Below, in pieces: positions 1-64,000 of a stretch of DNA of 64,000 nucleotides. Source of the stretch: Candidatus Thorarchaeota archaeon. Lineage in GTDB: Archaea > Asgardarchaeota > Thorarchaeia > Thorarchaeales > Thorarchaeaceae. The stretch spans positions 160,001 to 224,000 of the forward strand of contig JAFGAR010000081.1 of assembly GCA_016933575.1 (NCBI GenBank), written 5' to 3'. The position numbers were made by a program, and so were the translations under genes. A model generated the notes under the pieces. The model was not told the DNA's origin and did not search any database. It saw only the letters and a program-made list of their open reading frames with translations. Each line of letters begins with the position of its first letter. Positions within the stretch are counted from its first letter, which is position 1.

Positions 1-162
1 ATTCTTCAGACTAGAACTCTGGATGATATAGCAGTTGAGAAACGCGACTTTCTAATGATCCATAATAGAGGTGGAGAAATCTGTCCTCTCTGTGGAGGAC
101 GAGTATCTGAAGTGCGAGCGAACCGGTATAAGACGAATTATTGTCAGACTTGTCAGAAATAG
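1..162 (+). CDS. Fpg/Nei family DNA glycosylase, C-terminal zinc finger (5' truncated by window edge; not in ORF track)
   Basis: Frame 1 reads ...FLMIHNRGGEICPLCGGRVSEVRANRYKTNYCQTCQK*; C-x2-C...R-x-x-T-x-Y-C-x2-C-Q is the Fpg/MutM zinc finger. Confidence 0.85.
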   Translation: MLQTRTLDDIAVEKRDFLMIHNRGGEICPLCGGRVSEVRANRYKTNYCQTCQK

Positions 163-229
163 CACGGTGTCATAATACTAATCAGTCAGATTGAGTGTAT
201 ATTTCATCAATACTGGGAGCTGATTAGAG

Positions 230-1411
230 TTGGACAAATGGGAAGAGACCTTCCTTCGTGAGATTGTTGAACTGGACACGAATAGCGATGAGAAGAAAAA
301 CTACCAAGCATGTGTTGATATCATCCAAAAATACTGCGAAGATGCTGGATTAAAGGTTGAGGTCTTCGACTCGAAGCATGATGGAATACCACAGCCCAAT
401 ATCGTTGCAACAATGGATGCTAGTGCTAAGACCACGGTTCTTCTATGTACTCATTATGACGTTGTTCCTCCTGGAGATACTGCGGATTGGACCTATCCTC
501 CCTTCAAATTAACAATGAAGGGTAGCAAAGCCTATGGCCGGGGTGTGACTGATGATAAAGGGAATATAGTTGCATCGGTGAGTGCGGCAAAAGAGCTCAT
601 CAAGAGAGGTAGCTCGAAAGTAAATTGGAAGATTCTGATTAGTCCCAACGAAGAAATCGGTGGTGAGTGGGGCATAGACTACCTCATGAACGGACCTCCA
701 AAGATTCGAGGTGATTTTGGTATAGTAGTGGACTCGGGACCTGAGTATGTCAGTATTGGTGCAAGTGGCGTGATTGCTGGAACAATAACAGTTCATGGAA
801 CTCAAGGGCATGCCGGCTATCCATTCAAGTTTGCGAATGCTATCCATCTCTCAATTCCAGTTATGCAGTCAATGCTGGACTATGTAGATCTTCGTAGAAA
901 GGTTGAGTCTGAATATCCTGCTCCTCCAGGAAGCCCTCATCGTACACTCTGGGGACGTTTCTCTATGACAGTCTATCAGGCTGGAAGCAAGACCAACACA
1001 ATTCCTGGCAAGGCTGAAATCTCCTTCGACTGTCGTACTATCCCAGAGGAGGATGTTGAGGAGGTCGCTAAAGATCTTGAGCAGTTCTTTAAGCGTGTGA
1101 AAGAAGAGACCTGTGTTGAGGCATCTCTTGCTTTTAAAACAAAACATGACGGATGGGGGTCGGACAAAGATCATCCAATGATACAAAAATTTCACTCCAC
1201 GGTGAAGGAATTAGTAGACCCTGCGATAGTGATATCCGCAGATCTTGGTGGAAATGACGGTCACTATTTCACATCACATAGGATTCCCACAGTCTGTTTT
1301 GGCACGCTGAGAGATGATAATAACTATCATGGACTCGATGAGTTTATGCACATCGATGATTTTGATACAGTGAAAAATGTTCTAATCCACTTTGCAGAGA
1401 CGTGTGAATGA
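230..1411 (+). CDS. M20 family metallopeptidase/deacylase (ArgE/DapE-like)
   Basis: HYDVVPPG, GRGVTDDKG, EEIGG, QGHAG, GGNDG and YHGLDE M20 motifs. Confidence 0.9.
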   Translation: MDKWEETFLREIVELDTNSDEKKNYQACVDIIQKYCEDAGLKVEVFDSKHDGIPQPNIVATMDASAKTTVLLCTHYDVVPPGDTADWTYPPFKLTMKGSKAYGRGVTDDKGNIVASVSAAKELIKRGSSKVNWKILISPNEEIGGEWGIDYLMNGPPKIRGDFGIVVDSGPEYVSIGASGVIAGTITVHGTQGHAGYPFKFANAIHLSIPVMQSMLDYVDLRRKVESEYPAPPGSPHRTLWGRFSMTVYQAGSKTNTIPGKAEISFDCRTIPEEDVEEVAKDLEQFFKRVKEETCVEASLAFKTKHDGWGSDKDHPMIQKFHSTVKELVDPAIVISADLGGNDGHYFTSHRIPTVCFGTLRDDNNYHGLDEFMHIDDFDTVKNVLIHFAETCE

Positions 1412-2536
1412 ATGGTTAACATGCATGACTTGGAGATTGGAGCTCCTGGACCTTTTCTTCCGCCCTGGGAAAACGCCCTAAAGAATGCAAAGACTATCGA
1501 CTCTCTTGGATATGATAGTATGGCATTTCCTGACCATCTTGCAGGATTTATTCCTGAGAGTATCTGGACACCTGATATTACTCCCCTTGCTTTTCTTCAG
1601 CAATCACCACATACCTACTATGACATGGCAACGATTATGGGTGCATGTGCAGCAGTCACAGAAAACGTGAAACTGGTATCCGCAGTAACTGAACCGATAC
1701 GAAGACACCCCGCACTCATCGCACAGACATTTCTAACACTTGATCATATTAGTAATGGTCGAGTCGTTCTGGGTATAGGTGCAGGTGAGATAGAGAATGT
1801 AGAACCTTACGGATTATCTTATGCTGGTCAAGTTGGAAGACTTCGTGAATCTCTCAAAATTATCAAACTGATTTGGAGCACTCATGAACCATTTGATTTT
1901 GAGGGTAAGTTCTGGTCGATGAAAGATGCGGTGATGTCACTTCGTCCTGCAGTTGAAGGAAGTCCTCCTCCAATATGGATTGCTGCCCATGGTCCTAAGA
2001 TGCTTGAAATCACCGCAGAATTTGGTGATGGTTGGATCCCCACCTTGCTCCCGCCTAAGGACTATGGCGAAAAATTAAGGACCATCCAATCACTTCGAAA
2101 GAAGAATGACAGAGAGGGTCCGTTTACAGCAGCCCTTTGGAACTGGTGCGTTCTAGACAATGATGTTTCTGAATGCGAAAGAATGATGAATACCCCTCTG
2201 GCAAAGGCATTTGCCCTCTTATTGCCAGCAAGCGAGTGGAAACGTCTTGGTTTTAATCATCCCTTTGGAGATACTTTCCACTCACTCACTGATTACATCC
2301 CTATGCGATACGATAGGGAAGCTACTCTCAAAGCAATAGAAGCTGTTCCAATGGAGATACTTGACAATTTCTATATGTCTGGCGATGCTGAGTCTATGAT
2401 AAAGCAGCTCGAAAATTATGCTCACCAAGGACTCAATCACATTATTCTATGGAATGCAACAGGCATGTATGATCTATCAAAGACCAAGTCATCTTATAGC
2501 GTAATGAAGGAGGTTTTATCGTATGTCAAAGGATAG
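1412..2536 (+). CDS. LLM-class (luciferase-like) flavin/F420-dependent oxidoreductase
   Basis: PDHL, VTEPIRRHPA, TLDHISNGRVVLGIGAGE, IWIAAHGPKML...GDGW motifs. Confidence 0.9.
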   Translation: MVNMHDLEIGAPGPFLPPWENALKNAKTIDSLGYDSMAFPDHLAGFIPESIWTPDITPLAFLQQSPHTYYDMATIMGACAAVTENVKLVSAVTEPIRRHPALIAQTFLTLDHISNGRVVLGIGAGEIENVEPYGLSYAGQVGRLRESLKIIKLIWSTHEPFDFEGKFWSMKDAVMSLRPAVEGSPPPIWIAAHGPKMLEITAEFGDGWIPTLLPPKDYGEKLRTIQSLRKKNDREGPFTAALWNWCVLDNDVSECERMMNTPLAKAFALLLPASEWKRLGFNHPFGDTFHSLTDYIPMRYDREATLKAIEAVPMEILDNFYMSGDAESMIKQLENYAHQGLNHIILWNATGMYDLSKTKSSYSVMKEVLSYVKG

Positions 2537-3095
2537 GATCGTTCTTGTTACACAGAACAAGCACAAGCTTGCAGAGATCACCTCTCTCTTTAACGAATAC
2601 AAAATCTCTTTTGACACTACTGACTTGGAAAAATTGGAAATACGTTCTCAGAACGTTAAGTCGATAGCAATAGCCGCGGCGAAACATGCATATGAAACCC
2701 TCCAACGCCCTGTTGTGGTCGATGATACAGGATTCTTCGTGGAAGCTTTGAACAATTTTCCAGGTTCCTATGCCGCATATGTCTTACAGACAATAGATTG
2801 TGCTGGAATACTCAGACTTCTCGAAGGTGAAAAAAATCGTAATGCAAAGTTTGTTACAGCTGTAGCATTTTGTGACCACAATCATCTCGAAGTATTTCTT
2901 GGCGAGATGACTGGTACTGTAAGTCAGAAACCATCTGGGAAGGGAGGCTTTGGATACGATCCTATCTTCATTCCAGAGGGCTACTCCCAAACTTATGCCG
3001 AATTATCCTTCTCTGAAAAAGTTAGAATCTCTCATCGAACACGTGCATTTCGAGCATTTCTTGAATGGAAAACCCACATACCTGACAATCCTTAA
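2523..3095 (+). CDS. rdgB: Non-canonical purine NTP pyrophosphatase (RdgB/HAM1, ITPase)
   Basis: TQNKHK, DDTG, FPGSY, GFGYDPIF and ISHR motifs. Confidence 0.95.
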   Translation: MSKDRIVLVTQNKHKLAEITSLFNEYKISFDTTDLEKLEIRSQNVKSIAIAAAKHAYETLQRPVVVDDTGFFVEALNNFPGSYAAYVLQTIDCAGILRLLEGEKNRNAKFVTAVAFCDHNHLEVFLGEMTGTVSQKPSGKGGFGYDPIFIPEGYSQTYAELSFSEKVRISHRTRAFRAFLEWKTHIPDNP

Positions 3096-3129
3096 GTCAG
3101 AATATTGTGCCCATAAAATAGGTGTTTAG

Positions 3130-3882
3130 ATGTCCGTCAGTGAGGCAACCATCAAAGCCTTGAAACAACTTGGCCTTACGGAATATGAAACTCAGGCATA
3201 TCTTGCCCTGATTGGAGGTGGTCAGATGGGCGCCTCAGATGTTTCTACGAAGTCAAAGGTTCCATTCTCTAGGATTTATGATGTACTTGGACGCCTCGAG
3301 GAAAAGCAGTTCATCCAAGTACGGAAAGGGCGTCCTACAACCTACGTGGCTAAGGCACCTACTGAGGTTATGCGGCTCATCCGGCTTGACTGGGAGGAGC
3401 GGCTCAAAGAATCAAGTTCTCTTGTTATCTCCGAGTTGCAACCATTATATGAGCGAGAAGAACATGCTACAACAAGAGATGTGTGGGTTGTTCATGGTCG
3501 GGCATCTATCCTGGCGAAGGCCATGGAGATGCTTGACTCCGCAAAGGAAGAGGTTCTTCTCTCATTGCCTTCTTTTGATTTCTCTGCTGAAGATGTAGAT
3601 GCTATAGTCGAACGTGTTTTGGGTGTGAAGGCTAAGGTTCGTATTCTGACATCTTCTATTGCAGATACACTCAAAGAACTCATACCTCGCCAGTTCGAAG
3701 TCAGAACTCGAGACAGAGTCTTTGGCGCAGGCTTGGTCGTAGATCAGAGAGATACTCTAATCATGTTGGCTGGGGGTGAACAGAGTGACGAGTTCTTGGG
3801 CATCTATAGCAGTCATGCTATCTTCGCGGCAATGAGTTCATCATACTTTGAATCATTATGGAAGGACTCAACTCCACTTTAG
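3130..3882 (+). CDS. TrmB family transcriptional regulator
   Basis: LGLTEYE..AYLAL and VPFSRIYDVLGRLEEK TrmB HTH; C-terminal PLD-like effector domain (VVDQR, YFESLW). Confidence 0.9.
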   Translation: MSVSEATIKALKQLGLTEYETQAYLALIGGGQMGASDVSTKSKVPFSRIYDVLGRLEEKQFIQVRKGRPTTYVAKAPTEVMRLIRLDWEERLKESSSLVISELQPLYEREEHATTRDVWVVHGRASILAKAMEMLDSAKEEVLLSLPSFDFSAEDVDAIVERVLGVKAKVRILTSSIADTLKELIPRQFEVRTRDRVFGAGLVVDQRDTLIMLAGGEQSDEFLGIYSSHAIFAAMSSSYFESLWKDSTPL

Positions 3883-3914
3883 GACCTTATATCCCTCGCA
3901 TGAGAAAATAATGA

Positions 3915-5366
3915 TTGGTAACACACGATTTGAATTATTGCGGTGGGGTAGTGATGACACAATCCGATACTGGTGGTACAGCTCAGGAAGATACTTCGAT
4001 GCCAGCTGAAGACAAAGTAAAACTCCAGAAGAAACTCTCTCCAAGTGCTCAAGCAATTCTTCGATTTGTGCAACTATTTGAAGAAAAGGGTGAGATAGAT
4101 GTATTCCAAGAAGATGCTGAATTCAAGCGGCTTCGTCAAATCGTCCTGTCCTATCGAGGAAGCCTCTACTCTCTGTTAGAAAGAAGATTACAAGAAGTGA
4201 TTGACCTTGGTGGGGTTGAGATAATTACCCAGAGAGATATTATGAGTCTCATAGTCCAGCTATGGGAAGATAATATCTCCAAATTAACGAAGACAGAAGT
4301 ACCATATCTTGAAGCCACTCTAAAATACCCTGGCGACTCCCTGAACCCCCTCTCCAAATGGGCTGGAATGAGTTATGCCCAAGCCCGACGTGCTCAGAAA
4401 AGGCTCAGTGATAGTGAAGTTCTTAAAATCGGTGGTATGTTAAATTTAGAACAACTTGGTCTTGAACGTGTTTTAATCATCTTGGAATCGCCTTCCCTTG
4501 TCCTTTCTGGCCCTTACTGTCAGACAATGCTGTTTATCGATGGTCATTCTCCACGTGTTCTGATTGTTGCTATAGTTCCTAGCAATAAACGAGAAGATCT
4601 TCTTGATACTGTAAGAAGTTTCAGGAATACTACCACAAATGCATCTGTCTACAATCTATCCCCAGGTAAACCGAGTTTCAGCGGACTTTATTCGGATCCA
4701 AAGAAGGGATGGAATCTTGACCTCCTCCATTTTCGTCTCATGCTCAGGAAAGGTGGTGATCCTATCACCCTCTCAGATGTCCCTCCCCCTTCACTCTCAG
4801 AACCTACCAAGTTCACATATTCCGAAACAAGAGTGATGGATGCGATGACTGAGAGTCTGGACCGAACAGCCCAAGAAATCGTAGCAGCAACAAAACTCTC
4901 ACCCTCAACAGTCTTTAGAAAACGCGCTCAGTTCCTTAGCAATGGCACTATTCTCCCCAGAGCCAGAGTCAACATACCTGCGCTCAATGATAGGCTTCTT
5001 CTTCTCCTCAGTCCAGAAGTTGGTGGCAATATCAGTCCAGCTTGGCAAAATCTACCATTGACCTATTCTAGTCATATTACTAATCTCGAGGATAAATCCG
5101 AAAGAAAAGTTCTACTCCTATCTGCACTCCCAACTGGCTCTGGATCCTCTGTACTCGATATTTTAAATGACGAGACCTCAAAGATCGATGATTATTCTGC
5201 TTGGAGTGTTGCTGCAGGGATTGGTGGATTGACTAAAGTATCAAATCTCTATGACCGTAGAAAGAATAGTTGGGCTTGGGATGTTTCTAGACATTTCGAT
5301 GCAATAGGCTATAGTGCAGCTCGACACGAGGCCAGTTCATCAAACACACCTCTTGATCTAGCCTAA
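3915..5366 (+). CDS. Large hypothetical protein with Lrp/AsnC-like helix-turn-helix segments
   Basis: 483-aa ORF; TAQEIVAATKLSPSTVFRKRAQFLSNGTI and LSKWAGMSYAQARRAQKRL resemble HTH motifs; start uncertain. Confidence 0.6.
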   Translation: MVTHDLNYCGGVVMTQSDTGGTAQEDTSMPAEDKVKLQKKLSPSAQAILRFVQLFEEKGEIDVFQEDAEFKRLRQIVLSYRGSLYSLLERRLQEVIDLGGVEIITQRDIMSLIVQLWEDNISKLTKTEVPYLEATLKYPGDSLNPLSKWAGMSYAQARRAQKRLSDSEVLKIGGMLNLEQLGLERVLIILESPSLVLSGPYCQTMLFIDGHSPRVLIVAIVPSNKREDLLDTVRSFRNTTTNASVYNLSPGKPSFSGLYSDPKKGWNLDLLHFRLMLRKGGDPITLSDVPPPSLSEPTKFTYSETRVMDAMTESLDRTAQEIVAATKLSPSTVFRKRAQFLSNGTILPRARVNIPALNDRLLLLLSPEVGGNISPAWQNLPLTYSSHITNLEDKSERKVLLLSALPTGSGSSVLDILNDETSKIDDYSAWSVAAGIGGLTKVSNLYDRRKNSWAWDVSRHFDAIGYSAARHEASSSNTPLDLA

Positions 5367-5424
5367 GGTGTCATATGGCGCAATTCATATCTTGTGTTAT
5401 GTATCAGTCGTAAGTGAGTCACAA

Positions 5425-6390
5425 ATGTTAGATCTGGTATTCCTCGGAACTGGAGGAAGCATGCCGACTGAGAATCGGAATCTTCCAGCGATAGCAATTC
5501 GATTTGAGGGGTGGATCTTTCTTTTTGATGCTGGAGAAGATGTTCAGAGACAATTCGAGACCGCTCAACTCGGACTGAACAAGAACATGGCAATCTTCAT
5601 TTCCCATATGCATGCAGACCATGTGCTTGGTCTGGCTGGACTCCTATTGAGATTCTCACTCCTTGGGCGTCAAAAGCCCTTGAAGATCTATGGTCCTAAG
5701 GAGCTAATTGAATTTGTAAAGGTGAATCAATCCACTATCAATCTTGGTACGACCTTTGAAACCACTGTTCACGCCATCGAGCCGGGACTGGTATTTCAAG
5801 AAGGTCCTGTCAATATTCGAGCCTTTCCTGTGGACCACCGTGGGTATGCATTAGGGTACGAATTCACTATTCAAAAACCCACTGGCGAATTCTTACCGGA
5901 GAAGGCCGAAGATCTTGGTGTTCCAAAGGGTCCCTTGTGGGGAAAGCTCGCAGATGGTGAGTCCGTTGCTCTTCAGAATGGTTCGACGGTCTCTCCTGAT
6001 GATGTAACAGGACCAGCTCCCAAGCCTTTGAGAGTTGTCTACTCTGGTGATACGCGACCATGCCGCTCTCTGAGAGATGCCATGATAAGCGCAGACATAG
6101 CAATCTCTGAAGCTATGTATACTGTAGAACATGCAGATCTTGCAGAAGAACGGGGTCATTCAACTGCAAAAGATATTGCTGAGATGGCGTTAGAATCAGG
6201 AGTGAAACTTCTCATTTTAACACATTATAGTCCGCGATATTTTGACGGAACGGCAATCTTGGAGGAGGGACAGAGCATCTTTCCAAATACAATTCTCGCT
6301 CGTGATTTGCTTCATCTTCAGATGGACAAGTATGGGAATAGTATAGTCATCAAGTCCGGTCTCATGCCTCCAACTAAAGATCAAACTTGA
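5425..6390 (+). CDS. rnz: Ribonuclease Z (tRNA 3' processing)
   Basis: FLGTGG, DAGE, SHMHADH, GP-motif exosite (VPKGPLWGKL), YSGDTRP, GHST, LTHYSPRY; ATG at 5425 preferred over track start 5368. Confidence 0.95.
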   Translation: MLDLVFLGTGGSMPTENRNLPAIAIRFEGWIFLFDAGEDVQRQFETAQLGLNKNMAIFISHMHADHVLGLAGLLLRFSLLGRQKPLKIYGPKELIEFVKVNQSTINLGTTFETTVHAIEPGLVFQEGPVNIRAFPVDHRGYALGYEFTIQKPTGEFLPEKAEDLGVPKGPLWGKLADGESVALQNGSTVSPDDVTGPAPKPLRVVYSGDTRPCRSLRDAMISADIAISEAMYTVEHADLAEERGHSTAKDIAEMALESGVKLLILTHYSPRYFDGTAILEEGQSIFPNTILARDLLHLQMDKYGNSIVIKSGLMPPTKDQT

Positions 6391-7576
6391 TGGTCTTTAA
6401 TGGATGCCTCGTTAGCATTCTTCTGTAAATACGTCTCTTGAGGTTTGAGAACGGACTCACTCTTGCAAGAACATCTATCAGATACTCCCCTATAACAGGG
6501 TCTTCTGATGCGATTTTCGAAATGAGTTCAATGTTCTTACTCGACCTGTAAAGAATATTGGCGAGTTGCCGTAGATTGTCTAGTTCCTTATTCAGTCCCT
6601 GTTTCAGTCTCCTATCATATTCCGCAATATGAACCGGTGACTTATCTCTCACCGCCTCATATGCAACATCGGCTGCCAATATCCCTGATTCTATTGCATA
6701 CGAAATACCCTCACCCGATATTGGTGACACAAGACCCGCGGCATCTCCGATGAGCATAGATCGTCTGGCAATGACTCTCCCAGTTATTCCTCCAATTGGC
6801 ACTCTTGCTGATGTTCTCTGTGATACATCAAGACTGATACCTTTTGTCCTTTCAATATGAGATATAATGCTCTCCCATGCGTTCCGAAGATTTCTTGCAT
6901 ATTCTACACGGCATCCAATACCAACATTCAGAGTATTCGTTTTTGGGAAGCACCAACCATATCCCCAATCAATGAGACCAAAGTATAGGTCCAAGGCTAT
7001 TTGCGCTGGATTATCATCAACTCGTGCTATTCGTGCAATCTCTGACTCTTTCATTGGGACCTCAGCATTGATGCAGACAGCTATATTATCAGCCTGCCAT
7101 CGTTTTCTAATCCCAAGAATTCGCGCAGATAATCCGTTGACTCCATCAGCTCCCACAAGAAGATGTGCCTTATACGAGTCTCCAACTCCTAAAGCCCTAA
7201 CACCTTTACGAAGTTGTTCTATTCCCACAATTTTTGTATCTTGTCTTACCTCTACACCTGCTTCAATTGCTTTTTTGAGAAGAAACTCATCAAATGTTGG
7301 TCGATCTATCATTAGTCCTGTGAGTCCTTCTCGTGTTAGCACCGTTGTCCTACCAGATGGGGTATGAACTCTTGCTGCATGAAACTCTCCTCTAGCAATT
7401 TGTGAAAGGTCATACCTCAGTAGTTCTATTGCTCGCGGACTTATTGCACCACCACATGGTTTCTTTCTTGGATGGATACATCTTTCAATAAGAGCAACAT
7501 CGAGCCCTCTCTCAGCAGCCCTTCTAGCGCATGTTGACCCTGCAGGGCCTCCACCTATGACTAGAAGGTCGTACAT
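6374..7576 (-). CDS. Geranylgeranyl reductase family FAD-dependent oxidoreductase
   Basis: YDLLVIGGGPAG, KPCGG, VGADG, GYGWCFPK, GDAAGLVSPISGEGI; start taken at MYDLL. Confidence 0.9.
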   Translation of the reverse strand: MYDLLVIGGGPAGSTCARRAAERGLDVALIERCIHPRKKPCGGAISPRAIELLRYDLSQIARGEFHAARVHTPSGRTTVLTREGLTGLMIDRPTFDEFLLKKAIEAGVEVRQDTKIVGIEQLRKGVRALGVGDSYKAHLLVGADGVNGLSARILGIRKRWQADNIAVCINAEVPMKESEIARIARVDDNPAQIALDLYFGLIDWGYGWCFPKTNTLNVGIGCRVEYARNLRNAWESIISHIERTKGISLDVSQRTSARVPIGGITGRVIARRSMLIGDAAGLVSPISGEGISYAIESGILAADVAYEAVRDKSPVHIAEYDRRLKQGLNKELDNLRQLANILYRSSKNIELISKIASEDPVIGEYLIDVLARVSPFSNLKRRIYRRMLTRHPLKTIKFDL

Positions 7577-7636
7577 TGTCAAATACCTCTCTTTAATAGT
7601 ATAGCAAAACATGGATAAATCTACTAGTGTCACAAT

Positions 7637-8698
7637 TTGCATAGGGGATATGCGTTGACCAATACGACTGCCAAAATATGCCTGATTGCAACAGGAGGAA
7701 CTATCTCAAGTATCTATGATGAGCAGACAGAGGCTCTGCGCCCAGGACTCTCAGTAGATGCGCTTCTTGATAGACTTCCTAAAGGTATGGGTGATATTGA
7801 GGTCATTAAACGAGAACTGTTTCAACTTGACTCTGCTAATGCTCAACCTCATCATTGGCAGACAATTGCTGGAGCCATCAAAAAGGTCAGTGAAGAGATC
7901 TCAGACCTCGATGGAATAGTCATCACTCACGGCACTGATACTATGGTCTACTCTGCGTCTGCGGTCAGTTTCATGGTTCAAGACTTTGGTAAGCCTATCG
8001 TCTTTACAGGCGCCCAGATTCCAGCAAGTGTTCCTTGGAGTGATGGACCACGGAACATCTTGGATGCGATGCGTGTTGCAGCATTTGGAGACCTCGGTGA
8101 AGTCTGCATTGTCTTCAATGGTGAGATACATCGAGCCACAAGAACAAAGAAAGTTCGTGTCAATTCCTACGATGCATTCGATTCTATGGATCCATCACCT
8201 ATTGGAATCCTCGCACGAGATATTGTTCTTTATGAGGGTAGAAAGAAACGTGACCATTCCTTGATTCCCCGTTTTGACACAAGATTGGATGACAGGGTCT
8301 TTCTTCTGAAAATCTTCCCGGGACTTCCCCCTCAGACTCTGGCGCGTATCGTTGACCTGGGATATCATGGCATCATTCTCGAAGGTTTTGGTTCTGGTAA
8401 TATTCCTACTGATGAAAATGCTCTAACAGGAGGTATTCTTCAAGCCATCGACCAAGGTTGTTTTGTAATAGTGAGTTCACAATGTGCCTTTGGTCAAGCG
8501 GACCTCTCAGTCTATGAGGTCGGTCGAGCCGCAATGGATGTCGGAGCCCTGAGTGCATATGATATGACCTCTGAGGCTGCTCTTGTGAAGCTAGCCTGGG
8601 TGCTTGGGCATACACATGAACCAGACCGAGTGAAAGAGATGATGTCAATTAGCTATGTTGGTGAGATATCATTTCATCCTGAAGTAGTACATCGATAA
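7637..8698 (+). CDS. ansA: Type I L-asparaginase
   Basis: ATGGTI and THGTDTM catalytic motifs, FTGAQ, DMTSEAA; no GatD N-terminal domain; true start probably TTG 7655. Confidence 0.85.
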   Translation: MHRGYALTNTTAKICLIATGGTISSIYDEQTEALRPGLSVDALLDRLPKGMGDIEVIKRELFQLDSANAQPHHWQTIAGAIKKVSEEISDLDGIVITHGTDTMVYSASAVSFMVQDFGKPIVFTGAQIPASVPWSDGPRNILDAMRVAAFGDLGEVCIVFNGEIHRATRTKKVRVNSYDAFDSMDPSPIGILARDIVLYEGRKKRDHSLIPRFDTRLDDRVFLLKIFPGLPPQTLARIVDLGYHGIILEGFGSGNIPTDENALTGGILQAIDQGCFVIVSSQCAFGQADLSVYEVGRAAMDVGALSAYDMTSEAALVKLAWVLGHTHEPDRVKEMMSISYVGEISFHPEVVHR

Positions 8699-8750
8699 AA
8701 TCACAAAATATCAACAGATTATGATCTGAAACCCATAACCTACAGAAAAA

Positions 8751-8871
8751 TGGCGCCCGGAATGAGATTCGAACTCATGCCTCCCGGAGGAGAACAGCTA
8801 TCCTTGCAAGAGTTACAAAGACAACTATTGTTTCCAGGCTGTCGCCGTAATCCTGGCTTGGCTATCCGGGC
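8751..8871 (-). tRNA. tRNA-Ser(GGA) with 32-nt intron at 37/38 (intron approx. 8800-8831), CCA encoded
   Basis: Reverse complement GCCCGGA TAGCCAAGCCAGGATTACGGCG ACAGC CT GGA A [intron] A GCTGT, long variable arm, ATGAG TTCGAAT CTCAT, TCCGGGC G CCA; G73 discriminator and long arm fit Ser. Confidence 0.92.
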
Positions 8872-8934
8872 TTATCAGTGATGATTTCTATATCCCTTTT
8901 CATCTTTTCTCTTAGATACAATATGTAAAATAAG

Positions 8935-8993
8935 AACTCTGCATGTTATTTCGTATGCAGAGTTACTTCTGGTGCAATCAGATCAATTGCACC
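8935..8993. repeat. Two tandem inverted repeats
   Basis: AACTCTGCAT-N10-ATGCAGAGTT (8935-8964) and GGTGCAAT-N7-ATTGCACC (8971-8993). Confidence 0.7.
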
Positions 8994-9019
8994 GTCGGTT
9001 AGATGCTTTCTTATTGGAG

Positions 9020-10012
9020 CTATTTTTTATGTTTTGTTTCGAAGATGTGGTTTACATCTCCATGCTTTCCTACTAATGGTTGAATAATTGTGTTGAGTGA
9101 CTCTTTTCGTGTCACATATTCCTCCAAAGTAAGTGGTTCTCTATCCGGCGCATATGCCTGCCTCGCAAGTTCTAAGGCTAAGAATGATGATAGGCCTCCA
9201 ATATCGACTCCTTGTCCTTTACCTTTCTCTCCCCACTGCGGAATATCTGCTACGAACTCAGAATCCGCCTTCAGATTGTCTGGAATGTCTTGAATCGTTC
9301 TCAGCAGATGATAGGCTATCCCAAAGTTTGGAGGATATGTTGCACCAACTTCATGTTTCCTGTCCTTTCCCTCTACAGGGATTGGGACTTGGTAGCCTTT
9401 TGTCTTTCCTTTATCAGGGGCATAAGAGATGAAGTTTGCAGTCACGATAGTCTTTCCGTGCCTAGGTATTACATGCAATGCTGGGTTGAGCTCTGACTCA
9501 AGGGTGACAGCATTCAGGCCTGACATCTGATACTTATTTTTCCGAGGGAGTGCGTTCATGTTCTTAGCAAATTTGGAGAGTTTGCTGTTCTGAATTTCCT
9601 CCCGAAGTAAAGCAAACAGTGGGCTCGAATCAGTCTTGCTTGGTTGATGACCACTATTCTTCAACGGGATTATCTCTAATTTGCCTGTATTCGTAACTAC
9701 GAATCCTGAAGGAAGACTGAAATCAAAGACAGTACCTAGGTGACTGATCCAGAAGATTCCTTTATCATCTCTCAACCCTTGAACGCAACCCTGATGGAGT
9801 CCATAGAGCTGAGAGTCTATTCCACCCACCTTGAACTTCTGTAGTAGCCATTGGTGAACCGAAATAGTCTTTGTCATCGTCACTCTTGGTACTGTTACAA
9901 GTTCATAGAGTGGCTCCTCAGCTAGAGCTTCGCCAAATGCGTCTTTGACTAGTTGATTATAACCTCCTAGAATTGCCAATTCAAGTGGATTTTTTGGTTC
10001 ATATTGACTCAT
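9020..10012 (-). CDS. Hypothetical protein
   Basis: 330-aa ORF with upstream GAGGAG; no recognised motif. Confidence 0.7.
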   Translation of the reverse strand: MSQYEPKNPLELAILGGYNQLVKDAFGEALAEEPLYELVTVPRVTMTKTISVHQWLLQKFKVGGIDSQLYGLHQGCVQGLRDDKGIFWISHLGTVFDFSLPSGFVVTNTGKLEIIPLKNSGHQPSKTDSSPLFALLREEIQNSKLSKFAKNMNALPRKNKYQMSGLNAVTLESELNPALHVIPRHGKTIVTANFISYAPDKGKTKGYQVPIPVEGKDRKHEVGATYPPNFGIAYHLLRTIQDIPDNLKADSEFVADIPQWGEKGKGQGVDIGGLSSFLALELARQAYAPDREPLTLEEYVTRKESLNTIIQPLVGKHGDVNHIFETKHKK

Positions 10013-10025
10013 CTTGATACTCTCC

Positions 10026-10367
10026 TCAATATTGTTGTCCGCATCCAGGACAGGTCAAGTTTGTACTTACAAACGCAGACCCACATTTTTGACAGAAGGT
10101 AGATACCATCTGGTTTTCTCTCATTGCTGTAGAGATTTGTGCTGGTGCATCAGCTTTGAAATCATAGACAAAAAATCCCTTTCCGCACTTGCATCTCACA
10201 GCAATTCCATGATTCGGGTCTTCAGACCACTGGTCTTGTCCGATCTTTGTAAGGAGGGGTTGCCAATTTCCTCCTTTTAGATTCTTGAATTCATCTTTGT
10301 TCTTGTCCGAACTAACTTTGAATTTTGTAGAATTACAATGTGGACATATTATTTCTGTGTCTCCCAT
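10026..10367 (-). CDS. Multi zinc-ribbon protein
   Basis: CPHC, CKC, CQKC and CPGC motifs; GGAGG upstream. Confidence 0.7.
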   Translation of the reverse strand: MGDTEIICPHCNSTKFKVSSDKNKDEFKNLKGGNWQPLLTKIGQDQWSEDPNHGIAVRCKCGKGFFVYDFKADAPAQISTAMRENQMVSTFCQKCGSAFVSTNLTCPGCGQQY

Positions 10368-10440
10368 TATTCCGCCTCCAATCTATTGATTATTGTAGTA
10401 AGCGATTTCACTTACTCAAAAGCCCATACTACGTTTTAAA

Positions 10441-10710
10441 CTAGTTATCAAGCTTGTATCCTATGAGTATCATAGCAACTCCTATTATGCCAACAATTGC
10501 AGATTGAGTCCAATATTCTGGAACTACGTAACTCCAACTAGGCGCAGAAATTGCCCAACCAGCTATTGTTGCAGCTAGCCCTAGTAAGAATATACCCAGC
10601 CATGTCACAATTCTGCCAATACCCATTTTTGCTCCCTGTACAGGAGTTTTCTTCTCCGGTTTCGGAGGTTCAATATCTTTGAAATCCGGTGTTGCCATCT
10701 TTTCCACCAC
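10441..10710 (-). CDS. Small two-helix membrane protein
   Basis: Two hydrophobic stretches after a charged N-terminus. Confidence 0.6.
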   Translation of the reverse strand: MVEKMATPDFKDIEPPKPEKKTPVQGAKMGIGRIVTWLGIFLLGLAATIAGWAISAPSWSYVVPEYWTQSAIVGIIGVAMILIGYKLDN

Positions 10711-10967
10711 CCCAATATACTACAAGCCTGATTGCTAGAACCAACATATTAAGTTTCTTGGAAATAGAGAAAATCTGATTTTCCTATTGACATCTTTTTC
10801 TGCCTAAGATGAAAGAATCTCAATAGATACTTCAAAGAATGTTAGAATATTCTATCTGAATTTCTCTTAAATGGAAGCGTTGGATTTTGTTGTAGGTAGA
10901 ACGAAAAACAATCTGAAAACCCGTCAAGATTTGCAATGACTCGAAGCATAGAGAAGAGGTGTGAGAA

Positions 10968-11888
10968 ATGATTCATAGTACTGTACTGCTTAGATCAACG
11001 AGCGGGAGAACAATTGCCTCATCTCAATACTGGACCATCCAAGTCCCCAAAAAAGACATCACTGAGTTTCTCAAGGTTCGAGAGCAACTGCTGAAGGTCT
11101 CTACGGACCGAGGAGATGTATCTCTCACAGTTGCTGGGAATAAATACTTTGGACGTGAGATAAACTCCGACTTATTCCTGATTTTCATCGCTGACATCGA
11201 AGAGAATGACCGCAGTGTAAATGAGAAAATAACTAATGCGGCTAATACTATACGAGAAGTCCTCAAGCTTGAGAATATCACGTACATAAAGAAGCAGTAT
11301 GATAAATTGATCAGCTCCTTTGTGCACTCGAAATTGAAGGTTGCTCTCGTGGGGGAAGGTGGTGTTGGTAAGACAACAACACTTCATCTCTTGATGGGAA
11401 AGCGCCCACCCACCCAATACATACCCACAATAGCACTTGCTATGGAAGTGATTGAGAACATCCATTTTGCCAATTATAGCCTGGTTCTGTGGGACTTTGC
11501 AGGTCAGGAGCGATTTCGAAAGCTCTGGAAGCTCTATTTTCAGGGAGCCGATATTGTCTTTCTTTTGACTGATTCAACGCTCAGAAATATTCTCATCTCG
11601 AAAGAAATGTTTCAAATGATCCGCCGAGATGCACCACACGTACCAATCATCGTAATTGCTAACAAGCAGGACTGTCCAAATGCCCTAGATCCCTCTATAA
11701 TAGAACGAGTCATTGGAGCAGAGACCTATCCCCTCGTCGCTATCGATATGACTTACCGCGATGATATCTTAAAGCTCCTTCTGAACACTGCAGCCAAACA
11801 TGTGAATATTCCTATACCTGATTTGCCTCCTGAAGAGTTGCTTCGTTTCTCTGAGGATGAAGAGTCTAGCAAAGTAGCAGGAGAATAA
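10968..11888 (+). CDS. Arf/Rab-like small GTPase with N-terminal longin-like domain
   Basis: G1 GEGGVGKTT, G2 YIPTI, G3 WDFAGQERFRKLW, G4 ANKQD; ~120-aa N-terminal alpha/beta domain. Confidence 0.9.
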   Translation: MIHSTVLLRSTSGRTIASSQYWTIQVPKKDITEFLKVREQLLKVSTDRGDVSLTVAGNKYFGREINSDLFLIFIADIEENDRSVNEKITNAANTIREVLKLENITYIKKQYDKLISSFVHSKLKVALVGEGGVGKTTTLHLLMGKRPPTQYIPTIALAMEVIENIHFANYSLVLWDFAGQERFRKLWKLYFQGADIVFLLTDSTLRNILISKEMFQMIRRDAPHVPIIVIANKQDCPNALDPSIIERVIGAETYPLVAIDMTYRDDILKLLLNTAAKHVNIPIPDLPPEELLRFSEDEESSKVAGE

Positions 11889-12024
11889 AACACGATATTT
11901 TTCCTAGACGTATTAGATATATTTTAAGAGTGCTTTTCATTCATTGTTTTTATCTAATGACATCATACATTGAGCGTGCCAGCTCTGATATAATAAATTC
12001 GCACTCAAACAAGAGGTATAATCC

Positions 12025-12915
12025 ATGATCTATAGCGTCGTCTTAGCCAATTTGACAAGTCGACGTAAGATCGCCTCAGTGGATTATTGGATTCATAAGG
12101 TTTCGACACCCCAATTGAAACGATATCTTTCAACACTTGCAGAGATGAAAAAACAATCGGACCGCTTGAAGTATAAAGCCGCTGTGATTGATGATGATTT
12201 CAAGTTCTTCAGCCGCGAGTGTGGAGATGATCACGCTGTAGTGTTCGTGACAGATGTCCATGAGCCTGATGGGGATATTGTTAGCAAGATAAACCGTGTA
12301 GCACGAAGTCTGAGATCAACTTTTACAGTAGAGTCACAAAAACATGTCAAGAAAAATATCTTGCAGATTGTAGATCCATTCATCCAATCCCGATTTGTTA
12401 TTGCCTTGGTTGGCGAGAGTGGTGTTGGAAAGACTTCACTACTACACCTGCTTATGGGTAAGCAACCCCCAGAGGAACATCACCCGACTATTGCTATAAA
12501 CACTGAAATAATCGAAAATATACGATTTGCTAATTATGAGATAATGATCTTTGATTTTGCTGGGCAAGAGCAATCTCGAAAGATGTGGGATTTTAGTAGC
12601 ACAAATATGATCTTCCTCATCACCGACTCAACTCTCAAGAATCTCATTGCAACAAAGGGTATCATGTCCCAGATCAACAAGGATTATCCGAACCTTCCCG
12701 TGATCATCTTTGCGAATAAACAGGACCTCCCGAACGCCCTCGATCCATCTGCAATTAGTAAAATTATGGGGATTGACGTTGAATCGATGGTGGCTGTTGA
12801 CCTTGCATATAGAAACAATCTTCTCTCTATTCTTGCCAAGTTGTTCTGTGGCCATTTTGGACTTGATGTTCCCGATGTGTCTCTAGAGGACCTACTCATT
12901 TTCAATCCCGAGTAG
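12025..12915 (+). CDS. Second Arf/Rab-like small GTPase with N-terminal longin-like domain (tandem paralog)
   Basis: G1 GESGVGKTS, G2 HHPTI, G3 FDFAGQE, G4 ANKQDLPNA; collinear with upstream paralog. Confidence 0.9.
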   Translation: MIYSVVLANLTSRRKIASVDYWIHKVSTPQLKRYLSTLAEMKKQSDRLKYKAAVIDDDFKFFSRECGDDHAVVFVTDVHEPDGDIVSKINRVARSLRSTFTVESQKHVKKNILQIVDPFIQSRFVIALVGESGVGKTSLLHLLMGKQPPEEHHPTIAINTEIIENIRFANYEIMIFDFAGQEQSRKMWDFSSTNMIFLITDSTLKNLIATKGIMSQINKDYPNLPVIIFANKQDLPNALDPSAISKIMGIDVESMVAVDLAYRNNLLSILAKLFCGHFGLDVPDVSLEDLLIFNPE

Positions 12916-12926
12916 TATCATGAATC

Positions 12927-13301
12927 TTACAAAAATGGACAATCCGAACCATTGGATACAATCCCAAGAATTAGATTTCCTCGTACTTCGTCATATTTGA
13001 AGACACGAAATTGAAGTTCCATTCCATCATATTGGACTACTACTTCTCCAATTCTTATGTAATGATTGAAGAGTAATCTACATTGTTCTCTAATCTTTTG
13101 AAAGAGTGTTCGATAATGTCTACGTTGAGAGGACCTAATACTCCATCTCTTGAAGATGAATTGATTTGCAAGGCTATTACTTGAAACAAGAATACTTCTT
13201 CGTTTGTTATCAGAACTGTTTGTAATTGTTTCAATGAGAGTCTGTTTTAGTACATCTGGTATTGCTGCAATAATAGATGGCGTTAGAGCTGGTTCAGACA
13301 T
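12927..13301 (-). CDS. Hypothetical protein
   Basis: 124-aa ORF filling the gap, GGAGAG upstream. Confidence 0.6.
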   Translation of the reverse strand: MSEPALTPSIIAAIPDVLKQTLIETITNSSDNKRRSILVSSNSLANQFIFKRWSIRSSQRRHYRTLFQKIREQCRLLFNHYIRIGEVVVQYDGMELQFRVFKYDEVRGNLILGIVSNGSDCPFL

Positions 13302-13376
13302 CTCTATCTCTCCATATATTATGGCCTTTCGATGACCTATAAAGCCCCTTGAAAATCAGCTTCTCTATGGTAATGG

Positions 13377-13382
13377 TTATAA
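13377..13382 (+). promoter_or_regulatory. Putative TATA box of uS13-uS4-uS11 cluster
   Basis: TTATAA about 55 nt upstream of the uS13 start. Confidence 0.45.
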
Positions 13383-13436
13383 GCAACGCAAAAGAGGCGA
13401 ACTAGCCTCTAGCCAGTCAGAATGAGGTTATAGACC

Positions 13437-13886
13437 ATGTCAGAAGATTACAAACATATCATCCGTGTCGGTGGATCCGATATTGATGGCCAAGAGAGCC
13501 TTATTCAGGGTCTTACTAGGATTAAAGGAGTAGGCCTAAGAATGTCTAAGGTCATCATAGCACAACTCAAGCTTAATCCTAATGATAGACTCGGATACAT
13601 CAACGATGCAACCATTGACGCTATTGAGACCATCCTTGAAAATCCTATAGCTGCAGGATTTCCTGAATGGTATGTTAACAGACCAAGAGATAGAATGAGC
13701 GGAAGGATGCTCCACCTGACTGGCTCTGACCTCGATTTTGCTCATAGAAATGATATTGACAGACTTCGAAGAATCAAATCTTGGCGAGGCGTAAGACACT
13801 CACTAGGTCTAAAGGTGAGGGGTCAACATACTCGAACAACTGGTCGCGGCGGAATGGCTGTCGGCGTGTCAAGAAAGAAAGTATAG
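13437..13886 (+). CDS. rps13: 30S ribosomal protein uS13
   Basis: IKGVG, SWRGVRHSLGLKVRGQHTRTTGR. Confidence 0.97.
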   Translation: MSEDYKHIIRVGGSDIDGQESLIQGLTRIKGVGLRMSKVIIAQLKLNPNDRLGYINDATIDAIETILENPIAAGFPEWYVNRPRDRMSGRMLHLTGSDLDFAHRNDIDRLRRIKSWRGVRHSLGLKVRGQHTRTTGRGGMAVGVSRKKV

Positions 13887-13899
13887 AGAGGTATGAAAA

Positions 13900-14559
13900 A
13901 TGGGTGATCCACGCAGACAGAAGAAAAAGTACGTATCTCCTAAACGCCCCTTTGATACTGATCGATTTGAGCAAGAACTCCAGCTGGTCGGTACTTATGG
14001 AATGCGAAACAAGAAAGAACTTTGGGGTCATAGAACTGAGTTGTCCAACTACCGAAGACAGGCTCGAAACCTACTTGCTCTCCCACCTTCAGAGAGAGCT
14101 CAACTTGAGAAGGAGCTTGTTCAAAAACTCATTCGAATCGGTATTCTCACAGCAGAACCCACTCTAGATAGTGTTCTTGACCTTACATTGGATGACCTTC
14201 TAGAAAGACGCTTACAGACTATTGTCTTTAGAAAAGGATATTCTGCATCTATGCATCATGCACGACAACTTGTCACTCATGGGCACATTGGTCTTGATGG
14301 CGCACGAATAACCACTCCTGCCAGACTAATCACAATTAAAGAAGCTGAAAGAATCGCTTACACAGCCAAGTCCCCATTGAATGATCAATCCCATCCTGCA
14401 AGGATTGCTGCATCAGATGCAGCTACAAGGATATCAGCCGTTCCTGAGGATGTTGAACCTGAACGTGAACGTGAACGTCCACGACGTAGATTAGAGGGTA
14501 AGGAAGAACCTGTGACAAATGAAGATATAGACGAGATTGGAGATGAAGCACTTGAGTAG
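13900..14559 (+). CDS. rps4: 30S ribosomal protein uS4 with charged C-terminal extension
   Basis: [38 protein letters not shown]. Confidence 0.97.
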
Positions 14560-14953
14560 TGAAGAAAAGCGGGACAAATGGGCAATTGCTCATATTTTCG
14601 CATCATATAACGATACAATCATACATGTGACAGACATCACAGGTGCTGAGACCTTAGCACGATATTCAGGTGGAATGATGGTAAAAGCTGATAGGAATGA
14701 ATCATCACCACATGCAGCAATGCAAGCAGCATTTCAAGCCGCACGCGAAGCAAAAGACAAAGGTATCTATGGCATTCATATCCGTGTTCGCGCTCCCGGC
14801 GGGTCTGGTCCAAAGACACCCGGTCCAGGAGCTCAAGCTGCAATTCGTGCCCTTAGCCGAGCAGGTCTCAGAATTGGAATAATCGATGAAGTCACTCCTA
14901 TTCCTCATGATGGGACTCGAAAGGCTGGCGGGCGTCGCGGTAGACGAGTGTAG
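14537..14953 (+). CDS. rps11: 30S ribosomal protein uS11
   Basis: [45 protein letters not shown]. Confidence 0.97.
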
Positions 14954-14987
14954 AACTCTCAGGTCTTAACTCACCTTTTATCCAAAT

Positions 14988-16322
14988 TCAGAGGCTATGC
15001 CATTTTTCGATCAGATGCTTTGGTCTACCTGAGTTTCTATGTTCATTTCTTGCAAAGGGTCGTGTCAGGTGTCTTTGCGCACTAAGAGGCGGAAGGTACA
15101 ATCCTATCTCAATAGGTCTCTCTTTGTGAGTCTCAATTTTGTTCATGGTTGCTCCTCTGAATCCGCATTTATCGCATTTGTATCCTTTTCCTCGACCTGC
15201 GCTCTTCATCCGGCGTAAGCAATGTGGACATAGTGGATTCAATGATTGAATCAGAGGTGATAATTTTAGAACCTCAAGTCCTTCCACATTTAGAGTAAGC
15301 CCATGTGTTTTTGATCTTGGTCGTACATTCACATGTAATCTAATCTCGTCATTTCTACGCAGTTTCATAACAGTTTCCCGAAAACTACGGGTCGGCTCAT
15401 ACGCAGCACAGTCAATTACAGACTTACGGTCAGTAATTTTGAAGATGACATACCCCCCCTCCATCATCCTCGGCGGGGTCTCCACGAACCCGTGAACAAT
15501 AGCGGCCATGTATGGTCTCAGGTCTCCGATGCTCATCGTATGTACGAGGTGTTCTCCAGTTCCCTGGTTTGTTCTGAAGACTGTCCATCTTTCAACCTTC
15601 TGTTCACTCTTAATATAACTAGCAGCTCTGATAACCGACTTGGCAGTCTCTCCACGGATTCCATAAAGAACTGGGTCCGGACCATGAGGTTCTATGAGAA
15701 TTCTATACTTTTTATCATCCACGTTTGAAAAGACACTATCTCCCATCTTTTCATCCATTTGTTTGACAGATAGAGCATCTACACCCCGTGTATCTCCACA
15801 CTGATCCATTGAACGATAGGCAATATACTCGTACGTATGATCCCTCAAGAGCTGGTTTCCTATCGATGCCAGTCCTCCAATCAAGCCTCGACCGTTTCCA
15901 CTTGAATAATGTACGAGATTATGTTCATCGATTATCCTCTTGGCAAGTGCAATAGGAATTGTTCTCCAGAGTGCTTTCTTTGAGAATCTACTAATCGCTT
16001 CAGGAATCTTTCCTGTTACAATGACAACACCAGGATTCGTGTTAGGGTATAATCTATCTACATAGTCGTTGATCATTAGCTCAATCTGATGCAGAATCTC
16101 ATCTGGTTCAATTGTATCTGTGGTAAATCGTAGAGATACAGCTCCATTTCCTCTTGTTCTGAAAGGGATACCCGGATTCAATCTGATTAGGTTAGGATAA
16201 TCATTCCAATTGACAGAATGCTTTGAGAGATATTCAACCAAGAGACTTGCAAAGTGAGTTGTGCAACCACCACTAGGACTGTCGATGTCATCAAGACCTA
16301 GGTGGATCTCTTCTTCGCTCAT
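14988..16322 (-). CDS. tiaS: tRNA(Ile2) agmatinylcytidine synthetase
   Basis: GLDDIDS..GGCTT, LIRLNPGIPFRTRGNG, PDPVLYGIRG, TNQGT, AAYEPT, C-terminal zinc ribbon. Confidence 0.95.
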   Translation of the reverse strand: MSEEEIHLGLDDIDSPSGGCTTHFASLLVEYLSKHSVNWNDYPNLIRLNPGIPFRTRGNGAVSLRFTTDTIEPDEILHQIELMINDYVDRLYPNTNPGVVIVTGKIPEAISRFSKKALWRTIPIALAKRIIDEHNLVHYSSGNGRGLIGGLASIGNQLLRDHTYEYIAYRSMDQCGDTRGVDALSVKQMDEKMGDSVFSNVDDKKYRILIEPHGPDPVLYGIRGETAKSVIRAASYIKSEQKVERWTVFRTNQGTGEHLVHTMSIGDLRPYMAAIVHGFVETPPRMMEGGYVIFKITDRKSVIDCAAYEPTRSFRETVMKLRRNDEIRLHVNVRPRSKTHGLTLNVEGLEVLKLSPLIQSLNPLCPHCLRRMKSAGRGKGYKCDKCGFRGATMNKIETHKERPIEIGLYLPPLSAQRHLTRPFARNEHRNSGRPKHLIEKWHSL

Positions 16323-16591
16323 ACTTCTCTCTTCCGGCATTCATAACATATTGTTGATTCATCTATCTTAGTTCCGTGGTCCTCACAGACAAGTTTTCCA
16401 CAGACATTGCAGGCTCTAGCAGCCAGATATTCACTACAGATGTAGCATCTTGCTTCAATGCAGTTCAAACAGACATTCTCTTCTTGATTAAAACAATCAC
16501 TACAGACTTCTGCTCCACATAGTCTGCATCTCTTGAAATTTTGTCCCTCTTGGTCGCAAATTTCACATACTTTTTGAGATATCAACTGCAT
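16319..16591 (-). CDS. Cys-rich multi zinc-finger protein
   Basis: Repeated CxxC pairs (CEIC, CRLC, CSDC, CLNC, CYIC, CNVC, CEDH, CYEC); start taken at MQLISQ. Confidence 0.7.
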   Translation of the reverse strand: MQLISQKVCEICDQEGQNFKRCRLCGAEVCSDCFNQEENVCLNCIEARCYICSEYLAARACNVCGKLVCEDHGTKIDESTICYECRKREV

Positions 16592-16619
16592 TCTCACAAA
16601 TTCCTCTTGGCTTTGGCTT

Positions 16620-17201
16620 ATGAAAACACAGAAATCCTTTCCCTTTTTGAGTGATGTGAATGGTGAAACTATCTTGTTGAAACAACCTCGTGTTCTCATC
16701 TTTCATGCTGACCAATGTGACCCAAAGAAATGCACTGGCTTGCGCCTGAATAGGATGAGAAAGGGGATCATTCTCAAGACGATGAAACAGATTCCTGCCG
16801 GAGGTGTAGTGCTCAATCCAGTCTCAGAGACCGCTCTTTCAAGAACTGATAGGGATGCTATGATTCATTCTGGTCTGATTGCCCTTGACTGTTCTTGGAA
16901 ACTAGCTGAGGACATCTTTGCAAATTCAAAATTAGGTATCCAACGCGCTCTGCCCTTCCTTATCGCTGCAAATCCAGTCAATACTTACAAACCAATCAAA
17001 TTGTCGACAGCTGAAGCTATAGCAGCTGCATTGTATATTGTGGGATTCAAAGAATTTGCAGAGGAAATAATGTCCGTCTTCAAATGGGGTCCAGCATTTC
17101 TCACACTGAATCAAGAGCTCCTTGAAGAGTATTCAAAATGTACCACAAGTAGTGAAGTTGTGGAGATTCAGAAGGAATATCTTGCTCTGCAGAATCGATG
17201 A
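16620..17201 (+). CDS. tsr3: 16S/18S rRNA aminocarboxypropyltransferase Tsr3
   Basis: QCDPKKCTG, LDCSW, RALPFLIAANPVN, LSTAEA, FKWG. Confidence 0.95.
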   Translation: MKTQKSFPFLSDVNGETILLKQPRVLIFHADQCDPKKCTGLRLNRMRKGIILKTMKQIPAGGVVLNPVSETALSRTDRDAMIHSGLIALDCSWKLAEDIFANSKLGIQRALPFLIAANPVNTYKPIKLSTAEAIAAALYIVGFKEFAEEIMSVFKWGPAFLTLNQELLEEYSKCTTSSEVVEIQKEYLALQNR

Positions 17202-17209
17202 TTGATATA

Positions 17210-17568
17210 ATGTAGCTCTGGTCCAGTGAGTAACCCCAATTCTGTTCCACCCATGACTGTCGCCAGTCTTGGATCTTGCAACATCGAACTATGCTTCCTA
17301 CCCTACACCTCAGGCCGACACTTCAACAGTGTATTCTTGGAATTGCTCAACCGGTGGTGGGTCGTTTAAACCTGTCCAACTGAGTTCTCAACAGATTTAG
17401 GTTCTGTATCATTGTCGTTTCTCATTTGGGGGTGTCGTTTCTGTTCCCAGAGCGAGACTCTCGCCTCCTTGCTTTCACAAGACCGGTGTCGACACGAGTC
17501 GGGAGTTTCCTCAGCTCTTGTCCTCACGGACAAGTACCGTCAGTTGCGCTTTTGCTCCAGAGCTACAT
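17210..17568 (-). ncRNA. rnpB: RNase P RNA (archaeal type A)
   Basis: Terminal P1 helix ATGTAGCTCTGG/CCAGAGCTACAT; CR-I GAGGAAACTCC; CR-II ACAGAAA; CR-V AACAGAATTGGGGTTA; P6 GTCGACAC/GTGTCGGC; P8 and P9 hairpins. Confidence 0.92.
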
Positions 17569-17617
17569 CCCTCTCACAGGGATTTTGTTGATAAAAAGTT
17601 GGTTAATGCTTCAGACT

Positions 17618-18628
17618 CTACTCATTATCTGCATGTTTCTTCCACATCTGTGGATATCGTCCCCGCTCCATTAAGACACGTTCACTAGTGGCAACTATGC
17701 CGCTCTTTGCTTTAGCAATTCTCTCACTGATATCATTACTTTTAGCTAGTGCGACCGCCTCATCTTTCAATGTCCTGATGACAACCATAGTTCCCCTCTT
17801 TATTCCTGTACTGAGAGAAATGACTCCAGTTGCAGCAAGATTTGCACCATGGCAGATAGCGTCTACTGCGCTGTCACGTATCTTGATGAAGGGTAGGTGA
17901 CTAAGTGCAAATTCTACAGGCAGGAGATACTTTCGAATAAAGGTCTCATCACCATCTTCCTTCCAGAAAATGTATGCATCTTTGAGATCGTAGAGAGAGC
18001 AAAGGTGTTCACCCTCTCTGAAAGAGCCAACCCGGGTTCTTCTCAGTTCTCTCATATGCCCACCAACACCTAGGGCTTCACCAATATCAAAGCAGAGTTT
18101 TCTCACATATGTTCCTGCTTGACAACCAACGCGAAAGAGTACGACTCTGCCCTTTATCTCCAAGATATTGTTGTAGTATATCTCACGAACCCTCATCACT
18201 CTCTTTACAGAGGATCTCAGAGGTGGTTTCTGATACAACTTACCAGTGAATTCATTGAACACTCTTCGTATATCTTCCTCTGAAGCTGCGTGGTGAAGCT
18301 CAAGAACACAGACATACTCTTTGCCTGCATGGAGAAGTGCTTGCATTGCCTTTGTGGCATTTCCAATACCTACAGGCAGAATTCCTGTCACGCCAGGATC
18401 TAATGTTCCTCCATGACCAACTCGATCGACGTTGAGTATCTTCCGTACCCACGTTGCTACTTCATGACTCGTTGGTCCTGCAGGCTTATCTAGGACAATA
18501 ACACCGTTCTCAAGTAGAAACTCGATCGGTAGATTATCCAGAGATAAAAATCCATGTTCGGGATTGGTTGTGTCTGAAGCTCTGAGAATTTCCTCACGAG
18601 GTTGGTCTGCAGGCAAGAAGCCTCCCAT
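17618..18628 (-). CDS. cbf5: H/ACA RNA-guided pseudouridine synthase Cbf5
   Basis: LDKPAGPTSHE, GHGGTLDP, YQKPPLRSSVKR, GTYVRKLC, PUA domain. Confidence 0.97.
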   Translation of the reverse strand: MGGFLPADQPREEILRASDTTNPEHGFLSLDNLPIEFLLENGVIVLDKPAGPTSHEVATWVRKILNVDRVGHGGTLDPGVTGILPVGIGNATKAMQALLHAGKEYVCVLELHHAASEEDIRRVFNEFTGKLYQKPPLRSSVKRVMRVREIYYNNILEIKGRVVLFRVGCQAGTYVRKLCFDIGEALGVGGHMRELRRTRVGSFREGEHLCSLYDLKDAYIFWKEDGDETFIRKYLLPVEFALSHLPFIKIRDSAVDAICHGANLAATGVISLSTGIKRGTMVVIRTLKDEAVALAKSNDISERIAKAKSGIVATSERVLMERGRYPQMWKKHADNE

Positions 18629-18665
18629 TATCAGACACTCCTATTATCTATAGATTCAGTCAGCA

Positions 18666-18941
18666 TTAAATTCGAATCTTCTCTCTGAACTTTTGTGTGA
18701 GACCTGCATCTGTTAGTGCTTTTTCAACAGCCTCATCATTAGCTCCAGAAGAGATTGGAAGAACTGTTTCTAAAGGTTCAAGGTGTCTAATATTGCAACT
18801 GCGTCTCCTGACACCACTGATATGCTTAGGTCCAGTAACCACTACATAGTTCTTATCCTTCACTTCCACAACAACACAGTAGCTACCGGTTTCGCGGCCT
18901 ACTATCTTCACACAAGTTCTTCCTATATCGTACAATTTCAT
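18666..18941 (-). CDS. rpl14e: 50S ribosomal protein eL14
   Basis: IGRTCVKIVGRETG..CVVV..VVVTGPK..SGVRRRSCNIRHLEP. Confidence 0.95.
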   Translation of the reverse strand: MKLYDIGRTCVKIVGRETGSYCVVVEVKDKNYVVVTGPKHISGVRRRSCNIRHLEPLETVLPISSGANDEAVEKALTDAGLTQKFREKIRI

Positions 18942-19070
18942 AGCAATGCACCTCGCCTTGTCCATAGTCTGCATCCGAGTCACCTCGGTGTATCATCCAT
19001 TTAGACTGGGAGAATATTGCTCCCTCAAAATATTTACAATAAGAGCTTTCCGCTAGAGCTTGATTCTTCT

Positions 19071-19616
19071 CTATTTTGCCTCTCTAGCAAAGAAGGTCTC
19101 AACTGCTGTAATAATGATCTTGTTGACATCCTCTAGGGTGTAGATGCCTGTATTGAGAATGAGATCGTATATTGAGAGGTCCGAGACATCGACTTTGTAA
19201 TATTCCTCGTATCTTGCTTTTTCACTACCCTCTCGTACAATTGTTTCACGCCGTGCATACTCAAAGTCTGAATTATCTCTTGCAGCGATTCGTTTTATTC
19301 TCACTTCTAATGGTGCAGTGAGAAGAATTTTCAGATCTGCGTGCTCTCTAGCCATCCAAGCCGCGAGTTGCCCGTCAATGACAGCGTTCCCCTTCTCAGC
19401 CTCAATTCGTTGTGTATCATCAATAAGTCGATCAATCTCCCCATCGCCTTCAGCTACTCTGCAGAATTCTTCAAGAGTCATTCCCCTCTCCTTAGCAAGT
19501 TTGCGGAATGCATCTCCTGCAGATACTCGTCTTAGATTGAAGTGTTTTGCAACAGCATTAGCAACTGAGCTCTTACCAGTTCCGTGAAGTCCGCCAATGG
19601 TAATGACTCGCTTCAT
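19071..19616 (-). CDS. cmk: Cytidylate kinase (archaeal type)
   Basis: GGLHGTGKS P-loop, SAGDAFR..AKERGM; conserved operon position. Confidence 0.93.
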   Translation of the reverse strand: MKRVITIGGLHGTGKSSVANAVAKHFNLRRVSAGDAFRKLAKERGMTLEEFCRVAEGDGEIDRLIDDTQRIEAEKGNAVIDGQLAAWMAREHADLKILLTAPLEVRIKRIAARDNSDFEYARRETIVREGSEKARYEEYYKVDVSDLSIYDLILNTGIYTLEDVNKIIITAVETFFAREAK

Positions 19617-19620
19617 TATG

Positions 19621-19893
19621 CTACTCTCGTATCTTGTTTATTGTTGCGCGGCGTACAGCTTGTGATGAGTAGACGCCACCATAAGGACGATTAGGTCGTT
19701 TCGCAGAACGACTGGCCTTTCTACTAAGCCCGAACATGGATTTCTTAGGTAGTTGTAGTTCTGAACCAGTCAATGAACATATGCCACCGGTCTTGAAGAA
19801 CTTCTGACGATGAACTACTTTTCTTCCACCAGGAGTCTTCACTATACGATTTGCTCTTCCTCTTGTTAAATTACCAGGTCGTGGCATCTTCAA
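19621..19893 (-). CDS. rpl34e: 50S ribosomal protein eL34
   Basis: KTPGGR..VH and KRPNRPYGG motifs; operon position. Confidence 0.92.
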   Translation of the reverse strand: MKMPRPGNLTRGRANRIVKTPGGRKVVHRQKFFKTGGICSLTGSELQLPKKSMFGLSRKASRSAKRPNRPYGGVYSSQAVRRATINKIRE

Positions 19894-19971
19894 ACACCAT
19901 TCTATTCTATTTAATGGGACGCTCTTTTCTTCTCTTTTAAGGAAAGCGGTGAGTCGGTTTCTCTTTCTGAA

Positions 19972-20538
19972 TTATTGAGCGGTCATGACCTGAGTGCCCA
20001 TGATACGCTGAAGAATACTTGAGAGTCCTAGACCTACAAGGAAGTAGAATGCATAATATGTCAGTCCAAAACCGGCTGCTGTTCCGATTCCTGCCAGTCC
20101 CTCAAAGAAGGGTAGTACTTTCTGAATGTTGAAAGGTAGGACCGCGACTATCATATCTATACCCCCTTCAGTATAGAAACCTCTTAGAATCGTGAATATC
20201 AGCATGAATGGGATGAGGAATATCAGAGATGGTTTGCAACGGGCACCAAGTTGTTCTCTCTGTATTCGATCTATGTATGCCTTTCTTCTCTTCACTTTCT
20301 TGAGTAATTTCTCATTCTGCGTTCGTCGAGCCTCTTTCTCCATCTCTTGGTACTGCTTGATCTCTGTCTGATGGCGCTGCAATCGTCTCATATCTGTGAA
20401 TCGTCGCATAGCAAGGTTACTCAATGTCGATACGAACATAGAGATCATTAAGATGAATGGTCCTGACAATGGTGGGGTTCGAAATATCTGAAAGGTCGTT
20501 GCGAACCAGATTGCAAAGTCAGTGAAGAGATCCTGCAA
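19972..20538 (-). CDS. EMC3/TMCO1 (DUF106, Oxa1 superfamily) membrane insertase
   Basis: TM - coiled coil - TM - TM topology; conserved position between adk and eL34. Confidence 0.88.
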   Translation of the reverse strand: MQDLFTDFAIWFATTFQIFRTPPLSGPFILMISMFVSTLSNLAMRRFTDMRRLQRHQTEIKQYQEMEKEARRTQNEKLLKKVKRRKAYIDRIQREQLGARCKPSLIFLIPFMLIFTILRGFYTEGGIDMIVAVLPFNIQKVLPFFEGLAGIGTAAGFGLTYYAFYFLVGLGLSSILQRIMGTQVMTAQ

Positions 20539-20545
20539 TAGTATT

Positions 20546-21136
20546 CTACTCCATTATTGTTTCAGCCAATTCTTTAGCAGCTTCCTCTACTTTACCTTCT
20601 CGGTTTTTAATGATTCGAACCGTTGAGCCTGTAATTGTTCCCACTGACACTGCAGCACCTCTACACATCTCTTGATGAATCTGTATATCCGTGACTGCCT
20701 GTGCATCGCGAGTTCGAGTTTCATCACTACTTCTTCTACTGGCAATCTTATCAGAATCTGCTTCTACAAGCACAACCGTCTTTGGTTGAATTGCTCTCAC
20801 TACCCACTCGGGGAGTCCAATCAAGTACCCATTGTTTGTTTGAATAAGTGTGTGCGTATCTACAATCACCTTTGCAGATTTGGCCTTCTCAGCAATAGCC
20901 TCTCCTGCAAGTTTCTGATTTGCTCTTTGCTGCGCGGTAGGCATCTTCCGCATCTCATCACGGTCCTTGACTTGGCCTGCTTTCACTGCGACTTCAAACA
21001 TCTCAGTTCCAAAATTCAATACTAGGACGTCTTCGCCATATTTCTCTTTGACGATGTCCACTGCGGTGTTGATCACAGTGGTCTTTCCAACACCTGGGAT
21101 ACCTGTTACAATCACAATGTTTCTAGACTCGCTCAT
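20546..21136 (-). CDS. adkA: Adenylate kinase (archaeal type)
   Basis: TGIPGVGKTT, NFG, RDEMRK, VDTH..GYLIGLP. Confidence 0.95.
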   Translation of the reverse strand: MSESRNIVIVTGIPGVGKTTVINTAVDIVKEKYGEDVLVLNFGTEMFEVAVKAGQVKDRDEMRKMPTAQQRANQKLAGEAIAEKAKSAKVIVDTHTLIQTNNGYLIGLPEWVVRAIQPKTVVLVEADSDKIASRRSSDETRTRDAQAVTDIQIHQEMCRGAAVSVGTITGSTVRIIKNREGKVEEAAKELAETIME

Positions 21137-21211
21137 CGGGGCTGTTCACCTTTTCGATGATTTGGCCTCACGGTCAAATGAGGTGGTTATAATTCCTTCT
21201 GTGCATGAAAA

Positions 21212-22198
21212 TCAACCAAGTTCTGCGAATCGTTTTAGCATTCGACAGATTATGAGAGCAATCCAGAGGTTGTATTCTTTATCCCCACCACCCCTTAACA
21301 TATGTACGGTCCAACTTCCATCATTCTTCTGTTCTTTTGCAAACCACGCAATCCCCTCATCAATACCAGGATACTCGGGAGGAACTCGCAATTTCGAGAG
21401 AGAGTCCAAGGTTGAGAGAATATCTGTGAACCAGAATGGAAATGTTACGCTTGTCCAATACTCTGGAGCTCTTCTGTCAGTATAGCTATCCGTTTTGAAT
21501 ATTCGAGATGCTAGGAGCTCACCTGCGCGAAGAACGTTCTGGTTCATGATATATTCTGGATGAGCTGCAAATGCTCGAAGTACGACTCCAGTGGCTAAAT
21601 GTGATGATGCTCTCTCCCTTCGCGGTTGTACCGGTTCTCTCAATTGCTTTACCTCTCCCCATCTCAGGTGTTCGGTTCTCAGAGGTACTACCCACCCGCC
21701 ATCATCTTGGCGCAGGGAGAGTAACCATTCAAGACCCCGCTTCACGTGGGGGTCTTTAGTGTATCCTGCTTTAATCAGTATCTCCAGAAAAGCAGCAGTA
21801 TAGTTCGGGCTATATTGGTCGAGATAGATTCCTCTGAAATCCCCCTCCTCTGTCTGGTGACTGAAGAGGAACTCTGCGGCTCTTTGAACTGAAGGATGGT
21901 CCTTGTTCAAGAGGTACTTCTCAACAAGCAGACCCAGTTGTCTAAAGGTCTCCAACTGGCTGTATCCTGATATCTCGCGGGGATCTGTCTTCTTCTTTGG
22001 ATACTTCCATGATCCATCTTCTTGTTGTTTTTTTAAAATATTGAGAACTGGAGTCAATTTCCATAGTTCGGTCACTGGACCCATGGTCTCTCCCATTAGA
22101 TCTCGAGAAACCTGATATATTATGGCTCGATTGGAAACTGAATAGAATTGTTGTAGTGGATTGTATTTCAGAAATCGTTCCCAGTTCACATGTATCAA
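21212..22198 (-). CDS. Prenyltransferase/squalene-cyclase-like (QW repeat) alpha/alpha barrel protein
   Basis: Four QW-type motifs: QQEDGSW, QTEEGDF, QDDGGW, QKNDGSW. Confidence 0.8.
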   Translation of the reverse strand: MIHVNWERFLKYNPLQQFYSVSNRAIIYQVSRDLMGETMGPVTELWKLTPVLNILKKQQEDGSWKYPKKKTDPREISGYSQLETFRQLGLLVEKYLLNKDHPSVQRAAEFLFSHQTEEGDFRGIYLDQYSPNYTAAFLEILIKAGYTKDPHVKRGLEWLLSLRQDDGGWVVPLRTEHLRWGEVKQLREPVQPRRERASSHLATGVVLRAFAAHPEYIMNQNVLRAGELLASRIFKTDSYTDRRAPEYWTSVTFPFWFTDILSTLDSLSKLRVPPEYPGIDEGIAWFAKEQKNDGSWTVHMLRGGGDKEYNLWIALIICRMLKRFAELG

Positions 22199-22413
22199 CC
22201 TCCCTCAGTATATAGTGGCTAGATGGACTATGTCCTAATGAACTCTACACCTCATTGTTTAGATGAGAACAAAGAAGGGGCCTGGAGCGGTTACAGAGAC
22301 CCCCTTGAACCTATGAAATATGCAATAGCTTTACTAAAAGAGCATAAAAAGACTGGATCTGGTTCTCGATACATAATTTGGATACATTCAAATGATGTCA
22401 TACATTTAGAGAG

Positions 22414-22992
22414 ATGTGGGAGAGGATAATGGGTCTCGAAGTCTTACTTATTGGAACCGTCCTGTTTGTTGCATCAATAATGCTGTTTCTGGTACTACAT
22501 CATGATGTAAGTGCACATCTTGAGAATGAAAAACCATTCTATTTCATGATGCATCCAAAATTATTCCAGATGATTTTTTACATGATGTTCTGGGCATTTC
22601 CAATTAATCTCGGGATTGTTGTTCTATTGTATACAGAATCGATAAGTATACATGAGGCAGGAGGAATAATTACATTCATTTTTTTAATGTGGCCAACATT
22701 CACATATTTCTTCTATAGGAGTCTTAGAGGATTATCATTGAAACTTGGGTTGGTTACTGGACCAAGTATAGAGTCTGATCCTGTTCTTATTGCAAAACTC
22801 AAAATGACTGGATGGATTGGTTCTCTCTTCTCATTTGTTGCCCTATTATTCATCAAGTTATCGGAAACTGAAACAATATTGGAAGTACCATTATTATTCT
22901 TCTCTTTTTTTGGCGTTCCCCTTCTTCTGCCATCTAGGAAATCGCTAGCTATCATTCGTGGAAACCAATTGGAAAAAAATACTAAGAGCTGA
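22414..22992 (+). CDS. Hypothetical multi-pass membrane protein
   Basis: About five hydrophobic helices; AT-rich; opposite strand to the operon. Confidence 0.6.
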   Translation: MWERIMGLEVLLIGTVLFVASIMLFLVLHHDVSAHLENEKPFYFMMHPKLFQMIFYMMFWAFPINLGIVVLLYTESISIHEAGGIITFIFLMWPTFTYFFYRSLRGLSLKLGLVTGPSIESDPVLIAKLKMTGWIGSLFSFVALLFIKLSETETILEVPLLFFSFFGVPLLLPSRKSLAIIRGNQLEKNTKS

Positions 22993-23018
22993 ACTGTGCA
23001 ATTTAAAGAGTAAGAAAG

Positions 23019-23052
23019 AGAGGTGGATGGAGGTTATCCCCATCCACTTTTC
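23019..23052 (-). terminator. Hairpin terminator downstream of secY
   Basis: GTGGATGG/CCATCCAC stem followed on the minus strand by a pyrimidine tract CTCTCTTTCTTACTCTTT. Confidence 0.6.
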
Positions 23053-23064
23053 GATAGAATCGTA

Positions 23065-24582
23065 TCATAGAATGCCTAAGAGCCCAGCTACACCTTCTCC
23101 GCCCATCTCCGAGAGTTGCGCCTTTGCGATCTGCTCGTAGTACTGCTTTATAATCGACACCATCAGCAGTATACCAGTTCCACTAGCCAAGGCTCCCATG
23201 ATATCTGCGGTTGCAGCAAGGATACCAATGAGGAAACCGCCAAGTCCTGCGACCACTGGGATGTAGCGCTCAAGGAGTCGTTCCATTACCTTCTCGCTTG
23301 TTCTAAAGCCGGGTACCATGTATCCAGAGTTTAGAAGTTGTCTTGATACATCTCGAGGAGCGATTCCACTGATATCTACCCACACCTTTGAAAAGCCCCA
23401 ACAGAGCAGGATCATTACACCCGCATATACGAAGATATGAAGCCAGCCTTCAATACCCTCATTTAGTATATGAAAGAGTCCTTGTGGCGGCGTTATGTAC
23501 TTCGCTAAGCCCCAAGTTGCGATAAGACGACCACTACTCGGATCTTTTTCGAATATCCCAATCCATCCGAGAAACGGATTAGACCCGTCAGAATTGAATG
23601 AGCCCCAGATCATCTGTCCAAAGAAGAGAATGTTTGCAAAGAGTGCTTGGGCTAGAATGACTGGAATATTCGAGGTGTAGAGAAGCTTGATTGGATAACG
23701 TGCCTTCATTCCACGATATTTCGCGTATTGCAAGGGTATCTCGACACGTACAGACTCCAACCATATGACAGCACCAAATATGACGAATGTTATAGTCAGG
23801 GTGAAGAGACTTGGTGTACTATACGCAGGGTCTCGGATGACCAACCACATTGCATCCACAGCATTTGCATTACCTAGACCAAATGCTCTCATGATATTTG
23901 ATAGGATTGCTGCAATGATTCCATTGGGTAGACCAGTCGCATCAGTTCCATCGGGTCCAATGTAGCCAAAGGGCCCTGTCGATTCGACCTGGGTGAAGTC
24001 TAACATGTTCCAGAGAACCTGGCCTGCAACATTGGTCATGATGAACAATGACACACCAGAACCTAAGCCCCACCCCTTCTGTACGAGTTCGTCCATCAGG
24101 ATTACAACGACTCCTGATATGAAGAGCTGAGCGAATACAATGATCTGATTTGTTGGTGTCAATGCACCATATGCTTGTCCAATAATGTAAGCGATGGCCT
24201 GGAAAGCAGTCATGAACAGAGCTAAGACTTTCTGACCTCCGGTGAAGAGAGCTCTGTCTTCAGGGTCTCCAAAGTCCACATTGATGATCTTTGAGCCTGA
24301 TAGGAGTTGCATGACCAGACCTGCAGTGACGATTGGCCCAATTCCTAGCTCCATCAATGTGCCTCTTGTACTGGCGAGAATAACTCGCATTGCCCATAGA
24401 TAGTCTGTTCCTACATCTGGGTCAACACCATATAATGGCAGGTGTGACATGATGAGGAAGACAACGAGCACAATAAGAGTCCATACGATCTTCTCTCGAA
24501 ATGAGACCTCTCTGTCAGGTGCCTTTACTTCAGGCATTACCCTGACAAATGGTGATAGGATTTTGAGAAATGTGCTAGGCAT
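23065..24582 (-). CDS. secY: Preprotein translocase SecY/Sec61alpha
   Basis: GTLMELGIGPIVT, KGWGLGSGVSLFI, YPIKLLYTSNIP, PGFR, GTGILL. Confidence 0.98.
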   Translation of the reverse strand: MPSTFLKILSPFVRVMPEVKAPDREVSFREKIVWTLIVLVVFLIMSHLPLYGVDPDVGTDYLWAMRVILASTRGTLMELGIGPIVTAGLVMQLLSGSKIINVDFGDPEDRALFTGGQKVLALFMTAFQAIAYIIGQAYGALTPTNQIIVFAQLFISGVVVILMDELVQKGWGLGSGVSLFIMTNVAGQVLWNMLDFTQVESTGPFGYIGPDGTDATGLPNGIIAAILSNIMRAFGLGNANAVDAMWLVIRDPAYSTPSLFTLTITFVIFGAVIWLESVRVEIPLQYAKYRGMKARYPIKLLYTSNIPVILAQALFANILFFGQMIWGSFNSDGSNPFLGWIGIFEKDPSSGRLIATWGLAKYITPPQGLFHILNEGIEGWLHIFVYAGVMILLCWGFSKVWVDISGIAPRDVSRQLLNSGYMVPGFRTSEKVMERLLERYIPVVAGLGGFLIGILAATADIMGALASGTGILLMVSIIKQYYEQIAKAQLSEMGGEGVAGLLGIL

Positions 24583-24663
24583 TCACATAGTGCCTCCTGC
24601 AGGTACTTTTCGGGTCCAGCTGACCTGTACCTTTAAAGCTATTGCTCAGTAGGGAATTGTACT

Positions 24664-25113
24664 CTACTCAGCTGGTAGGTCAATGGTTCCGCCTATACCG
24701 GTGACCTTCTCTCTTGCCCTGTTGGTAATGGCCTGAACACCAGTCAAGTCAAGCTTCTTGAGGACTTTGCCAGACCCCAGAATTCTGTCAATCCCCAGCT
24801 TGGATACATCAATCTTGTATCTCTTGCCTGTCATGGTAGCAAGACCATTTGCTACAAGTCTATCTGCAGCCTCATCAATTTCACCAACATTCAGAGCCAC
24901 TTTATTTTCGATGACCTTCTGAGGTCGTTTGAAACCCCACTTACCGAAATAATGGGGATTCTCAGTCATGACCTTGATGTAATGATGTTTCTTTGTACCG
25001 GCCATTCCTTTTCCACCGCGTTGGCCTGCTGCTCTATGTCCCTTTGTAAATCCATATCCGGCTGATCTTTGGCCTCTTAGTTTGTTGATCTTTTTCGGGG
25101 TTCTCTTCTGCAT
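24664..25113 (-). CDS. rpl15: 50S ribosomal protein uL15
   Basis: RGQRSAGYG..GQRGGKGMAG..FGKWGF. Confidence 0.95.
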   Translation of the reverse strand: MQKRTPKKINKLRGQRSAGYGFTKGHRAAGQRGGKGMAGTKKHHYIKVMTENPHYFGKWGFKRPQKVIENKVALNVGEIDEAADRLVANGLATMTGKRYKIDVSKLGIDRILGSGKVLKKLDLTGVQAITNRAREKVTGIGGTIDLPAE

Positions 25114-25129
25114 GGCTGATTTCTCCTTT

Positions 25130-25657
25130 CTATTCTTTTTTCAATCGTACTTCCAGCACGCCGTTGCGAATTGCTGATTTTGCTTCGTCTTTCTTTACTT
25201 TAGAGGGTAGTTCGATTTCCTTGTGGTAGGGTCTGTCTGGATTATCTGCATGAATTGTTAGTGTCGTTCCTTTGATTCGAACTTTGATCTCATCTCTCTC
25301 AACTCCGGGAACCTCTGCAACGACAACTATCTCACCATCTTCTTCAACAATATCAACCAATGGTTCTAGAAGATGTTCATCACTCTCTCCACTAGGTTTA
25401 TTCCCAAATCTCTTCATTATTGGTTTTCCATCTGGTCCAATGTTCACCGAGAAACCAAATAGGAATGGATTGGTACCTTCTTGATTTCTGAGCATCTCTT
25501 CAAAGACCTCTGGATCAACAAATGACCCATTGCTCATCTCAGACATCATACGCTCCATCATCTCTTCGATTTGTTTGAGCATATCTTCTGGGATGAAATC
25601 GCCGAACCATCGGCGGAGTCTCCTTTTGGCTTCATCGTCATCATAGTCCCAGGACAT
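25130..25657 (-). CDS. Small heat shock protein Hsp20
   Basis: FGFSVNIGPDGKP, EPLVDIVEE, VVAEVPGV, AIRNGVLEV alpha-crystallin domain. Confidence 0.95.
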   Translation of the reverse strand: MSWDYDDDEAKRRLRRWFGDFIPEDMLKQIEEMMERMMSEMSNGSFVDPEVFEEMLRNQEGTNPFLFGFSVNIGPDGKPIMKRFGNKPSGESDEHLLEPLVDIVEEDGEIVVVAEVPGVERDEIKVRIKGTTLTIHADNPDRPYHKEIELPSKVKKDEAKSAIRNGVLEVRLKKE

Positions 25658-25666
25658 AGTATCACC

Positions 25667-26149
25667 TTATATCATTCTTAGTGCAAGGTCGCTTATACTT
25701 TCACCTCTGTAACCAGTAATGCCGCCCATACCCACTCCCATGGTTTTCTTACCATCATATCCTTTCTTGGGAGGAGTGAGTCGAAAGACTGGTTTCAGAC
25801 CTTCAACATCATTGACAGAGGCTTTTCCTGAAGCGATTGCTTTGGCTAGTGCCTTTATGCTAGCATAACTTGAGTTCTTCTTCACATATGCATCAGTGAG
25901 TCGAGCATTTCCTGGCAATCGGCCTCTCTTTGTGAGAAGTCTCTCAATGAACTCTTCGGAGACCTCACCCCAGGTGATGTAGTCCTTCACCTTAGTGATC
26001 ATTCCCTCCAAGCTTGGTGTCATCTTGAAGAGTCTTGCCTGATGAAGTCGTCCCAATAGGAGTTTGTCTAATGAGTCCTCTATCTGAGGTCGTACACGTA
26101 CTTGTCCTCTGATTCTAATAGCAAGTACAACCTTTTCATCTTCACTCAT
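25667..26149 (-). CDS. rpl30: 50S ribosomal protein uL30
   Basis: AIRIRG, KVKDYITWGE, KPVFRLTPPKKG, GYRG. Confidence 0.95.
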   Translation of the reverse strand: MSEDEKVVLAIRIRGQVRVRPQIEDSLDKLLLGRLHQARLFKMTPSLEGMITKVKDYITWGEVSEEFIERLLTKRGRLPGNARLTDAYVKKNSSYASIKALAKAIASGKASVNDVEGLKPVFRLTPPKKGYDGKKTMGVGMGGITGYRGESISDLALRMI

Positions 26150-26826
26150 TATTCAGTTCCTCCTGACGATATCCATTCTTGTGGTGGTAGCATTCTATAT
26201 GTCTGTGTGAGGGCTTTAACGAATGCTTTTGCAAAGTTAGATGATGTCCTTGAACGGCCTTTTGTAATCGACCAGACGTCATTTAGACCTGCAATCCTAA
26301 GCACAATTTTACCGACATCTGCTGTAACAAGACCTGTTCCTTTTGGTGCTGGTCTAAGAGTGACACTTACTGATCCTGCTTCTCCCTTCACTTCGAATGG
26401 GATACTATGAGGATCATGGCATCGACACTCCCATGAGCCGCAACCTCTTCTGAACATAGTAATGTTAAGTTTAGCTCGAGACTCGGCTGCTCTGACTGCT
26501 GGAACAAATTCAGGTGCTTTTCCCACCCCAATACCAAGGACACCTTCACCGTTTCCAACAACAACAGTGATTCTAAAGCTCTTTTGCTGACCACTGTCAG
26601 ACTGACGTTGTACCATGCTAACATCTACAACTTCCTGTCTGAGTTCTGGAAATAGGGCATCTACAATCTCAGGCTCTCTGATTCTATAGTTATTACTCAA
26701 GATTTCCTCAATACTGTTGATGTGACCATCTTTGACCAGTCTTCCTAACTTGGTCTTTGGAATCCACTCATCCAGTGGGTTGATTTCTGCTCGAGGTGCT
26801 CTTCGCCTTCTCTGTTTACTCATCAT
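26149..26826 (-). CDS. rps5: 30S ribosomal protein uS5
   Basis: WIPKTKLGRLV, RRGCGSWEC, PAPKGTGLV. Confidence 0.97.
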   Translation of the reverse strand: MMSKQRRRRAPRAEINPLDEWIPKTKLGRLVKDGHINSIEEILSNNYRIREPEIVDALFPELRQEVVDVSMVQRQSDSGQQKSFRITVVVGNGEGVLGIGVGKAPEFVPAVRAAESRAKLNITMFRRGCGSWECRCHDPHSIPFEVKGEAGSVSVTLRPAPKGTGLVTADVGKIVLRIAGLNDVWSITKGRSRTSSNFAKAFVKALTQTYRMLPPQEWISSGGTE

Positions 26827-26836
26827 TCATCATCCC

Positions 26837-27598
26837 CTATTGCTTGGCCTTTTTGCCCTTCTTACCCTTACCTCGGGCAATAAGCTTCTTCGGTTTGGGT
26901 TTTCTTGGTACAGCACGCGGAGGCTTCGTGGTCGGAATTTCCTTCTTTGCCTTCTTTGCTGGTTTCTCTGCTGCAGCCTTTGTAGGAGCTTTCTTGGTCT
27001 TTTTCTTCTTCAAGTCAGCAGCTGGGATTGCAAGAAGTGTCTTCTTTACAGCTTCAACTTGTTTGGGTATTGTCGTAATTGTTGTCTTCTTCTTTCCGAG
27101 TTTGCTGAACATCAATGATTTGTCTACATTGCTGAAGTGTTCGTATCCAGCAACAATATGCTCTCCTGATATTCTAGAATCATCAGGAAGTATATCGGAA
27201 TTATGAGGAATCTCGAGTCCTGCATCGATAGCTCCTCTCAAGGCAGCATAGATTCTTGAACCTTTGATTGGAGGAATCAATCCAATATCAAGAACAGCTT
27301 CGTTGATTCCGCGGCTCTTAGCTCGTAGTCCTGCCAGCAAGCCTGTTAGATATGCTGCAGGTAAATTGCCTGTTCCTGCACTCCATCCATGAGCTGGAAG
27401 TTCTGTAGCCATTGCTGAAGCAACGGTCATATCTCCCACAACATTGGCATTTATGATCTGGACTATTACGTTTGTGTTAGTTTTTCTCACTACAAGTCGT
27501 GGACGTCTTGACATTAGGAGTCTTCGACGACGATAGTAATTTGTCTTACCTTCGCGACGTCTACGGAACTTAACGCGATATGTTGGTCCCTGTGCCAT
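26837..27598 (-). CDS. rpl18: 50S ribosomal protein uL18 with Lys/Ala/Pro-rich C-terminal tail
   Basis: [35 protein letters not shown]. Confidence 0.97.
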
Positions 27599-28050
27599 TA
27601 TTTGGACACCTCCAGTTTGCGCTCAGCTATGTGCGTCTTGAGGTGGGCTCTATTTCTGAACGCATTTCCTTTAGCTTTCAGGTACAGCTCTCTGTACACT
27701 CTCGGTGTGATTCTCCCTGCATCACGGAGCGATTTCAGTTCCTTACGCATCGGTCGAATCTTCATCATCCATCGCTCTTTGCCACTAAGTTTGGATGTTG
27801 CTTTACCTTTCTTTCTACCAGGACCTTGTCTCTGACCTTTTCGTTTCTGTTGGAGCACGTATCGAGCTCTGCCTCTACTTACACCAGTAGCAGGTTTCTT
27901 CTGGATAGCTCCTTCATCTATGAGGCGTCTGACATCATTTCTGGTGATTGCTAGGCTAATCTCATCTTCAAAATCGGGATCTAACCAGATCCTTGATGTA
28001 CCGACCTTCATTACTTCGGCTGCTAGTCTTTTCTGAGTGGATAGTTTCAT
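27598..28050 (-). CDS. rpl19e: 50S ribosomal protein eL19
   Basis: [30 protein letters not shown]. Confidence 0.97.
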
Positions 28051-28052
28051 TA

Positions 28053-28916
28053 CTAGTCCTCCTCTAAATCAAGGTCCATGAAGAGATCTTCTTCACCAAT
28101 CTCCTCTGTTGTGCCTGGATTCAACACTCGCAGCATCTTTTCATCAGCAACTGCTAGTATCTGCTGTTTCTTCCTATTTCCAACTGTTGTTCCAATGCGT
28201 ATTGCATGGACATCTGGATCAAGGTTCTCAAGATCTGCTGGTCTGTAGACAGGGACTTCAACGAATAATGATGGGTGAAGATGTCGTGTGATCTTAGGAG
28301 TACGATATCCCAAGCTAGCAACAGCAATTCTACCCTTCTTCTTTTGGCGAGTGTAACTGTCAATCCCACGGACCTTGCGCCATCTGTTACTCACACGCTT
28401 CCATCTGTGTGCGTTCTCTGCGCGGAATCTAGGCATGGACTTTTTCTTATCACGTGTGATCCTCACCAATCTCTGGTCAATGTTCAGAAATCTGGGTGGG
28501 GTTTCTCGTTTCTCTTTCTTTGTAACCTTCTTCTTTGGCTTAGCCAATTCGGCTGGAGCCTTCTTTTTAGTTGGCTTTGGTTTGACCTTTTCCTTTTCAG
28601 ATTCGACCTTTGTTTTCTTAGGTTTGACTTCCTTCTTCGGAGCTTCAGCCTTCTTCGGTTTTGCTACCTCCTTTGGAGGTGCAGCTTTCTTAGATTCAGT
28701 GACCTTCTTTGGAGTAGAAGTACTTGATAAGAGTTCTTGGGCGGCTGCAATGAACTCTGCAGCACGATTTTCACTGAGTCCATCGACCTTCTCAGCGAGC
28801 TTGTCTGCTTTTGCCCTTGATAGATTGAGTACAGTCTTAATACCGGCCTCATTTAGCTTCTCTACGAGCTTGCCACCCAATCCACTTATGTCGTGTAATT
28901 CTGGCTTCTTTGACAT
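28053..28916 (-). CDS. rpl32e: 50S ribosomal protein eL32 with N-terminal HhH domain and Lys-rich linker
   Basis: C-terminal WRKVRGIDS, GYRTP..RHLHPS; N-terminal ISGLGGK..KLNEAG..VDGLSE HhH motifs. Confidence 0.93.
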   Translation of the reverse strand: MSKKPELHDISGLGGKLVEKLNEAGIKTVLNLSRAKADKLAEKVDGLSENRAAEFIAAAQELLSSTSTPKKVTESKKAAPPKEVAKPKKAEAPKKEVKPKKTKVESEKEKVKPKPTKKKAPAELAKPKKKVTKKEKRETPPRFLNIDQRLVRITRDKKKSMPRFRAENAHRWKRVSNRWRKVRGIDSYTRQKKKGRIAVASLGYRTPKITRHLHPSLFVEVPVYRPADLENLDPDVHAIRIGTTVGNRKKQQILAVADEKMLRVLNPGTTEEIGEEDLFMDLDLEED

Positions 28917-28927
28917 CTTTCTGTCTC

Positions 28928-29488
28928 CTATACTATCGACTTCACCACGTCGCCCTTGGTCTTCTTAATTACATAGATACCGTCTAGGAAGACTCGGCGG
29001 TCCTTGTCGCGAATTTTGCATGCTTGTTGGATATTAGCAGCACTCTGCGATACATGCTCGATATCTATACCATTAATGAAGATCTCATCTTCTGTAGTAC
29101 GTACCTTCACGTCATCAAAGATGCGTGCTTTCCTAACTCCACGTTCTCCAATGAAGTTCTTGATAATCACCGATGTTTCCTGAACATCAACAGTGATTGG
29201 AAAGTGACTGTAGACTATCTTCATCTCATATTCATAGCCCATTTGAACCCCGATGAGCATATTTCGAACATGAGCGATGACAGTACCGACAAGGGCTCTT
29301 GCACGTTTTCTACTAATCTGAGTCGATACGACTAACTCATTCTCTTTTATTTCAAATGCGGTCTGTGGTTCTGGGAAAGATCTCTTAAGAGTCCCCTTCG
29401 GACCTGTCACTGTGATAGTCTTGTCTTCTAAAGAGACCTGACATTCACTGGGAATCTCAATCGTTTGGTTGTAGACTGCTTCAGACAT
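28928..29488 (-). CDS. rpl6: 50S ribosomal protein uL6
   Basis: GPKG, YSHFPI, NFIGE, DRRVFLDGIYV. Confidence 0.97.
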   Translation of the reverse strand: MSEAVYNQTIEIPSECQVSLEDKTITVTGPKGTLKRSFPEPQTAFEIKENELVVSTQISRKRARALVGTVIAHVRNMLIGVQMGYEYEMKIVYSHFPITVDVQETSVIIKNFIGERGVRKARIFDDVKVRTTEDEIFINGIDIEHVSQSAANIQQACKIRDKDRRVFLDGIYVIKKTKGDVVKSIV

Positions 29489-29501
29489 TTGTCAAATCTC
29501 C

Positions 29502-29894
29502 TTAGTATACATATGCTAACAATCTTCCACCAATGCCTCGTGTCTTGGCATCTTGGTGAGTCATTACACCAGCTGGCGTTGTGACAATCAAGATTCCATA
29601 GTTATAAGCTGGGAGAAACCGCTTCTCATATTGCTCAAAGCCGTCTCTTCTAACTGGGAATCTTGGTTTGATTACGCCGCATTTGTTCGTACGGCCCATG
29701 AGTTGAATTCGAAACCTACCTGCTTTTCCATCATCGATTCGTTCGAACTCACCAATGTATCCTTTTGTTTGCATCACATGCAATACTTTCTCAATTAGAT
29801 TGGATGCTGGTGCAATCACCACTTCGGATTTTCCGACCATCTCACTATTGTAGATGTTCGACATTGCATCAGCCAATGGGTCTAGTAGTGCCAT
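29502..29894 (-). CDS. rps8: 30S ribosomal protein uS8
   Basis: [32 protein letters not shown]. Confidence 0.97.
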
Positions 29895-29910
29895 TTTCTC
29901 TTAGACCTCC

Positions 29911-30084
29911 TTACTCATATTTCCGAAATCCGAGCTTATTCGCCGTTTCTCTGAAACAGCGCCGGCACATATACAACCCATATGATCGAATGATTGCTTG
30001 ATGTGTGCCGCAACGGACGCATGTTCTGCTGCCCTTGCCCATTTTCTTTCTCTGTCGTGTCCGGTCTTTCTTTGTACTCATCAT
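29911..30084 (-). CDS. rps14: 30S ribosomal protein uS14 (Zn-binding; not in ORF track)
   Basis: [57 protein letters not shown], between uL5 and uS8. Confidence 0.96.
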
Positions 30085-30092
30085 TTATCACC

Positions 30093-30668
30093 TCAAAACA
30101 GGTAGGTTCGTTCACGCTCCTTTTCGAGTATCTCGATACCGAACTTGTTTTTTACAAACACCATGCTCTCTTCAGGAGTCAATCGATGTTTGTAAGGTAC
30201 TTTTGCTTTCCTTCTGCGTCTTCGTTTCACCCGGTATCCAGGTCGCTCAACGCAGACGGTGATATTCATTCCTTGAACTCCCAATTGGGGATCATATTTT
30301 ACATTCGGGAGATCTATGTGTTCAGATATACCAAAGGCAAAATTACCATCATCATCCCAGTTCTTAAGAAGAAGAACATCATCCTTAGCTTTCATGGCCT
30401 TCCGAAGGAATTCTTCTGCACGTTCGTTTCTGAGAGTCACTCTGACAGCTATTGGTTCTCTTTTTCTAATACCAAAGTCACGAATTGTCTGTCTTGCTCT
30501 AGATTGAATTGGAGTCTGACCAGTTAACATCTCGAGTATAGTAGAAGCCTTGTTGAGTTCTTCGCCTCCACCTGTGCAGATATCCACAACAACTTTGGAT
30601 ATGAAGGGCTCCCTCATCGGGAATGCCTTCCAATCATCAGTGTAGACGTGTTCATTTTCTATGCTCAT
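30093..30668 (-). CDS. rpl5: 50S ribosomal protein uL5
   Basis: FGIRKREPIAVRVTLR, GNFAFGISEHID, RPGYRV. Confidence 0.97.
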   Translation of the reverse strand: MSIENEHVYTDDWKAFPMREPFISKVVVDICTGGGEELNKASTILEMLTGQTPIQSRARQTIRDFGIRKREPIAVRVTLRNERAEEFLRKAMKAKDDVLLLKNWDDDGNFAFGISEHIDLPNVKYDPQLGVQGMNITVCVERPGYRVKRRRRRKAKVPYKHRLTPEESMVFVKNKFGIEILEKERERTYLF

Positions 30669-31420
30669 TATGAACTTCCTCCCTGTGCCTGAAGACTAAC
30701 TTCTGGGTTTGTTTTTCCAACAACGAAGACGTATTCTAAGGCTGTCTGGAATCTGTTACCTTCTGGATCTTCCAATGTGACAGTGCTTGCGTGTGTTCCT
30801 AGTCGCTTTGCAATTTCAATGATCTTTCCTTGAATCCCAATGTTTTTCCCGCGGGATACAATCGCATAAACTCCCTTTTCTAGAGAAATCGAATTCATGA
30901 GTTTTTGATCAGGAATTGCGACTTTCAATGTATCAAGAGTACTGTACTTCTCTGGCTTTTCATTCTCTGGTAGTCGCAATATTCGTCCATCATGAAGTCC
31001 TAGCTGTACAACTCCGCCCTTGACCATGGTCTTCTTCTCTACTCGGCAGAGCTTGAATCCAGCTTCAGTCTCGTCAATCTTAACAAGCTTTAGTCCACCA
31101 CGCTTCTTTGGAATGAGTCTGAAGCGTTCTCCAGAAGTTGTTATCTCAATAACATCCATCATTCCAACCGGAAACCGTGGGTCTTTTCGAATCTTACCAT
31201 CTACTTTTACTTGACCTGTGGAGAGGATTGCCCTAACCTCGCGCATACTCTCTGCATAATCCAATACCTCTCTGAGAATAAGTGCTAAGGTCATGCAATG
31301 TTCTCGTGGGTGTGGGCCTGGAATAACGCGTGTTGTGAATTTGCCTGCTTTCCTCTTGATTGGCCAATGCCTTGGAGCTGGCAGACGTTTCAGATGTTTC
31401 TTCTGACCTCTTCTTGTCAT
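30668..31420 (-). CDS. rps4e: 30S ribosomal protein eS4
   Basis: KHLKRLPAPRHW, PGPH, VKVDGKIRKD.RFPVGMMD. Confidence 0.97.
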   Translation of the reverse strand: MTRRGQKKHLKRLPAPRHWPIKRKAGKFTTRVIPGPHPREHCMTLALILREVLDYAESMREVRAILSTGQVKVDGKIRKDPRFPVGMMDVIEITTSGERFRLIPKKRGGLKLVKIDETEAGFKLCRVEKKTMVKGGVVQLGLHDGRILRLPENEKPEKYSTLDTLKVAIPDQKLMNSISLEKGVYAIVSRGKNIGIQGKIIEIAKRLGTHASTVTLEDPEGNRFQTALEYVFVVGKTNPEVSLQAQGGSS

Positions 31421-31810
31421 TTATTCCTCACTCTCCGCGACAGTCAATAATTTGCGCTCTATGATCTTCTTTCGTTCGTCGTCAAGTTCTAACTTGACAA
31501 TCATTAGATTGGAGGGATGTACAGGTACTGGTGCCTCCTTACCGTCAGCCTTCGTGACAACAGCACTATCGAGATAGACTCTGATATCTTTGTAATCAAC
31601 CCGAGTAACCTTTGCCTCAGTGTCTCGAAATTGGCCACGCATTATCTTCACAAGGTCACCCTTCTTGACAACAAGGGTCTTTATGCCATGCTCCTCTTGC
31701 AGGAATTCATCAAGTTTGCACTTGAGCATGTTTTTGTGAGTATGTAACGGGGAGTTCTGTACCTTGTTTCGCTGTTTCCTGGGGGACTTTGAACTAATCT
31801 TCTTCACCAA
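31421..31810 (-). CDS. rpl24: 50S ribosomal protein uL24
   Basis: SPRKQR, KGDLVKIMRG, PVHPSNL. Confidence 0.96.
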   Translation of the reverse strand: MVKKISSKSPRKQRNKVQNSPLHTHKNMLKCKLDEFLQEEHGIKTLVVKKGDLVKIMRGQFRDTEAKVTRVDYKDIRVYLDSAVVTKADGKEAPVPVHPSNLMIVKLELDDERKKIIERKLLTVAESEE

Positions 31811-31821
31811 CTATTTCACCC

Positions 31822-32244
31822 TCATACAATCTTTGATGCAATCGCAGCAACACGAGGCCACTTCAGAGTGACCTCTCTTGCCATTGGTCCTCTAAGCTCA
31901 GAACCTTGGGGTTCTCCACCTGGTTTTACTAAGACTGCTGCATTATCCTCAAACTGCATCCAAGTACCATCTGGTCTTCTGAATGGTTTTTTCTGCCTAA
32001 CAACGACTGCTTGTAGTACTTGTTTTCTCAGTTCTTGTTTTCCTTTGGTGACAGAGACATTCACCAAGTCTCCAATTCCAGCCTTTCCGATTTTTCTTAA
32101 TTTACCTTTATATCCAAAGACTGTGATGAGCTGGAGTTCTTTTGCACCTGAGTTATCTGCACACATTAGTGTGGCGCCAACAGGCAACCCACGAGCAATC
32201 CGGGGTATGAACCTTCTCATGCCTCTTCCGACTTTTCTTGACAT
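31822..32244 (-). CDS. rpl14: 50S ribosomal protein uL14
   Basis: CADNSGAK, RRPDG, FEDNAAV. Confidence 0.97.
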   Translation of the reverse strand: MSRKVGRGMRRFIPRIARGLPVGATLMCADNSGAKELQLITVFGYKGKLRKIGKAGIGDLVNVSVTKGKQELRKQVLQAVVVRQKKPFRRPDGTWMQFEDNAAVLVKPGGEPQGSELRGPMAREVTLKWPRVAAIASKIV

Positions 32245-32247
32245 TGA

Positions 32248-32613
32248 TTACTCCTCCTGGGTTTCCTCTGTTTTTACCACAGAAATCACAACATTGGAAA
32301 CATTCTTACTCAGCGGTCTACATTCAACAACCTTGACAATGTCTCCAACTTTGATATCTAGACATGGTGGGTGATGGGCAAGTTTCTTTGATCTTCGACG
32401 TTCGTACCTCGAGTATTTCTTGACCAGGCTAAGAAAGTCCTGCTGGAATGAAAGTGTATTATGCATCATTGTGCTGGTCACGGTTCCCTCCATCACTCTA
32501 CCCCTTACTGGAAGGTCGCCATGGAATGGACAATGCATGTCATCGCATGACTTCTCTGGAGGCTCCACATTTGGAATGCCAATATTTCGAACTTTTGTCT
32601 TCGTCTTAGCCAT
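32248..32613 (-). CDS. rps17: 30S ribosomal protein uS17
   Basis: CPFHG, KYSRYERRRS, ECRPLSK. Confidence 0.97.
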   Translation of the reverse strand: MAKTKTKVRNIGIPNVEPPEKSCDDMHCPFHGDLPVRGRVMEGTVTSTMMHNTLSFQQDFLSLVKKYSRYERRRSKKLAHHPPCLDIKVGDIVKVVECRPLSKNVSNVVISVVKTEETQEE

Positions 32614-32615
32614 TG

Positions 32616-32900
32616 TTACCAGCTCCTATTGAAACGTTTTTTCATTCTGTCTTCTGGTCTTCCTCTCAGTACATTGCCTTCAATACGGACCATTGTACCT
32701 CCCGGAAGGGTCACATCAAATACACAGATTTTCTTGGGAACCATGACTTCTCCCAAGTCTGTTCGTAAGTGAATCATCTCTTTTGATTCGCCAAGGATAG
32801 TACCCTGCTTACATACAAGATTTGGATCGCTTGACTCAACGATATGTGTTGACAAGCCAGTGAGTTCATGTCTTACTATATTCTCTGGAGTGATTTTCAT
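32616..32900 (-). CDS. rnp1: RNase P protein subunit Rpp29/POP4
   Basis: HELTGL, G.ILGES, VPK, G..LRGRPEDR; operon position. Confidence 0.92.
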   Translation of the reverse strand: MKITPENIVRHELTGLSTHIVESSDPNLVCKQGTILGESKEMIHLRTDLGEVMVPKKICVFDVTLPGGTMVRIEGNVLRGRPEDRMKKRFNRSW

Positions 32901-33109
32901 TTAGATCCCTCCAGTTCTTCTTCATGCTGAATGGTTAGAATACGAGCTATTGCTCGTCTCACATTTCGAATCCTGTATGGGTTTTCTGTACCTCCACCTG
33001 TCGCCGCCTCGATTCGGATACTGGATTTCTCATCATATAGCTCTTCCAGTTTCTTCTGGCGTTCAGTAGGTGTAAGTGCACGGATATCTTTTGGAGTGAG
33101 ATTCGCCAT
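32897..33109 (-). CDS. rpl29: 50S ribosomal protein uL29
   Basis: ENPYRIRNVRRAIARILTI. Confidence 0.95.
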   Translation of the reverse strand: MANLTPKDIRALTPTERQKKLEELYDEKSSIRIEAATGGGTENPYRIRNVRRAIARILTIQHEEELEGSK

Positions 33110-34023
33110 TATTCATCTACCTCCTCATCGAGTGAATCTAGCTCCTCAAGGTCCTCTATGATCTTCTCATCTACTTTCTTGCTAGATTCGACTTCTGGCT
33201 CCTTTTTAGTTTCAACAGGAGCTTCTGATTCCTCCTCCGGAGGTTCAATAGCATCATCAGGAGTAGTAACATCTTCCACGAGCTCTAGACCATCAAGTTC
33301 TTCCAATTCTCGTAGTTCATCGATGTCTGTAATTCCTTCAAGTGATTCCTCCATGACCTCTTCTTCCTCAGGTGTGACCTCCTCGTCTGGTTTTTTGACG
33401 AGTTCAATCTCCTCAGGCTTCTTTGGTTTCGGAGGTTTAATATTAACAACACCAGGCAATTTTGCATCTGGTCTCATAATTCTGACTTTGATTCCGATGA
33501 CTCCTGGTTTCAGGACTGCTCTGTCATCTGCTTCATCAACAAATATGTCCGCAGGTTCTCCAGTTTTGGCAATTGTTCCTTGCTTAAATTTCTGGTAACG
33601 TGCTCGTCTGCTGGAGAGTTTTCCCTTCACAATGATTTCGCACCCAATAGCTCCAGCTCGCATGACTCTTCTTAGAATCCAATATGCCATTCTTCTGAAT
33701 CTAACGCCTCTCTCTAGTTGTCTTGCAAGTCTTGAGGCCATTACTGATGCATCCAACCATGGATTCTCAATCTCACTGACCTCTACCTGTACATTCTCTA
33801 TACCAAACTCATTCTCTAGAATATAGGTCAGTTCTCGAATCTTAGATCCACGTCGACCAATTACAACTCCTGGCCTTGAGGCCTGAATGACCACTTCAGT
33901 TTTCATTGGCATCTTTCTTATCTCAACGCCTCCATATCCGGCAGCGTTGAGTTCTGTTGCCAGGAACTCGTCAATAGCAAGCTTTCGTGAGTTCTGATCT
34001 ATGAAATACTTTACAGCCGACAT
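33109..34023 (-). CDS. rps3: 30S ribosomal protein uS3 with long acidic C-terminal tail
   Basis: AGYGG, RPGVVIGRRG KH domain, GCEIIVKGKL, GVIGIKVRIM. Confidence 0.97.
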   Translation of the reverse strand: MSAVKYFIDQNSRKLAIDEFLATELNAAGYGGVEIRKMPMKTEVVIQASRPGVVIGRRGSKIRELTYILENEFGIENVQVEVSEIENPWLDASVMASRLARQLERGVRFRRMAYWILRRVMRAGAIGCEIIVKGKLSSRRARYQKFKQGTIAKTGEPADIFVDEADDRAVLKPGVIGIKVRIMRPDAKLPGVVNIKPPKPKKPEEIELVKKPDEEVTPEEEEVMEESLEGITDIDELRELEELDGLELVEDVTTPDDAIEPPEEESEAPVETKKEPEVESSKKVDEKIIEDLEELDSLDEEVDE

Positions 34024-34487
34024 TATGCCACCTCTTCCAATACAATTTCCACATGTGAAGTCTGTTCAAAGTAGGGTGAACTTCGTCCAAAAGCCCTCTC
34101 GATGTATTTCTTGTAGACTCTGCCTCGATGAGTCACTGAATGAACAATTCGAAGGCGGTCAATGTCCAATCCTTTATTGTCAGCATTGGCCTCCGCGTTT
34201 TTCAAGACCTTCAAAATAATACTTGAGGCTTTCACCGGATGACCACCAGCTACCCATTTCTTCATACCTGGGTGGTGACCACGTTTCTTATAGTGGCGCT
34301 TGTAGGGAATCCATGCCTTTTCTTCGATAACAGCTTCAAGTAACTCTATTGCCTTATCGAGCATCATTCCCCGGATTTCGGTACAGACTTCTCTACACTG
34401 CTTTGGAGAAACCCGCATGTTTCTGCCGCTAGCAATGGCTGTTCTATCTGGGTCAATGCCTATGATTGAATATCCATATGATGGCAT
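34023..34487 (-). CDS. rpl22: 50S ribosomal protein uL22
   Basis: VSPK, NAEANADNKGLD, RAFGRSSP, HVEIVL. Confidence 0.97.
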   Translation of the reverse strand: MPSYGYSIIGIDPDRTAIASGRNMRVSPKQCREVCTEIRGMMLDKAIELLEAVIEEKAWIPYKRHYKKRGHHPGMKKWVAGGHPVKASSIILKVLKNAEANADNKGLDIDRLRIVHSVTHRGRVYKKYIERAFGRSSPYFEQTSHVEIVLEEVA

Positions 34488-34698
34488 ATTGCCTCACTTC
34501 CACTGTGGGACTTTTCTAAGCTCACATAATTTTGCAAGCCTGCAAGTCAATGTTGCATAATACATCCACTCCAGACCCTACTGGCACACGTCTACAGGCT
34601 GTTCTCGCGAGCAGAACTAAGATGCCTGTACTGCTTCCTTTGAGTCTGAAACAGCTGCTTATCTAATAGCAACAGTCCGCTCTCGGAAATATTTCGCA

Positions 34699-34704
34699 TT
34701 TAAA
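34699..34704 (-). promoter_or_regulatory. Putative TATA box for the uL22-led operon
   Basis: TTTAAA about 210 nt upstream of the uL22 start. Confidence 0.4.
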
Positions 34705-34730
34705 CATTGTCACATGTCCGAGAACGAGAC

Positions 34731-35156
34731 TCACGGATTATCTCCAAACTCTGCGGTGACACGTTTGAGAATAGGAGTTCTTATTGATCTCTTGACTAGC
34801 TCTACTCCCGAATCCGTCAGAGTTCCTTTGATATAATGCACACCTGCAGACTGAATATACACAAATCCCTTTTTCTTCAGATTCTGTAGGCTTCCAAGGA
34901 CGATCTGAGTCAGTTCCTCCTCAGTAACTTCTAGGCCGCCTCCAGGTATCTGTAAGGTCTCACTCATTCTCAGAATATTTCGCATTGAACTAAGTTGTCT
35001 ACGATGGCTATCATATGGATTGGAATACATCCACAATAAAACAATCAAATCTACAACATCTAACCCAATGTCTGGATTCATCTCCAAGGCTTTCTTTGCA
35101 ACAAGTTCGACAATGGGCATTATTACCACGACATTACTGATTTGAAACCTATTCAA
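34731..35156 (-). CDS. Hypothetical winged-helix-like protein
   Basis: SLQNLKKKGFV...LTDSG wHTH signature; start probably at MPIVE. Confidence 0.65.
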   Translation of the reverse strand: MNRFQISNVVVIMPIVELVAKKALEMNPDIGLDVVDLIVLLWMYSNPYDSHRRQLSSMRNILRMSETLQIPGGGLEVTEEELTQIVLGSLQNLKKKGFVYIQSAGVHYIKGTLTDSGVELVKRSIRTPILKRVTAEFGDNP

Positions 35157-35169
35157 TGAATCGAAGTGC

Positions 35170-35883
35170 TCATACCAATTTCACTAATCTGACACTTGGT
35201 TGAAATATATCGCCACCGTGTATAAGTCGCTCGAGAGAACTATCAACCGAGGCCTCTGATATGCCTAGTTTGCCAAAATGGTGAACAATCTCGTTGATTT
35301 CAAGTACGCCTCCTCTATTTTTCAACAATGCTATAATTTCTGACGAGATATCTCTCTTCGCTGATTCGCTCGATGACTCGTCCTCTTCAATATCAACAAG
35401 TTGCACAGCCCATGGTCTTGGAAAGATGAGCACACCACTATTTGATAGCCCTTCAAGTGTTTTCTCCACCCACTCCCACTTCAGACCATCACTTTCGCAG
35501 AGTTCCTCTAATTTGTCTAGTGAGCAGAGCTTCCCCTGTGCTTCTCTTCCAAGGATGGTCATCAACCTCTTCCTTTTACCCAGCATGGGTGTGTCTTCCT
35601 CTTCACTCTCAATGTCCTCTACCTTGACGGTCTCTTTTGGCATCAATGCACGTACTCTCTCATGGGACCGTTCTACTGCCTCCTTGAACTCATCTCCTCC
35701 CCTTGCAGCATTGAACTCCTTAACAGCGGCTGCCGCTTGTTCCGGGCTATCAAATAATGCACGATTGGCTTTGGTGATATCAATGATAGTGCCGCAATAA
35801 CTACATCTCCTATGTCTTTGACCTACTGGAGCATTTGTGAAGTTCCTACACTTTGGGCACATGAACACGAAGAACTGTTTCAA
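35170..35883 (-). CDS. Zinc-ribbon (DUF1922-like) protein with two C-terminal winged-helix-like domains
   Basis: CPKC..CSYCG N-terminus; LEGLSNSGVLIFP and LERLIHGGDIFQP wHTH ends. Confidence 0.7.
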   Translation of the reverse strand: MKQFFVFMCPKCRNFTNAPVGQRHRRCSYCGTIIDITKANRALFDSPEQAAAAVKEFNAARGGDEFKEAVERSHERVRALMPKETVKVEDIESEEEDTPMLGKRKRLMTILGREAQGKLCSLDKLEELCESDGLKWEWVEKTLEGLSNSGVLIFPRPWAVQLVDIEEDESSSESAKRDISSEIIALLKNRGGVLEINEIVHHFGKLGISEASVDSSLERLIHGGDIFQPSVRLVKLV

Positions 35884-35998
35884 AAAATAACACCTACTTC
35901 AATACACTATCTAACGTTGTGGTATTAAAGGTCCCTCTCTCTGGTCAAATGAATATTGTTATATCTCGCACACTCGCGAAACCTCATGGGATTCAGAA

Positions 35999-36223
35999 AT
36001 GACCAAGACCGCCAAGCAAATTCACATCGATGCCAGACTCTGCAAAGGTTGTCACATATGCATCACTGTGTGTCCACATGGTGTCCTTAGGAAGGCTGAG
36101 GTGGTTGATAATCGTGGCTTCTTTCTTCCTGAAGTAGCTGATATCGAAGCCTGTCGTGTTTGCCGACTCTGTGAATTGGAATGTCCCGATTTTGCGATTT
36201 GCGTCGAAGAAATAACAGACTAA
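35999..36223 (+). CDS. 2[4Fe-4S] ferredoxin (2-oxoacid oxidoreductase delta-like)
   Basis: CKGCHICITVCP and CRVCRLCELECPDFAI. Confidence 0.93.
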   Translation: MTKTAKQIHIDARLCKGCHICITVCPHGVLRKAEVVDNRGFFLPEVADIEACRVCRLCELECPDFAICVEEITD

Positions 36224-36315
36224 TCCTTTTGAAACACTCGGTTTCTACGAGCACTAATAATACATGGAATGATATATGTTTAGACACTGACTTGAAGAGT
36301 CTGCAGTCCAAGTAG

Positions 36316-36894
36316 GTGTATGAATTGGAGAATACAGATATCCAGCTCTTGCTGAATATTCGAACAAAACTCAATGAAGAGATTGATCGATTGAAGGATA
36401 TGATTGCTCGTTTAGAGGAGCATATAGAGACACTAGATGAACAGATTGCAAAAGGTAGTTTTGCCACTGCAGATGTTGCAATGACGAAAGGGATTGTGAG
36501 AGAACCTACAACTCCAAGTGAACCTCTCTTTGGGAGCGAGGAGTCTCAGAGTATTGTAATCACCAATAAGGCAGGCAATCTCGAATTGGGAACTATCGAG
36601 ATTATTGAACAGACAATCAGAGTGATTCCAGCTGAACACGCCATTTATGACATCACTCGTGGAGCCTTTGCCAGATTCTTCATGGAGCGAATTCTAGGCA
36701 AATTCCAACAAGATGACCGTCATCGAGTTGAGAATGGAGAAATCGAATGGGATGATGCCTTTGACTTCGAGGTACACGCTGAGGACAATATACTCGAAGA
36801 GATGGTCATCAGAAACTTCGGTGATGATGCTCGACTGAAGGAAATTCAAAATACCCTTCAATGGGCTCTAGAAAAGACATATAGTGCAAGATGA
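36316..36894 (+). CDS. Conserved archaeal hypothetical protein with N-terminal coiled coil
   Basis: Heptad N-terminus; C-terminal LKEIQNTLQWALEK resembles a TACK/Asgard conserved family (from recall). Confidence 0.7.
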   Translation: MYELENTDIQLLLNIRTKLNEEIDRLKDMIARLEEHIETLDEQIAKGSFATADVAMTKGIVREPTTPSEPLFGSEESQSIVITNKAGNLELGTIEIIEQTIRVIPAEHAIYDITRGAFARFFMERILGKFQQDDRHRVENGEIEWDDAFDFEVHAEDNILEEMVIRNFGDDARLKEIQNTLQWALEKTYSAR

Positions 36895-37005
36895 TTCCAT
36901 GATGGCGCCCTTGAGAACTCACCCTAACTTCCTTTGCAAAAGAATATAACTTACATCTCTCTATTTTTGGAAGTAGAAAGTAGAGAGTTCCTTGGAGTGG
37001 CATAG

Positions 37006-37620
37006 ATGGCTTCCCACAATATTGACAACGATCTTGCAGTTAATCCTCAAGTCATTGTGGAAACCGTTCGTAATGCACATGAGTTCTTTTCTGAACACAG
37101 AATCGATGAACGTTATGAGAAAATGGCCCTAGACCTCGTGCGGAGATATGTTTCACAGGAAGGAAACCCTCGTGAGGAGGATCCCTTCTTTGCTGCCTCC
37201 CTCTATATGGTTACTAGACACCCTTGGAGTCATCCCAATCCCCTTACAAAGACTGAGTTTGCTAACAAGCTGAATATGAAGGAGTCTAGCTTGGAATGGT
37301 ACACAGATACAATAGGCATGAAACTTGGATTTTCAATCTTTCATGATTCCTCTCAACTACCCTTCTTTTTAGACCCGCAAGGAACCATTGCTAGTGTCGT
37401 TGATTCCATTGTAATATCAAATGTTGGCGAAGAGGTAGTCAGTAGTATTGTAAGTCGAAATGTTCTCTCACCTGACCAACTTGCAGAAAAAATCGTAGAT
37501 CAACTATGCAGTGTTGTCAAGATTATCCCTGCCGTATTTGAACAGGAACTCTATAGTTTGGTTCGTAAGAAAATCGAGGTGGAGAGTAAACGGCTCTCCG
37601 ACCAATTGATGCGGCGTTAA
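37006..37620 (+). CDS. Hypothetical protein with TFIIB/cyclin-like repeat
   Basis: DPFFAASLYMVTR...LTKTEFANKLNMKESSL aligns by eye to the TFB repeat DPLGLAAAAIYVAS...RTQREIAEVARVTEVTV. Confidence 0.6.
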   Translation: MASHNIDNDLAVNPQVIVETVRNAHEFFSEHRIDERYEKMALDLVRRYVSQEGNPREEDPFFAASLYMVTRHPWSHPNPLTKTEFANKLNMKESSLEWYTDTIGMKLGFSIFHDSSQLPFFLDPQGTIASVVDSIVISNVGEEVVSSIVSRNVLSPDQLAEKIVDQLCSVVKIIPAVFEQELYSLVRKKIEVESKRLSDQLMRR

Positions 37621-37625
37621 GTTGT

Positions 37626-37931
37626 CTATGAATTCTCTGGTTGCAGTGTCACTTCTTCAACAAGTCTCTTTCCTGCAACAACTTGATCAATCGAGTGGAT
37701 CACAGCTCCTGCCTGCTCAAGAATATCCTTGATGCTATCATAGCTAAGATCGTCTCCTTCAAGAGTGATTGTGATACTCTCAGTATTCTGGTCCACTTCT
37801 TTCAGGGTGATGTTGAGTCCACTTACCCGATCATCTCGGGTCATCATTAAAGCAAGGTCCGTCAAACGTGGACTGTGCGGTTTCAAAACGTCTAGTACTA
37901 TTCTTCGTATGCCTTGAGGCAATAATCGCAT
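37626..37931 (-). CDS. DUF211 family protein
   Basis: IRRIVLDVLKPH.P and GAVIHSIDQVVAG. Confidence 0.9.
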   Translation of the reverse strand: MRLLPQGIRRIVLDVLKPHSPRLTDLALMMTRDDRVSGLNITLKEVDQNTESITITLEGDDLSYDSIKDILEQAGAVIHSIDQVVAGKRLVEEVTLQPENS

Positions 37932-38158
37932 TCCCCATAATTGACCATTTGGCCTTATTTTCTACAGATGTTGCCACTGGAATTTGCTTGTTAAACCTTA
38001 CGACAACGGAACAAATACGTTTTTCCATTATTTTTATCGTCGCCCTGTATTCTGGCGCCAATAAGTGTGACAAGAGTGGGAAGCTCCCCAAGGCTTATAT
38101 CAACATCCAGATGAATTCTATGTTGTACCCTTCTTAGGGGTACGCCGGGAAAATATAG

Positions 38159-38491
38159 GTGGACGCTTGCTTGACATTGAAACAGGAGAGACTTACTAGA
38201 CAAACCAAGGACATTCCTTCAACGAAGGACTTGCCTAATATCCGATCCATCAAATACGAGTCAGGCTTGACCATCGATATTGATGTTGCAGATTTCAAAG
38301 GTCATCCTTTATGGAACATTCTCATAGAAACAGCTCGTAATAATCCTCTCTTTCCTGGAAGATCTGGTTATGCTCATAACCATATCATCCCGGAGAATCC
38401 TAAGATAACCCCGAAAGAGCTAGCCAGCAAACTGTCAATCACTGTGGGTGAGGCATTGGCAATTCTAGAGGGTTATGAAAAAACTGGTTAA
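38159..38491 (+). CDS. Hypothetical protein with C-terminal HTH
   Basis: ITPKELASKLSITVGEALAIL; start uncertain. Confidence 0.55.
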   Translation: MDACLTLKQERLTRQTKDIPSTKDLPNIRSIKYESGLTIDIDVADFKGHPLWNILIETARNNPLFPGRSGYAHNHIIPENPKITPKELASKLSITVGEALAILEGYEKTG

Positions 38492-38550
38492 ACTTGCCAC
38501 AAGTCTTCATTTTTAAGCTATATCTCTCTAGGGTATAATGGATTGATATC

Positions 38551-39630
38551 ATGAGTGAATCGACCGGATTCAGAGATGCTAGATATGCTCACGCGCTCAA
38601 GAGAGAGATAGAGACTCTCAGCAATGAAAAGAAGATACGGATTGTTCATGTATGTGGCACACATGAAGACACCATTAGTCAACATGGAATTCGTTCATTA
38701 CTTCCAGAGAGCATGAGTCTAGTTGCTGGGCCTGGATGTCCTGTCTGTGTCTGTGCAGCTGAAGATGTAGATATGGCAATCGAGCTAGCTCGTCAAGGTC
38801 ATATTGTAACATCTTTCGGTGACATGATTCGTGTGCCAGCAACAGATACATCCTTGGCAAAGGAACGAACAAAGGGTGCTGATGTTCGTATTGTCTATGG
38901 GGCAAATGATGCAGTAGAGATAGCAAAGAAGAATCCCGACAAAGAAGTTGTCTTTGTAGGAGCTGGCTTTGAGACTACTGCTCCTACAATCGCTATTGAG
39001 CTATTACGAAAACCGCCTTCTAACTTCTCGATTCTCACATCACTGAAAGTCATTCCCCCCGCAATGGAGCTGCTTGTGAAGATTGAAGGATTTGCAGTCG
39101 ATGGATTCATCACTCCCGGTCATGTAGCGACCATAATAGGAACTGAAGCATTCAAGCCCTTTGCAGAGAAACATGGAGTGCCTTGTGTGACTGCTGGATT
39201 TGAGCCGTTAGATGTCCTTGAGGCAATTCGTATGATATTGATTCAGATTGCTGAAGGTCGAGCCACCTCTGAGAACGAATATACACGAGTTGTGCGCCTG
39301 GAGGGTAACCTTGCGGCACAGAAAGCACTAGAACAAGCCTTTAGGATTGGTGATGTACCATGGAGGGGTCTTGGGATCATTGAAAGCTCAGGGTACTTCA
39401 TTAGAGATGAGTTTTCTGAGCATGATGCTCGCAAGAGATTTGATTTTCCAGAAATAGAATCTATTGACATTCTTCCTGGATGTAGGTGTCACGAAGTAAT
39501 TCTGGGAATGGTCGATCCTGTTGAATGTCCACTTTTTGGAAAACGGTGCACACCCGAAGACCCCTATGGTCCCTGTATGGTAGGCCATGAAGGAACCTGT
39601 CGAATTCGTCACGAGTTTCAAGGAATCTGA
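38551..39630 (+). CDS. hypD: [NiFe]-hydrogenase maturation protein HypD
   Basis: VCGTH, GPGCPVC, GFETT, PGHV, C-terminal Fe-S Cys motif GPCMV..EGTC. Confidence 0.97.
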   Translation: MSESTGFRDARYAHALKREIETLSNEKKIRIVHVCGTHEDTISQHGIRSLLPESMSLVAGPGCPVCVCAAEDVDMAIELARQGHIVTSFGDMIRVPATDTSLAKERTKGADVRIVYGANDAVEIAKKNPDKEVVFVGAGFETTAPTIAIELLRKPPSNFSILTSLKVIPPAMELLVKIEGFAVDGFITPGHVATIIGTEAFKPFAEKHGVPCVTAGFEPLDVLEAIRMILIQIAEGRATSENEYTRVVRLEGNLAAQKALEQAFRIGDVPWRGLGIIESSGYFIRDEFSEHDARKRFDFPEIESIDILPGCRCHEVILGMVDPVECPLFGKRCTPEDPYGPCMVGHEGTCRIRHEFQGI

Positions 39631-39638
39631 AAAAGGTA

Positions 39639-40292
39639 TCAGTGAGTTCTATGTCTCTTTTCAGCCATCTTCAGGTCTCTCTGCGTGTTAAGGTTCGTAA
39701 AGGTCTCTAACTCTGAGTCAAACTGCTTCAAGGTCTCTGTAGAAATATACAACACATGTTGTATCTGTTTCAATAGATCACTCATTCGATACTGACCACT
39801 CTCTATAATCTCGAGTCCCTTTGAGTAGGCATGCTCAGCCAAGTAGACTGAGTGTATTGGTTCAATATACCCTGATGGCCAGATTGGTACTACTGCTCCA
39901 TGCCCTGGAGACAATCGTATGAGTACCTTGAGTAATTCTGGTTGTGTGAATGGTGCATCCACTGGCAATAGAAGTGTGTACTGTGTTGAGGTATATTCAA
40001 ATGCCGTTAGTGCTCCGTTCAGAGCTGATTTTATACTGCCATCTGGGTCAGTAACAACTCGTACATTCTTGACCAGTGGTTTGATTTTGGTAGCTTGTTC
40101 TTCCTCTGAAACCACTATGAGGAGTTCTGGTGAGATCGTACGAGCTATTTCTAACATGTGGGCAATTAGTGGTTTCTGATGAAATGTAGTTGTGAACTTA
40201 TCTGCTCCAAATCGTTTCGAGGCGCCTCCTGCCAAGATTGCAACAGTCACATCTTGCATCTTTTCTAAGACCTCGATATGATTTGAAGACAC
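39639..40292 (-). CDS. mobA: Molybdenum cofactor guanylyltransferase
   Basis: ILAGGASKRFGADK, PVDAPF, EPIHSVY, NLNT. Confidence 0.9.
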   Translation of the reverse strand: MSSNHIEVLEKMQDVTVAILAGGASKRFGADKFTTTFHQKPLIAHMLEIARTISPELLIVVSEEEQATKIKPLVKNVRVVTDPDGSIKSALNGALTAFEYTSTQYTLLLPVDAPFTQPELLKVLIRLSPGHGAVVPIWPSGYIEPIHSVYLAEHAYSKGLEIIESGQYRMSDLLKQIQHVLYISTETLKQFDSELETFTNLNTQRDLKMAEKRHRTH

Positions 40293-40300
40293 CCACCTTA

Positions 40301-42271
40301 TCAGCTCTCTTCTCGAGGGGTAAGATACTCAGTAATCATTGCAGCAATCTGTCCGTCTGTGTAATGTTGTGACGATATTGCACCACTGGCGCAGGTCGAT
40401 GTGCAGGTCCCACATCCCTTGCATAGAGCTGGATTAACCTCTGCAAATCCTCTCTCATTTAGCGCAATCGCATTGAATGGACAGACTGAGATACAGACTT
40501 GACATCCTGCGCACTTATCCTCGTCCACGATAGAGTAGTAAGGTTCCACGTTGATCTTCCCTTTGCCCATTAGAGCCATTGCTCCAGCAGCTGCAGCCTT
40601 TGCTTGAGCTACAGTGTCTGGAATGTCTTTGGGTCCCTGTGCCATTCCTGCTACAAATATACCATCGTTGAACGAGTCTACCGGACGGAGTTTGGGATGT
40701 GCCTCAAGTAAGAAACCATCAGCTGAAACACTAAGATTGAGTATGTGTGCAATCTGTTTTGCAGACTCCGGTGCCACGACACCTGTAGATAATACGACGA
40801 GGTCAACATCCTTCAGCTCGATGGGTTTTCCAAGTAGTGTGTCCTCACCTCTCACAGTGAGGGACATCGTCTTGTCGTTCTGAAATACTTCACCCACTCT
40901 ACCTCTGATGAAAGTTACACCCGCTGCGGCTGTACTCTCATAGAACTCCTCGTAACCCTTTCCAAAGGTCCTGAGGTCGATATAGAAGATGTACACATCA
41001 ATACCCAACTTATCACGAATCATTCTAGCTTGTTTGATGGCAGTCATGCAACATACACGAGAGCAGTATTTGTTCGTCAGTTCATCACGGCTTCCTACAC
41101 ATTGTACGTAGACCATCTTCTTTGGTTCTTTGAGGTCTGAGGGTCTCACCATATGACCCTGTGTAGGTCCTGCAGAACTTAGCATTCGCTCGACTTCACC
41201 GATATTGACAACATTTGGAAACTCACCATATCCGTATTCTGGCTTTTTCGTAGCATCAAACAAATCGAATCCTGTAGCAACAATAATGGTACCTACTTCA
41301 ATCTCGATTATCTTCTCATGATCATCGTAATTGATTGCCTCAGCATCGCATTTGTCCTTGCACTTTCCACATCTAACTGCATCTACACCAAGACAATTCT
41401 CCATATCGAGGAGATAGGCTGATGGGACTGCTTGCGCAAATGGGATATAGATTGCTTTTCTGTAGGAGAGTTGGGCTTCAAACTCTGCGGGGACATCCAC
41501 TGGGCAGACACTACTGCAGTCTCCACATGATGTGCACTTTGCAACGTCTACATACCTCGGATGCTGTCGAATCTTCACCTTGAAATTACCAACATAGCCA
41601 TCAACCTCATCCACCTCAGCAAAGGTCAATAGTTCGATATTGGGATGAGCCCCGATCTCTGCCATTCTAGGAGTCAGAATACATGAACTGCAATCAAGAG
41701 TGGGGAATGTCTTATCCCAACGTGCCATCTTTCCACCAATGCTTGGTTCTTTCTCGACCATATAGACCTTGAAGCCAGCATTGGCAAGATCAAGGGCTGC
41801 AGAGATACCCGCAATTCCTGCTCCTACAATCAGGGTGGACTTCTTGATTGAGACCTCTGGTTCTTCTAATGGTTCTAAGAGTCTTGCTCGTGCTACAGCC
41901 ATGCGAATCAGGTCAATGGCTTTCTCAGTTGCTGCGGCAGGATCATCTGAATGAATCCAGGAATCATGTTCTCTGATGTTAGCAATCTCCAAGAGAAATG
42001 GATTGAGTCCAACCTCACGCATCACTTGTCTGAAGGTAGGCTCATGCATTCTTGGAGAGCATGCGGCAACAACGACGCCATCTAATCTACTATTCTTAAT
42101 GTGGTCCTTCACTATCTGCTGACCCGGTTTTGAACAGACATATTTGTAGTCATCAATAACTTCGACATTAGGAAGCTTAGCAATGGCTTCCTTGACTTTC
42201 TCAATATCAACAACACCAGCTATGTTACTTCCACAGTGGCAGATGAAGACACCAATCTTTCTATCAGACAT
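40301..42271 (-). CDS. hdrA: Heterodisulfide reductase subunit A (flavin-based electron bifurcation)
   Basis: IGVFICHCGSNI, AACSPRMHE, ANIREH, GAGIAG, KTFPTLDCSSCIL, QCVGSRD, YCSRVCC, HPKLRP, ferredoxin motifs. Confidence 0.97.
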   Translation of the reverse strand: MSDRKIGVFICHCGSNIAGVVDIEKVKEAIAKLPNVEVIDDYKYVCSKPGQQIVKDHIKNSRLDGVVVAACSPRMHEPTFRQVMREVGLNPFLLEIANIREHDSWIHSDDPAAATEKAIDLIRMAVARARLLEPLEEPEVSIKKSTLIVGAGIAGISAALDLANAGFKVYMVEKEPSIGGKMARWDKTFPTLDCSSCILTPRMAEIGAHPNIELLTFAEVDEVDGYVGNFKVKIRQHPRYVDVAKCTSCGDCSSVCPVDVPAEFEAQLSYRKAIYIPFAQAVPSAYLLDMENCLGVDAVRCGKCKDKCDAEAINYDDHEKIIEIEVGTIIVATGFDLFDATKKPEYGYGEFPNVVNIGEVERMLSSAGPTQGHMVRPSDLKEPKKMVYVQCVGSRDELTNKYCSRVCCMTAIKQARMIRDKLGIDVYIFYIDLRTFGKGYEEFYESTAAAGVTFIRGRVGEVFQNDKTMSLTVRGEDTLLGKPIELKDVDLVVLSTGVVAPESAKQIAHILNLSVSADGFLLEAHPKLRPVDSFNDGIFVAGMAQGPKDIPDTVAQAKAAAAGAMALMGKGKINVEPYYSIVDEDKCAGCQVCISVCPFNAIALNERGFAEVNPALCKGCGTCTSTCASGAISSQHYTDGQIAAMITEYLTPREES

Positions 42272-42456
42272 CTAAGGTTCCTCGGATTCAAGCATAGTGA
42301 TATCAATGCGAATGGATACAGGCGCCGTTGAATGTAGGCAATAAAGTGTTTCGGGAGCTGGCATAGCTCTTTAAGAACATTCTCTGAGGTGAGAATTCCT
42401 ACCAAAAGCGTAAAAAGCGCATTTCACGGCACACTCAGCTACCCGGAGGCTATACT

Positions 42457-43230
42457 TTGCCTGGAAAGGTCTGGAACTATATAATCGATAAGCTAACAAA
42501 AGAAGGCGCCCTTCATTTCTCTTTACTGGACCCTGACCCTCTTTCCACAACCATCGAGGAAGTGGTTGAGCTGGCTGAGCTAGCAGAGAAGGCAGGGAGT
42601 GACGCAATAATGATAGGTGGAAGCACAGTCTTTGGTGTGATTGATGATGCAGTTGCAAAGATCACAGAAGCAGTAGATATTCCAACCATTCTCTTTCCCG
42701 GTAATATCACGGGGGTTTCAGAGCATGCTGATGCAATGTTCTTCATGACCCTACTGAATAGCACCAATCCCTATTGGATTATTGGTGCTCAGGCTCTTGC
42801 TGCTCCAAAGATCAAACTTGTTGGCATAGAGACTATTCCAATGGCGTATCTTATGGTGGCTCCTGGAAAGACAGCTGCATGGGTCGGAGATGCAAAGCCC
42901 TTTCTCCGTGACAAACCCAAGATACCTGCAATGTATGCTATTGCTGCAGAGTTACTTGGCATGAAACTCGTGTATCTTGAAGCAGGAAGTGGTGCTGAAG
43001 GCGGTGGAGTTCCTCCTGAGATGATTTCTGCTGTTTCCAAGTTCATTGACATACCTGTTATCACCGGTGGCGGTTTCAATGATGCAGAATCTGTTGTCCG
43101 AGCAGTTGATGCTGGAGCTTCCATTGTTGTCCAAGGAACCTACCTCGAGAAAAATGTCAAAAAAGATAAGGGCGAGGGACTCGCGAAGATTATAAAATCG
43201 TTGAAAGAAGCAGGCGCCAAGAGAGTTTAA
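42457..43230 (+). CDS. Geranylgeranylglyceryl phosphate synthase (group II)
   Basis: LLDPD, IMIGGS, LFPG, LLNS.NPYWI, YLEAGSGA, GGG. Confidence 0.95.
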   Translation: MPGKVWNYIIDKLTKEGALHFSLLDPDPLSTTIEEVVELAELAEKAGSDAIMIGGSTVFGVIDDAVAKITEAVDIPTILFPGNITGVSEHADAMFFMTLLNSTNPYWIIGAQALAAPKIKLVGIETIPMAYLMVAPGKTAAWVGDAKPFLRDKPKIPAMYAIAAELLGMKLVYLEAGSGAEGGGVPPEMISAVSKFIDIPVITGGGFNDAESVVRAVDAGASIVVQGTYLEKNVKKDKGEGLAKIIKSLKEAGAKRV

Positions 43231-43280
43231 ATACTTGGCACCCCTCTTTCATCCAGTTTCAATGGGAGGTTAAAACACCT

Positions 43281-43676
43281 TTGTCTTCCAAGACCGATAT
43301 GTTGAAAGAACTTTTATTAGATTTGAGTAGAGCCTCCCAAGGAAATGTGGAAGCTAGCGTTATCATCTCAAAGTCCCAGGGACTTCCAATCTATTCTCTT
43401 TATCCTGATGGTGTTGATGACAAACGAATTCCCGATGAGGACGTCATAGCAGGGAGATCCACTCAGATACAAGAAGCCACACGAAAAGTCTTCAAGCAGT
43501 TAAAACGTGGCCCTCTAATCCGAATGCTTATTGAAGGCGAAACTGGATATGTCATAATCTGTGATGCAGGGGATGATGCAATCCTTGTTGTTCTTACAAA
43601 TAAGCGTGCAAATATTGGATATATGTTCTTCTCGATGTCTAGAACTGCTCGTCGTATTCAACAAGTGTTGTCATAA
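43281..43676 (+). CDS. Roadblock/LC7 domain protein
   Basis: SVIISKSQGLPI, LKRGPL..MLIEGETGYVII..AGDDAILVVL..ANIG. Confidence 0.9.
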   Translation: MSSKTDMLKELLLDLSRASQGNVEASVIISKSQGLPIYSLYPDGVDDKRIPDEDVIAGRSTQIQEATRKVFKQLKRGPLIRMLIEGETGYVIICDAGDDAILVVLTNKRANIGYMFFSMSRTARRIQQVLS

Positions 43677-43731
43677 TCCTACGTCCCATCGTCACTTTTA
43701 TCTATCCACTAAATGAGGACCAATAAGACTG

Positions 43732-44673
43732 GTGATTATAGTGTCCAAAGAAAAGCAGAATGAAAACAATAGTGATACAGCATCCGAAGATGTGTGGGAG
43801 AAATGGCGTCGAGCAGGAGTAGTCGCCCGTGAAGCTCTTGCATTGGCACGACCGATGATTGAACCTGGTGTGAAAGTAATTGATATCATCGATACTGTAG
43901 AGAACTATATTCGTGAGAATTCCTCGGGAACCTCATTTCCATGCAATGTATCGCTGAACAACATTGCAGCACACTATACCTCTCCCCTTAATGATGAAAC
44001 AGTGATTGAGGCGGGCGATCTTGTGACTGTTGACTGTGGCTCGCATGTTGACGGATGTATCGCTGACACTGCATTCACCATAGCTTTGAATCCTGACCAT
44101 GAAGCTCTTGTCAAGGCATCTGTAGATGCTACAAACGTAGCTATCAAGATGATGAGACCTGGTGCGAAACTCAATACTATTGGCGCCCTCATTGAAGACA
44201 CTATCACTAGTGCAGGATTCAGGCCTATCAAACAATTGACTGGACACCAACTCAAGGAGTATGAGCTACACGCAGAAAAACAGGTTCCATGTGTATCTGG
44301 TAAATCAGAGGTTCTTGTAGAAGAGGGCGAGGTCTATGCTGTTGAGACCTTTGCTAGTACTGGTTCAGGGAATATCACTGACCTACCAAATCCAACTATC
44401 TATCAACTTCTTCCAATGCGCGTACCTTTGCGATTCAGCGGCTCCAAGCAGTTTGCAGGAATTGCTAGGAAGGAGTATCGTGAATTTCCATTTGCAGAGC
44501 GATGGCTTGCACAGCGTATGAAGCATGCCACCCTAAAGATGGCTATCAGAGAGCTCCAACAGAATGGGGCACTCTTTGGTCACAAGATTCTTGCAGAGGA
44601 GAAGGGTGAGTTTGTGTCTCAACATGAGCATACAATAATCATCACAAAGGATGGTTATGAACAGACGACATGA
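43732..44673 (+). CDS. map: Methionine aminopeptidase type II
   Basis: FPCNVS..AAHY, DCGSHVDG.IADTA, GH, AVETF, SQHEHT. Confidence 0.96.
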   Translation: MIIVSKEKQNENNSDTASEDVWEKWRRAGVVAREALALARPMIEPGVKVIDIIDTVENYIRENSSGTSFPCNVSLNNIAAHYTSPLNDETVIEAGDLVTVDCGSHVDGCIADTAFTIALNPDHEALVKASVDATNVAIKMMRPGAKLNTIGALIEDTITSAGFRPIKQLTGHQLKEYELHAEKQVPCVSGKSEVLVEEGEVYAVETFASTGSGNITDLPNPTIYQLLPMRVPLRFSGSKQFAGIARKEYREFPFAERWLAQRMKHATLKMAIRELQQNGALFGHKILAEEKGEFVSQHEHTIIITKDGYEQTT

Positions 44674-44852
44674 GGTGCAGTATTTCGACACCCCCGACGA
44701 TTCTCCGGTTCTTTCTTCGGTCAACACAGAAGTGTTAAAAGTCTATAATCTAAGTTATTCTATTGTGGGTCCCGGGAAACTGTCATCGGTGCTTTGACTT
44801 CTCTATGAATACTGGCGGTTACTAACCGGTTCCAACACTTGGAGGAGAGAGA

Positions 44853-45830
44853 TTGGACCGCATCCGTAGTACTGATGATAAGAAGGGAGCTGCCGAATCT
44901 TCCATTGAACTAATTTGTTGCCCAGAGTGTAAGTCTACTACCGTAGTTGAGGATACCACTCGAGGTGAACGAGTGTGCGGCGGTTGTGGTCTTGTACTAT
45001 CCGACCATCGTATTGATACCGGAGCCGAATGGCGTGCATTCAGTACTGAAGAGAGTGACTCTCGAAGTAGAGTTGGAGCACCACTTCGCTATACCGTGCA
45101 TGATAAGGGACTCTCAACAGTTATTGACTGGAGAGATCGGGACACCTCTGGGAAGAAGTTGAGTCCGACACGAAGGTCGGAGATCTATCGATTGCGTAAA
45201 TGGCAGATACGGTCTAGAGTACATTCGAGCATGGATCGTAATCTTGCACAGGCTATGTCCGAACTCGAACGATTGTCCTCACAGCTTGGAATCCCTGAAC
45301 CAATTCGTGAGCTTGCAGCACTTCTCTACAGAAAATCTATCATCAAGAAACTAGTCCGTGGACGAAGTATTGAAGCTATGGTGGCAGCAACGCTCTATGC
45401 TGCATGCAGGATACGGGAAAAACCCCGTCCTCTTGACGAGGTTGCTGATGCTTCGCGTATCGATAGAAAGAAATTGGGACAGTGTTATCGACTTCTTCTA
45501 AGAAATCTAGCAATCAAGATCCCACTCTCTAATCCAGTCGCTTACATCTCCCGTTTTGCATCACAACTCGAACTCTCGAGCCCTGTGCAGCTCCGGACCG
45601 TTGAGATTTTGCAAAGAAGTCGCGATATTGGTCTCACAATAGGTCGTGACCCGCTTGGTCTTGCAGCGGCAGCAATTTACGTCGCCTCTATCATGTTAGA
45701 TGAACGCCGGACACAACGAGAGATTGCTGAGGTCGCAAGGGTCACTGAAGTCACAGTACGCAATCGCTACAAAGAGATCGTAAAGAAGCTCAGTATTGAT
45801 TCCATGGGTCTTGAACCTATAGAACACTGA
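44853..45830 (+). CDS. tfb: Transcription initiation factor IIB
   Basis: CPEC..VCGGCG zinc ribbon, EWRAF, RVGAP, HDKGLST, two cyclin repeats, TEVTVRNRYKE. Confidence 0.97.
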   Translation: MDRIRSTDDKKGAAESSIELICCPECKSTTVVEDTTRGERVCGGCGLVLSDHRIDTGAEWRAFSTEESDSRSRVGAPLRYTVHDKGLSTVIDWRDRDTSGKKLSPTRRSEIYRLRKWQIRSRVHSSMDRNLAQAMSELERLSSQLGIPEPIRELAALLYRKSIIKKLVRGRSIEAMVAATLYAACRIREKPRPLDEVADASRIDRKKLGQCYRLLLRNLAIKIPLSNPVAYISRFASQLELSSPVQLRTVEILQRSRDIGLTIGRDPLGLAAAAIYVASIMLDERRTQREIAEVARVTEVTVRNRYKEIVKKLSIDSMGLEPIEH

Positions 45831-45886
45831 TCTCTCGCTCACTCTACCTGCAATAGTACTAACATGTGTTGAGGATTGGTTATATG

Positions 45887-46102
45887 CTACCTTCTTCCAG
45901 TCTGTTGGAATGACCAATCGACCTGAACCATTTGTTCTGGGAATCCAAGCTTTGACAAGACGTCTCCAATGACCCCTCTATGATCTCCTTGCAGTTCAAT
46001 ATGGCCATGTTTTGCGGCTCCTCCGCAAGCAAGCTTGGCTTTCAGTTTTGTAGCCAAATCACCAAGGTCAATATTCTTGTCAAAACCTTCAAGAATTATG
46101 TT
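45887..46102 (-). pseudogene. Start-less 3' fragment of aIF1/SUI1 (displaced or duplicated C-terminal 70 codons)
   Basis: Reads NIILEGFDKNIDLGDLATKLKAKLACGGAAKHGHIELQGDHRGVIGDVLSKLGFPEQMVQVDWSFQQTGRR*; 58/69 aa identical to the intact gene at 48905-49249. Confidence 0.93.
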
Positions 46103-47227
46103 TTAGTTTCTAAAGAGTCCTAATGACATTTGGATGTGTTTTTTCATTTCTTCTGACATGCATATTACTTCAGATTGATACTTCTTGAATTCATCACGGG
46201 ATGAGAAATCCAATGTGTGTACAGTAAAACCTGATTTTTTAAAAGCATCAAAGATGGTCTGTACATTCTGTTTTGAGTAATTATTAACAATCTTTCTATC
46301 CAAATTCTTAAGGATTTCATAGCCGTATGCTGTGTAAAGAAACGTATCCCACTGGGGTCTGTTTCTAAGAACAGGTAACTTGATTCGCTCCATCTCTTCT
46401 TGTCTTATCTCTAGAATTAATTTACTCAGTCTTGCACATTCTGCATTCTCAAGGAAATTGTCATTAATGACTATTCCCACAGTAGACCTTCCAGTTTCCA
46501 CTTGGTCACACATTGTTTCAATAACAACAGGTTCGAGAGTTCTCTTTACATTTTCAATACTTGTGTCTGGAGGTATCTCAAGAATAAGTTCCAGCAAATC
46601 CTTTTCTAATAACCCATATTGTCCAAGACTCAATCCGTTTAAGACACTAGTTTGAGCAGTGATATGTGATGTTCTTCCTTTCACAACCTCTAGCTGGGTA
46701 TGAATAGGTTCCCAAGCCTGTATATTCTCTAATGGCTTATATTTTATCTTGTAAGGTGACCCTCTTGTGAATCCCCAGAAGTCATTTGTGTCAAGCCAAG
46801 TACTCACATCACTTCCTATTTGAAAATAAACTGGGTCATCCTCTGATACGTGTTGGAGTGATTCAAAGAGTGGTGTGATATCCCAAGGCATACTCAGAAG
46901 TCCACAAACTGTCACATCAATACTTCTAACATTCTTGAGTCTGGCCAAGGGGCATAGACTCATCTCTGTTAAGTATTGAAATCCATTTAGTTTTAATGAC
47001 CTAAAATTAGTGAAGTCGGCGAGTCCGGAGAGGTCAATAGAAACGTATTTCGGTTCATTATAGCCCTGCATACTAGCTCCATACAGTTCGATATAGTCCT
47101 TTTGATATCCTCGTAAAATTTCCTCTACTTCCGACTGGTGAATCTCTTCTTGTTCGGTTTTAAATTTCAGATATGCCTTTGAACTCATTACGTTGATTTT
47201 TACTGCATCAGTCAATTTAAGACTCAC
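46103..47227 (-). CDS. Leucine-rich-repeat-like protein
   Basis: SIDLSGLADFTNFRSLKL and LCPLARLKNVRSIDV degenerate LRR units; AT-rich. Confidence 0.65.
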   Translation of the reverse strand: MSLKLTDAVKINVMSSKAYLKFKTEQEEIHQSEVEEILRGYQKDYIELYGASMQGYNEPKYVSIDLSGLADFTNFRSLKLNGFQYLTEMSLCPLARLKNVRSIDVTVCGLLSMPWDITPLFESLQHVSEDDPVYFQIGSDVSTWLDTNDFWGFTRGSPYKIKYKPLENIQAWEPIHTQLEVVKGRTSHITAQTSVLNGLSLGQYGLLEKDLLELILEIPPDTSIENVKRTLEPVVIETMCDQVETGRSTVGIVINDNFLENAECARLSKLILEIRQEEMERIKLPVLRNRPQWDTFLYTAYGYEILKNLDRKIVNNYSKQNVQTIFDAFKKSGFTVHTLDFSSRDEFKKYQSEVICMSEEMKKHIQMSLGLFRN

Positions 47228-47277
47228 TGTGATTGTTGATTTATCATCTCCTTGATGAATATTCGAGTGAAGCTAGA

Positions 47278-48051
47278 TTAATCATGCAGACTTCCAAAGG
47301 CGTACTGGTCACGAGATGCTGCGAAGTTAATTGCCAGTAATGGTTCATCTGTTGAGCTTGTGCTGAACACATTGGGCTTATCGAGGCCGCTATCAGTGAG
47401 CGACCATCCCACCATCTCAGTATAGCCGAAGTTGACATCATGGGGAACTGAGAGCTTCCCATTCATGCCCTCAGGGAGGTCTACGAACACATTGAGGATT
47501 GTAAAGAAGGAGAGTTCTACATTCAGACCTGTATCCGTGAAGTTCACGTTCTCTGTGAAGATGATGTTGCAGATGCCTTCATTGGTACTGATTTTGACGT
47601 CCTGACCTGCAAGCTCTGCCCCATTGTCATAAATTAGTGTAACATTCAGATTACGACCATCAATGAAGACCTGATAGTAGGTGGCAGTTCCAAGGATCAC
47701 ATCAATAGATGCTATCTTGTAATCACCCATTCCATCAAGGACTAGATGGTAAGCATCTGGATCGTATGATGGCTCGTAGAGAGAGTAGTGATGATGCATT
47801 CCGGGTTCATACTGAACCACATCTATGGAATAGAGAAGATTGGGATTGTCCACAAAGGTGATGGTGACGTTTGTCGATGGTGCGCGGAGGGCTCTTAGGA
47901 ATAACACAGCATGTTTGGTACTTCCAGCAGGATAGGCGCACTCGTAGTGGAAATGAGTCTGAACCAAGGGGATACCTACGAACACCACCAGACCCACCAC
48001 TACAATGACTCCCACACTGATTGAGACCATTTTTCTTCGTTCCATTCTCAC
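47278..48051 (-). CDS. Membrane-anchored or secreted beta-rich hypothetical protein
   Basis: Basic N-terminus plus hydrophobic helix VSISVGVIVVVGLVVFVGIPLV; N-x-T sequons; GAGGTGA upstream. Confidence 0.7.
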   Translation of the reverse strand: MRMERRKMVSISVGVIVVVGLVVFVGIPLVQTHFHYECAYPAGSTKHAVLFLRALRAPSTNVTITFVDNPNLLYSIDVVQYEPGMHHHYSLYEPSYDPDAYHLVLDGMGDYKIASIDVILGTATYYQVFIDGRNLNVTLIYDNGAELAGQDVKISTNEGICNIIFTENVNFTDTGLNVELSFFTILNVFVDLPEGMNGKLSVPHDVNFGYTEMVGWSLTDSGLDKPNVFSTSSTDEPLLAINFAASRDQYAFGSLHD

Positions 48052-48083
48052 TCACCTCTCACTTCTCGTGTTCGAATTTATGT

Positions 48084-48791
48084 TCATCGCATATTCCCCA
48101 GCATGACAGGGATACGCATAACGAGCATAGCCATGTTCAGACTTAATGCAATTGAGGGAAGTATCAGTCTAGCCTTACTTGCTTGTATCCTTGTTGAACC
48201 GTCTTCCAAGGTGACAAGCGAGATTCCTCTCCTCCCCATTGCCCGAAGCAGTCCACTGGTGATGATGGAGAGCGTCATGGCAGTGAAGAAGACCTCTCCG
48301 CCGCCTATTGGTTGTGCGCTCTTATCATACCGGAGAACATTATCGAAGGCCATCTCAAAGATGACCTCGCCAACCAGTTCAAAATACTCTTTGACTCCAC
48401 GATAGAGTAACGAGCCCAGCTCTCGGGCTGAACTCATCTGAGAGATCTTCTTCAGGGTACTACTGAAGCCGAGGTCAAGCAGGTCATCTATCGTTGTCCC
48501 GAATCGACTGAGAACACTGCTTCCAGTACGTCGTAGCCCTGCACCTAACGCTCCAAGGTCTGCAAAGTTCTCTGCAAGGACTCCACCGAACCTGTTCCCT
48601 GCCCACCTAGCAAATCTTCCAAGACCCTTCGCTGCGGCCCCAATGCCAAAGGAGATACCGTTTGATAATGCTTCGGTCAGGATGAGGTTCCATCCTTGGT
48701 CAGAAGTGATACCCCAGATACTGAAGTTACCGATGTAGTTCCTGTCAACTCCAAGAGCCTGCATGGCACCAAGCAGGATGTGGTCGAACAT
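48084..48791 (-). CDS. Gly/Ala-rich hydrophobic hypothetical protein, possibly the C-terminal remnant of a larger gene
   Basis: GISFGIGAAAKGLGRFARWAG amphipathic helices and hydrophobic C-terminus; visibly GC-richer than flanks. Confidence 0.6.
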   Translation of the reverse strand: MFDHILLGAMQALGVDRNYIGNFSIWGITSDQGWNLILTEALSNGISFGIGAAAKGLGRFARWAGNRFGGVLAENFADLGALGAGLRRTGSSVLSRFGTTIDDLLDLGFSSTLKKISQMSSARELGSLLYRGVKEYFELVGEVIFEMAFDNVLRYDKSAQPIGGGEVFFTAMTLSIITSGLLRAMGRRGISLVTLEDGSTRIQASKARLILPSIALSLNMAMLVMRIPVMLGNMR

Positions 48792-48904
48792 GGGCCACGA
48801 TTTTTGTCCACCCCTCCTAGTCCCCCGACCTCCACCCCCACCACTCCCCTTTTTCCTTTTTTGTTTCTAAGCATGTATAATTGAAACACGTTCTCGAATT
48901 GATT

Positions 48905-49249
48905 CTATCTTCTTCCAGTCTGCTGGAATGACCAATCTATGTTGATTGCTTCTTTTGGAAATCCGAGTTTTTCCAGAACTTCTCCTATATTTGCCCTATG
49001 GTCTCCCTGCAGCTCGATATGACCGTGTTTTGCAGCTCCTCCACAGGCAAGCTTGGCTTTCAACTTCGTGGCAAGGTCGTTTAGATCGATATTTTTATCG
49101 AAGCCTTCTAAGATCAAAGTCAAACGACCCCATTTACGGCGCTCGACAGTCACATTAATTCTTGCCTCTTCCTGAGCGATTGTTTCGCACACACAGAGAT
49201 CCTGAGGCAAACCACAATTCGGGCAGATTCCGCCTTCGTCGTTACTCAC
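48905..49249 (-). CDS. sui1: Translation initiation factor aIF1 (SUI1/eIF1 homolog), GTG start
   Basis: CPNCGLP.DLCVCE N-terminus, RRKWGR, LKAKLACGG, IELQGDH. Confidence 0.96.
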   Translation of the reverse strand: MSNDEGGICPNCGLPQDLCVCETIAQEEARINVTVERRKWGRLTLILEGFDKNIDLNDLATKLKAKLACGGAAKHGHIELQGDHRANIGEVLEKLGFPKEAINIDWSFQQTGRR

Positions 49250-49395
49250 GCATTTATGTACTCCTGAGATTTAGTTATAGCAATATGCTAAGGGAAGAGA
49301 GCCCTCTCGTACATATAAGTTATGCTTTACCCTATCAAAATAAAAAAGATGCGTAAAAGAGCAAGAATTAAGCGGAAAAACAGACCCAAGAAACT

Positions 49396-50988
49396 ATGAT
49401 GTCCGACTCTGTACTCATCATCGATGCATTAAGCGCTGGGTCTGGGAAACGAACCAGTTCTAGGGATTCTATCGGTTGTGGACCCAGAAGCGTAGCAGGG
49501 ATTTTTGAGAAGCATGGATTTGACTGCAGAATCTATAGGGCTGAAGAGATTCTTGAGAAAAAGAGTATAATGAGAAAGTTCGATCACATTGCTATCAGCT
49601 CTATGACCATGGACATGCCAGCTACTAGGAAGATCATGAACCTGTGGCGGAGCGGGGCTCGACATTCTGGTAGAGCTATTATTGGAGGTCCTATCGCTTC
49701 AGATTCTCGGGTGATTATAAAATTAGGTGCAGATCTCCTCGTTATTGGTGAAGGTGAGGCTACACTCGAGGAGTTGATTGAGCGGGACTATTTCCATGAG
49801 AAGATCGAGTTGTTGGACGTTCTTGGAATTGCTTTTGCAATCAATGGAAGAGTAGCATATACAAGGCCTCGTGAATTCATATCATCAGAATCTCTCTCAT
49901 CTGATTTTCTACCATCCACCACACGAATACTTGACTACAAGGCGTATCAAGCAAGTAAGGTCTATGTGGAGGTAACTCGGGGTTGCTCCAATTTTAGAAG
50001 GACTCGACTTCCCCTGTTAAATGGAAGTCAATGTTCTGAATGTGGAAATTGCGATGCTGACGAACCCGAAACACGTTTAGATTGCCCAGAAGATATTCCG
50101 CCTGGTTGTGGATTCTGTAGCGTTCCCGGAACGTGGGGCCCTCCAAGAAGCAGGTCTGCAGTGAGTATTGTGAGAGAGATCAAAGAACTTCTGGACTTAG
50201 GGGTCCATAAAATTGTCCTCGAGTCTCCTGGTTTCCTAGACTACTTCCGTGGATCCGAACCCCTCACAGATCCCTGTCATCCACCAGCTAATCTGTCTGC
50301 TATCAAGGATTTACTAGGGCAGATCAATAATCTGCCTCAAGTGATTGATGGAACTGCTCACATTACCATTGAGAACATGAAAGCGTGCCTGTTTACTGAT
50401 GAGGTTGCACAGATGTTAGTTGAGTCAATGATGTCGAGTTCTCCAAATATTGGTCTTGAGACCGGTTCTGAAAAGCACATGCATCAGATCGGTAAATGTG
50501 GAAATCCGCAGGATGTCCTTTCTGCTGTGAAAATTGCGAGTAAGTATGGAATGAAACCCTTTGTGTATTTCATCTATGGTCTCCCTGGAGAGGATGAAGA
50601 CAGTGTGAACGATTCTATTACCATGATGCGGCAAATCAGTGAGGCTGGAGCTGAGAGAATAATTCTGTATGGCTTTAGATCCTTGCCTGGGTCTGCCTTT
50701 GAGAACTACCCCTCCTCCTCAACCAGTAATCCACTTGGGGCTATACTCAGGAGGGAAGCTGATAGAATCAATCGAGTGAAGAAGGATGACTACATCGGAA
50801 AGATTGTTCGTGGTATTGCAGCTGAACAATCCTGGGTCAATAGAGGATACACCATGGTCTATCCCTTGGAAGAAGGTCCCCTCATGACAGTGCCTGGCGG
50901 CTTTTCTGCAGGAACACTCCTGAACATTCGAATAACCAAGGTTCTTAGTAGCGGCCTCCTTGAGGGAGTGGCCCTTCAATCATCCTAA
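49396..50988 (+). CDS. B12-binding-domain radical SAM protein with split Cys motif and C-terminal TRAM-like domain
   Basis: IIGGPIA, VIGEGE, VEVTRGC...GCGFC, GLETGS, FIYGLPGE. Confidence 0.85.
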   Translation: MMSDSVLIIDALSAGSGKRTSSRDSIGCGPRSVAGIFEKHGFDCRIYRAEEILEKKSIMRKFDHIAISSMTMDMPATRKIMNLWRSGARHSGRAIIGGPIASDSRVIIKLGADLLVIGEGEATLEELIERDYFHEKIELLDVLGIAFAINGRVAYTRPREFISSESLSSDFLPSTTRILDYKAYQASKVYVEVTRGCSNFRRTRLPLLNGSQCSECGNCDADEPETRLDCPEDIPPGCGFCSVPGTWGPPRSRSAVSIVREIKELLDLGVHKIVLESPGFLDYFRGSEPLTDPCHPPANLSAIKDLLGQINNLPQVIDGTAHITIENMKACLFTDEVAQMLVESMMSSSPNIGLETGSEKHMHQIGKCGNPQDVLSAVKIASKYGMKPFVYFIYGLPGEDEDSVNDSITMMRQISEAGAERIILYGFRSLPGSAFENYPSSSTSNPLGAILRREADRINRVKKDDYIGKIVRGIAAEQSWVNRGYTMVYPLEEGPLMTVPGGFSAGTLLNIRITKVLSSGLLEGVALQSS

Positions 50989-51046
50989 CAGCTCTAGGCA
51001 AAGCTTCATATTATCATATCTTTGAGAAACTGAGTGGTGGTTCACC

Positions 51047-51190
51047 GTGGTATACACCTGTCATAATTGTCATAGAGAAGTAACCCCTGATGGTCTGAAG
51101 ACCCTCCCAGGAGTCAAATGTCCGTACTGCGGTGGTAGAATTCTCTACAAGGTTCGTCCGCCAGTTGTCAAAAGGGTCAAGGGTGCTTGA
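51047..51190 (+). CDS. rpoP: RNA polymerase subunit Rpo12 (RpoP; not in ORF track)
   Basis: MVYTCHNCHREVTPDGLKTLPGVKCPYCGGRILYKVRPPVVKRVKGA*; GTG start, GGTGG upstream. Confidence 0.93.
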   Translation: MVYTCHNCHREVTPDGLKTLPGVKCPYCGGRILYKVRPPVVKRVKGA

Positions 51191-51312
51191 TTCGACTCCT
51201 TTTCTAATCTATATTAGTCCCAGAAGTAACATTGTTGTGATTACTGTAGAGGCAATCAGCAGTACCAAGAAACAGACCGAATACACCTTTCTTCTAGTTT
51301 CGCGTTTCATTT

Positions 51313-52284
51313 TCAGTCCTCCGTGTGATTGTTTCCAATGAGAATTTCGCCAAGTCTAGTGAGCCCTTCAATACCTCTAATCTCACCATCAAACAGAGGT
51401 ACTTCTGTAAGGTCTAAGTCTGAGTAGAGGTCCCTGATATCATTAAGGTTTGCCTGTTGCATCTCGTATCGCTTTGTACAGAACTGACAGGTAGGATTTG
51501 GTGGTACAAGTTGATTGACAACCATATTATTGGCTGGAATGTGCCACGTATTCAGACTGGCTAAAAGTCGTTGAGTTTCAAAGACTGCCATTGCTTCCGG
51601 AATCATGACCACAACGAACTGTGTTGTGTCCGGATCTGAGAGTTCAATTCTTGCCTGTCGAATCTTATCCTTTGTCTGTTGGATCATCTTCCAAGAATCG
51701 TCTTCTTGCTCTTGCCCCCCACCAAACAGTCCTCTTAGACCTCCAAGCATCGAACTCAACCTCTGGCGAAGTGTTAGCATTTTTCCCAGCCAGCTATCAA
51801 GAAGATCTGGCAACTCCAGAAGTTTCAAAGTATGTCCTGTCGGAGCAGTATCGAAGATGACCCTGTCATAGGACGAGTCTTCTATAAACTCCAAGATCTT
51901 GCCAAATGCCATAGCCTCATCTGATCCCGGTGGTGACATTCCTGTCATATCCCCCATCAGATTCGCAGCCATCTGAGCTTCGGGACCAGCCATACCATCG
52001 CCTACTATGTTCTGAAATTCCTGCATACCCTTCTCAGCATTGATCTCCATTCCCCAAAGATTATCAAAACCCTTGATAGGAATAACTTCTCCGCCTGAGA
52101 GATCTTGGTCAAAACTATCACTCAGACTATGAGCTGGGTCAGTAGATAGAACGAGTGTTCGAAAACCATGTCTTGCAGATAGTACTGCCATAGCCCCTGC
52201 ACAACTTGTCTTTCCGACACCACCCTTGCCTCCAGAGAGGATGAACTTGAGAGAGTCCTTGTATACAACATCGCGGAGAGTCAT
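51313..52284 (-). CDS. Get3/TRC40 (ArsA family) ATPase
   Basis: GKGGVGKT, STDPAHSLSD, FDTAPTGHT, Met-rich helical insert, C-terminal CQFC dimer zinc motif; single ATPase domain. Confidence 0.92.
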   Translation of the reverse strand: MTLRDVVYKDSLKFILSGGKGGVGKTSCAGAMAVLSARHGFRTLVLSTDPAHSLSDSFDQDLSGGEVIPIKGFDNLWGMEINAEKGMQEFQNIVGDGMAGPEAQMAANLMGDMTGMSPPGSDEAMAFGKILEFIEDSSYDRVIFDTAPTGHTLKLLELPDLLDSWLGKMLTLRQRLSSMLGGLRGLFGGGQEQEDDSWKMIQQTKDKIRQARIELSDPDTTQFVVVMIPEAMAVFETQRLLASLNTWHIPANNMVVNQLVPPNPTCQFCTKRYEMQQANLNDIRDLYSDLDLTEVPLFDGEIRGIEGLTRLGEILIGNNHTED

Positions 52285-52365
52285 GAATCGACCTCAATGT
52301 GGTCAAAAAACCGAATTCCACATTAATCCTTCCATAGGTTAAAGAGGTCACAAGGAGCTCATAGA

Positions 52366-53175
52366 GTGAATGCACGCATCCAAAGACAGCTGACAAAACT
52401 TATTGAGTACTCTTTGGCACCCAATTTACTGTATATAGAGGGAAGAGGAATGTCGTTTCCACAAGTCCGAACAACAGCTATCGAGTTCCCATCTACATTA
52501 TTGGCACTCTTAGGACTTGAGATACCTGATGGTCTGTATCCTGCAAATGATGAACTGACCAAGAAGTTCAATCCCAAAGCAGTGGTTCTAGTTGTGATAG
52601 ATAACTTTGGTCTCTTTGAGGCTGTAGTCTATAAACCGGAGGCTTTGATTAAGAATATGGAAGCCTTAGCACTCATAGAAACCGATGATCCCTATGCAGT
52701 TCCTCTGATGAAGACCATATTTGCAGGGTCCCGTGACGGGTTTCACTTGATTAACTATGTAAAGAATTCTGGAAAGGTCACAAAGGTCATCTGTAGAGAG
52801 CAAGACATTGCCACTTTTGGGTTTGATCCTTCATATACTGTTAGTCCGCGCGATGACATGGCTACGTATATCGAATCAACTAAACATATCTTCAAGAGTG
52901 AATTACTATATCTTCACTTCTTGGACTTTGAGAGTCTTTACGCTCAATATGGGCACAGGACACCACCGAAGACCCTTCTTGAGAAGATTGTTAGACGTAC
53001 AGATAATTGGATTAAGGTACTACTACGTCAGGCACGTGATGATACTCTCTTTGTAGTAATAGGCAATCATGGGCGCCATCCTGTACCCTTAAACTATGAG
53101 GGGAAGCTGGCTGAATGGCGAAATGCCAATGCTCCTATTGCAATCATATTCCAGAAGCGAAAGTCGTCTACCTAG
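52366..53175 (+). CDS. Alkaline-phosphatase-superfamily-like protein (degenerate site)
   Basis: VVLVVIDNFG, YLHFLDFE...GH, VVIGNHG; start probably at MSFPQ. Confidence 0.6.
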   Translation: MNARIQRQLTKLIEYSLAPNLLYIEGRGMSFPQVRTTAIEFPSTLLALLGLEIPDGLYPANDELTKKFNPKAVVLVVIDNFGLFEAVVYKPEALIKNMEALALIETDDPYAVPLMKTIFAGSRDGFHLINYVKNSGKVTKVICREQDIATFGFDPSYTVSPRDDMATYIESTKHIFKSELLYLHFLDFESLYAQYGHRTPPKTLLEKIVRRTDNWIKVLLRQARDDTLFVVIGNHGRHPVPLNYEGKLAEWRNANAPIAIIFQKRKSST

Positions 53176-53981
53176 ACCAAAGGTAGGAGTGTTGGCAATC
53201 CAAATACTATTGCTATCATGGCTAGGACAAGACAGAGCTTCCAGAAGCTGATTTTTCGAGCCAGGCGTAGCAGGAACTCCATGGAAAGAAGACCAACAAC
53301 GAATACTATCAGCTCTATGAGTATCAGGTCTATGATATCTATGCTAGCTGGAATAGTATTGCCTGTAACTATCTCTACTGCAAGAATACCTAAGACTGCT
53401 GGAACACTCATCAAGAAGCTGAATCTAAGGGCGGTTTCTTTGTCAATTCTCTGCATGAGAAGAGCTGAAACAGTCACGCCTGATCGGCTCAGTCCTGGTA
53501 ACACAGAGCTCCCTTGAACAAGTCCAGTCACTAAGGCTTCCCGGTTGGTAGGTTCCCTTATCTCTGATGGTGTTGAATTCTCTTCAGTCTTTTGACGCGT
53601 TGGCAAGTAGAGCATAATCGCTGTGATCAGTAGAAGTACACCAACAAGGATGTTCAACATCTCTCCTTGGAAAGCAGCTATACTGTCCTTCAAAAAGACA
53701 TACAGAGGAATCGCAGTGATCGCTGTTGCTACTGTGGCAATAAGTAATAATCTTGTCAACTGTCTATCTTTGAGCGAAATGATGTTGAGGATGATCCTCG
53801 GGTACCGAACAATAACTGCTAGGGCAGTGCCCAAATGGAGCCAAACAACTAGGGAAACAATCTCACTTGCAGGGACTGACGTAAAATTATAGATAAAGAA
53901 CACAACCTGTCCTTCACTACTGATTGGCAACCATTCAACAAGTCCTTGCAAGAGAGCCACAATTATCTGCCAGAGCTCCAT
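53172..53981 (-). CDS. uppP: Undecaprenyl/polyprenyl-diphosphate phosphatase (BacA/UppP)
   Basis: QGLVEWLPISSEG, HLGT, PGLSRSG.T, FSFLMSVP. Confidence 0.92.
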   Translation of the reverse strand: MELWQIIVALLQGLVEWLPISSEGQVVFFIYNFTSVPASEIVSLVVWLHLGTALAVIVRYPRIILNIISLKDRQLTRLLLIATVATAITAIPLYVFLKDSIAAFQGEMLNILVGVLLLITAIMLYLPTRQKTEENSTPSEIREPTNREALVTGLVQGSSVLPGLSRSGVTVSALLMQRIDKETALRFSFLMSVPAVLGILAVEIVTGNTIPASIDIIDLILIELIVFVVGLLSMEFLLRLARKISFWKLCLVLAMIAIVFGLPTLLPLV

Positions 53982-54057
53982 TTCTCATCAAATCCTACCC
54001 ATTCGCGATATGCAGAAGAATTAAAAAGATAGTCCAACCGACTCCAGCTTAACGTGG

Positions 54058-54729
54058 GTGCCTTCAATGGTGTTAGATAATGAACGATTCCTAAGTTCCG
54101 AACTTGCAAACATTAGTCAGATGCTGGAAGAGCATTTTCGAGCAGCTTTGTCGGCAAGTAAAATTGTGCACGTTGCAGTAACCGATTGGTTGAATGGCAA
54201 AAAAGCAATCGACCCGGAAGAGCTGCAAAAGGTCACTGCTCTTGAAGAGAAGGGTGATGAACTAAAACACACTATACTCAATGAACTGGCAAAAGCGAGT
54301 ACATTGATGCAGCGCGAGGACCTTCTCCGACTTGTACATTATAACGATAAACTTACAGATGGCGCTGAATGGTGTATTTACCACTTGTCAGCCATCATAG
54401 GTTTCTGGACTCCTGATGGTGAGATAAAGGATAAGATTGCTAAGATGAGTGATTTGGTGCTGGAGGAGATTACCCAGCAACGAGAAGCTGTGCGATTCCT
54501 TTCTATCAATATGCAAGAGTCTATGAAGCGTGCTGATGAAATCTGTAAGATTGAGAAACAGATAGATGTTCTTCAGAGAGAGATTGTGACATTGCTCTAT
54601 CCAGCCCAAATCCCTCTTGCTGTGCTATTGAGATTCCGTGATTTTATCAATATGATGGAGGACATAGCTAACTTCGGTGAGGATGCAGCCATCACAATCA
54701 GGGCACTCTCACTCACTCTGAATATGTGA
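54058..54729 (+). CDS. DUF47/PhoU-like protein
   Basis: LEEKGDELK, REDLLRL...DKLTD, IEKQID, EDIANFGEDAA. Confidence 0.85.
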   Translation: MPSMVLDNERFLSSELANISQMLEEHFRAALSASKIVHVAVTDWLNGKKAIDPEELQKVTALEEKGDELKHTILNELAKASTLMQREDLLRLVHYNDKLTDGAEWCIYHLSAIIGFWTPDGEIKDKIAKMSDLVLEEITQQREAVRFLSINMQESMKRADEICKIEKQIDVLQREIVTLLYPAQIPLAVLLRFRDFINMMEDIANFGEDAAITIRALSLTLNM

Positions 54730-54747
54730 TTTAGCTGGTGTCATTGA

Positions 54748-55314
54748 TTGACTGAAGATAATCATGGGGTCGCAGTTGCCAAACTTATCGGTGATCGGGC
54801 AATAGTCTGGAATCCCGATGATGGGATGCGGCTCTATGATCAAGGGTATTATGGACAACCTGTGGGCATAAGGAAACCCAAGTCACCAGTCTTTGATAAG
54901 CCTCTTGAGCTCTCGTTAGTAGAATGTGCTTACCTGACGCGGGAAAATATAGTACAGGTTGTCGACTCAACTGATAATCATATTCTTACCCTTGATGAGC
55001 TTCTTTCAATGGGATTGAAGATATCTGATGATTTCAAAGACAGATTCTTAGTCTATGCACAGCTGCGAGAGCGTGGTTACATTGTACGTCCCGGATTGAA
55101 ATTTGGTACTGATTTTGCAGTATATGAGAAAGGACCTGGTATAGATCATGCACCTTTTCTTGTTCATGTGATTGCCCAGAAGACTGGTGTGGTTCCTCTG
55201 GATATTGTTCGTGCTGGAAGACTCGCAACCAGCGTAAAGAAGCGATTCATCATTGCCACGGTGAAGGAGAATGGGGAGATAGCTCATTATTCATTCATCT
55301 GGCACCGACCATAA
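54748..55314 (+). CDS. endA: tRNA-splicing endonuclease catalytic subunit
   Basis: LELSLVECAYL, RGYIVRPGLKFGTDFAVYEKGPGIDHA, RLATSVKK with Tyr/His/Lys triad; single-unit length. Confidence 0.95.
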   Translation: MTEDNHGVAVAKLIGDRAIVWNPDDGMRLYDQGYYGQPVGIRKPKSPVFDKPLELSLVECAYLTRENIVQVVDSTDNHILTLDELLSMGLKISDDFKDRFLVYAQLRERGYIVRPGLKFGTDFAVYEKGPGIDHAPFLVHVIAQKTGVVPLDIVRAGRLATSVKKRFIIATVKENGEIAHYSFIWHRP

Positions 55315-55397
55315 TACCAGGATTATCCATGAGCAAAACAATTAAGTTGGCAATCGCGAAGATGATAGTAACATCTAGCCCCTGAGGATGAATCCTG

Positions 55398-55715
55398 ATG
55401 GCTAATAAAGCTGAGAACGCGAAGGCTTTTGGTTTGCTGTTGGCCGAAGCCTGGGAGAACACTCCCTCATTCATATGCAGCAACGAGGACTACATATATT
55501 GTTTGTATCCTGCCGATGAGACGAAGGTCAAGTGGGTGGAAGCATCACTCACCTTTCCAGATGGATCTTTGGATAAGAAAGATATTGATCCTGTCAAGGC
55601 GATAGCACTATTGGTAGAGGAACTTAAGGTACTCCCCAATTATGGTGCAGATACCATAGTGACTACGAAAGCCCAACTGGATGAAGTTGCGGGTCGCCTT
55701 GGTAGCCTGACATAG
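55398..55715 (+). CDS. Hypothetical protein
   Basis: 105-aa ORF, GAGGATGA upstream. Confidence 0.7.
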   Translation: MANKAENAKAFGLLLAEAWENTPSFICSNEDYIYCLYPADETKVKWVEASLTFPDGSLDKKDIDPVKAIALLVEELKVLPNYGADTIVTTKAQLDEVAGRLGSLT

Positions 55716-55719
55716 TGCG

Positions 55720-56583
55720 ATGGTCTATGGTCCTTTGTTTGGGACCAAATCATGTCACGGACGGAGCGGGATTATGCCGGAAGTACTAGTTGTATGTCCT
55801 TCGTGTGGAAAAGAAGTTCCTGAAGGGAAATTCTGTAATATCTGTGGGGAGCTCCTTCCTCCATTACAAGATGATATTGGTTCTAGGTCAGAGGATGTCA
55901 CTTCTACTCAGAACCATGATATGATTTCTACAGAAGATAAAGCCCCACTAGAGCCCCTTTCACTACCACATTTCGATGTGGTCATAGAGGATATGCCTTA
56001 TGAAGCCGCAGTCATTCTACTATCAAGTTCGGAGCTTGTTGAAATCGACAAAGAACTAGACCGGATAATAGAGCAGACAAAAGCAACGCGCCAAGCACTT
56101 CAGCTGCAACAGGCTGATAGGACCGTTCTCACAGCACGCGCAGAAACACTACGACAGCAGTTTGAAAAGACTCGAGAGCGTCGTCGCGAACTAATCTCAG
56201 TTAAAGATAGGCTCGTTCTTGAGAAGATTCTTGAGGCTCTTGACAAACAAGAAGCACGACTATCCAAACTGGATGAAATTGCTGGTACGCTGGATAAGGA
56301 GGTCTATCAGGAGCAACGAGTAGAAATTCTTCACGCGATCAAAGATCTCCGAATGAACCTCAAAGAGGCAACAAAATCTGGCACAAAGTGGTCTAAGGGC
56401 ATTAAGACCACTCTGAAGAAGCTTGGTAAAGAATTGAATCGACTTGATGCTAAATTCAAGATTGGTGATGTTTCAAGAGAAAAATATGAGGAGTCAACAT
56501 CAAGATTAGAACGAAGCGTTCGAATTGTCGAAGGTGGTCTGAAGCGACTAGATGAATCACTCAGTATAGCTAGGAAGAGATAA
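55720..56583 (+). CDS. Zinc-ribbon plus coiled-coil protein
   Basis: CPSCG..VPEGKFCNICG followed by long heptad helices; start probably at MPEV. Confidence 0.75.
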   Translation: MVYGPLFGTKSCHGRSGIMPEVLVVCPSCGKEVPEGKFCNICGELLPPLQDDIGSRSEDVTSTQNHDMISTEDKAPLEPLSLPHFDVVIEDMPYEAAVILLSSSELVEIDKELDRIIEQTKATRQALQLQQADRTVLTARAETLRQQFEKTRERRRELISVKDRLVLEKILEALDKQEARLSKLDEIAGTLDKEVYQEQRVEILHAIKDLRMNLKEATKSGTKWSKGIKTTLKKLGKELNRLDAKFKIGDVSREKYEESTSRLERSVRIVEGGLKRLDESLSIARKR

Positions 56584-56595
56584 GAAAATAGAAGC

Positions 56596-56916
56596 ATGAT
56601 CTTGGAGCGTAAAAATATGGCAACAGGATATGTTGAATGTACTGCATTGTGCAAGAGTTTCAAGTGTGACAAACAACCTCCAGCTCTGAAGATTATCCAG
56701 AAGAGCGGTAAGAAAACAATCTGGTGTACCTGGATTGATGAGGAATGTGACGGTCCATGGTGTAAATTTTCAAAATGCATGGAACGACGTATGACTGATG
56801 ATGGACGATGTAAGCCTCCAATCAAAAAGGTCGAACCAGCAGTCCGTCAAGCCGATGACTTCGAATACCCTGATGCTATTCCAAAGGATATAGCTAAAAA
56901 ACTCGGTAAGCGTTGA
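56596..56916 (+). CDS. Cys-rich hypothetical protein
   Basis: C..LC..FKC, WCTW..EECDGPWCKFSKC...GRC. Confidence 0.7.
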   Translation: MILERKNMATGYVECTALCKSFKCDKQPPALKIIQKSGKKTIWCTWIDEECDGPWCKFSKCMERRMTDDGRCKPPIKKVEPAVRQADDFEYPDAIPKDIAKKLGKR

Positions 56917-57001
56917 GACCTAGTGCCTAGACTTTTGTATAGGCCCCGCAATGTCTATAAGTAATACGAAGTCACTCGCACTCACACAAAGGTGAAATCA
57001 A

Positions 57002-57127
57002 GTGTTTGAGGAAATCCGTCCAGAGATGAGAGCTCTCATCTATTTCATGGTTGGAATATCGTTCTTAGGCATTGGCATCCTGTTAGGTCAGGCTGCTTTC
57101 GCTATCGGTTTTTTGACTTGGCCATAG
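57002..57127 (+). CDS. 41-aa single-helix membrane peptide (not in ORF track)
   Basis: MFEEIRPEMRALIYFMVGISFLGIGILLGQAAFAIGFLTWP*; AGGTGA SD before GTG; TATAAG upstream. Confidence 0.6.
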   Translation: MFEEIRPEMRALIYFMVGISFLGIGILLGQAAFAIGFLTWP

Positions 57128-57161
57128 AAGCGCAGCGCCTGTAAGTCAGGGTGATTGCCTT

Positions 57162-58154
57162 TTGACACGAATTGATGATATTCTCGAACTATTGACCAAT
57201 TTTGACGGCATTTCTCGTAAGTTTGTGTTACCATCAATTATAGACAAATTACGACTCAGTTCCTATAAGGGTGACACGCCCCATAGTTTGGGGGAAGACT
57301 CAGCTGCAATAGGTACAAACTCTGATGACTTTGTCCTTCTCACTACTGATGCAATTGTTGAAGATCTCTGTCTCGGTCACCCGCGAGCGGCTGGATTCAA
57401 TGCAGTTCTTGCTAATGCAATGGATATCTATGCTGCGGGAGGTACTCCTACATCCTTTGCTGTTGCTCTTTCCTATGCAGATCCGAAGATAGGAGAGGCT
57501 ATTCTGGATGGATTAATTACAGGTTCTCATACATTCAAGATACCTATTGTCAGAGGCCATACAAATCCTCGTTCATCCTCTACATATGTTGTTGGATCTG
57601 CGACAGGAACTGTGCAGAAGAACAGTCTTCTTACAGCCGGTGGGGCCGAAGATGGTGACATATTGGTCATGCTCTTTGATAGGACCGGACAACGAGGGGC
57701 ACATTATCATCTTGGATGGGATTCCGTAACGGATAGATCCTCTGAGAATGTTGTGAAACGATTGAGTGTTATGAATGAGATTGCTGGTAGACAATTAGTT
57801 ACTGCTTCAAAGGATGTATCTGTTGCAGGTATCGTTGGTACAGCAGCTATGATGTTGGAATATTCAGGAAAGGGGGGAACACTCGAACTGAATGCGATAG
57901 ACAAAGCCAGGCCAAAAGATATCCCTCTTGAGGACTGGTTACGTATGTATATCTCTCTCGGGTTCCTAGTTGCTACTCCTCTAAGCCATATCAATAACCT
58001 GAAGAAGATTGCACAGGCACATGAGCTCTCTGCGTGTCGAATTGGTGTGGTCGATGATACCCGAGAGGTGAAGCTCTCACTTGATGGAGAGGTCCGTGTC
58101 ATGTTTGATTTTACTAAGGGTCCTGTGTTGACTCCAAAGACTGGACATGTCTGA
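57162..58154 (+). CDS. AIR synthase-related (PurM-like) protein, sll0787/methanogenesis-marker-2 type
   Basis: GEDSAAI, TTDAI, ANAMDIYAAGG, RGHT, SKDVSVAGIVGT. Confidence 0.85.
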   Translation: MTRIDDILELLTNFDGISRKFVLPSIIDKLRLSSYKGDTPHSLGEDSAAIGTNSDDFVLLTTDAIVEDLCLGHPRAAGFNAVLANAMDIYAAGGTPTSFAVALSYADPKIGEAILDGLITGSHTFKIPIVRGHTNPRSSSTYVVGSATGTVQKNSLLTAGGAEDGDILVMLFDRTGQRGAHYHLGWDSVTDRSSENVVKRLSVMNEIAGRQLVTASKDVSVAGIVGTAAMMLEYSGKGGTLELNAIDKARPKDIPLEDWLRMYISLGFLVATPLSHINNLKKIAQAHELSACRIGVVDDTREVKLSLDGEVRVMFDFTKGPVLTPKTGHV

Positions 58155-58204
58155 TAGATAGCTGCGTTATAGTTATAATGTCCAAACATAGCTAGACTAG
58201 TGAA

Positions 58205-58429
58205 GTGTCCCAAGTGTCGACAATCAAGGAGTGCAGCATTCTTGGCTGCAGAAAAACATCAAAGAGGTCTTTCGCCACAGTGCGAATCATGGAGAGTATC
58301 ACCAACTCTAGTCTAAAAGTAAAGGACGCTCGAGCAAGGAAGATCTACCTGTGTGCAGATCACTGGAAGATTGTAAAGAAAGCCTTCAAGAAGGATACAA
58401 AGGGTGAGCGGCTTCGCTGGGGCCATTAG
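58205..58429 (+). CDS. Small zinc-finger protein
   Basis: CSILGC...YLCADHW. Confidence 0.75.
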   Translation: MSQVSTIKECSILGCRKTSKRSFATVRIMESITNSSLKVKDARARKIYLCADHWKIVKKAFKKDTKGERLRWGH

Positions 58430-58446
58430 TTTAGCATGGTATTGGA

Positions 58447-58842
58447 ATGAGAGGCATTCCAATCAAGAGAAGGGGTGTTCCTATGTCCAAACAGGGCAAT
58501 AAACCTGGTGACCTAAAACCAAACTTCAAACTCTGGTTTGAGAGCGATGATGAGTATATCTTCGGTCCCGGAGCCTGTGCAATTCTCAAGTCAATACATG
58601 AGGAAGGCACAATCACCAAGGGAGCTGAAAAACTTGGAATGTCTTACCGTTATGCATGGGGAGTAATTCGGAGGATCGAAAAGAAACTTGATACACATCT
58701 CATCGAGACATACAAGGGTGGACAGACTGGCGGGGGCGGTGCTCGAGTTACCGAATTTGGTCTACACTTGATCGAGACGTATACTAATCTAAACGATACA
58801 CTTGAGCGTGCAGTTCAACGGTCTGGTCATATTACTCTATGA
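58447..58842 (+). CDS. ModE-type winged-helix regulator (no Mop domain)
   Basis: KLWFE, FGPG, GTITKGAEKLGMSYRYAW, GG..GGGARVT; start probably at MSKQG. Confidence 0.9.
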   Translation: MRGIPIKRRGVPMSKQGNKPGDLKPNFKLWFESDDEYIFGPGACAILKSIHEEGTITKGAEKLGMSYRYAWGVIRRIEKKLDTHLIETYKGGQTGGGGARVTEFGLHLIETYTNLNDTLERAVQRSGHITL

Positions 58843-59898
58843 GAATCGTATAACAATTGCATCATTCGGACAGTGGCTCTTGCATTCAAGGCACATGATA
58901 CAGTCAGGGCTATGCATGTGCTGATATGGAAATCTTCGAATTCTAATGTTCATTGGACAGACAACCTCACAGACATTACATGTATCTGGGGTACAACGTG
59001 CTGGGTTTCTTCCAATTCCTATCAATGCCTCACGAGAGAATACACTATAGAGCCATCCTGCTGGACAGATCCATCTACAAAACCATCTGGGTATCCAGAA
59101 AGACACGATGAATACGAATATCACGAAGGCTAGTTGAAGGAGTACAAAGCCCCATTGGGTGATATACCAAAGGGTTGCCAGGCTTGTTGGCCACAATCCT
59201 GTTGTCTGGTCTGGAAATATCTCAAAGAGAATAGTTGCAGGATTGAATGGTGCAAATGCATCATTTGCAAAGGCTCCCAAGGTTGCCTCGAGGGCTGCTT
59301 CCGTGCCAGTTGCCTTAGCAAATCCATACCAGACAGCTAGTCCAACGACAATCACAAAGATGTAGATTTTGATTTTGCGTAGGTCCTGTTCAGTATTTGG
59401 GGCTGGTCTGACTTTCGTGCGCTTTGGTAAGGTGACAAAGTCCTGGATGGTTCCGATTGGACATATCCATCCACAGGGTGCCCGTCCAACGAAAATCAAG
59501 ATAATAATCATAGCACCGATGGTGAAGAAAGGAAATGCTCCTGAAGTGAATGTCCGTTGCATTACATCGAACGAACCTGCTATTACACCAAATGGTGCCT
59601 CCAAAGGAGCAATGATTGGTAAGGTTGGCAGGAGATCCCTAAATCCTGTCCAGAACGCTGTGATATAATCTGCACCGAACCATGCGGTGAAAATGTAGGC
59701 ATTGATACCTATGAAGAAGAAAATCTGGACTACTCGACGAAGCATTCTCAAATTGAATATGAAGCCAAGAGGATTGCTTCTGACCTTCTTTACTTTCTCT
59801 TTGTCCTTCTCTTTGACTGGTTCTTCAACCAATTCTTCTGGCTCAAGAAGTTCTTCTTCCTCGCCAGTGTCTTCTAGCCTCTCGGCATCTTCTGCCAT
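58837..59898 (-). CDS. NapH/RdxA-like membrane 4Fe-4S protein
   Basis: GRAPCGWICP and RWFCRWICP CxxxCP motifs, TM helices, C-terminal ferredoxin motifs; start taken at MAEDA. Confidence 0.88.
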   Translation of the reverse strand: MAEDAERLEDTGEEEELLEPEELVEEPVKEKDKEKVKKVRSNPLGFIFNLRMLRRVVQIFFFIGINAYIFTAWFGADYITAFWTGFRDLLPTLPIIAPLEAPFGVIAGSFDVMQRTFTSGAFPFFTIGAMIIILIFVGRAPCGWICPIGTIQDFVTLPKRTKVRPAPNTEQDLRKIKIYIFVIVVGLAVWYGFAKATGTEAALEATLGAFANDAFAPFNPATILFEIFPDQTTGLWPTSLATLWYITQWGFVLLQLAFVIFVFIVSFWIPRWFCRWICPAGWLYSVFSREALIGIGRNPARCTPDTCNVCEVVCPMNIRIRRFPYQHMHSPDCIMCLECKSHCPNDAIVIRFS

Positions 59899-60009
59899 GA
59901 ATTCATTCCTCGCCTGGAGCGCTGATGACGGCGAAAACTTGCGCCTGATTAAAAACGTTATGCTGGATTGAAAGAGCTTGGTTTGCATACAAATAATTGT
60001 CTATGCGGG

Positions 60010-60429
60010 TCAAATGAGGCTGTAAGTGATATAAATCACGTTTGATTCCAATGTAAAGGTCATGTTGTAATTTCCGGATTCAGTTGGTGGGCTAATTACG
60101 ATTGGATGTAAGAACGTTTCAGACCAGATTGCATTACTTGCTGGAGGGTCCACTCCTAGATTCAGAGTTATGATTAGAGTGTAATCACTATCCGTCGTTA
60201 TACTGATTCCTGCAGGTAGATAGACCTGGATTGACCGGCTATCATACTCTCCCACGTCAACTTGTCGTGTAGCATTGAATATCTGTTGTGCAGCGAGCTC
60301 TCCTTCTTGCAGGTGTTGGGTCGTTGCCATTGTGTCAATTGCGTAGAGTAGCACCGGAACCCCAATAATCACTGCTGTTGAGAGTCCCACAGCAATCAGC
60401 ATCATTTTTTCCAGAGACCGTGATACCAT
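60010..60429 (-). CDS. N-terminally anchored hypothetical protein (pilin-like layout)
   Basis: Short charged leader, then hydrophobic helix, then beta-rich domain. Confidence 0.6.
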   Translation of the reverse strand: MVSRSLEKMMLIAVGLSTAVIIGVPVLLYAIDTMATTQHLQEGELAAQQIFNATRQVDVGEYDSRSIQVYLPAGISITTDSDYTLIITLNLGVDPPASNAIWSETFLHPIVISPPTESGNYNMTFTLESNVIYITYSLI

Positions 60430-60516
60430 ATTTTTCTATCCGACACTCTCCCACATAAACTACTCTGAAACTAAAACAGCAGCGAGCAAGATTTTATCTT
60501 TGGTTCTACCAGTTGT

Positions 60517-61926
60517 GTGAGTGGCGATATTATGGATGCTCTAGTTCCAATTCATATTGGTCTCATGGGTCATATCGACCATGGTAAGACCGCTCTAGCT
60601 AGAGCATTGAGTGAAAGGGTCTCTACAGCTGGACTCGATAAACATCCACAGGCAATTCAGCGTGGTATCACAATAGACCTCGGATTCACGATGTTCATAC
60701 TCGACAAGTACCTTGTGACCCTTGTTGATTCACCAGGTCATGCAGATCTAATACAGAGTGTCGTTGCAGGGGCGAATATCATTGATTCCGCTATCCTTGT
60801 TGTGGCCGCTGATGAAGGACCAAAGATACAGACTGGTGAACATCTCATAGTTCTTCGATCTATGGGTATCACATCAATTGTCGTGGTCATTAGTAAGATA
60901 GATCTTGTCACAGAAAAACAGGTGCAAGATGTAGAGAACAGAATGCGATCAATAGTTCGTGATGTGGGCATTCAGACAGTCGAATACGTACATCTCTCCG
61001 CCAATGAAAAGAAGGGTATCGATGAACTTCGGGATGCGATTCTCCGGATTATCACTCCTAGAGAACGAGTCACGAAAGGAACCTTACTAATGCCAATTGA
61101 CCATGCGTTTCCCGTAAAAGGTCATGGTACTGTTGTCACAGGAACTATCCTTAGAGGGCATTTGAGCATCAATGATCAAGTGGAGCTTGTTCCTTCTGGC
61201 GCAAGAGGAAGGGTACGTTCAATTCAGACATTCAGCGAAAATAGAGCACTTGTGCAAGCAGGTGACCGTGTTGGTATTAATGTCCCTGAATTCATCCCTT
61301 CTGAAATAACACGTGGCGACTACATATGTGCTCCTGGGACCATATCATCCTCTGACAAGGTCATTGTTCAAATCCGAATCAATCCTCTCTATAGAGGTCG
61401 TATCACAAAGAGAATGACAGTGAATGCAGCGATTGGGATGCCAATATCAACTGCACAGATTTTCCCTTTCATCGAACAGGACTCGTTGAGAGTCATCGTG
61501 GATGCTGTCGATACTGAGGACTTCAAAGCAGCCTTGGTCCTTCAACGCCCAGTGGCTATAGATAAAGATGCAAAGATCCTGCTTCTCCGTACTGATCTGC
61601 CACCAACACAGATGAGAGTCATTGGCTCAGGATCCATAATTGAAATTCCACATGACGTTACACTCAACAAGAAGAAACTGAGAATCGGTAGAGTACAACG
61701 GATACGCGATGAAGATGTTCTTGTTGAGGGTCTTGCCTCTACAAAAAAAGTGGCTGAGGCTCTGATAAATGCAAGAGTCCAATCATCTGGAGGAGCGGAG
61801 GGTATTGTTAAGAGTCCATTCGGAACACGAGGAGTTGTGTCTGTGATATTTAGCACTCCCGTTCGAGAGTCTGAAGATATCTACTATGAACGGTTTATCG
61901 AGGAGGAATACAGATTTGGACAATGA
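60517..61926 (+). CDS. selB: Selenocysteine-specific elongation factor SelB/EFSec (archaeal/eukaryal type)
   Basis: GHIDHGKT, RGITIDLGF, DSPGH, QTGEH, IDHAFPVKGHGTVVTGT, GDRVG; C-terminal G.VKSPFGTRG domain IV. Confidence 0.93.
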   Translation: MSGDIMDALVPIHIGLMGHIDHGKTALARALSERVSTAGLDKHPQAIQRGITIDLGFTMFILDKYLVTLVDSPGHADLIQSVVAGANIIDSAILVVAADEGPKIQTGEHLIVLRSMGITSIVVVISKIDLVTEKQVQDVENRMRSIVRDVGIQTVEYVHLSANEKKGIDELRDAILRIITPRERVTKGTLLMPIDHAFPVKGHGTVVTGTILRGHLSINDQVELVPSGARGRVRSIQTFSENRALVQAGDRVGINVPEFIPSEITRGDYICAPGTISSSDKVIVQIRINPLYRGRITKRMTVNAAIGMPISTAQIFPFIEQDSLRVIVDAVDTEDFKAALVLQRPVAIDKDAKILLLRTDLPPTQMRVIGSGSIIEIPHDVTLNKKKLRIGRVQRIRDEDVLVEGLASTKKVAEALINARVQSSGGAEGIVKSPFGTRGVVSVIFSTPVRESEDIYYERFIEEEYRFGQ

Positions 61927-63238
61927 TGAGATTGAACGAGTTCTGGACAGAATCATCCCTGAGAGTATGACTCGTCGTGGTCATACAGCAATTGACGCCT
62001 TCACTGCTCCTATTAGGGACGTTCTAAATCGGAGAATCTTTCCGGATGTCGCCTTGACAGACGACCAACTGAGATTGATGATCCAGATTCTCTCATCAAT
62101 GGACACTGACAAAGATCCAAAGGCTGCAAGAGTTGGTGAAAGAGAGGCCCGTATTGCCTCTCCATTCATTGGTAGTCTATCTGCGGGATTCAATCATGGT
62201 ATTGGAAGAAGTGGTCAACTCACAGCACCTCAACCAAAGGCTGTAGGTGCGTCTCTTATGCAACAAGTAGCAAACAATGTTGCACTTGATGCTATTCGAA
62301 AGTTAGGCCTTAGTAATACTCAAGCTGGTCTGGTCACTCCCCTGTCAACTGGAATGACAATTGCCTTAGTATTAAGTGCGCTCCGTAGGGAATTGGGTAT
62401 CAAGACAGTTCTCTATCCTCGAATTGATCATATCTCTCCTCAGCGAGGAATATCTCTGACAGGTCTGATCGAACTCCCTGTCTTGACAACAATACGTGGC
62501 GATGCTGTCAATACAGATCTGAGTGATCTTGAGAAAAAAATATCCAAGAATGAGTCCTGTGCAGTCCTCTCAACAACAACTTTCTTTCCTCCTCGAGAAG
62601 CAGATCCAGTGAAGGATATAGCAAAACTCTGCTCTGCTAATGACATTCCATTCATAATTAACAATGCGTATGGTGTTCAATCAGAAGCAACTATGAGTCT
62701 GATCCGATCTGCAATAGACGCAGGTCGTGTGGATGCCGTAATCCAAAGTAGTGACAAGAACTTCATGGCGCCTGTTGGGGGATCTATTGTTGTGTCTCCC
62801 AATCAGGAGACAATCAATTGGATAGCTGACTCATATGCAGGTCGTGCGACAGCGGCACCGGTTGTGCAGACACTCGCAGCACTATTGGCTCTTGGTTTAG
62901 AACGGTACAAAGAACTACAAGGTCAACAAATTATCAATCATGCCTTCTTAAAAGAAAAGATGCAGGATATTGCCAATAAGCTTGGACAACGAGTGCTTGA
63001 AGTTGAAAATCATATTGCTGTAGCCATTACGATGGATGGTCTGAATGTCCGTGATATTGGCGCAAGACTGTATAATGCTAGGGTCACAGGACCTCGAGCA
63101 GTTGAGAAGGGAGCCTTTGGTTCGTCTGTTGACGACTACCCCCATAGCTATTTTGTCATGAATGCTGCAATTGGAGCAAGTCATGGTGATGTAGAAACAG
63201 CGACAACGAAGTTCTATAAGGAAGCAATCAATAGATAA
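61916..63238 (+). CDS. spcS: O-phosphoseryl-tRNA(Sec) selenium transferase SepSecS
   Basis: MDTD, VGEREAR, HGIGRSG.L.APQPKA.G, NNAYG, QSSDKNF..PVGG (PLP Lys), YAGRA; TTG start after GAGGAGG. Confidence 0.95.
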   Translation: MDNDEIERVLDRIIPESMTRRGHTAIDAFTAPIRDVLNRRIFPDVALTDDQLRLMIQILSSMDTDKDPKAARVGEREARIASPFIGSLSAGFNHGIGRSGQLTAPQPKAVGASLMQQVANNVALDAIRKLGLSNTQAGLVTPLSTGMTIALVLSALRRELGIKTVLYPRIDHISPQRGISLTGLIELPVLTTIRGDAVNTDLSDLEKKISKNESCAVLSTTTFFPPREADPVKDIAKLCSANDIPFIINNAYGVQSEATMSLIRSAIDAGRVDAVIQSSDKNFMAPVGGSIVVSPNQETINWIADSYAGRATAAPVVQTLAALLALGLERYKELQGQQIINHAFLKEKMQDIANKLGQRVLEVENHIAVAITMDGLNVRDIGARLYNARVTGPRAVEKGAFGSSVDDYPHSYFVMNAAIGASHGDVETATTKFYKEAINR

Positions 63239-63264
63239 CAAGTCCTTGAGGGAGGGCTAGACAC

Positions 63265-63918
63265 GTGGATAAAACAGATGAAATGGTTGAGGTCTCTCAA
63301 ATCCAGAAATACCTGTCTGAAGATTCTGCTACGGTCTTCAGAATCACTTGGTATGAGATCGCATCTAAACCCAATGTTCTTCTTGAGGAATATAATGAGG
63401 CTGAGAGTCAGGTATTCCAAGGTACTGCTCGATTCTCCTTGCAAATTGGCGGTGAGAAGGCCTTTGCTAGTGTCTTAGTAGATGGTAGCCAGTCCTCTAC
63501 TGAGATACGAGCTCAAGGAAAGGATGAGGTTGCTCTCAAAATCTATCTGGACGCACTAATGGAATCATTAAAGGACGCTCTTGGAAAATATGAATCTCTT
63601 CCAGAAGAGGACCGGGCGAAGGTGAAGAGGGCACTGGTCGCGAAGACCTGTTGGGATAGAATGGTCAGAAAGATACTGAACAAAGAATCACTAGGTGCAG
63701 TCTACTACCAAGTTGCTCATGGTCGAGAGATGTTCATCAAGGCTACTGAGGGTGAGAGTGGTGCGCACCCTGTTGCTCTCACAACATCTGCCTGGCTCTC
63801 TCGAATAGAGTCTCTTCCTCATGAAGAACCTATTCCCGGCAATATTGCCACAGAGCTTGCAAAGAAGAGTGTTGAATGGAAACGTGGAACCCAGGAAGTC
63901 ATAGGCCGTTACATTTAG
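63265..63918 (+). CDS. Hypothetical protein
   Basis: 217-aa ORF with GGAGG upstream. Confidence 0.7.
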   Translation: MDKTDEMVEVSQIQKYLSEDSATVFRITWYEIASKPNVLLEEYNEAESQVFQGTARFSLQIGGEKAFASVLVDGSQSSTEIRAQGKDEVALKIYLDALMESLKDALGKYESLPEEDRAKVKRALVAKTCWDRMVRKILNKESLGAVYYQVAHGREMFIKATEGESGAHPVALTTSAWLSRIESLPHEEPIPGNIATELAKKSVEWKRGTQEVIGRYI

Positions 63919-63980
63919 ATTCGTTTTCATTTTGGTCTGAGTACTGCATTGGGTCTAATTTTGGCCTCCTACAGAAACGG

Positions 63981-64000
63981 TGGTCCGGTTCCGCGGGCTT
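63981..64000 (-). tRNA. Possible 3' end of a tRNA cut by the window edge (tRNA-Tyr-like G72/A73)
   Basis: Reverse complement AAGC CCGCG GAACCGG A CCA parses as T-loop end, T-stem, acceptor strand, discriminator, CCA; only 20 nt visible. Confidence 0.35.

Follow-up and report, generated by a model that had tools for sequence, protein, structure and literature searches.

The locus raises the question of how a second, 5'-truncated copy of the aIF1/SUI1 gene (sui1) came to lie downstream of the intact one in a Thorarchaeota genome, and which of the two 3' parts is native to the host. The window, the whole 64,000-nt stretch of DNA that was analysed, belongs to a single metagenome-assembled genome (MAG; 85.5% complete, 6.9% contamination). 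The original prediction had placed in it an integrative element that sits inside sui1 and supplies a replacement C-terminus. In coordinates of the window, the locus is laid out as follows.

44853–45830, plus strand: TFB, the convergent host neighbour (TFIIB match, E=1.2e-42).
45831–45886, no strand: 56-nt spacer from the distal-copy stop to the tfb stop, sized as in the relatives' empty-site spacer.
45887–46099, minus strand: distal sui1 copy, 5'-truncated, codons 45–114 plus stop, genus-typical and probably the displaced host 3' end (SUI1 match).
46103–47227, minus strand: orf374, cargo, 37% GC, of a multi-copy genus family and probably leucine-rich-repeat-like (a lead only).
47278–48051, minus strand: orf257, cargo gene paired with orf235, its product bearing a membrane helix at the N-terminus (homologs in variable regions).
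48084–48791, minus strand: orf235, function-unassigned cargo, 51% GC (no Pfam or PHROGs match).
48792–48904, minus strand: 113-nt spacer 3' of the intact stop; it contains a G-rich run and the TATA-like motif ATTATAC (from the sequence).
48905–49117, minus strand: proximal 3' part of sui1, codons 45–114 plus stop, divergent and probably imported (branch length, distances).
49118–49249, minus strand: sui1 5' part, codons 1–44 (zinc knuckle, strand 1, basic loop 1), host-like (distance ratio, codons).
48905–49249, minus strand: the intact aIF1/SUI1 gene as a whole, 114 aa, GTG start, presumably expressed (Pfam PF01253 and structure match).
49396–50988, plus strand: gene for a B12-binding radical SAM protein, a host gene divergent from sui1 on its upstream side (synteny kept at every genus locus).

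The intact gene gave a Pfam SUI1 match above the curated cut-off (PF01253, E=1.2e-16, 61.4 bits), and its product carries the archaeal N-terminal zinc knuckle (CxxC...CxC), matches M. jannaschii aIF1 (4MO0, E=2.8e-31) and is predicted to adopt the SUI1 alpha/beta fold (pLDDT 82–88 for residues 31–100). The distal copy, 3,018 nt downstream on the same strand, comprises 70 codons and a stop, lacks a start and the zinc knuckle, and matches SUI1 at profile positions 21–77 only (E=1.4e-11, 45.1 bits). Both copies end in DWSFQQTGRR, and the two are the only sui1 matches in the whole genome. The open reading frames, the SUI1 matches and the common terminus confirm the predicted order of an intact gene followed by a same-strand partial copy, and TFB does converge on the latter. 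The distal copy was also said to have neither a start nor an internal stop; it is indeed free of stops, frameshifts and indels, but an internal TTG occurs at 46057, from which the public annotation reads a 56-aa protein. The TAA stop of orf374 is in frame with the distal copy, 3 nt ahead of it, and no tRNA or known RNA was found at the insertion site.

Comparison with relatives shows an insertion at the locus. In at least 18 of the 20 genus genomes compared, sui1 and tfb converge with 28–93 nt between the sui1 stop and the end of tfb; the gap is wider in two genomes (G015, 159 nt; G020, 393 nt). The radical-SAM gene stands upstream of sui1 in these relatives as it does here, and TFB is 84–91% identical in amino acids to its genus orthologs. 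Consequently, DNA was inserted inside sui1 in the present genome, at codon 44/45. On both sides, the flanking genes have G006, G017, G012 and G001 repeatedly among their nearest relatives, and a large foreign segment on one flank was rejected for this reason. A search of 86 other class genomes, 80 metagenome loci and IMG/VR returned no second sui1-interrupting insert, no same or related element at sui1 and no free or viral form, and the sui1–tfb spacers of the 20 genus genomes hold no sui1 remnants.

Across the class, aIF1 is single-copy in 79 of 87 genomes; it is absent from five incomplete ones, and two show a second match, at contig edges only. Several candidates for further cases were rejected: the second matches of G016 and G019 lie at those contig edges, the G055 match is its sole one, partial and again at a contig edge, and G011 reflects a contig overlap at the SNP level. 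G019 carries, in addition, a 900-nt methyltransferase insert 3' of the stop codon, with no sui1 duplication. The G011 and G019 assemblies break at the sui1 locus through strain variation. The nearest aIF1 in the databases is 85% identical, all locus genes except TFB are singletons in exact-protein look-ups and 90% clusters, and no close relative of this genome was present in the databases searched.

The two copies diverged long ago under purifying selection. They are 72–73% identical in DNA (207–213 nt) and 58/70 in protein, with 14/5/40 differences at codon positions 1/2/3, saturated dS and a dN of 0.13; the excess of third-position changes together with these distances indicates that both diverged as working genes. 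A local duplicate that has since decayed was rejected on this pattern and on the intactness and short branch of the distal copy. About 12 residues differ; with a single exception they lie in helix 2, the loop after it, and strand 5. Homology of the distal copy to sui1 extends from codon 44/45 through the stop codon, and past the two stops no significant similarity was detected between the 113-nt spacer and the 56 nt after the distal copy. At the left edge of the repeats only GAAGG (5 nt) is common to both, and the longest identical run, which is internal, measures just 16 nt; thus, no att-like exact repeat is present. Over their last 33 nt the copies agree at 29/33 positions and include two 14-nt exact runs; elsewhere their identity is ~70%.

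The three intervening genes had been described as orphans, which holds for neither orf257 nor orf374. Both belong to multi-copy genus families at 25–43% identity (21–33% within the genus for the orf374 family), and the best outside homolog of orf257 is 44% identical. Homologs of orf235, a singleton cluster at 90% identity, were found only in G001, where the gene is degraded, and in G016, as the C-terminus of a 570-aa protein. orf235 and orf257 lie side by side in two other genomes, and orf257 homologs occur in variable regions beside an OLD nuclease, Schlafen-AlbA_2 or a DDE transposase. No flanking duplications were seen at the other loci with orf235 or orf257 homologs. The GC content of the block is a mosaic of 36–38% and 49–52%.

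A site-specific integrative element with the sui1 3' part in its attP, and with a recombinase since lost or acting in trans, would swap the aIF1 C-terminus on integration and excision. The geometry is as expected from such an event: the target gene is intact, with a predicted SUI1 fold, and would have been restored by incoming sequence, the displaced 3' part lies at the far end, and relatives retain empty sites. Archaeal elements, moreover, do use the 3'-distal parts of protein genes, as in 14 of 68 integrated elements of Thaumarchaeota, EF-2 being among the targets (PMC6563490). The sui1 block resembles archaeal integrated elements and casposons of this kind, such as those in Thaumarchaeota aEF-2, in its 3' target in a translation-factor gene and, on the favoured polarity, in a reading frame rebuilt by the incoming DNA (PMC6563490). 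However, those elements have short att sites or target-site duplications, an integrase or casposase, and recurring targets, none of which was seen at the sui1 block (PMC6563490). None of the three block ORFs matched a recombinase in Pfam or PHROGs, none lies beside the block, and contig C189, away from the locus, carries the genome's sole PF00589 match. No attL/attR pair with an identical core was found at the crossover, the block has no Cas1 or other Pfam match and no terminal inverted repeats, and its mosaic GC, the unduplicated flanks of cargo homologs elsewhere and the single occurrence at sui1 also weigh against an element.

An integrative element that swaps the aIF1 C-terminus by integration and excision, the core of the original prediction, is therefore not supported: it is left with no recombinase, att core or second instance, and the comparison of the tfb–sui1 locus across relatives returned the anticipated empty sites but no larger inserts with a recombinase. 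The version with a lost or trans-acting recombinase is unlikely. A still-mobile sui1-targeting element, with an unrecognisable or trans-acting recombinase and toggling of the C-terminal 70 residues, is very improbable; if it existed, switching of the aIF1 C-terminus would readjust how an Asgard archaeon initiates translation.

The question of which 3' part is native was addressed with polarity tests that span only 132–213 nt of one MAG. Measured against the genus, this genome has ML distance ratios of 0.92–1.38 in 15 flanking genes; the sui1 5' part falls within that range (1.20), the distal copy gives 1.08 and the 5' part joined to the distal copy 1.03, and the proximal 3' part is an outlier at 1.67. 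The end branch of the intact whole gene is 5.8 times the median (flanking genes, 1.0–4.6 times), and that of the proximal 3' part reaches 0.37–0.43 against a median of 0.066; the distal copy has an end branch of 0.06 (nt) or 0.02 (aa). Relative to the genus mean, the non-synonymous distance is 1.8–2.2 times for the proximal 3' part, 1.2 times for the distal copy and 1.12–1.14 times for the flanks, and the dN of the proximal 3' part to the genus is 0.186 versus 0.095 among genus pairs. The rate multiplier is 1.85 for the intact gene and 1.11 for the 5' part combined with the distal copy.

Codon-level comparisons were made in parallel. The proximal copy matches 14/33 conserved third positions and the distal copy 23/33, the lowest value in the genus being 15, and the host-preferred codon is used in 11 cases by the former and 22 by the latter. 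Codons 35–44 of sui1 match the genus codon for codon. Typical of the genus at synonymous and non-synonymous sites alike, the distal copy shares 81% nucleotide identity with G012 and up to 90% amino acid identity with genus orthologs, and the RANIGEVLEKLGFPKEAINI signature of the proximal 3' part occurs in no protein among 5.8 billion. These sequence comparisons favour, without proving, a polarity in which the 3' end native to the host is the distal copy and the intact aIF1 is a chimera. Of the corresponding claims in the original prediction, the convergent tfb/sui1 empty site stands, and the displaced host end and the host/element chimera are made probable by the outlying proximal 3' part.

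Part of what keeps the chimera unproven is that the copies pair in trees. Separate trees of the parts gave the long proximal and short distal branches described above, but the two copies are mutual nearest relatives in the nucleotide tree (support 94/86) and pair in the amino acid tree as well (98/91, and 98/83 for the 3-row set without the tail). Since they also have Q110-T111 and L47 in common, either the donor was presumably closely related to the host or sequence passed between the copies. A donor from outside the genus was rejected because the proximal 3' part is placed inside the genus clade (97/84). Placing the crossover in the internal 16-nt run of identity was likewise rejected, the proximal copy being aberrant on both sides of it. 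A break pre-specified at codon 44 gave an LRT of 4.55, with the best scan-wide break after codon 16, and synonymous distances alone and constrained placement did not discriminate polarity.

Under the reverse polarity, the intact sui1 would be native and fast-evolving, and the distal copy would have arrived with the cargo from a more typical relative, through a crossover in the last 30 nt. The near-identical tail with its two exact runs is the best recombination substrate at the locus. The ML end-branch excess is 4.3 times the median for the 5' part and 5.9 times for the proximal 3' part, which are not clearly different, and at synonymous sites the distal copy is nearer to G012 and G001 (dS ~0.9–1.0) than the 5' part is (2.7–3.3). 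However, this reading leaves unexplained why the intact gene is an outlier among the 16 locus genes, and the excess divergence is concentrated downstream of the distal copy's boundary. Host codon preference also fits the distal copy better, and the proximal 3' signature is found in no database lineage. We regard the reverse polarity as doubtful; it stays open owing to the pairing of the copies, their tail and the lack of an identical core at the proposed crossover.

Pairing in trees and long purifying selection on both copies would equally be expected of two long-lived, full-length tandem sui1 paralogs, the slower downstream one of which later lost 44 codons to a cargo insertion or deletion. 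A self-comparison of the genome for similar architecture returned one good analogue, FlpD, with long-lived tandem copies that flank an islet; these copies are symmetric paralogs, and FlpD consequently does not settle the mechanism at sui1. Conversely, a second internal sui1 copy occurs in 0/86 other class genomes, the conserved copy would be the one destroyed, and the codon-exact, in-frame register of the distal copy with the break would be a coincidence, all of which makes tandem paralogs distinctly improbable. An assembly or binning artefact, in which sequences of two strains or species were joined at sui1, might be suspected from the contamination of the MAG and from the two related assemblies that break at this locus. 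It would require two false joins with no exact run above 16 nt between the copies for mis-joining, on a 265-kb contig whose two flanks are syntenic with the same closest relatives, and is scarcely credible.

In our judgement it is somewhat more likely than not, though far from certain, that the 3,018-nt block came from a related Thorarchaeota lineage and entered host sui1 at codon 44/45 by a one-off, homology-guided recombination that made aIF1 chimeric. We infer the polarity, the mechanism and the donor. The source would be a distinct but related Thorarchaeota lineage, or a long-resident element derived from one, and the block inserted in frame would have comprised, in order, the donor's last 70 sui1 codons, the 113-nt spacer, orf235, orf257 and orf374. 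In the resulting aIF1 the host N-terminus would give way, no later than codon 45, to imported sequence that makes up the C-terminal two thirds, and the host's own 3' part would have moved downstream, where it may have been kept beside tfb as a recent startless remnant. A one-off recombination is preferred over a site-specific element given the missing recombinase and identical core, the mosaic GC and the lack of another instance. A single homology-guided event appears most likely, either as a Campbell-type crossover of a circularised fragment or as homology-facilitated illegitimate recombination, with one joint in the sui1 homology and the other, illegitimate, at the orf374 end. Gene conversion may later have evened the last 33 nt of the copies.

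Should the favoured polarity hold, this archaeon would express a core translation factor assembled from two lineages, and the locus would be a tangible example of an Asgard informational gene partly replaced by recombination, with the displaced original retained as an internal control. The two aIF1 C-termini, which differ at 12 positions in helix 2 and strand 5, form a natural pair for comparing start-codon stringency, and the locus suggests that a dedicated integrase is not needed for accessory islets to enter a compact pair of convergent genes. The weight of the case is that of one metagenome-assembled genome with no sign of mobility found.

Several known systems share parts of this arrangement. 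The e14 prophage sits in icd of E. coli; it encodes an integrase, excises, and is bounded by repeats with an identical core. As in e14, an incoming, diverged 3' part would yield a chimeric expressed gene and leave the original 3' part as a pseudogene at the far end, but at sui1 both recombinase and core are missing, the replaced part would amount to 61% of the protein, and the DNA is 28% diverged. SXT/R391, a large bacterial conjugative element with an integrase, integrates in prfC and replaces its 5' end. It likewise targets a translation-factor gene and supplies the end that is replaced, whereas the sui1 block would replace the 3' end, and has no integrase. Homology-facilitated illegitimate recombination and Campbell-type single crossovers have been described experimentally in bacteria, whereas the sui1 case is read from sequence and its exact crossover point cannot be placed. 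With these the sui1 locus shares one homologous and one non-homologous joint, the absence of a dedicated recombinase, partial duplication of the anchor gene and a one-off occurrence.

The window lies on contig C57 of a Thorarchaeota metagenome-assembled genome (MAG; G000, 85.5% complete, 6.9% contaminated). The original observation of a startless second copy of the last 70 aIF1 codons, downstream of the intact gene and on the same strand, was confirmed by the coordinates, the PF01253 matches and a protein identity of 58/70 (72-73% for DNA), and a search of the genome gave no third sui1 besides the intact gene and this fragment.

Features of the interrupted sui1 locus
48905-49249, minus strand: intact aIF1/SUI1 gene, 114 aa, GTG start (PF01253, E=1.2e-16)
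Between intact sui1 and orf235: spacer, 113 nt (sequence)
Between the sui1 copies, minus strand: orf235, orf257 and orf374, in that order (235, 257 and 374 aa; ORF calls)
45887-46099, minus strand: startless second sui1 copy, codons 45-114 with stop (PF01253, E=1.4e-11)

The starts of the two copies lie 3,018 nt apart, three bases separate the orf374 TAA from the fragment, and a convergent tfb gene ends 56 nt beyond the latter. In 18 of the 20 genus genomes compared sui1 and tfb converge across a spacer of only 28-93 nt; wider spacers among these 20 are found in G015 (159 nt) and G020 (393 nt). Upstream of sui1 the genus genomes compared have a divergent B12/radical-SAM gene, and conserved gene order extends at least 10 kb to either side. 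The closest relatives of genes on both flanks are repeatedly the same genomes (G006, G017, G012 and G001), and consequently neither flank is foreign. Codon-by-codon comparison shows that fragment homology to genus sui1 starts at codon 44/45, in frame with orf374 and immediately past its stop. The locus is interrupted by an insertion inside sui1, and the predicted empty sites in relatives are borne out. In genus genome G019, two contigs (the end of C151, locus L012, and C145, L034:1-1000) are exactly identical over the last 76 nt of sui1 and part at the third base of its stop codon, one of them carrying between sui1 and tfb a 900-nt insert, whose 235-aa ORF on the opposite strand is methyltransferase-like; thus, the spacer is variable within that population too.

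Further features were observed around the junctions. The orf374 stop TAA (window 46100-46108) is in frame with the fragment and occupies the Leu43 codon (TTG/TTA) of genus sui1, so that read-through of one stop would join orf374 to 72 SUI1 residues. Public annotation places a 56-aa protein, a singleton in the protein collection, at 45887-46057, starting from an internal TTG of the fragment. A 13-nt near-repeat, TTAGAAAC(T/A)AAAA in gene orientation, occurs at 46101-46113 and 48858-48870, exactly at the orf374/fragment junction and 35 nt past the intact sui1 stop; this placement is suggestive, though repeats of this size abound by chance in the region. In the sui1-orf235 spacer the coding strand is G-rich at 48800-48850 (GGGGAGTGGTGGGGGTGGAGGTCGGGGG...), and this tract includes a 19-nt imperfect tandem repeat.

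The sui1 copies show 59 differences, distributed 14/5/40 over codon positions 1/2/3, with saturated dS and a dN of 0.13. In combination, these values indicate that the copies split long ago and that both evolved on as working coding sequence. The fragment lacks the start, the zinc knuckle and strand 1, contains neither internal stop nor indel, and its branch in the trees is very short (0.06 DNA, 0.02 protein). A decayed local duplicate was rejected: a pseudogene drifting until dS saturation would be unrecognisable. Rather, the fragment resided in a functional gene until recently, and the two versions were united recently. Judging from these sequence comparisons, one of the two versions is an import.

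The distal fragment was originally proposed to be the host 3' end and the expressed aIF1 a chimera, and several modest tests agree, all from this single MAG and each built on 132-213 nt. The ML distance ratio (distance of G000 to the genus relative to within-genus distances) is 0.92-1.38 for 15 flanking genes; within sui1 the 5' part (codons 1-44) has 1.20, the fragment 1.08, these two combined 1.03 and the expressed 3' part 1.67. Measured against the genus mean, first-/second-position distances reach 1.8-2.2x in the expressed 3' part and 1.2x in the fragment, with tfb and the radical-SAM gene at 1.12-1.14x. Among 16 genes, expressed sui1 has the longest relative end branch (5.8x the median vs 1.0-4.6x). 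Genus-conserved third positions are matched at 14/33 by the expressed 3' part and 23/33 by the fragment (genus minimum 15), and a rate multiplier for the whole gene came to 1.85 in expressed sui1, 1.11 in the 5' part joined to the fragment and 0.42-1.30 in genus members. A rate break at the pre-specified codon 44 gave an LRT of 4.55 (P of about 0.03, 1 d.f.). At 33 synonymous codon differences the genome-preferred codon lies in the fragment 22 times and in the expressed copy 11 times; of the database orthologs among the 45 matches listed, none is nearer to the expressed copy than to the fragment, and the RANIGEVLEKLGFPKEAINI signature of the expressed copy had no other carrier among 5.8 billion proteins. 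A host 5' part joined to an imported, expressed 3' part, with the distal fragment native, is thereby suggested as the probable arrangement, in preference to its reverse.

Trees, tail identity and the left edge oppose this polarity. Both DNA and protein trees place the two copies as each other's nearest relatives within the genus clade, and Q110-T111 is common to both and unique among all sequences compared. The reverse, with a crossover in the tail bringing in the fragment next to a native expressed gene, is distinctly less probable, albeit in keeping with 29/33 identity over the last 33 nt, with an end-branch excess in the 5' part (4.3x median) not clearly different from that of the 3' part (5.9x), and with the copy alignment, where no identical core occurs at the left edge, the crossover place required if the fragment is native. 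It leaves unexplained the outlying ML distance ratio and conserved third positions of the expressed 3' part, and the better fit of the fragment to the codon preference of the genome. The best scan-wide rate break falls after codon 16 (LRT 8.95, P=0.05), and synonymous distances do not discriminate between the polarities. A native fragment would need later gene conversion of the tail, an ad hoc step. Under either polarity the donor must be related to the host lineage, which itself stands isolated, no close relative having been sampled.

With the fragment taken as native, we favour, with moderate confidence, a one-off, homology-guided recombination that put a donor sui1 3' part, the spacer and three accessory genes into the host gene. 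A circularised piece of DNA may have entered by Campbell-type crossover, or the route may have been homology-facilitated illegitimate recombination; either way, donor sequence would have restored the reading frame and displaced the host 3' part. On the predicted SUI1 fold the join maps to strand 2. Of the 12 residues that differ between the copies, one (N57G) lies where helix 1 begins, and the others are spread over helix 2, the loop after it and strand 5. Ribosome-facing parts of eIF1/aIF1 include the two loops and helix 1. Since no change falls in basic loop 1 or loop 2 and the differences lie mostly elsewhere, the proposed C-terminus swap is probably tolerated rather than a designed switch.

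The same architecture was observed at a second G000 locus (C64:130249-135132, L083:2750-7633). Here a 4-kb islet with CHAT-like and prenyltransferase-like genes, a Ras-like fragment and an RHH/UPF0175 + PIN/DUF3368 pair comes after an intact FlpD/MvhD-like gene of 153 aa, and three nt past the PIN stop lies an FlpD copy from residue 31 onward (81% nt identity). The site is empty in G006; in G001 the order is FlpD-RHH-PIN-FlpD' and the break falls at the identical point. Shorter FlpD 3' fragments, 0.5-1.3 kb downstream, occur in five further genus genomes, where the small cargo differs from case to case and no integrase was found. The two FlpD copies of G000 form a symmetric sister pair (branch lengths 0.45 and 0.36), and both consequently appear long-lived.

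For the originally envisaged element that integrates and excises, nothing shows mobility. No Pfam or PHROGs family matched orf235, orf257 or orf374, no terminal inverted repeats, tRNA or known RNA were found at the block, and the only tyrosine-recombinase match in the genome is on another contig. GC content is mixed (orf374 37%, orf235 51%, background 43-48%). Both orf257 and orf374 belong to multi-copy genus families; orf235 and orf257 recur as an adjacent pair among metabolic genes in G016 (C20, L081:12321-14829) and G001 (C4, L080:8900-9850), where no duplicated flanks were found, and farther orf257 homologs (at most 44% identical) sit in variable regions. The G016 counterpart of orf235 makes up the C-terminal end of a 570-aa protein, and both members of the G001 pair are degraded. 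In layout, the pair is reminiscent of a variable C-terminal domain accompanied by a partner gene. No second sui1-interrupting insert was found in 86 other class genomes or IMG/VR, nor in 80 metagenome loci, bar one weak 33-aa stretch on an unrelated contig. This sui1-like stretch (L156:571-669, E=7e-4) may be chance; it lies about 500 nt upstream of a full sui1 on a metagenome contig of 1.8 kb, whose source is an archaeon outside Thorarchaeota. Among the papers searched, none connects SUI1 with an integration site. Archaeal elements using 3'-distal parts of protein genes, aEF-2 included, are already known, and these encode integrases or casposases, with short att sites or target duplications (PMC6563490).

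Follow-up and report, generated by a model that had tools for sequence, protein, structure and literature searches.

A 3-kb islet in the aIF1/sui1 gene of a Thorarchaeota genome: a candidate remnant of an integrative element that supplied a replacement 3′ end

The only full-length aIF1/sui1 gene of a Thorarchaeota (Asgard) metagenome-assembled genome, here G000, is followed by three cargo genes and by a second, start-less copy of its own 3′ part. Judged from codon usage and residue patterns, the intact sui1 gene is most likely a chimera of native codons 1–45 and imported codons 46–114, with the partial copy as the recently displaced native end. In the account that we consider rather probable, the islet would be the stripped remnant of an integrative element that supplied the replacement 3′ end of aIF1. 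The locus lies on a 265-kb contig of G000 (estimated to be 86% complete, with 6.9% contamination), of which a stretch of 64,000 nucleotides, referred to as the window, was analysed; coordinates are those of the window unless a contig is named.

Organization of the sui1 locus

On the minus strand, the order of genes is intact sui1, O235, O257, ORF374 and the partial sui1 copy, followed by the convergent TFB gene. The intact aIF1/SUI1 gene (48905..49249, minus strand; Pfam SUI1, E 1.2e-16) has 114 codons and a GTG start. Its codons 1–45 (49115..49249, minus strand), which encode the zinc knuckle and the start of the SUI1 fold, are read as the native 5′ part on account of their identity to orthologs, and its codons 46–114 plus stop (48905..49114, minus strand) as a putative imported replacement 3′ end, based on atypical codons and residues. 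The partial copy (45887..46096, minus strand; Pfam SUI1, E 1.4e-11) again comprises codons 46–114 plus stop, lacks a start codon and is read as the probable displaced native 3′ end. These two loci are the only sui1 matches in the whole genome, and only the former is a full gene. The TFB gene (44853..45830, plus strand; Pfam TFIIB) is by synteny a conserved convergent neighbour and marks the native right flank; the gap between the partial copy and the TFB stop is 56 nt, as at empty sites.

Between both copies lie O235 (48084..48791, minus strand; 235 aa, Gly/Ala-rich), O257 (47278..48051, minus strand; 257 aa, with an N-terminal membrane anchor) and ORF374 (46103..47227, minus strand; 374 aa). 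A G-rich low-complexity tract (GGGGAGTGGTGGGGGTGGAGGTCGGGGG...) occupies positions 48792-48904 between the sui1 stop and the O235 start, and the O235 frame stays open through it for 25 further codons, as if this were the tail of a longer gene. ORF374 ends upstream of the partial copy in a TAA that shares the frame of this copy; only two codons (AAC ATA), and hence 6 nt, separate it from the junction, and stop and codons together occupy 46097-46105. Read-through of this single in-frame TAA, which would fuse ORF374 to the aIF1 C-terminal domain, was considered and rejected, and since the ORF374 homolog on the related contig L057 is inverted, the in-frame placement is probably due to chance.

RSAM, sui1, TFB and MAP are contiguous in 21 loci of the genus, in 19 of 20 further loci of the family from 17 genera and in 14 of 16 Thorarchaeota-type metagenome contigs, the latter obtained in one DNA scan with the conserved native block. 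The two other metagenome contigs are L097, which ends inside sui1, and L099, which has a different insertion after the stop. The spacing between sui1 and TFB in relatives is 25–100 nt. Since sui1 thus directly adjoins TFB in the sampled relatives, the window carries an insert of 3018 bp (46097..49114) comprising the replacement end, the spacer and the three genes, and this size is identical to the spacing of the sole long direct repeat. The GC content is 36–39% at 46000–47200 (ORF374) and 52–53% at 48200–48800 (O235), compared to about 45% nearby. A second sui1 match occurs among 400 Asgard genomes only in G000 and in G019, where it lies at a contig edge; these two are also the only cases among 85 genomes of the family, with none on the 16 metagenome contigs, and the duplication is hence rare. 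A genome of the same species lacking the insert was not found among 5.8 billion proteins, the best match being 85% identical.

The spacer between sui1 and TFB is also a more general variable spot among relatives. G019 harbors in this spacer a 235-aa ORF (G019:C145:119-826) that is methyltransferase-like as judged by eye only, L099 has a membrane-protein gene (L099:13095-13510) after a typical sui1, and three small ORFs are located in the spacer region of L059 (L059:9359-10280) and L057. The long sui1–TFB spacer of G020 was considered as a cassette relic and discarded, as it instead consists of a ~260-nt repeat, two copies of which are also present in L060. The copies of this non-coding, intergenic repeat (L024:1915-2171 in G020, L060:15199-15453 and L060:12596-12775) are 77–81% identical and one of them adjoins an O235/O257-type gene pair in L060; the repeat has no Rfam match and was not found in G000.

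Divergence between the two sui1 3′ copies

In a codon alignment, homology of the two copies spans 69 codons from codon 46 (ILEGF...) to the stop. The same residue is encoded by 58 of these, 33 of which differ synonymously, and the other 11 codons differ non-synonymously. Among the first 17 same-residue codons after the junction 15 differ, as opposed to 18 of the remaining 41, and neither copy contains a stop or a frameshift, both being open to the same TAG. All of these counts had been given in the initial annotation and were reproduced here, while the span proposed there for the partial copy, 45887–46102, stands through 46096, where clear homology ends, and its last six nucleotides (46097–46102, AAC ATA) are not demonstrably part of the copy. 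At the nucleotide level the copies are identical at 150 of 207 positions (72%), and a repeat search returned them as one 207-nt direct repeat with 73% identity and a spacing of 3018 nt.

The Nei-Gojobori method yields a pS of 0.853 (38.7 of 45.3 sites) and a pN of 0.113, corresponding to a ratio of 0.13. As this pS is too high for a Jukes-Cantor correction, the synonymous sites are saturated. Pairs of orthologs from the genus average a pS of 0.715 and a pN of 0.09, values that the divergence between the copies equals or exceeds. The saturated pS, the ratio of 0.13 and the different codon classes argue that both copies evolved apart before they were brought together. The initial annotation had claimed that this is no recent duplication with neutral decay and had named a dN/dS near 1 as the outcome speaking against it; with a ratio of 0.13 and a synonymous divergence as large as between species of the genus, the claim is supported. 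Its proposal of long purifying selection in separate replicons can be retained in part: the copies did evolve apart, each in a working gene, but the donor could be another chromosome rather than a distinct replicon. Selection on the partial copy would have acted while it was within the intact native gene and not since its displacement.

The excess of synonymous differences close to the junction (15/17 versus 18/41) has a hypergeometric P of 0.0017, which becomes 0.007 after correction for the choice of prefix length. Compared to the per-codon expectation derived from 210 ortholog pairs of the genus, 7.9 of 17 differences were expected and 15 are seen (P ~0.001). The excess is therefore statistically real, albeit weaker in an unrestricted two-sided window scan (P 0.09). 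The longest identical run within the 207-nt repeat measures 16 nt, which is ordinary given a median of 15 nt in ortholog pairs.

The dense divergence near the junction described in the initial annotation is thus genuine, but it belongs to a mosaic and not to a gradient. Codons 46–63 and 86–104 are unusually divergent, with an identity between the copies of 0.63 (10th percentile of the 210 ortholog pairs) and 0.56 (below all 210 pairs), respectively; codons 64–85 are ordinary (0.85, 90th percentile), and the terminal codons 105–114 are near-identical (0.93, above all 210 pairs). The last 33 nt of intact sui1 (48905..48937, minus strand; DWSFQQTGRR plus stop) match those of the partial copy (45887..45919, minus strand) at 31 of 33 positions, the sole long near-identity between both copies, and a 33-mer search found no extra copies in the genome beyond the two sui1 ends. 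Both termini encode QQT with the codons CAG ACT, found in 0 and 3 of 21 orthologs. This near-identical stretch, which the initial annotation had passed over, points to a later exchange, either of the two copies with one another or with this host lineage.

In the junction-proximal block, the intact gene and G020 have a 21-nt run of minority codons in common (GGC TTC GAT AAA AAT ATC GAT), and G020 is the sole ortholog whose codons 46–63 are nearer to those of the intact gene than to those of the partial copy. By our own arithmetic from the observed codon frequencies, the chance of such sharing is ~4e-4 across 21 comparisons. G020 carries this rare-codon block without the cassette. The presence of the same rare codons in G020 indicates that the recoded block is inherited and no local invention, and the shared run suggests that the proximal block forms an allele class that moves independently of species, in which case the dense recoding would reflect the meeting of two such classes.

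Origin of the two 3′ ends

To compare both ends with the genus we used codon typicality, defined as the share of 21 genus orthologs that use the same codon. The partial copy has a typicality of 0.49 in codons 46–63, 0.41 in codons 64–103 and 0.46 in codons 104–114, the orthologs themselves have means of 0.45, 0.45 and 0.43, and the 3′ part of the intact gene shows 0.24, 0.36 and 0.43, respectively. The conserved codons GGT (19/21), TTT (19/21), AAG (16/21) and GAC (17/21) are of the majority type in the partial copy and of a minority type in the intact gene. In codons 46–63 the partial copy is up to 0.91 identical to orthologs, whereas the 3′ part of the intact gene never exceeds 0.74; the partial copy furthermore has a 28-nt identical run in common with L011. 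On the protein level, the partial copy follows the residue pattern of the genus (G86 V87 ... E99. M101 V102 Q103), where the intact gene reads A86 N87 ... K99 E A I N I, and none of the residues A86, N87, K99, A101, I102 and N103 was seen among the homologs listed, whose tails were inspected.

Codons 1–45 of sui1 resemble those of an ordinary member of the genus, with an identity of 0.80 and a pN of 0.075 to the 21 orthologs; their typicality is 0.52 compared to an ortholog mean of 0.60, and codons 16–30 are somewhat atypical too. The pN of the partial copy to orthologs is 0.093, equal to that of ordinary ortholog pairs (0.09), and hence little unconstrained time can have passed since displacement. 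The atypical codons and residues of the intact 3′ part, set against the typical displaced copy, suggest that the former is of foreign origin. In its TFB gene, too, G000 diverges most within the genus, so that part of this atypicality could stem from the divergence of the whole lineage.

Related loci

ORF374 has one close relative (P0122, 58% identity), which is encoded on the JGI contig L057. There, relatives of O235, O257 and ORF374 (52%, 39% and 58% identity) form an island with the gene order of the window, except that the ORF374 relative is inverted and a further gene is present. The island ends in a sui1 fragment that is intact and, as in the window, begins with codon 46. The proximal block of this fragment is genus-typical (0.46), and the fragment resembles its own host clade and not the partial copy of the window. 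Because ORF374 is inverted in L057, the element-side junction sequence is not conserved between the two islands. In L059, a full sui1 gene with an equally atypical proximal block (typicality 0.24) is followed by foreign small genes in place of TFB. Comparison of the L057 fragment to the 3′ end of L059 reveals the same polarity as in the window, since 14 of the first 18 codons differ and the last 27 are identical.

Contig ends coincide with the sui1 stop in G019 and G011 and with codon 43 in G352. In G019, the sequences of two contigs agree through the third base of the sui1 stop codon and differ beyond it; a continuation of G019:C151 was not found within the G019 bin. These contig breaks are compatible with polymorphism at the site and at most suggestive of excision.

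Two further observations concern sui1 sequences elsewhere. On the reverse strand of L057 (~1830-1870), 70–110 nt past the stop of the sui1 fragment and thus downstream of it, an out-of-frame LTLERRKWG remnant matches sui1 residues 33–41, which lie just upstream of the junction codon; it may be the scar of an earlier rearrangement at the site. The metagenome protein P0043, from a 1255-nt contig, is a sui1 of the Thorarchaeota type that after GDH changes over to a tail resembling that of other archaeal groups (LRKIKELLVKLGFDEESID); it might be a further chimera, with its breakpoint at another place in sui1.

Cargo genes

Searches of Pfam, NCBIfam, PHROGs and PADLOC yielded no accepted family match for O235, O257 or ORF374; the cargo gave two rows in all, phrog_14001 (E 0.12) and a PADLOC methyltransferase (E 0.038), and Rfam gave no matches on the insert. 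O235 has 45 relatives, several of which are proteins 458 to 1952 aa in length that carry the domain at their C-terminus. Homologs of O257 follow an O235-type gene in L057 (39% identity) and L060 (30%), and in L060 this pair is part of a defence-like island beside Spt5. No family of toxins matched the cargo; DUF637 and PT-TG came up as atlas leads with a score of just 0.82. O235 and O257 could possibly represent a toxin tip and its partner.

Language-model and fold leads only describe ORF374 as LRR-like. Its family is multi-copy and fast-evolving in the genus, with paralogs that are 22–33% identical. Two 1710-bp contigs of the same genome, G000:C91 and G000:C92, each consist of little more than one 389-aa ORF374-like gene, which suggests that this multi-copy family breaks the assembly. 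In an independent Logan assembly, ORF374 adjoins an upstream 195-aa gene. ORF374 is also present in SRR13394437.

Searches for a recombinase and for junction sequences

Neither the 3018-bp insert nor the visible 8.8 kb of the L057 island contains a recombinase gene. Genome-wide, G000 has one match to tyrosine recombinases (PF00589), located on another contig, and the 86%-complete genome has zero matches to serine recombinases (PF00239). At the 5′ junction only GAAGG is shared by both sites and no longer identical core is present. The short-crossover recombinase that the initial annotation had suggested from the lack of a long identical att core is conjectural. The repeat search of the insert found no terminal inverted repeats. 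The initial annotation had pointed to ~49118 and ~46100 as places where imperfect inverted repeats might occur, and neither junction has meaningful ones: an 8-nt inverted pair near the junction at 49117 is off-centre, occurs in the hybrid site only and has ~0.08 occurrences expected by chance.

Proposed origin of the islet and alternative explanations

In the account we lean towards, a 3-kb islet would have inserted in aIF1/sui1 between codons 45 and 46. Its leading end would have brought its own codons 46–114, so that the working gene would consist of native codons 1–45 and imported codons 46–114, and the native codons 46–114 would have been pushed 3 kb downstream, start-less, to their place beside TFB. 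Both 3′ ends would have diverged to synonymous saturation before they met, each within a functional aIF1 gene, and the relic would still be intact because the insertion is young relative to this divergence. The dense synonymous difference at the junction would be due to the imported end belonging to a distinct allele class, which departs from the genus-conserved codons GGT TTT GAC AAG .. GAC CTC, and a later exchange between the copies or with the host lineage would have rendered the last 33 nt near-identical. The islet itself would be what is left of an integrative element of the type that e14 and phage 21 form in icd, its recombinase lost. The geometry can be read from the data, whereas the enzyme and the direction of events we infer. 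In favour of this account are the empty sites in sampled relatives, the single full sui1, the genus-typical partial copy next to an atypical intact 3′ part, the L057 island at the same codon, the atypical block of L059, the rare codons of G020 and the e14 architecture. Counting against it are the absence of a recombinase, the lack of a 5′ core beyond GAAGG, the unconserved element-side junction, the divergence of G000 for TFB with its atypical codons 16–30, and the terminal 31/33 identity, which fits a crossover near the stop better.

The same geometry might have arisen without any site-specific recombinase ever being involved, which we regard as unlikely but to be taken seriously. One old insertion, perhaps by homology-facilitated illegitimate recombination anchored in sui1, would then have spread by homologous recombination between related Thorarchaeota, with RSAM and the sui1 5′ part as one flank and the displaced fragment and TFB as the other, and each transfer would refresh the fragment with sequence of the recipient. 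Such a course would account for two islands without an integrase in a setting where G000 has one tyrosine and zero serine recombinase matches, for a junction codon and cargo order common to both islands, yet an unrelated element-side junction sequence, for the block-mosaic nature of both 3′ copies, for the L057 fragment and the L059 end that agree over the last 27 codons and differ in 14 of the first 18, and for the rare-codon block in G020 without the cassette. It sits less well with the rarity of the duplication (G000 and the contig-edge case among 85 family genomes, 0 of 16 metagenome contigs) and with cargo proteins that at 39–58% identity imply an old split, yet both fragments are intact; site-specific turnover that is still active would likewise be compatible with the contig breaks seen at codon 43 in G352 and at the end of sui1 in G019 and G011. 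Improbable in our view is the reverse geometry, in which the crossover took place in the near-identical last 33 nt, the intact gene is wholly native and the partial copy is island cargo from an earlier host of the same genus. That the 3′ ends are 31/33 identical, have the unique QQT codons in common and are closer than any ortholog pair speaks for it, as do the two G019 contigs, which part only after the third base of the sui1 stop, and the divergent lineage of G000. It requires, however, that the essential gene of the host is the outlier (codons 46–63 and 86–104, with six residues in no listed homolog) while the fragment is typical, and that an untranslated fragment stayed intact in two islands whose cargo is 39–58% identical; moreover, the L057 fragment resembles its own host clade and not the partial copy of the window. 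The reverse geometry is less parsimonious.

That the copies arose by tandem duplication in situ and diverged afterwards, or that the arrangement is a chimera of the assembly, is extremely improbable. Nothing specific favours it beyond the 6.9% contamination estimated for this metagenome-assembled genome. Against it stand a saturated pS in spite of flanks that are collinear with relatives, the lack of any identical run above 16 nt by which the copies could mislead an assembler, the three genes that separate the copies, the independent Logan assembly with ORF374 beside the 195-aa gene, and the presence of the same architecture on an unrelated JGI contig. A different question is whether the recoding itself is functional. 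An element might have to encode the aIF1 peptide without re-creating the host target (codons 48–56), so that the occupied site is not targeted again and the repeats do not recombine, and the imported C-terminal 60% of the protein, whose 11 changes are clustered at 86–104, may alter start-codon selection; we consider this quite doubtful. Suppression of deletion by recoding, as put forward in the initial annotation, is not needed to explain the observed pattern: a longest run of 16 nt is nothing out of the ordinary between orthologs, the copies are most alike at the end away from the junction, and the recoded block is an inherited allele also found in G020.

If the chimera reading holds true, 60% of the coding sequence of the sole aIF1 of this Asgard archaeon was imported, along with a small accessory cassette, and not even core translation factors are exempt from serving as landing sites and having a part replaced through horizontal transfer. 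This would be relevant for phylogenies with sui1/aIF1 among their markers. That G020 has the rare-codon block in common with the window suggests that allele scars of such replacements persist in genomes from which the insert has gone, and the locus may serve as a natural test of the interchangeability of aIF1 C-terminal variants.

Comparison with known systems

Elements that integrate into tRNA genes of archaea and bacteria carry the 3′ part of their target in attP and thereby restore a working target. The islet, as we read it, would similarly restore the 3′ part of a conserved target. In tRNA genes, however, a block of identity extends from the crossover to the end of the gene, whereas the replacement in the window is constrained at the protein level only and is therefore free to diverge at synonymous sites. 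At rhs and cdiA polymorphic toxin loci, a new 3′ end is inserted along with a cassette, and the old 3′ end is kept downstream as an orphan tip. The displaced 3′ end of the window, likewise kept as an orphan, and the O235 domain at the C-termini of much longer proteins are reminiscent of this arrangement, but the displaced gene is a housekeeping factor and not a toxin, and no toxin or immunity family is assigned to the cargo.

The closest parallel to the architecture proposed here is e14, and also phage 21, in the icd gene of E. coli, where the element provides a replacement 3′ end and icdC remains as a pseudogene (PMC13626634, citing Hill et al. 1989). The copies differ mostly synonymously in both systems, and if the window is read as proposed, both have an insert within the 3′ portion of a protein gene that contributes a replacement end in frame, while the native end survives on the far side as a pseudogene without a start; in MG1655, which we used as a control, icd and icdC are identical at 153 of 165 nt, with 9 synonymous and 2 non-synonymous differences. 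The window displays the flanking direct duplication of the 3′ part, the empty site in relatives and the intact in-frame upstream copy, with a 3′ part of putatively foreign origin, that characterize elements of the e14 type, and lacks an integrase or excisionase in the element and a short identical core at both junctions. e14 retains intE and xisE, whereas the insert of the window is without a recombinase, and the 5′ junction of e14 has an identical 11-nt sequence (ATGCTGCGCCA) where the window has only GAAGG. The copies of e14 are 93% identical, those of the window 72% and synonymously saturated, and the insert of the window is just 3 kb in size, has cargo without family matches and targets the sole aIF1 of an Asgard archaeon. 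By analogy, the mechanism would be one already known from e14 and icd; what would be unusual is the host, a member of the Asgard archaea, and the target gene, aIF1.

Follow-up and report, generated by a model that had tools for sequence, protein, structure and literature searches.

The gene for the initiation factor aIF1 in this Thorarchaeota genome begins with GTG, and an ATG in another frame stands 4 nt before it, behind the same Shine-Dalgarno (SD) sequence. The question raised by this locus is whether such an arrangement, at the gene of a factor that itself proofreads start codons, serves to regulate the synthesis of that factor and, if so, which of the two codons would be responsible. The locus was analyzed within a stretch of 64,000 nucleotides (contig positions 160001-224000), hereafter the window, of a metagenome-assembled genome (MAG) of 3.47 Mb. 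In public records, the named relatives of this aIF1 gene come from MAGs of Candidatus Thorarchaeota. Our best overall reading, to which we give a probability of about one half, is that aIF1 is initiated at GUG, that this conserved weak start would serve a self-limiting feedback, and that the neighboring AUG is incidental.

The aIF1 gene and its start site

On the minus strand the site reads AGGAG (49265-49261), tacataa, ATG (49253-49251), a single C (49250), GTG (49249-49247), AGT AAC. The features of the locus are as follows:

48905-49249, minus strand: aIF1 (SUI1) coding sequence, 114 codons plus the stop codon TAG (48907-48905); PF01253, with an N-terminal CxxC...CxC zinc knuckle
49247-49249, minus strand: aIF1 start codon GTG, 11 nt from the SD; orthologs have GTG, CTG or ATT at the homologous codon
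49261-49265, minus strand: SD sequence AGGAG, found 8-12 nt before the start in essentially all orthologs of the order
49271-49273, minus strand: in-frame TAA, the upstream limit of the aIF1 frame
49242-49253, minus strand: out-of-frame mini-ORF ATG CGT GAG TAA (M-R-E-stop), beginning 7 nt after the SD and ending with a stop that overlaps aIF1 codons 2-3

Residues 28-98 of the product of 49249-48905 form a SUI1 domain (Pfam PF01253, E = 1.2e-16) with a score of 61.4 bits (curated cut-off 25.5), and the zinc-knuckle cysteines C9, C12, C19 and C21 of the product are invariant in an alignment of 21 aIF1 sequences. It is the only intact copy of aIF1 (SUI1) in this genome. The codons that lead from the upstream TAA to GTG are ATC TCA GGA GTA CAT AAA TGC, none of which is ATG, GTG or TTG, while the next canonical codon downstream of GTG 49249 is a TTG at codon 14, use of which loses two of the four zinc-knuckle cysteines. 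Because the frame is closed upstream by a TAA without an intervening canonical start, and the downstream alternative would halve the zinc knuckle, GTG 49249 is identified as the start of aIF1. In addition, an in-frame stop is found 0-2 codons before the homologous start in 22 of 80 orthologs. Ser occupies the second codon in 76 of the 80, with AGY in 54 and TCN in 22, and since Ser is kept through two unrelated codon families, the aIF1 frame is translated from the called start onward.

We are highly confident of this anatomy and of the start site at GTG 49249. An earlier sequence-only reading of the window had named the gene as aIF1, with which the match to the SUI1 domain (PF01253, E 1.2e-16) agrees, and had argued that translation must begin at GTG 49249, which is indeed the only possible canonical start upstream of the zinc knuckle. 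The overlapping mini-ORF that it described is present at 49253-49242, out of frame with aIF1, and the spacings that it gave are both correct, with AGGAG separated by 7 nt from the ATG and by 11 nt from the GTG.

The frame relation between the two codons depends on the C at 49250; if that base were spurious, the true start would be ATG-GTG-AGT. Such an error is conceivable in a MAG of 215 contigs that is 85.5% complete and carries 6.9% contamination. However, a contig produced by another assembler (Logan) from the probable source sample matches across the site and is identical over 49047-49700 at a depth of 13, its independence being partial, as the sample is the same. Moreover, orthologs share the arrangement of the frames (e.g. 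ATGcGTG at locus L014), most of them reading 'gcGTG', and about 80 assemblies of related species, made independently, show the same frame relation together with a GTG, CTG or ATT start. The check for a one-base indel at 49250 that had been proposed for the locus thus came out in favor of the C, which is retained in the contig of the second assembler and agrees with the frames of the orthologs. A sequencing error is ruled out by these two lines of evidence, and we regard the chance of an artefact as negligible.

Upstream region and neighboring genes

The region upstream of aIF1 contains a further feature:

49313-49318, minus strand: putative TATA box, TTATAT, in the conserved block CTTATATG (49319-49312); distance to the start codon about 66 nt

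The CTTATATG block is the best conserved part of the upstream alignment (28 sequences, 17 genera) and is a probable TATA box of a leadered transcript. At a distance of about 66 nt from the start codon, it would give rise to a leadered mRNA whose 5' UTR measures roughly 40 nt. A search for conserved RNA structure at the SD and start returned no consensus pairs (RNAalifold, 28 sequences), and the aIF1 leader of this genome folds no better than shuffled sequences (z = 0.41). A B12-binding radical SAM gene (PF02310 and PF04055; 49396-50988, plus strand) is divergent from aIF1 and lies 146 nt from its start, so that the short intergenic region must hold the promoters of both genes.

The 3' side of the locus has been rearranged. 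A 3,018-bp insertion lies inside aIF1, with a 207-nt direct repeat whose arms (45884-46090 and 48902-49108) are 73% identical. One of these arms is a remnant of the native gene:

45884-46090, minus strand: displaced native aIF1 3' fragment, approximately the last 70 codons, without a start and preceded by an in-frame TAA; arm of the 207-nt repeat

The displaced copy shows 75% nucleotide identity to orthologs of the genus, against 69% for the 3' portion of the intact gene, the orthologs being 77% identical to each other. It lies 57 nt from the 3' end of the TFB gene, in the same placement as the intact aIF1 of relatives, about 70 of which have the two 3' ends 30-120 nt apart. The insertion has the appearance of an integrated element with aIF1 as its target, which supplied a replacement 3' end, and the portion of the intact gene beyond about 49108 toward the 3' end, which belongs to the repeat, looks imported. 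The long branch of this aIF1 in the gene tree can be attributed to the insertion and the replaced 3' end. The three ORFs of the insertion (374, 257 and 235 aa) had no match in Pfam or PHROGs, and no recognizable integrase was found among them. The TFB (TFIIB) gene itself (44853-45830, plus strand) is convergent with aIF1 and starts with TTG, as do 24 of 28 orthologs, with GTG in three.

The aIF1 start codon within the order

The aIF1 loci were taken from 82 of the 87 genomes of the order, i.e., from every genome having one, and represent 17 genera and two families; 80 of them were usable. The homologous start position was defined by its distance to the first Cys, which follows 6-8 codons later, and to AGGAG, which precedes it by 8-12 nt. 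At this position the 80 orthologs from 17 genera have GTG in 61 cases, CTG in 18 and ATT in one, and none has a clear ATG. In two of the three genomes of one genus an in-frame ATG does occur 14 codons upstream; the SD there precedes the CTG instead. According to a gene tree that was built without the start codon, the start state changed four times, with GTG and CTG interchanged two or three times and ATT arising once, and CTG in the order may trace to only 2-3 events. No change to ATG or TTG was found on this tree. A non-AUG start is, by these alignments, a fixed trait of aIF1 throughout the order, in the form of GUG or, in some genera, of the weaker CUG or AUU. The single ATT case (L079, genome G075) belongs to a genus that otherwise has GTG; its ATT stands 11 nt behind AAGGAG, and no in-frame canonical codon is available.

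Start codons of aIF1 across Asgard and other archaea

The Asgard archaea are the closest known relatives of eukaryotes. Starts of aIF1 were sampled in 31 families of the phylum, and in about half of these they are non-AUG, with ATA, ATT and CTG among the codons used:

ATG: about ten Asgard families
GTG: families f2, f10 and f31, and part of f5
TTG: families f22 and f25
CTG: family f4
ATA: families f8, f15, f23 and f24
ATT: family f9, the largest
ATA, ATT and TTG mixed: family f14

Each of the non-canonical codons stands 8-13 nt behind an SD, and a canonical in-frame codon is absent in each case. The Lokiarchaeal family, which contains a closed genome of 4.36 Mb, uses TTG. Among the 72 named aIF1 genes sampled from non-Asgard archaea, approximately 60 start with ATG, and the exceptions are TTG in Methanomethylicia-like genomes, ATA in one Aenigmatarchaeota and CTG in one Hadarchaeota. 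Since the great majority of these genes have ATG, the non-AUG trait is lineage-specific and not intrinsic to the gene sequence. Likewise, any feedback based on the aIF1 codon would not be universal, because ATG is found in many Asgard families and in most other archaea. An apparent tendency of ATG lineages to have weaker SDs (3.6 against 4.8 matched bases) was rejected, given that an SD had been a requirement for calling a non-canonical start and that the Thorarchaeota genera are not independent.

Start codons of other genes

The initiation factor aIF1A, the partner of aIF1, was treated by the same procedure. Within the order all 30 loci begin with TTG. A further 23 loci, which represent 12 other families, begin with ATG, GTG or TTG only, TTG or GTG being the start in seven of these families; none of the 53 loci examined had a non-canonical aIF1A start. 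Since aIF1A is always canonical, the start-calling procedure does not manufacture non-canonical starts. The aIF1A gene of this genome lies outside the window (contig C7:37128), and a TTG preceded by GGAGGA is shared by the 30 genomes of the order that were sampled; the beginning TTG CCT AAA AAA is found in several other Asgard families.

Besides aIF1, only one credible CTG start was found among about 170 ortholog pairs in 390 kb of the CTG-type genome G042, where the remaining apparent CTG starts are internal codons of longer ORFs. The single candidate encodes a 361-aa protein whose ortholog in genome G000 (contig C140, C140:88471-89556) starts with GTG. Its CTG is homologous to that GTG and SD-led, no in-frame canonical start is present, and the protein gives only a sub-threshold HTH match. 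One sporadic CTG start was also detected in a neighbor cluster. Otherwise, the alignment-based comparison of neighbor clusters found TTG in 24 of 28 TFB loci and in 26 of 29 loci of another neighbor, and ATG in 28 of 28 loci of a KH-domain protein, while just one cluster was mixed. A cruder estimate of start turnover between G000 and the 390 kb of G042 (from non-ATG to ATG in about half of 24 usable pairs) was discarded because the caller over-picks internal codons; the start codons of the alignment-based clusters are much more stable than that estimate.

In this genome, SD-led starts are ATG in 54-57%, TTG in 27-29% and GTG in 16-17% of cases according to a crude SD-based caller. Regarding the other initiation factors, aIF2 beta, aIF2 alpha and aIF5B start with ATG, aIF2 gamma with GTG and aIF1A with TTG. 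The start codons of the initiation factors are in the background proportion, with no pattern beyond aIF1 and aIF1A.

These observations bear on a rival reading, namely that the GUG of aIF1 is a plain start codon kept by inertia, that the CTG, ATT and ATA of its relatives represent drift tolerated where little product is needed, and that the upstream ATG is due to chance. Consistent with this, about 43-46% of the SD-led genes of this genome begin with TTG or GTG, control genes also hold TTG across the order, sporadic non-canonical starts do occur elsewhere (the CTG of the neighbor cluster and the CTG candidate of G042), and an upstream ATG has a base rate of 11-19%. GUG alone is weak evidence, because GTG and TTG starts are common here and control genes keep TTG order-wide. 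Similarly, the absence of ATG from 80 related genomes does not single out aIF1 by itself, since starts are generally stable in the order. The sequence-only reading had itself cautioned that GTG and TTG starts are common, and it was right to do so: they account for about 43% of the starts of this genome, and aIF1A, TFB and another neighbor keep TTG.

However, CTG, ATT or ATA is found at aIF1 in at least eight Asgard families and in seven genera of the order, compared with 0 of 53 aIF1A loci and about one of 170 other pairs. Furthermore, every change at aIF1 within the order has led to a weaker codon and never to ATG, and the gene affected is that of the start-codon proofreading factor itself. 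As far as the start calls go, what sets aIF1 apart is the recurrence of near-cognate codons that are almost unused by other genes. A plain start codon kept by inertia stands as a serious contender, against which we incline, and a conserved weak start that limits its own factor is the reading that we prefer.

The upstream out-of-frame ATG

The sequence-only reading had placed the regulation in the upstream ATG. According to that proposal, the AUG competes with GUG for the SD-bound 30S subunit, and when aIF1 is abundant the M-R-E mini-ORF is translated instead of aIF1. At first sight the arrangement suits this role, as the AUG is present, overlaps the start and has the SD within reach. In addition, its frequency in the genus exceeds the base rate of the genome, and it has arisen at three positions.

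The distribution of this ATG was considered across the 80 orthologs. Sixteen of them have an out-of-frame ATG in the spacer that separates SD and start, namely 14 of the 25 from the genus of the window and one each from two other genera; none of the 53 genomes of the 13 remaining genera carries it. The ATG lies at -7 in 11 genomes, at -8 in three and at -4 in two, the last including this genome, and falls in two frames, opening ORFs of 2 to 37 codons. The gene tree implies at least nine gains or losses within the genus, and at -4, -7 and -8 alike a single substitution in the spacer consensus would create an ATG. As the species are related, the 14 carriers of the genus are not 14 independent events. 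Genome-wide, an out-of-frame ATG between SD and start was counted in 145 of 1304 SD-led genes (11%) and in 19% of GTG genes.

The spacing of AGGAG to the start in this genome offers a further line of evidence. It is 8 nt in 63 genes, 9 nt in 73 (the peak), 10 nt in 35 and 11 nt in 37, while 7 nt is found in 16 genes, 4-5 times more rarely than 8-9 nt, and 4 nt or less in about six, which is the background level. In most carriers the ATG is at -7 or -8, which leaves only 3-4 nt to the SD, a spacing at background level. Judging from these counts, the GTG is well placed at 11 nt, the position of the ATG of this genome, at 7 nt, is marginal, and for most relatives the ATG, at 3-4 nt, would be unreachable. 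The assumption that a spacing of 7 nt would win over one of 11 nt is not borne out, since the former is rare and the latter common among the AGGAG spacings of this genome.

Taken as a regulatory element, the decoy would have to be dispensable in the 64 of 80 orthologs that lack it, 13 whole genera included, and tolerant of changes in position, frame and ORF length, of repeated gain and loss, and of spacings that are rare or at background level. Moreover, a three-codon ORF that ends 2 nt past the GUG could as well feed re-initiation, with the opposite effect. We therefore consider competition between AUG and GUG improbable. The comparison of sui1 5' regions that had been proposed, for conserved non-AUG starts and overlapping out-of-frame AUGs, gave only the former: no ortholog of the order clearly starts with ATG (0/80), and the overlapping out-of-frame AUG is confined to 16 of 80. 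The decoy mechanism built on it is not supported, as the ATG occupies three positions and two frames, has been gained or lost at least nine times and is mostly too near the SD. The upstream ATG is labile and probably neutral. Most likely, it arises incidentally, and for a short evolutionary time, from an A/T-rich spacer in which a single mutation suffices to create an ATG, and at most it could be a minor, genus-specific modulator, a role that these data do not support.

The same data bear on another explanation, in which translation starts at the AUG and a programmed +1 shift at GAG-TAA leads into the aIF1 frame. The aIF1 frame is indeed +1 relative to the ATG, with a stop after three codons as in the RF2 shift site, and the aIF1/SUI1 gene of S. 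solfataricus P2 has been described as 'interrupted', with a -1 programmed frameshift proposed as a possibility (Cobucci-Ponzano et al., 2010, as cited in PMC8211752). However, the upstream ATG is missing from 64 of the 80 orthologs, some carriers would need a +1 and others a -1 shift, and one of the ORFs is just M-T-stop. A slippery sequence is also absent, as tRNA-Glu on GAG cannot re-pair on AGU, and an SD-positioned GTG, CTG or ATT accounts for every genome without recoding. Programmed frameshifting from the ATG is rejected on account of the rarity of the ATG, the opposite shift directions and the missing slippery motif, and we rate it as very improbable. Initiation at the near-cognate codon itself remains our preferred reading.

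A proposed self-limiting start and its relation to known systems

The aIF1 protein destabilizes initiation complexes at non-AUG codons; the Sulfolobus factor rejects AUU, and the Pyrococcus factor proofreads (PMC4705826, PMC6237735). Because of this activity on non-AUG codons, self-limitation is the likeliest function of a weak start on the aIF1 gene. In the mechanism that we propose, a leadered aIF1 mRNA would be made from the conserved TATA box described above, and aIF1 would be translated from GUG 49249, set by the AGGAG 11 nt upstream. The weak start would cap aIF1 synthesis, and output would fall when aIF1 is abundant, which would constitute a negative translational feedback. The conserved non-AUG start of aIF1 fits what feedback of the infC or eIF1 type would predict, and such a feedback through the aIF1 codon seems plausible to us, at somewhat less than even odds.

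GUG is an ordinary archaeal start codon, and Sussman, Simons and Simons reportedly found in 1996 that bacterial IF3 does not discriminate against it. By analogy, since IF3 is said to accept this codon, the GUG of the present gene may escape sensing by aIF1. It may thus represent the mildest case, in which sensing is perhaps absent. On a broader scale, Asgard aIF1 may repress its own translation through a near-cognate start (GUG here; CUG, AUU, AUA or UUG elsewhere), in an archaeal counterpart, and possible forerunner, of eIF1 autoregulation to which the recurrent AUG of the genus would add a second, competitive layer. We put this wider proposal forward tentatively, and would sooner bet against it than for it.

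In bacteria (IF3) and eukaryotes (eIF1), start-codon stringency is set by a fidelity factor that throttles its own synthesis through a poor start. This kind of system is known, and its archaeal aIF1 version is new to the searchable literature, in which we found no description of non-AUG starts or autoregulation of archaeal aIF1. The conserved non-AUG start of aIF1 would make such a loop testable with existing archaeal toeprinting, and the answer would tell whether control of this kind is older than the eukaryotes. The findings also matter for annotation, since callers limited to ATG, GTG and TTG truncate or miss aIF1 in the lineages with CTG, ATT or ATA.

Regarding known systems, the bacterial gene infC for IF3 is said to have an AUU start and to be under negative translational autoregulation, as reportedly shown by Butler, Springer and Grunberg-Manago in 1987. 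The starts that IF3 rejects are AUU, AUC, AUA and CUG. Like infC, the aIF1 gene encodes a start-codon-rejecting factor and itself starts, after a good SD, with a conserved non-AUG codon, and relatives of this aIF1 use AUU, AUA and CUG, which fall in the class that IF3 discriminates. On the other hand, aIF1 has an unrelated fold, the codon here is GUG, which IF3 accepts, and the archaeal feedback is a proposal. The aIF1 trait is also lineage-specific (Asgard and a few others), whereas the infC start is near-universal.

The aIF1 gene of S. solfataricus P2 resembles the present one in that the 5' end of an archaeal aIF1 misfits a simple ATG-initiated ORF. However, recoding has been invoked there, while in Thorarchaeota a near-cognate start behind an SD suffices and the upstream ATG is usually absent. 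Regulatory upstream ORFs that sense stringency are known from eIF5 and BZW1/2 and are conserved in position and context (PMC5823381). They share with the aIF1 mini-ORF the form of a short out-of-frame ORF that overlaps the main start of a start-selection gene, and they differ from it in their conservation, as the mini-ORF is found in 16 of 80 genomes, at three positions and in two frames. Finally, the mRNA of eukaryotic eIF1 has its AUG in a poor Kozak context, by which the factor autoregulates (Ivanov et al., 2010, PMC2964218, as cited in PMC6237735). In aIF1 the weakness would lie in the codon itself and not in its context, the mRNA is SD-led and not scanned, and the case is made from sequence; nevertheless, the two factors are SUI1 orthologs, and in both a suboptimal initiation site is found on the mRNA of the stringency factor.
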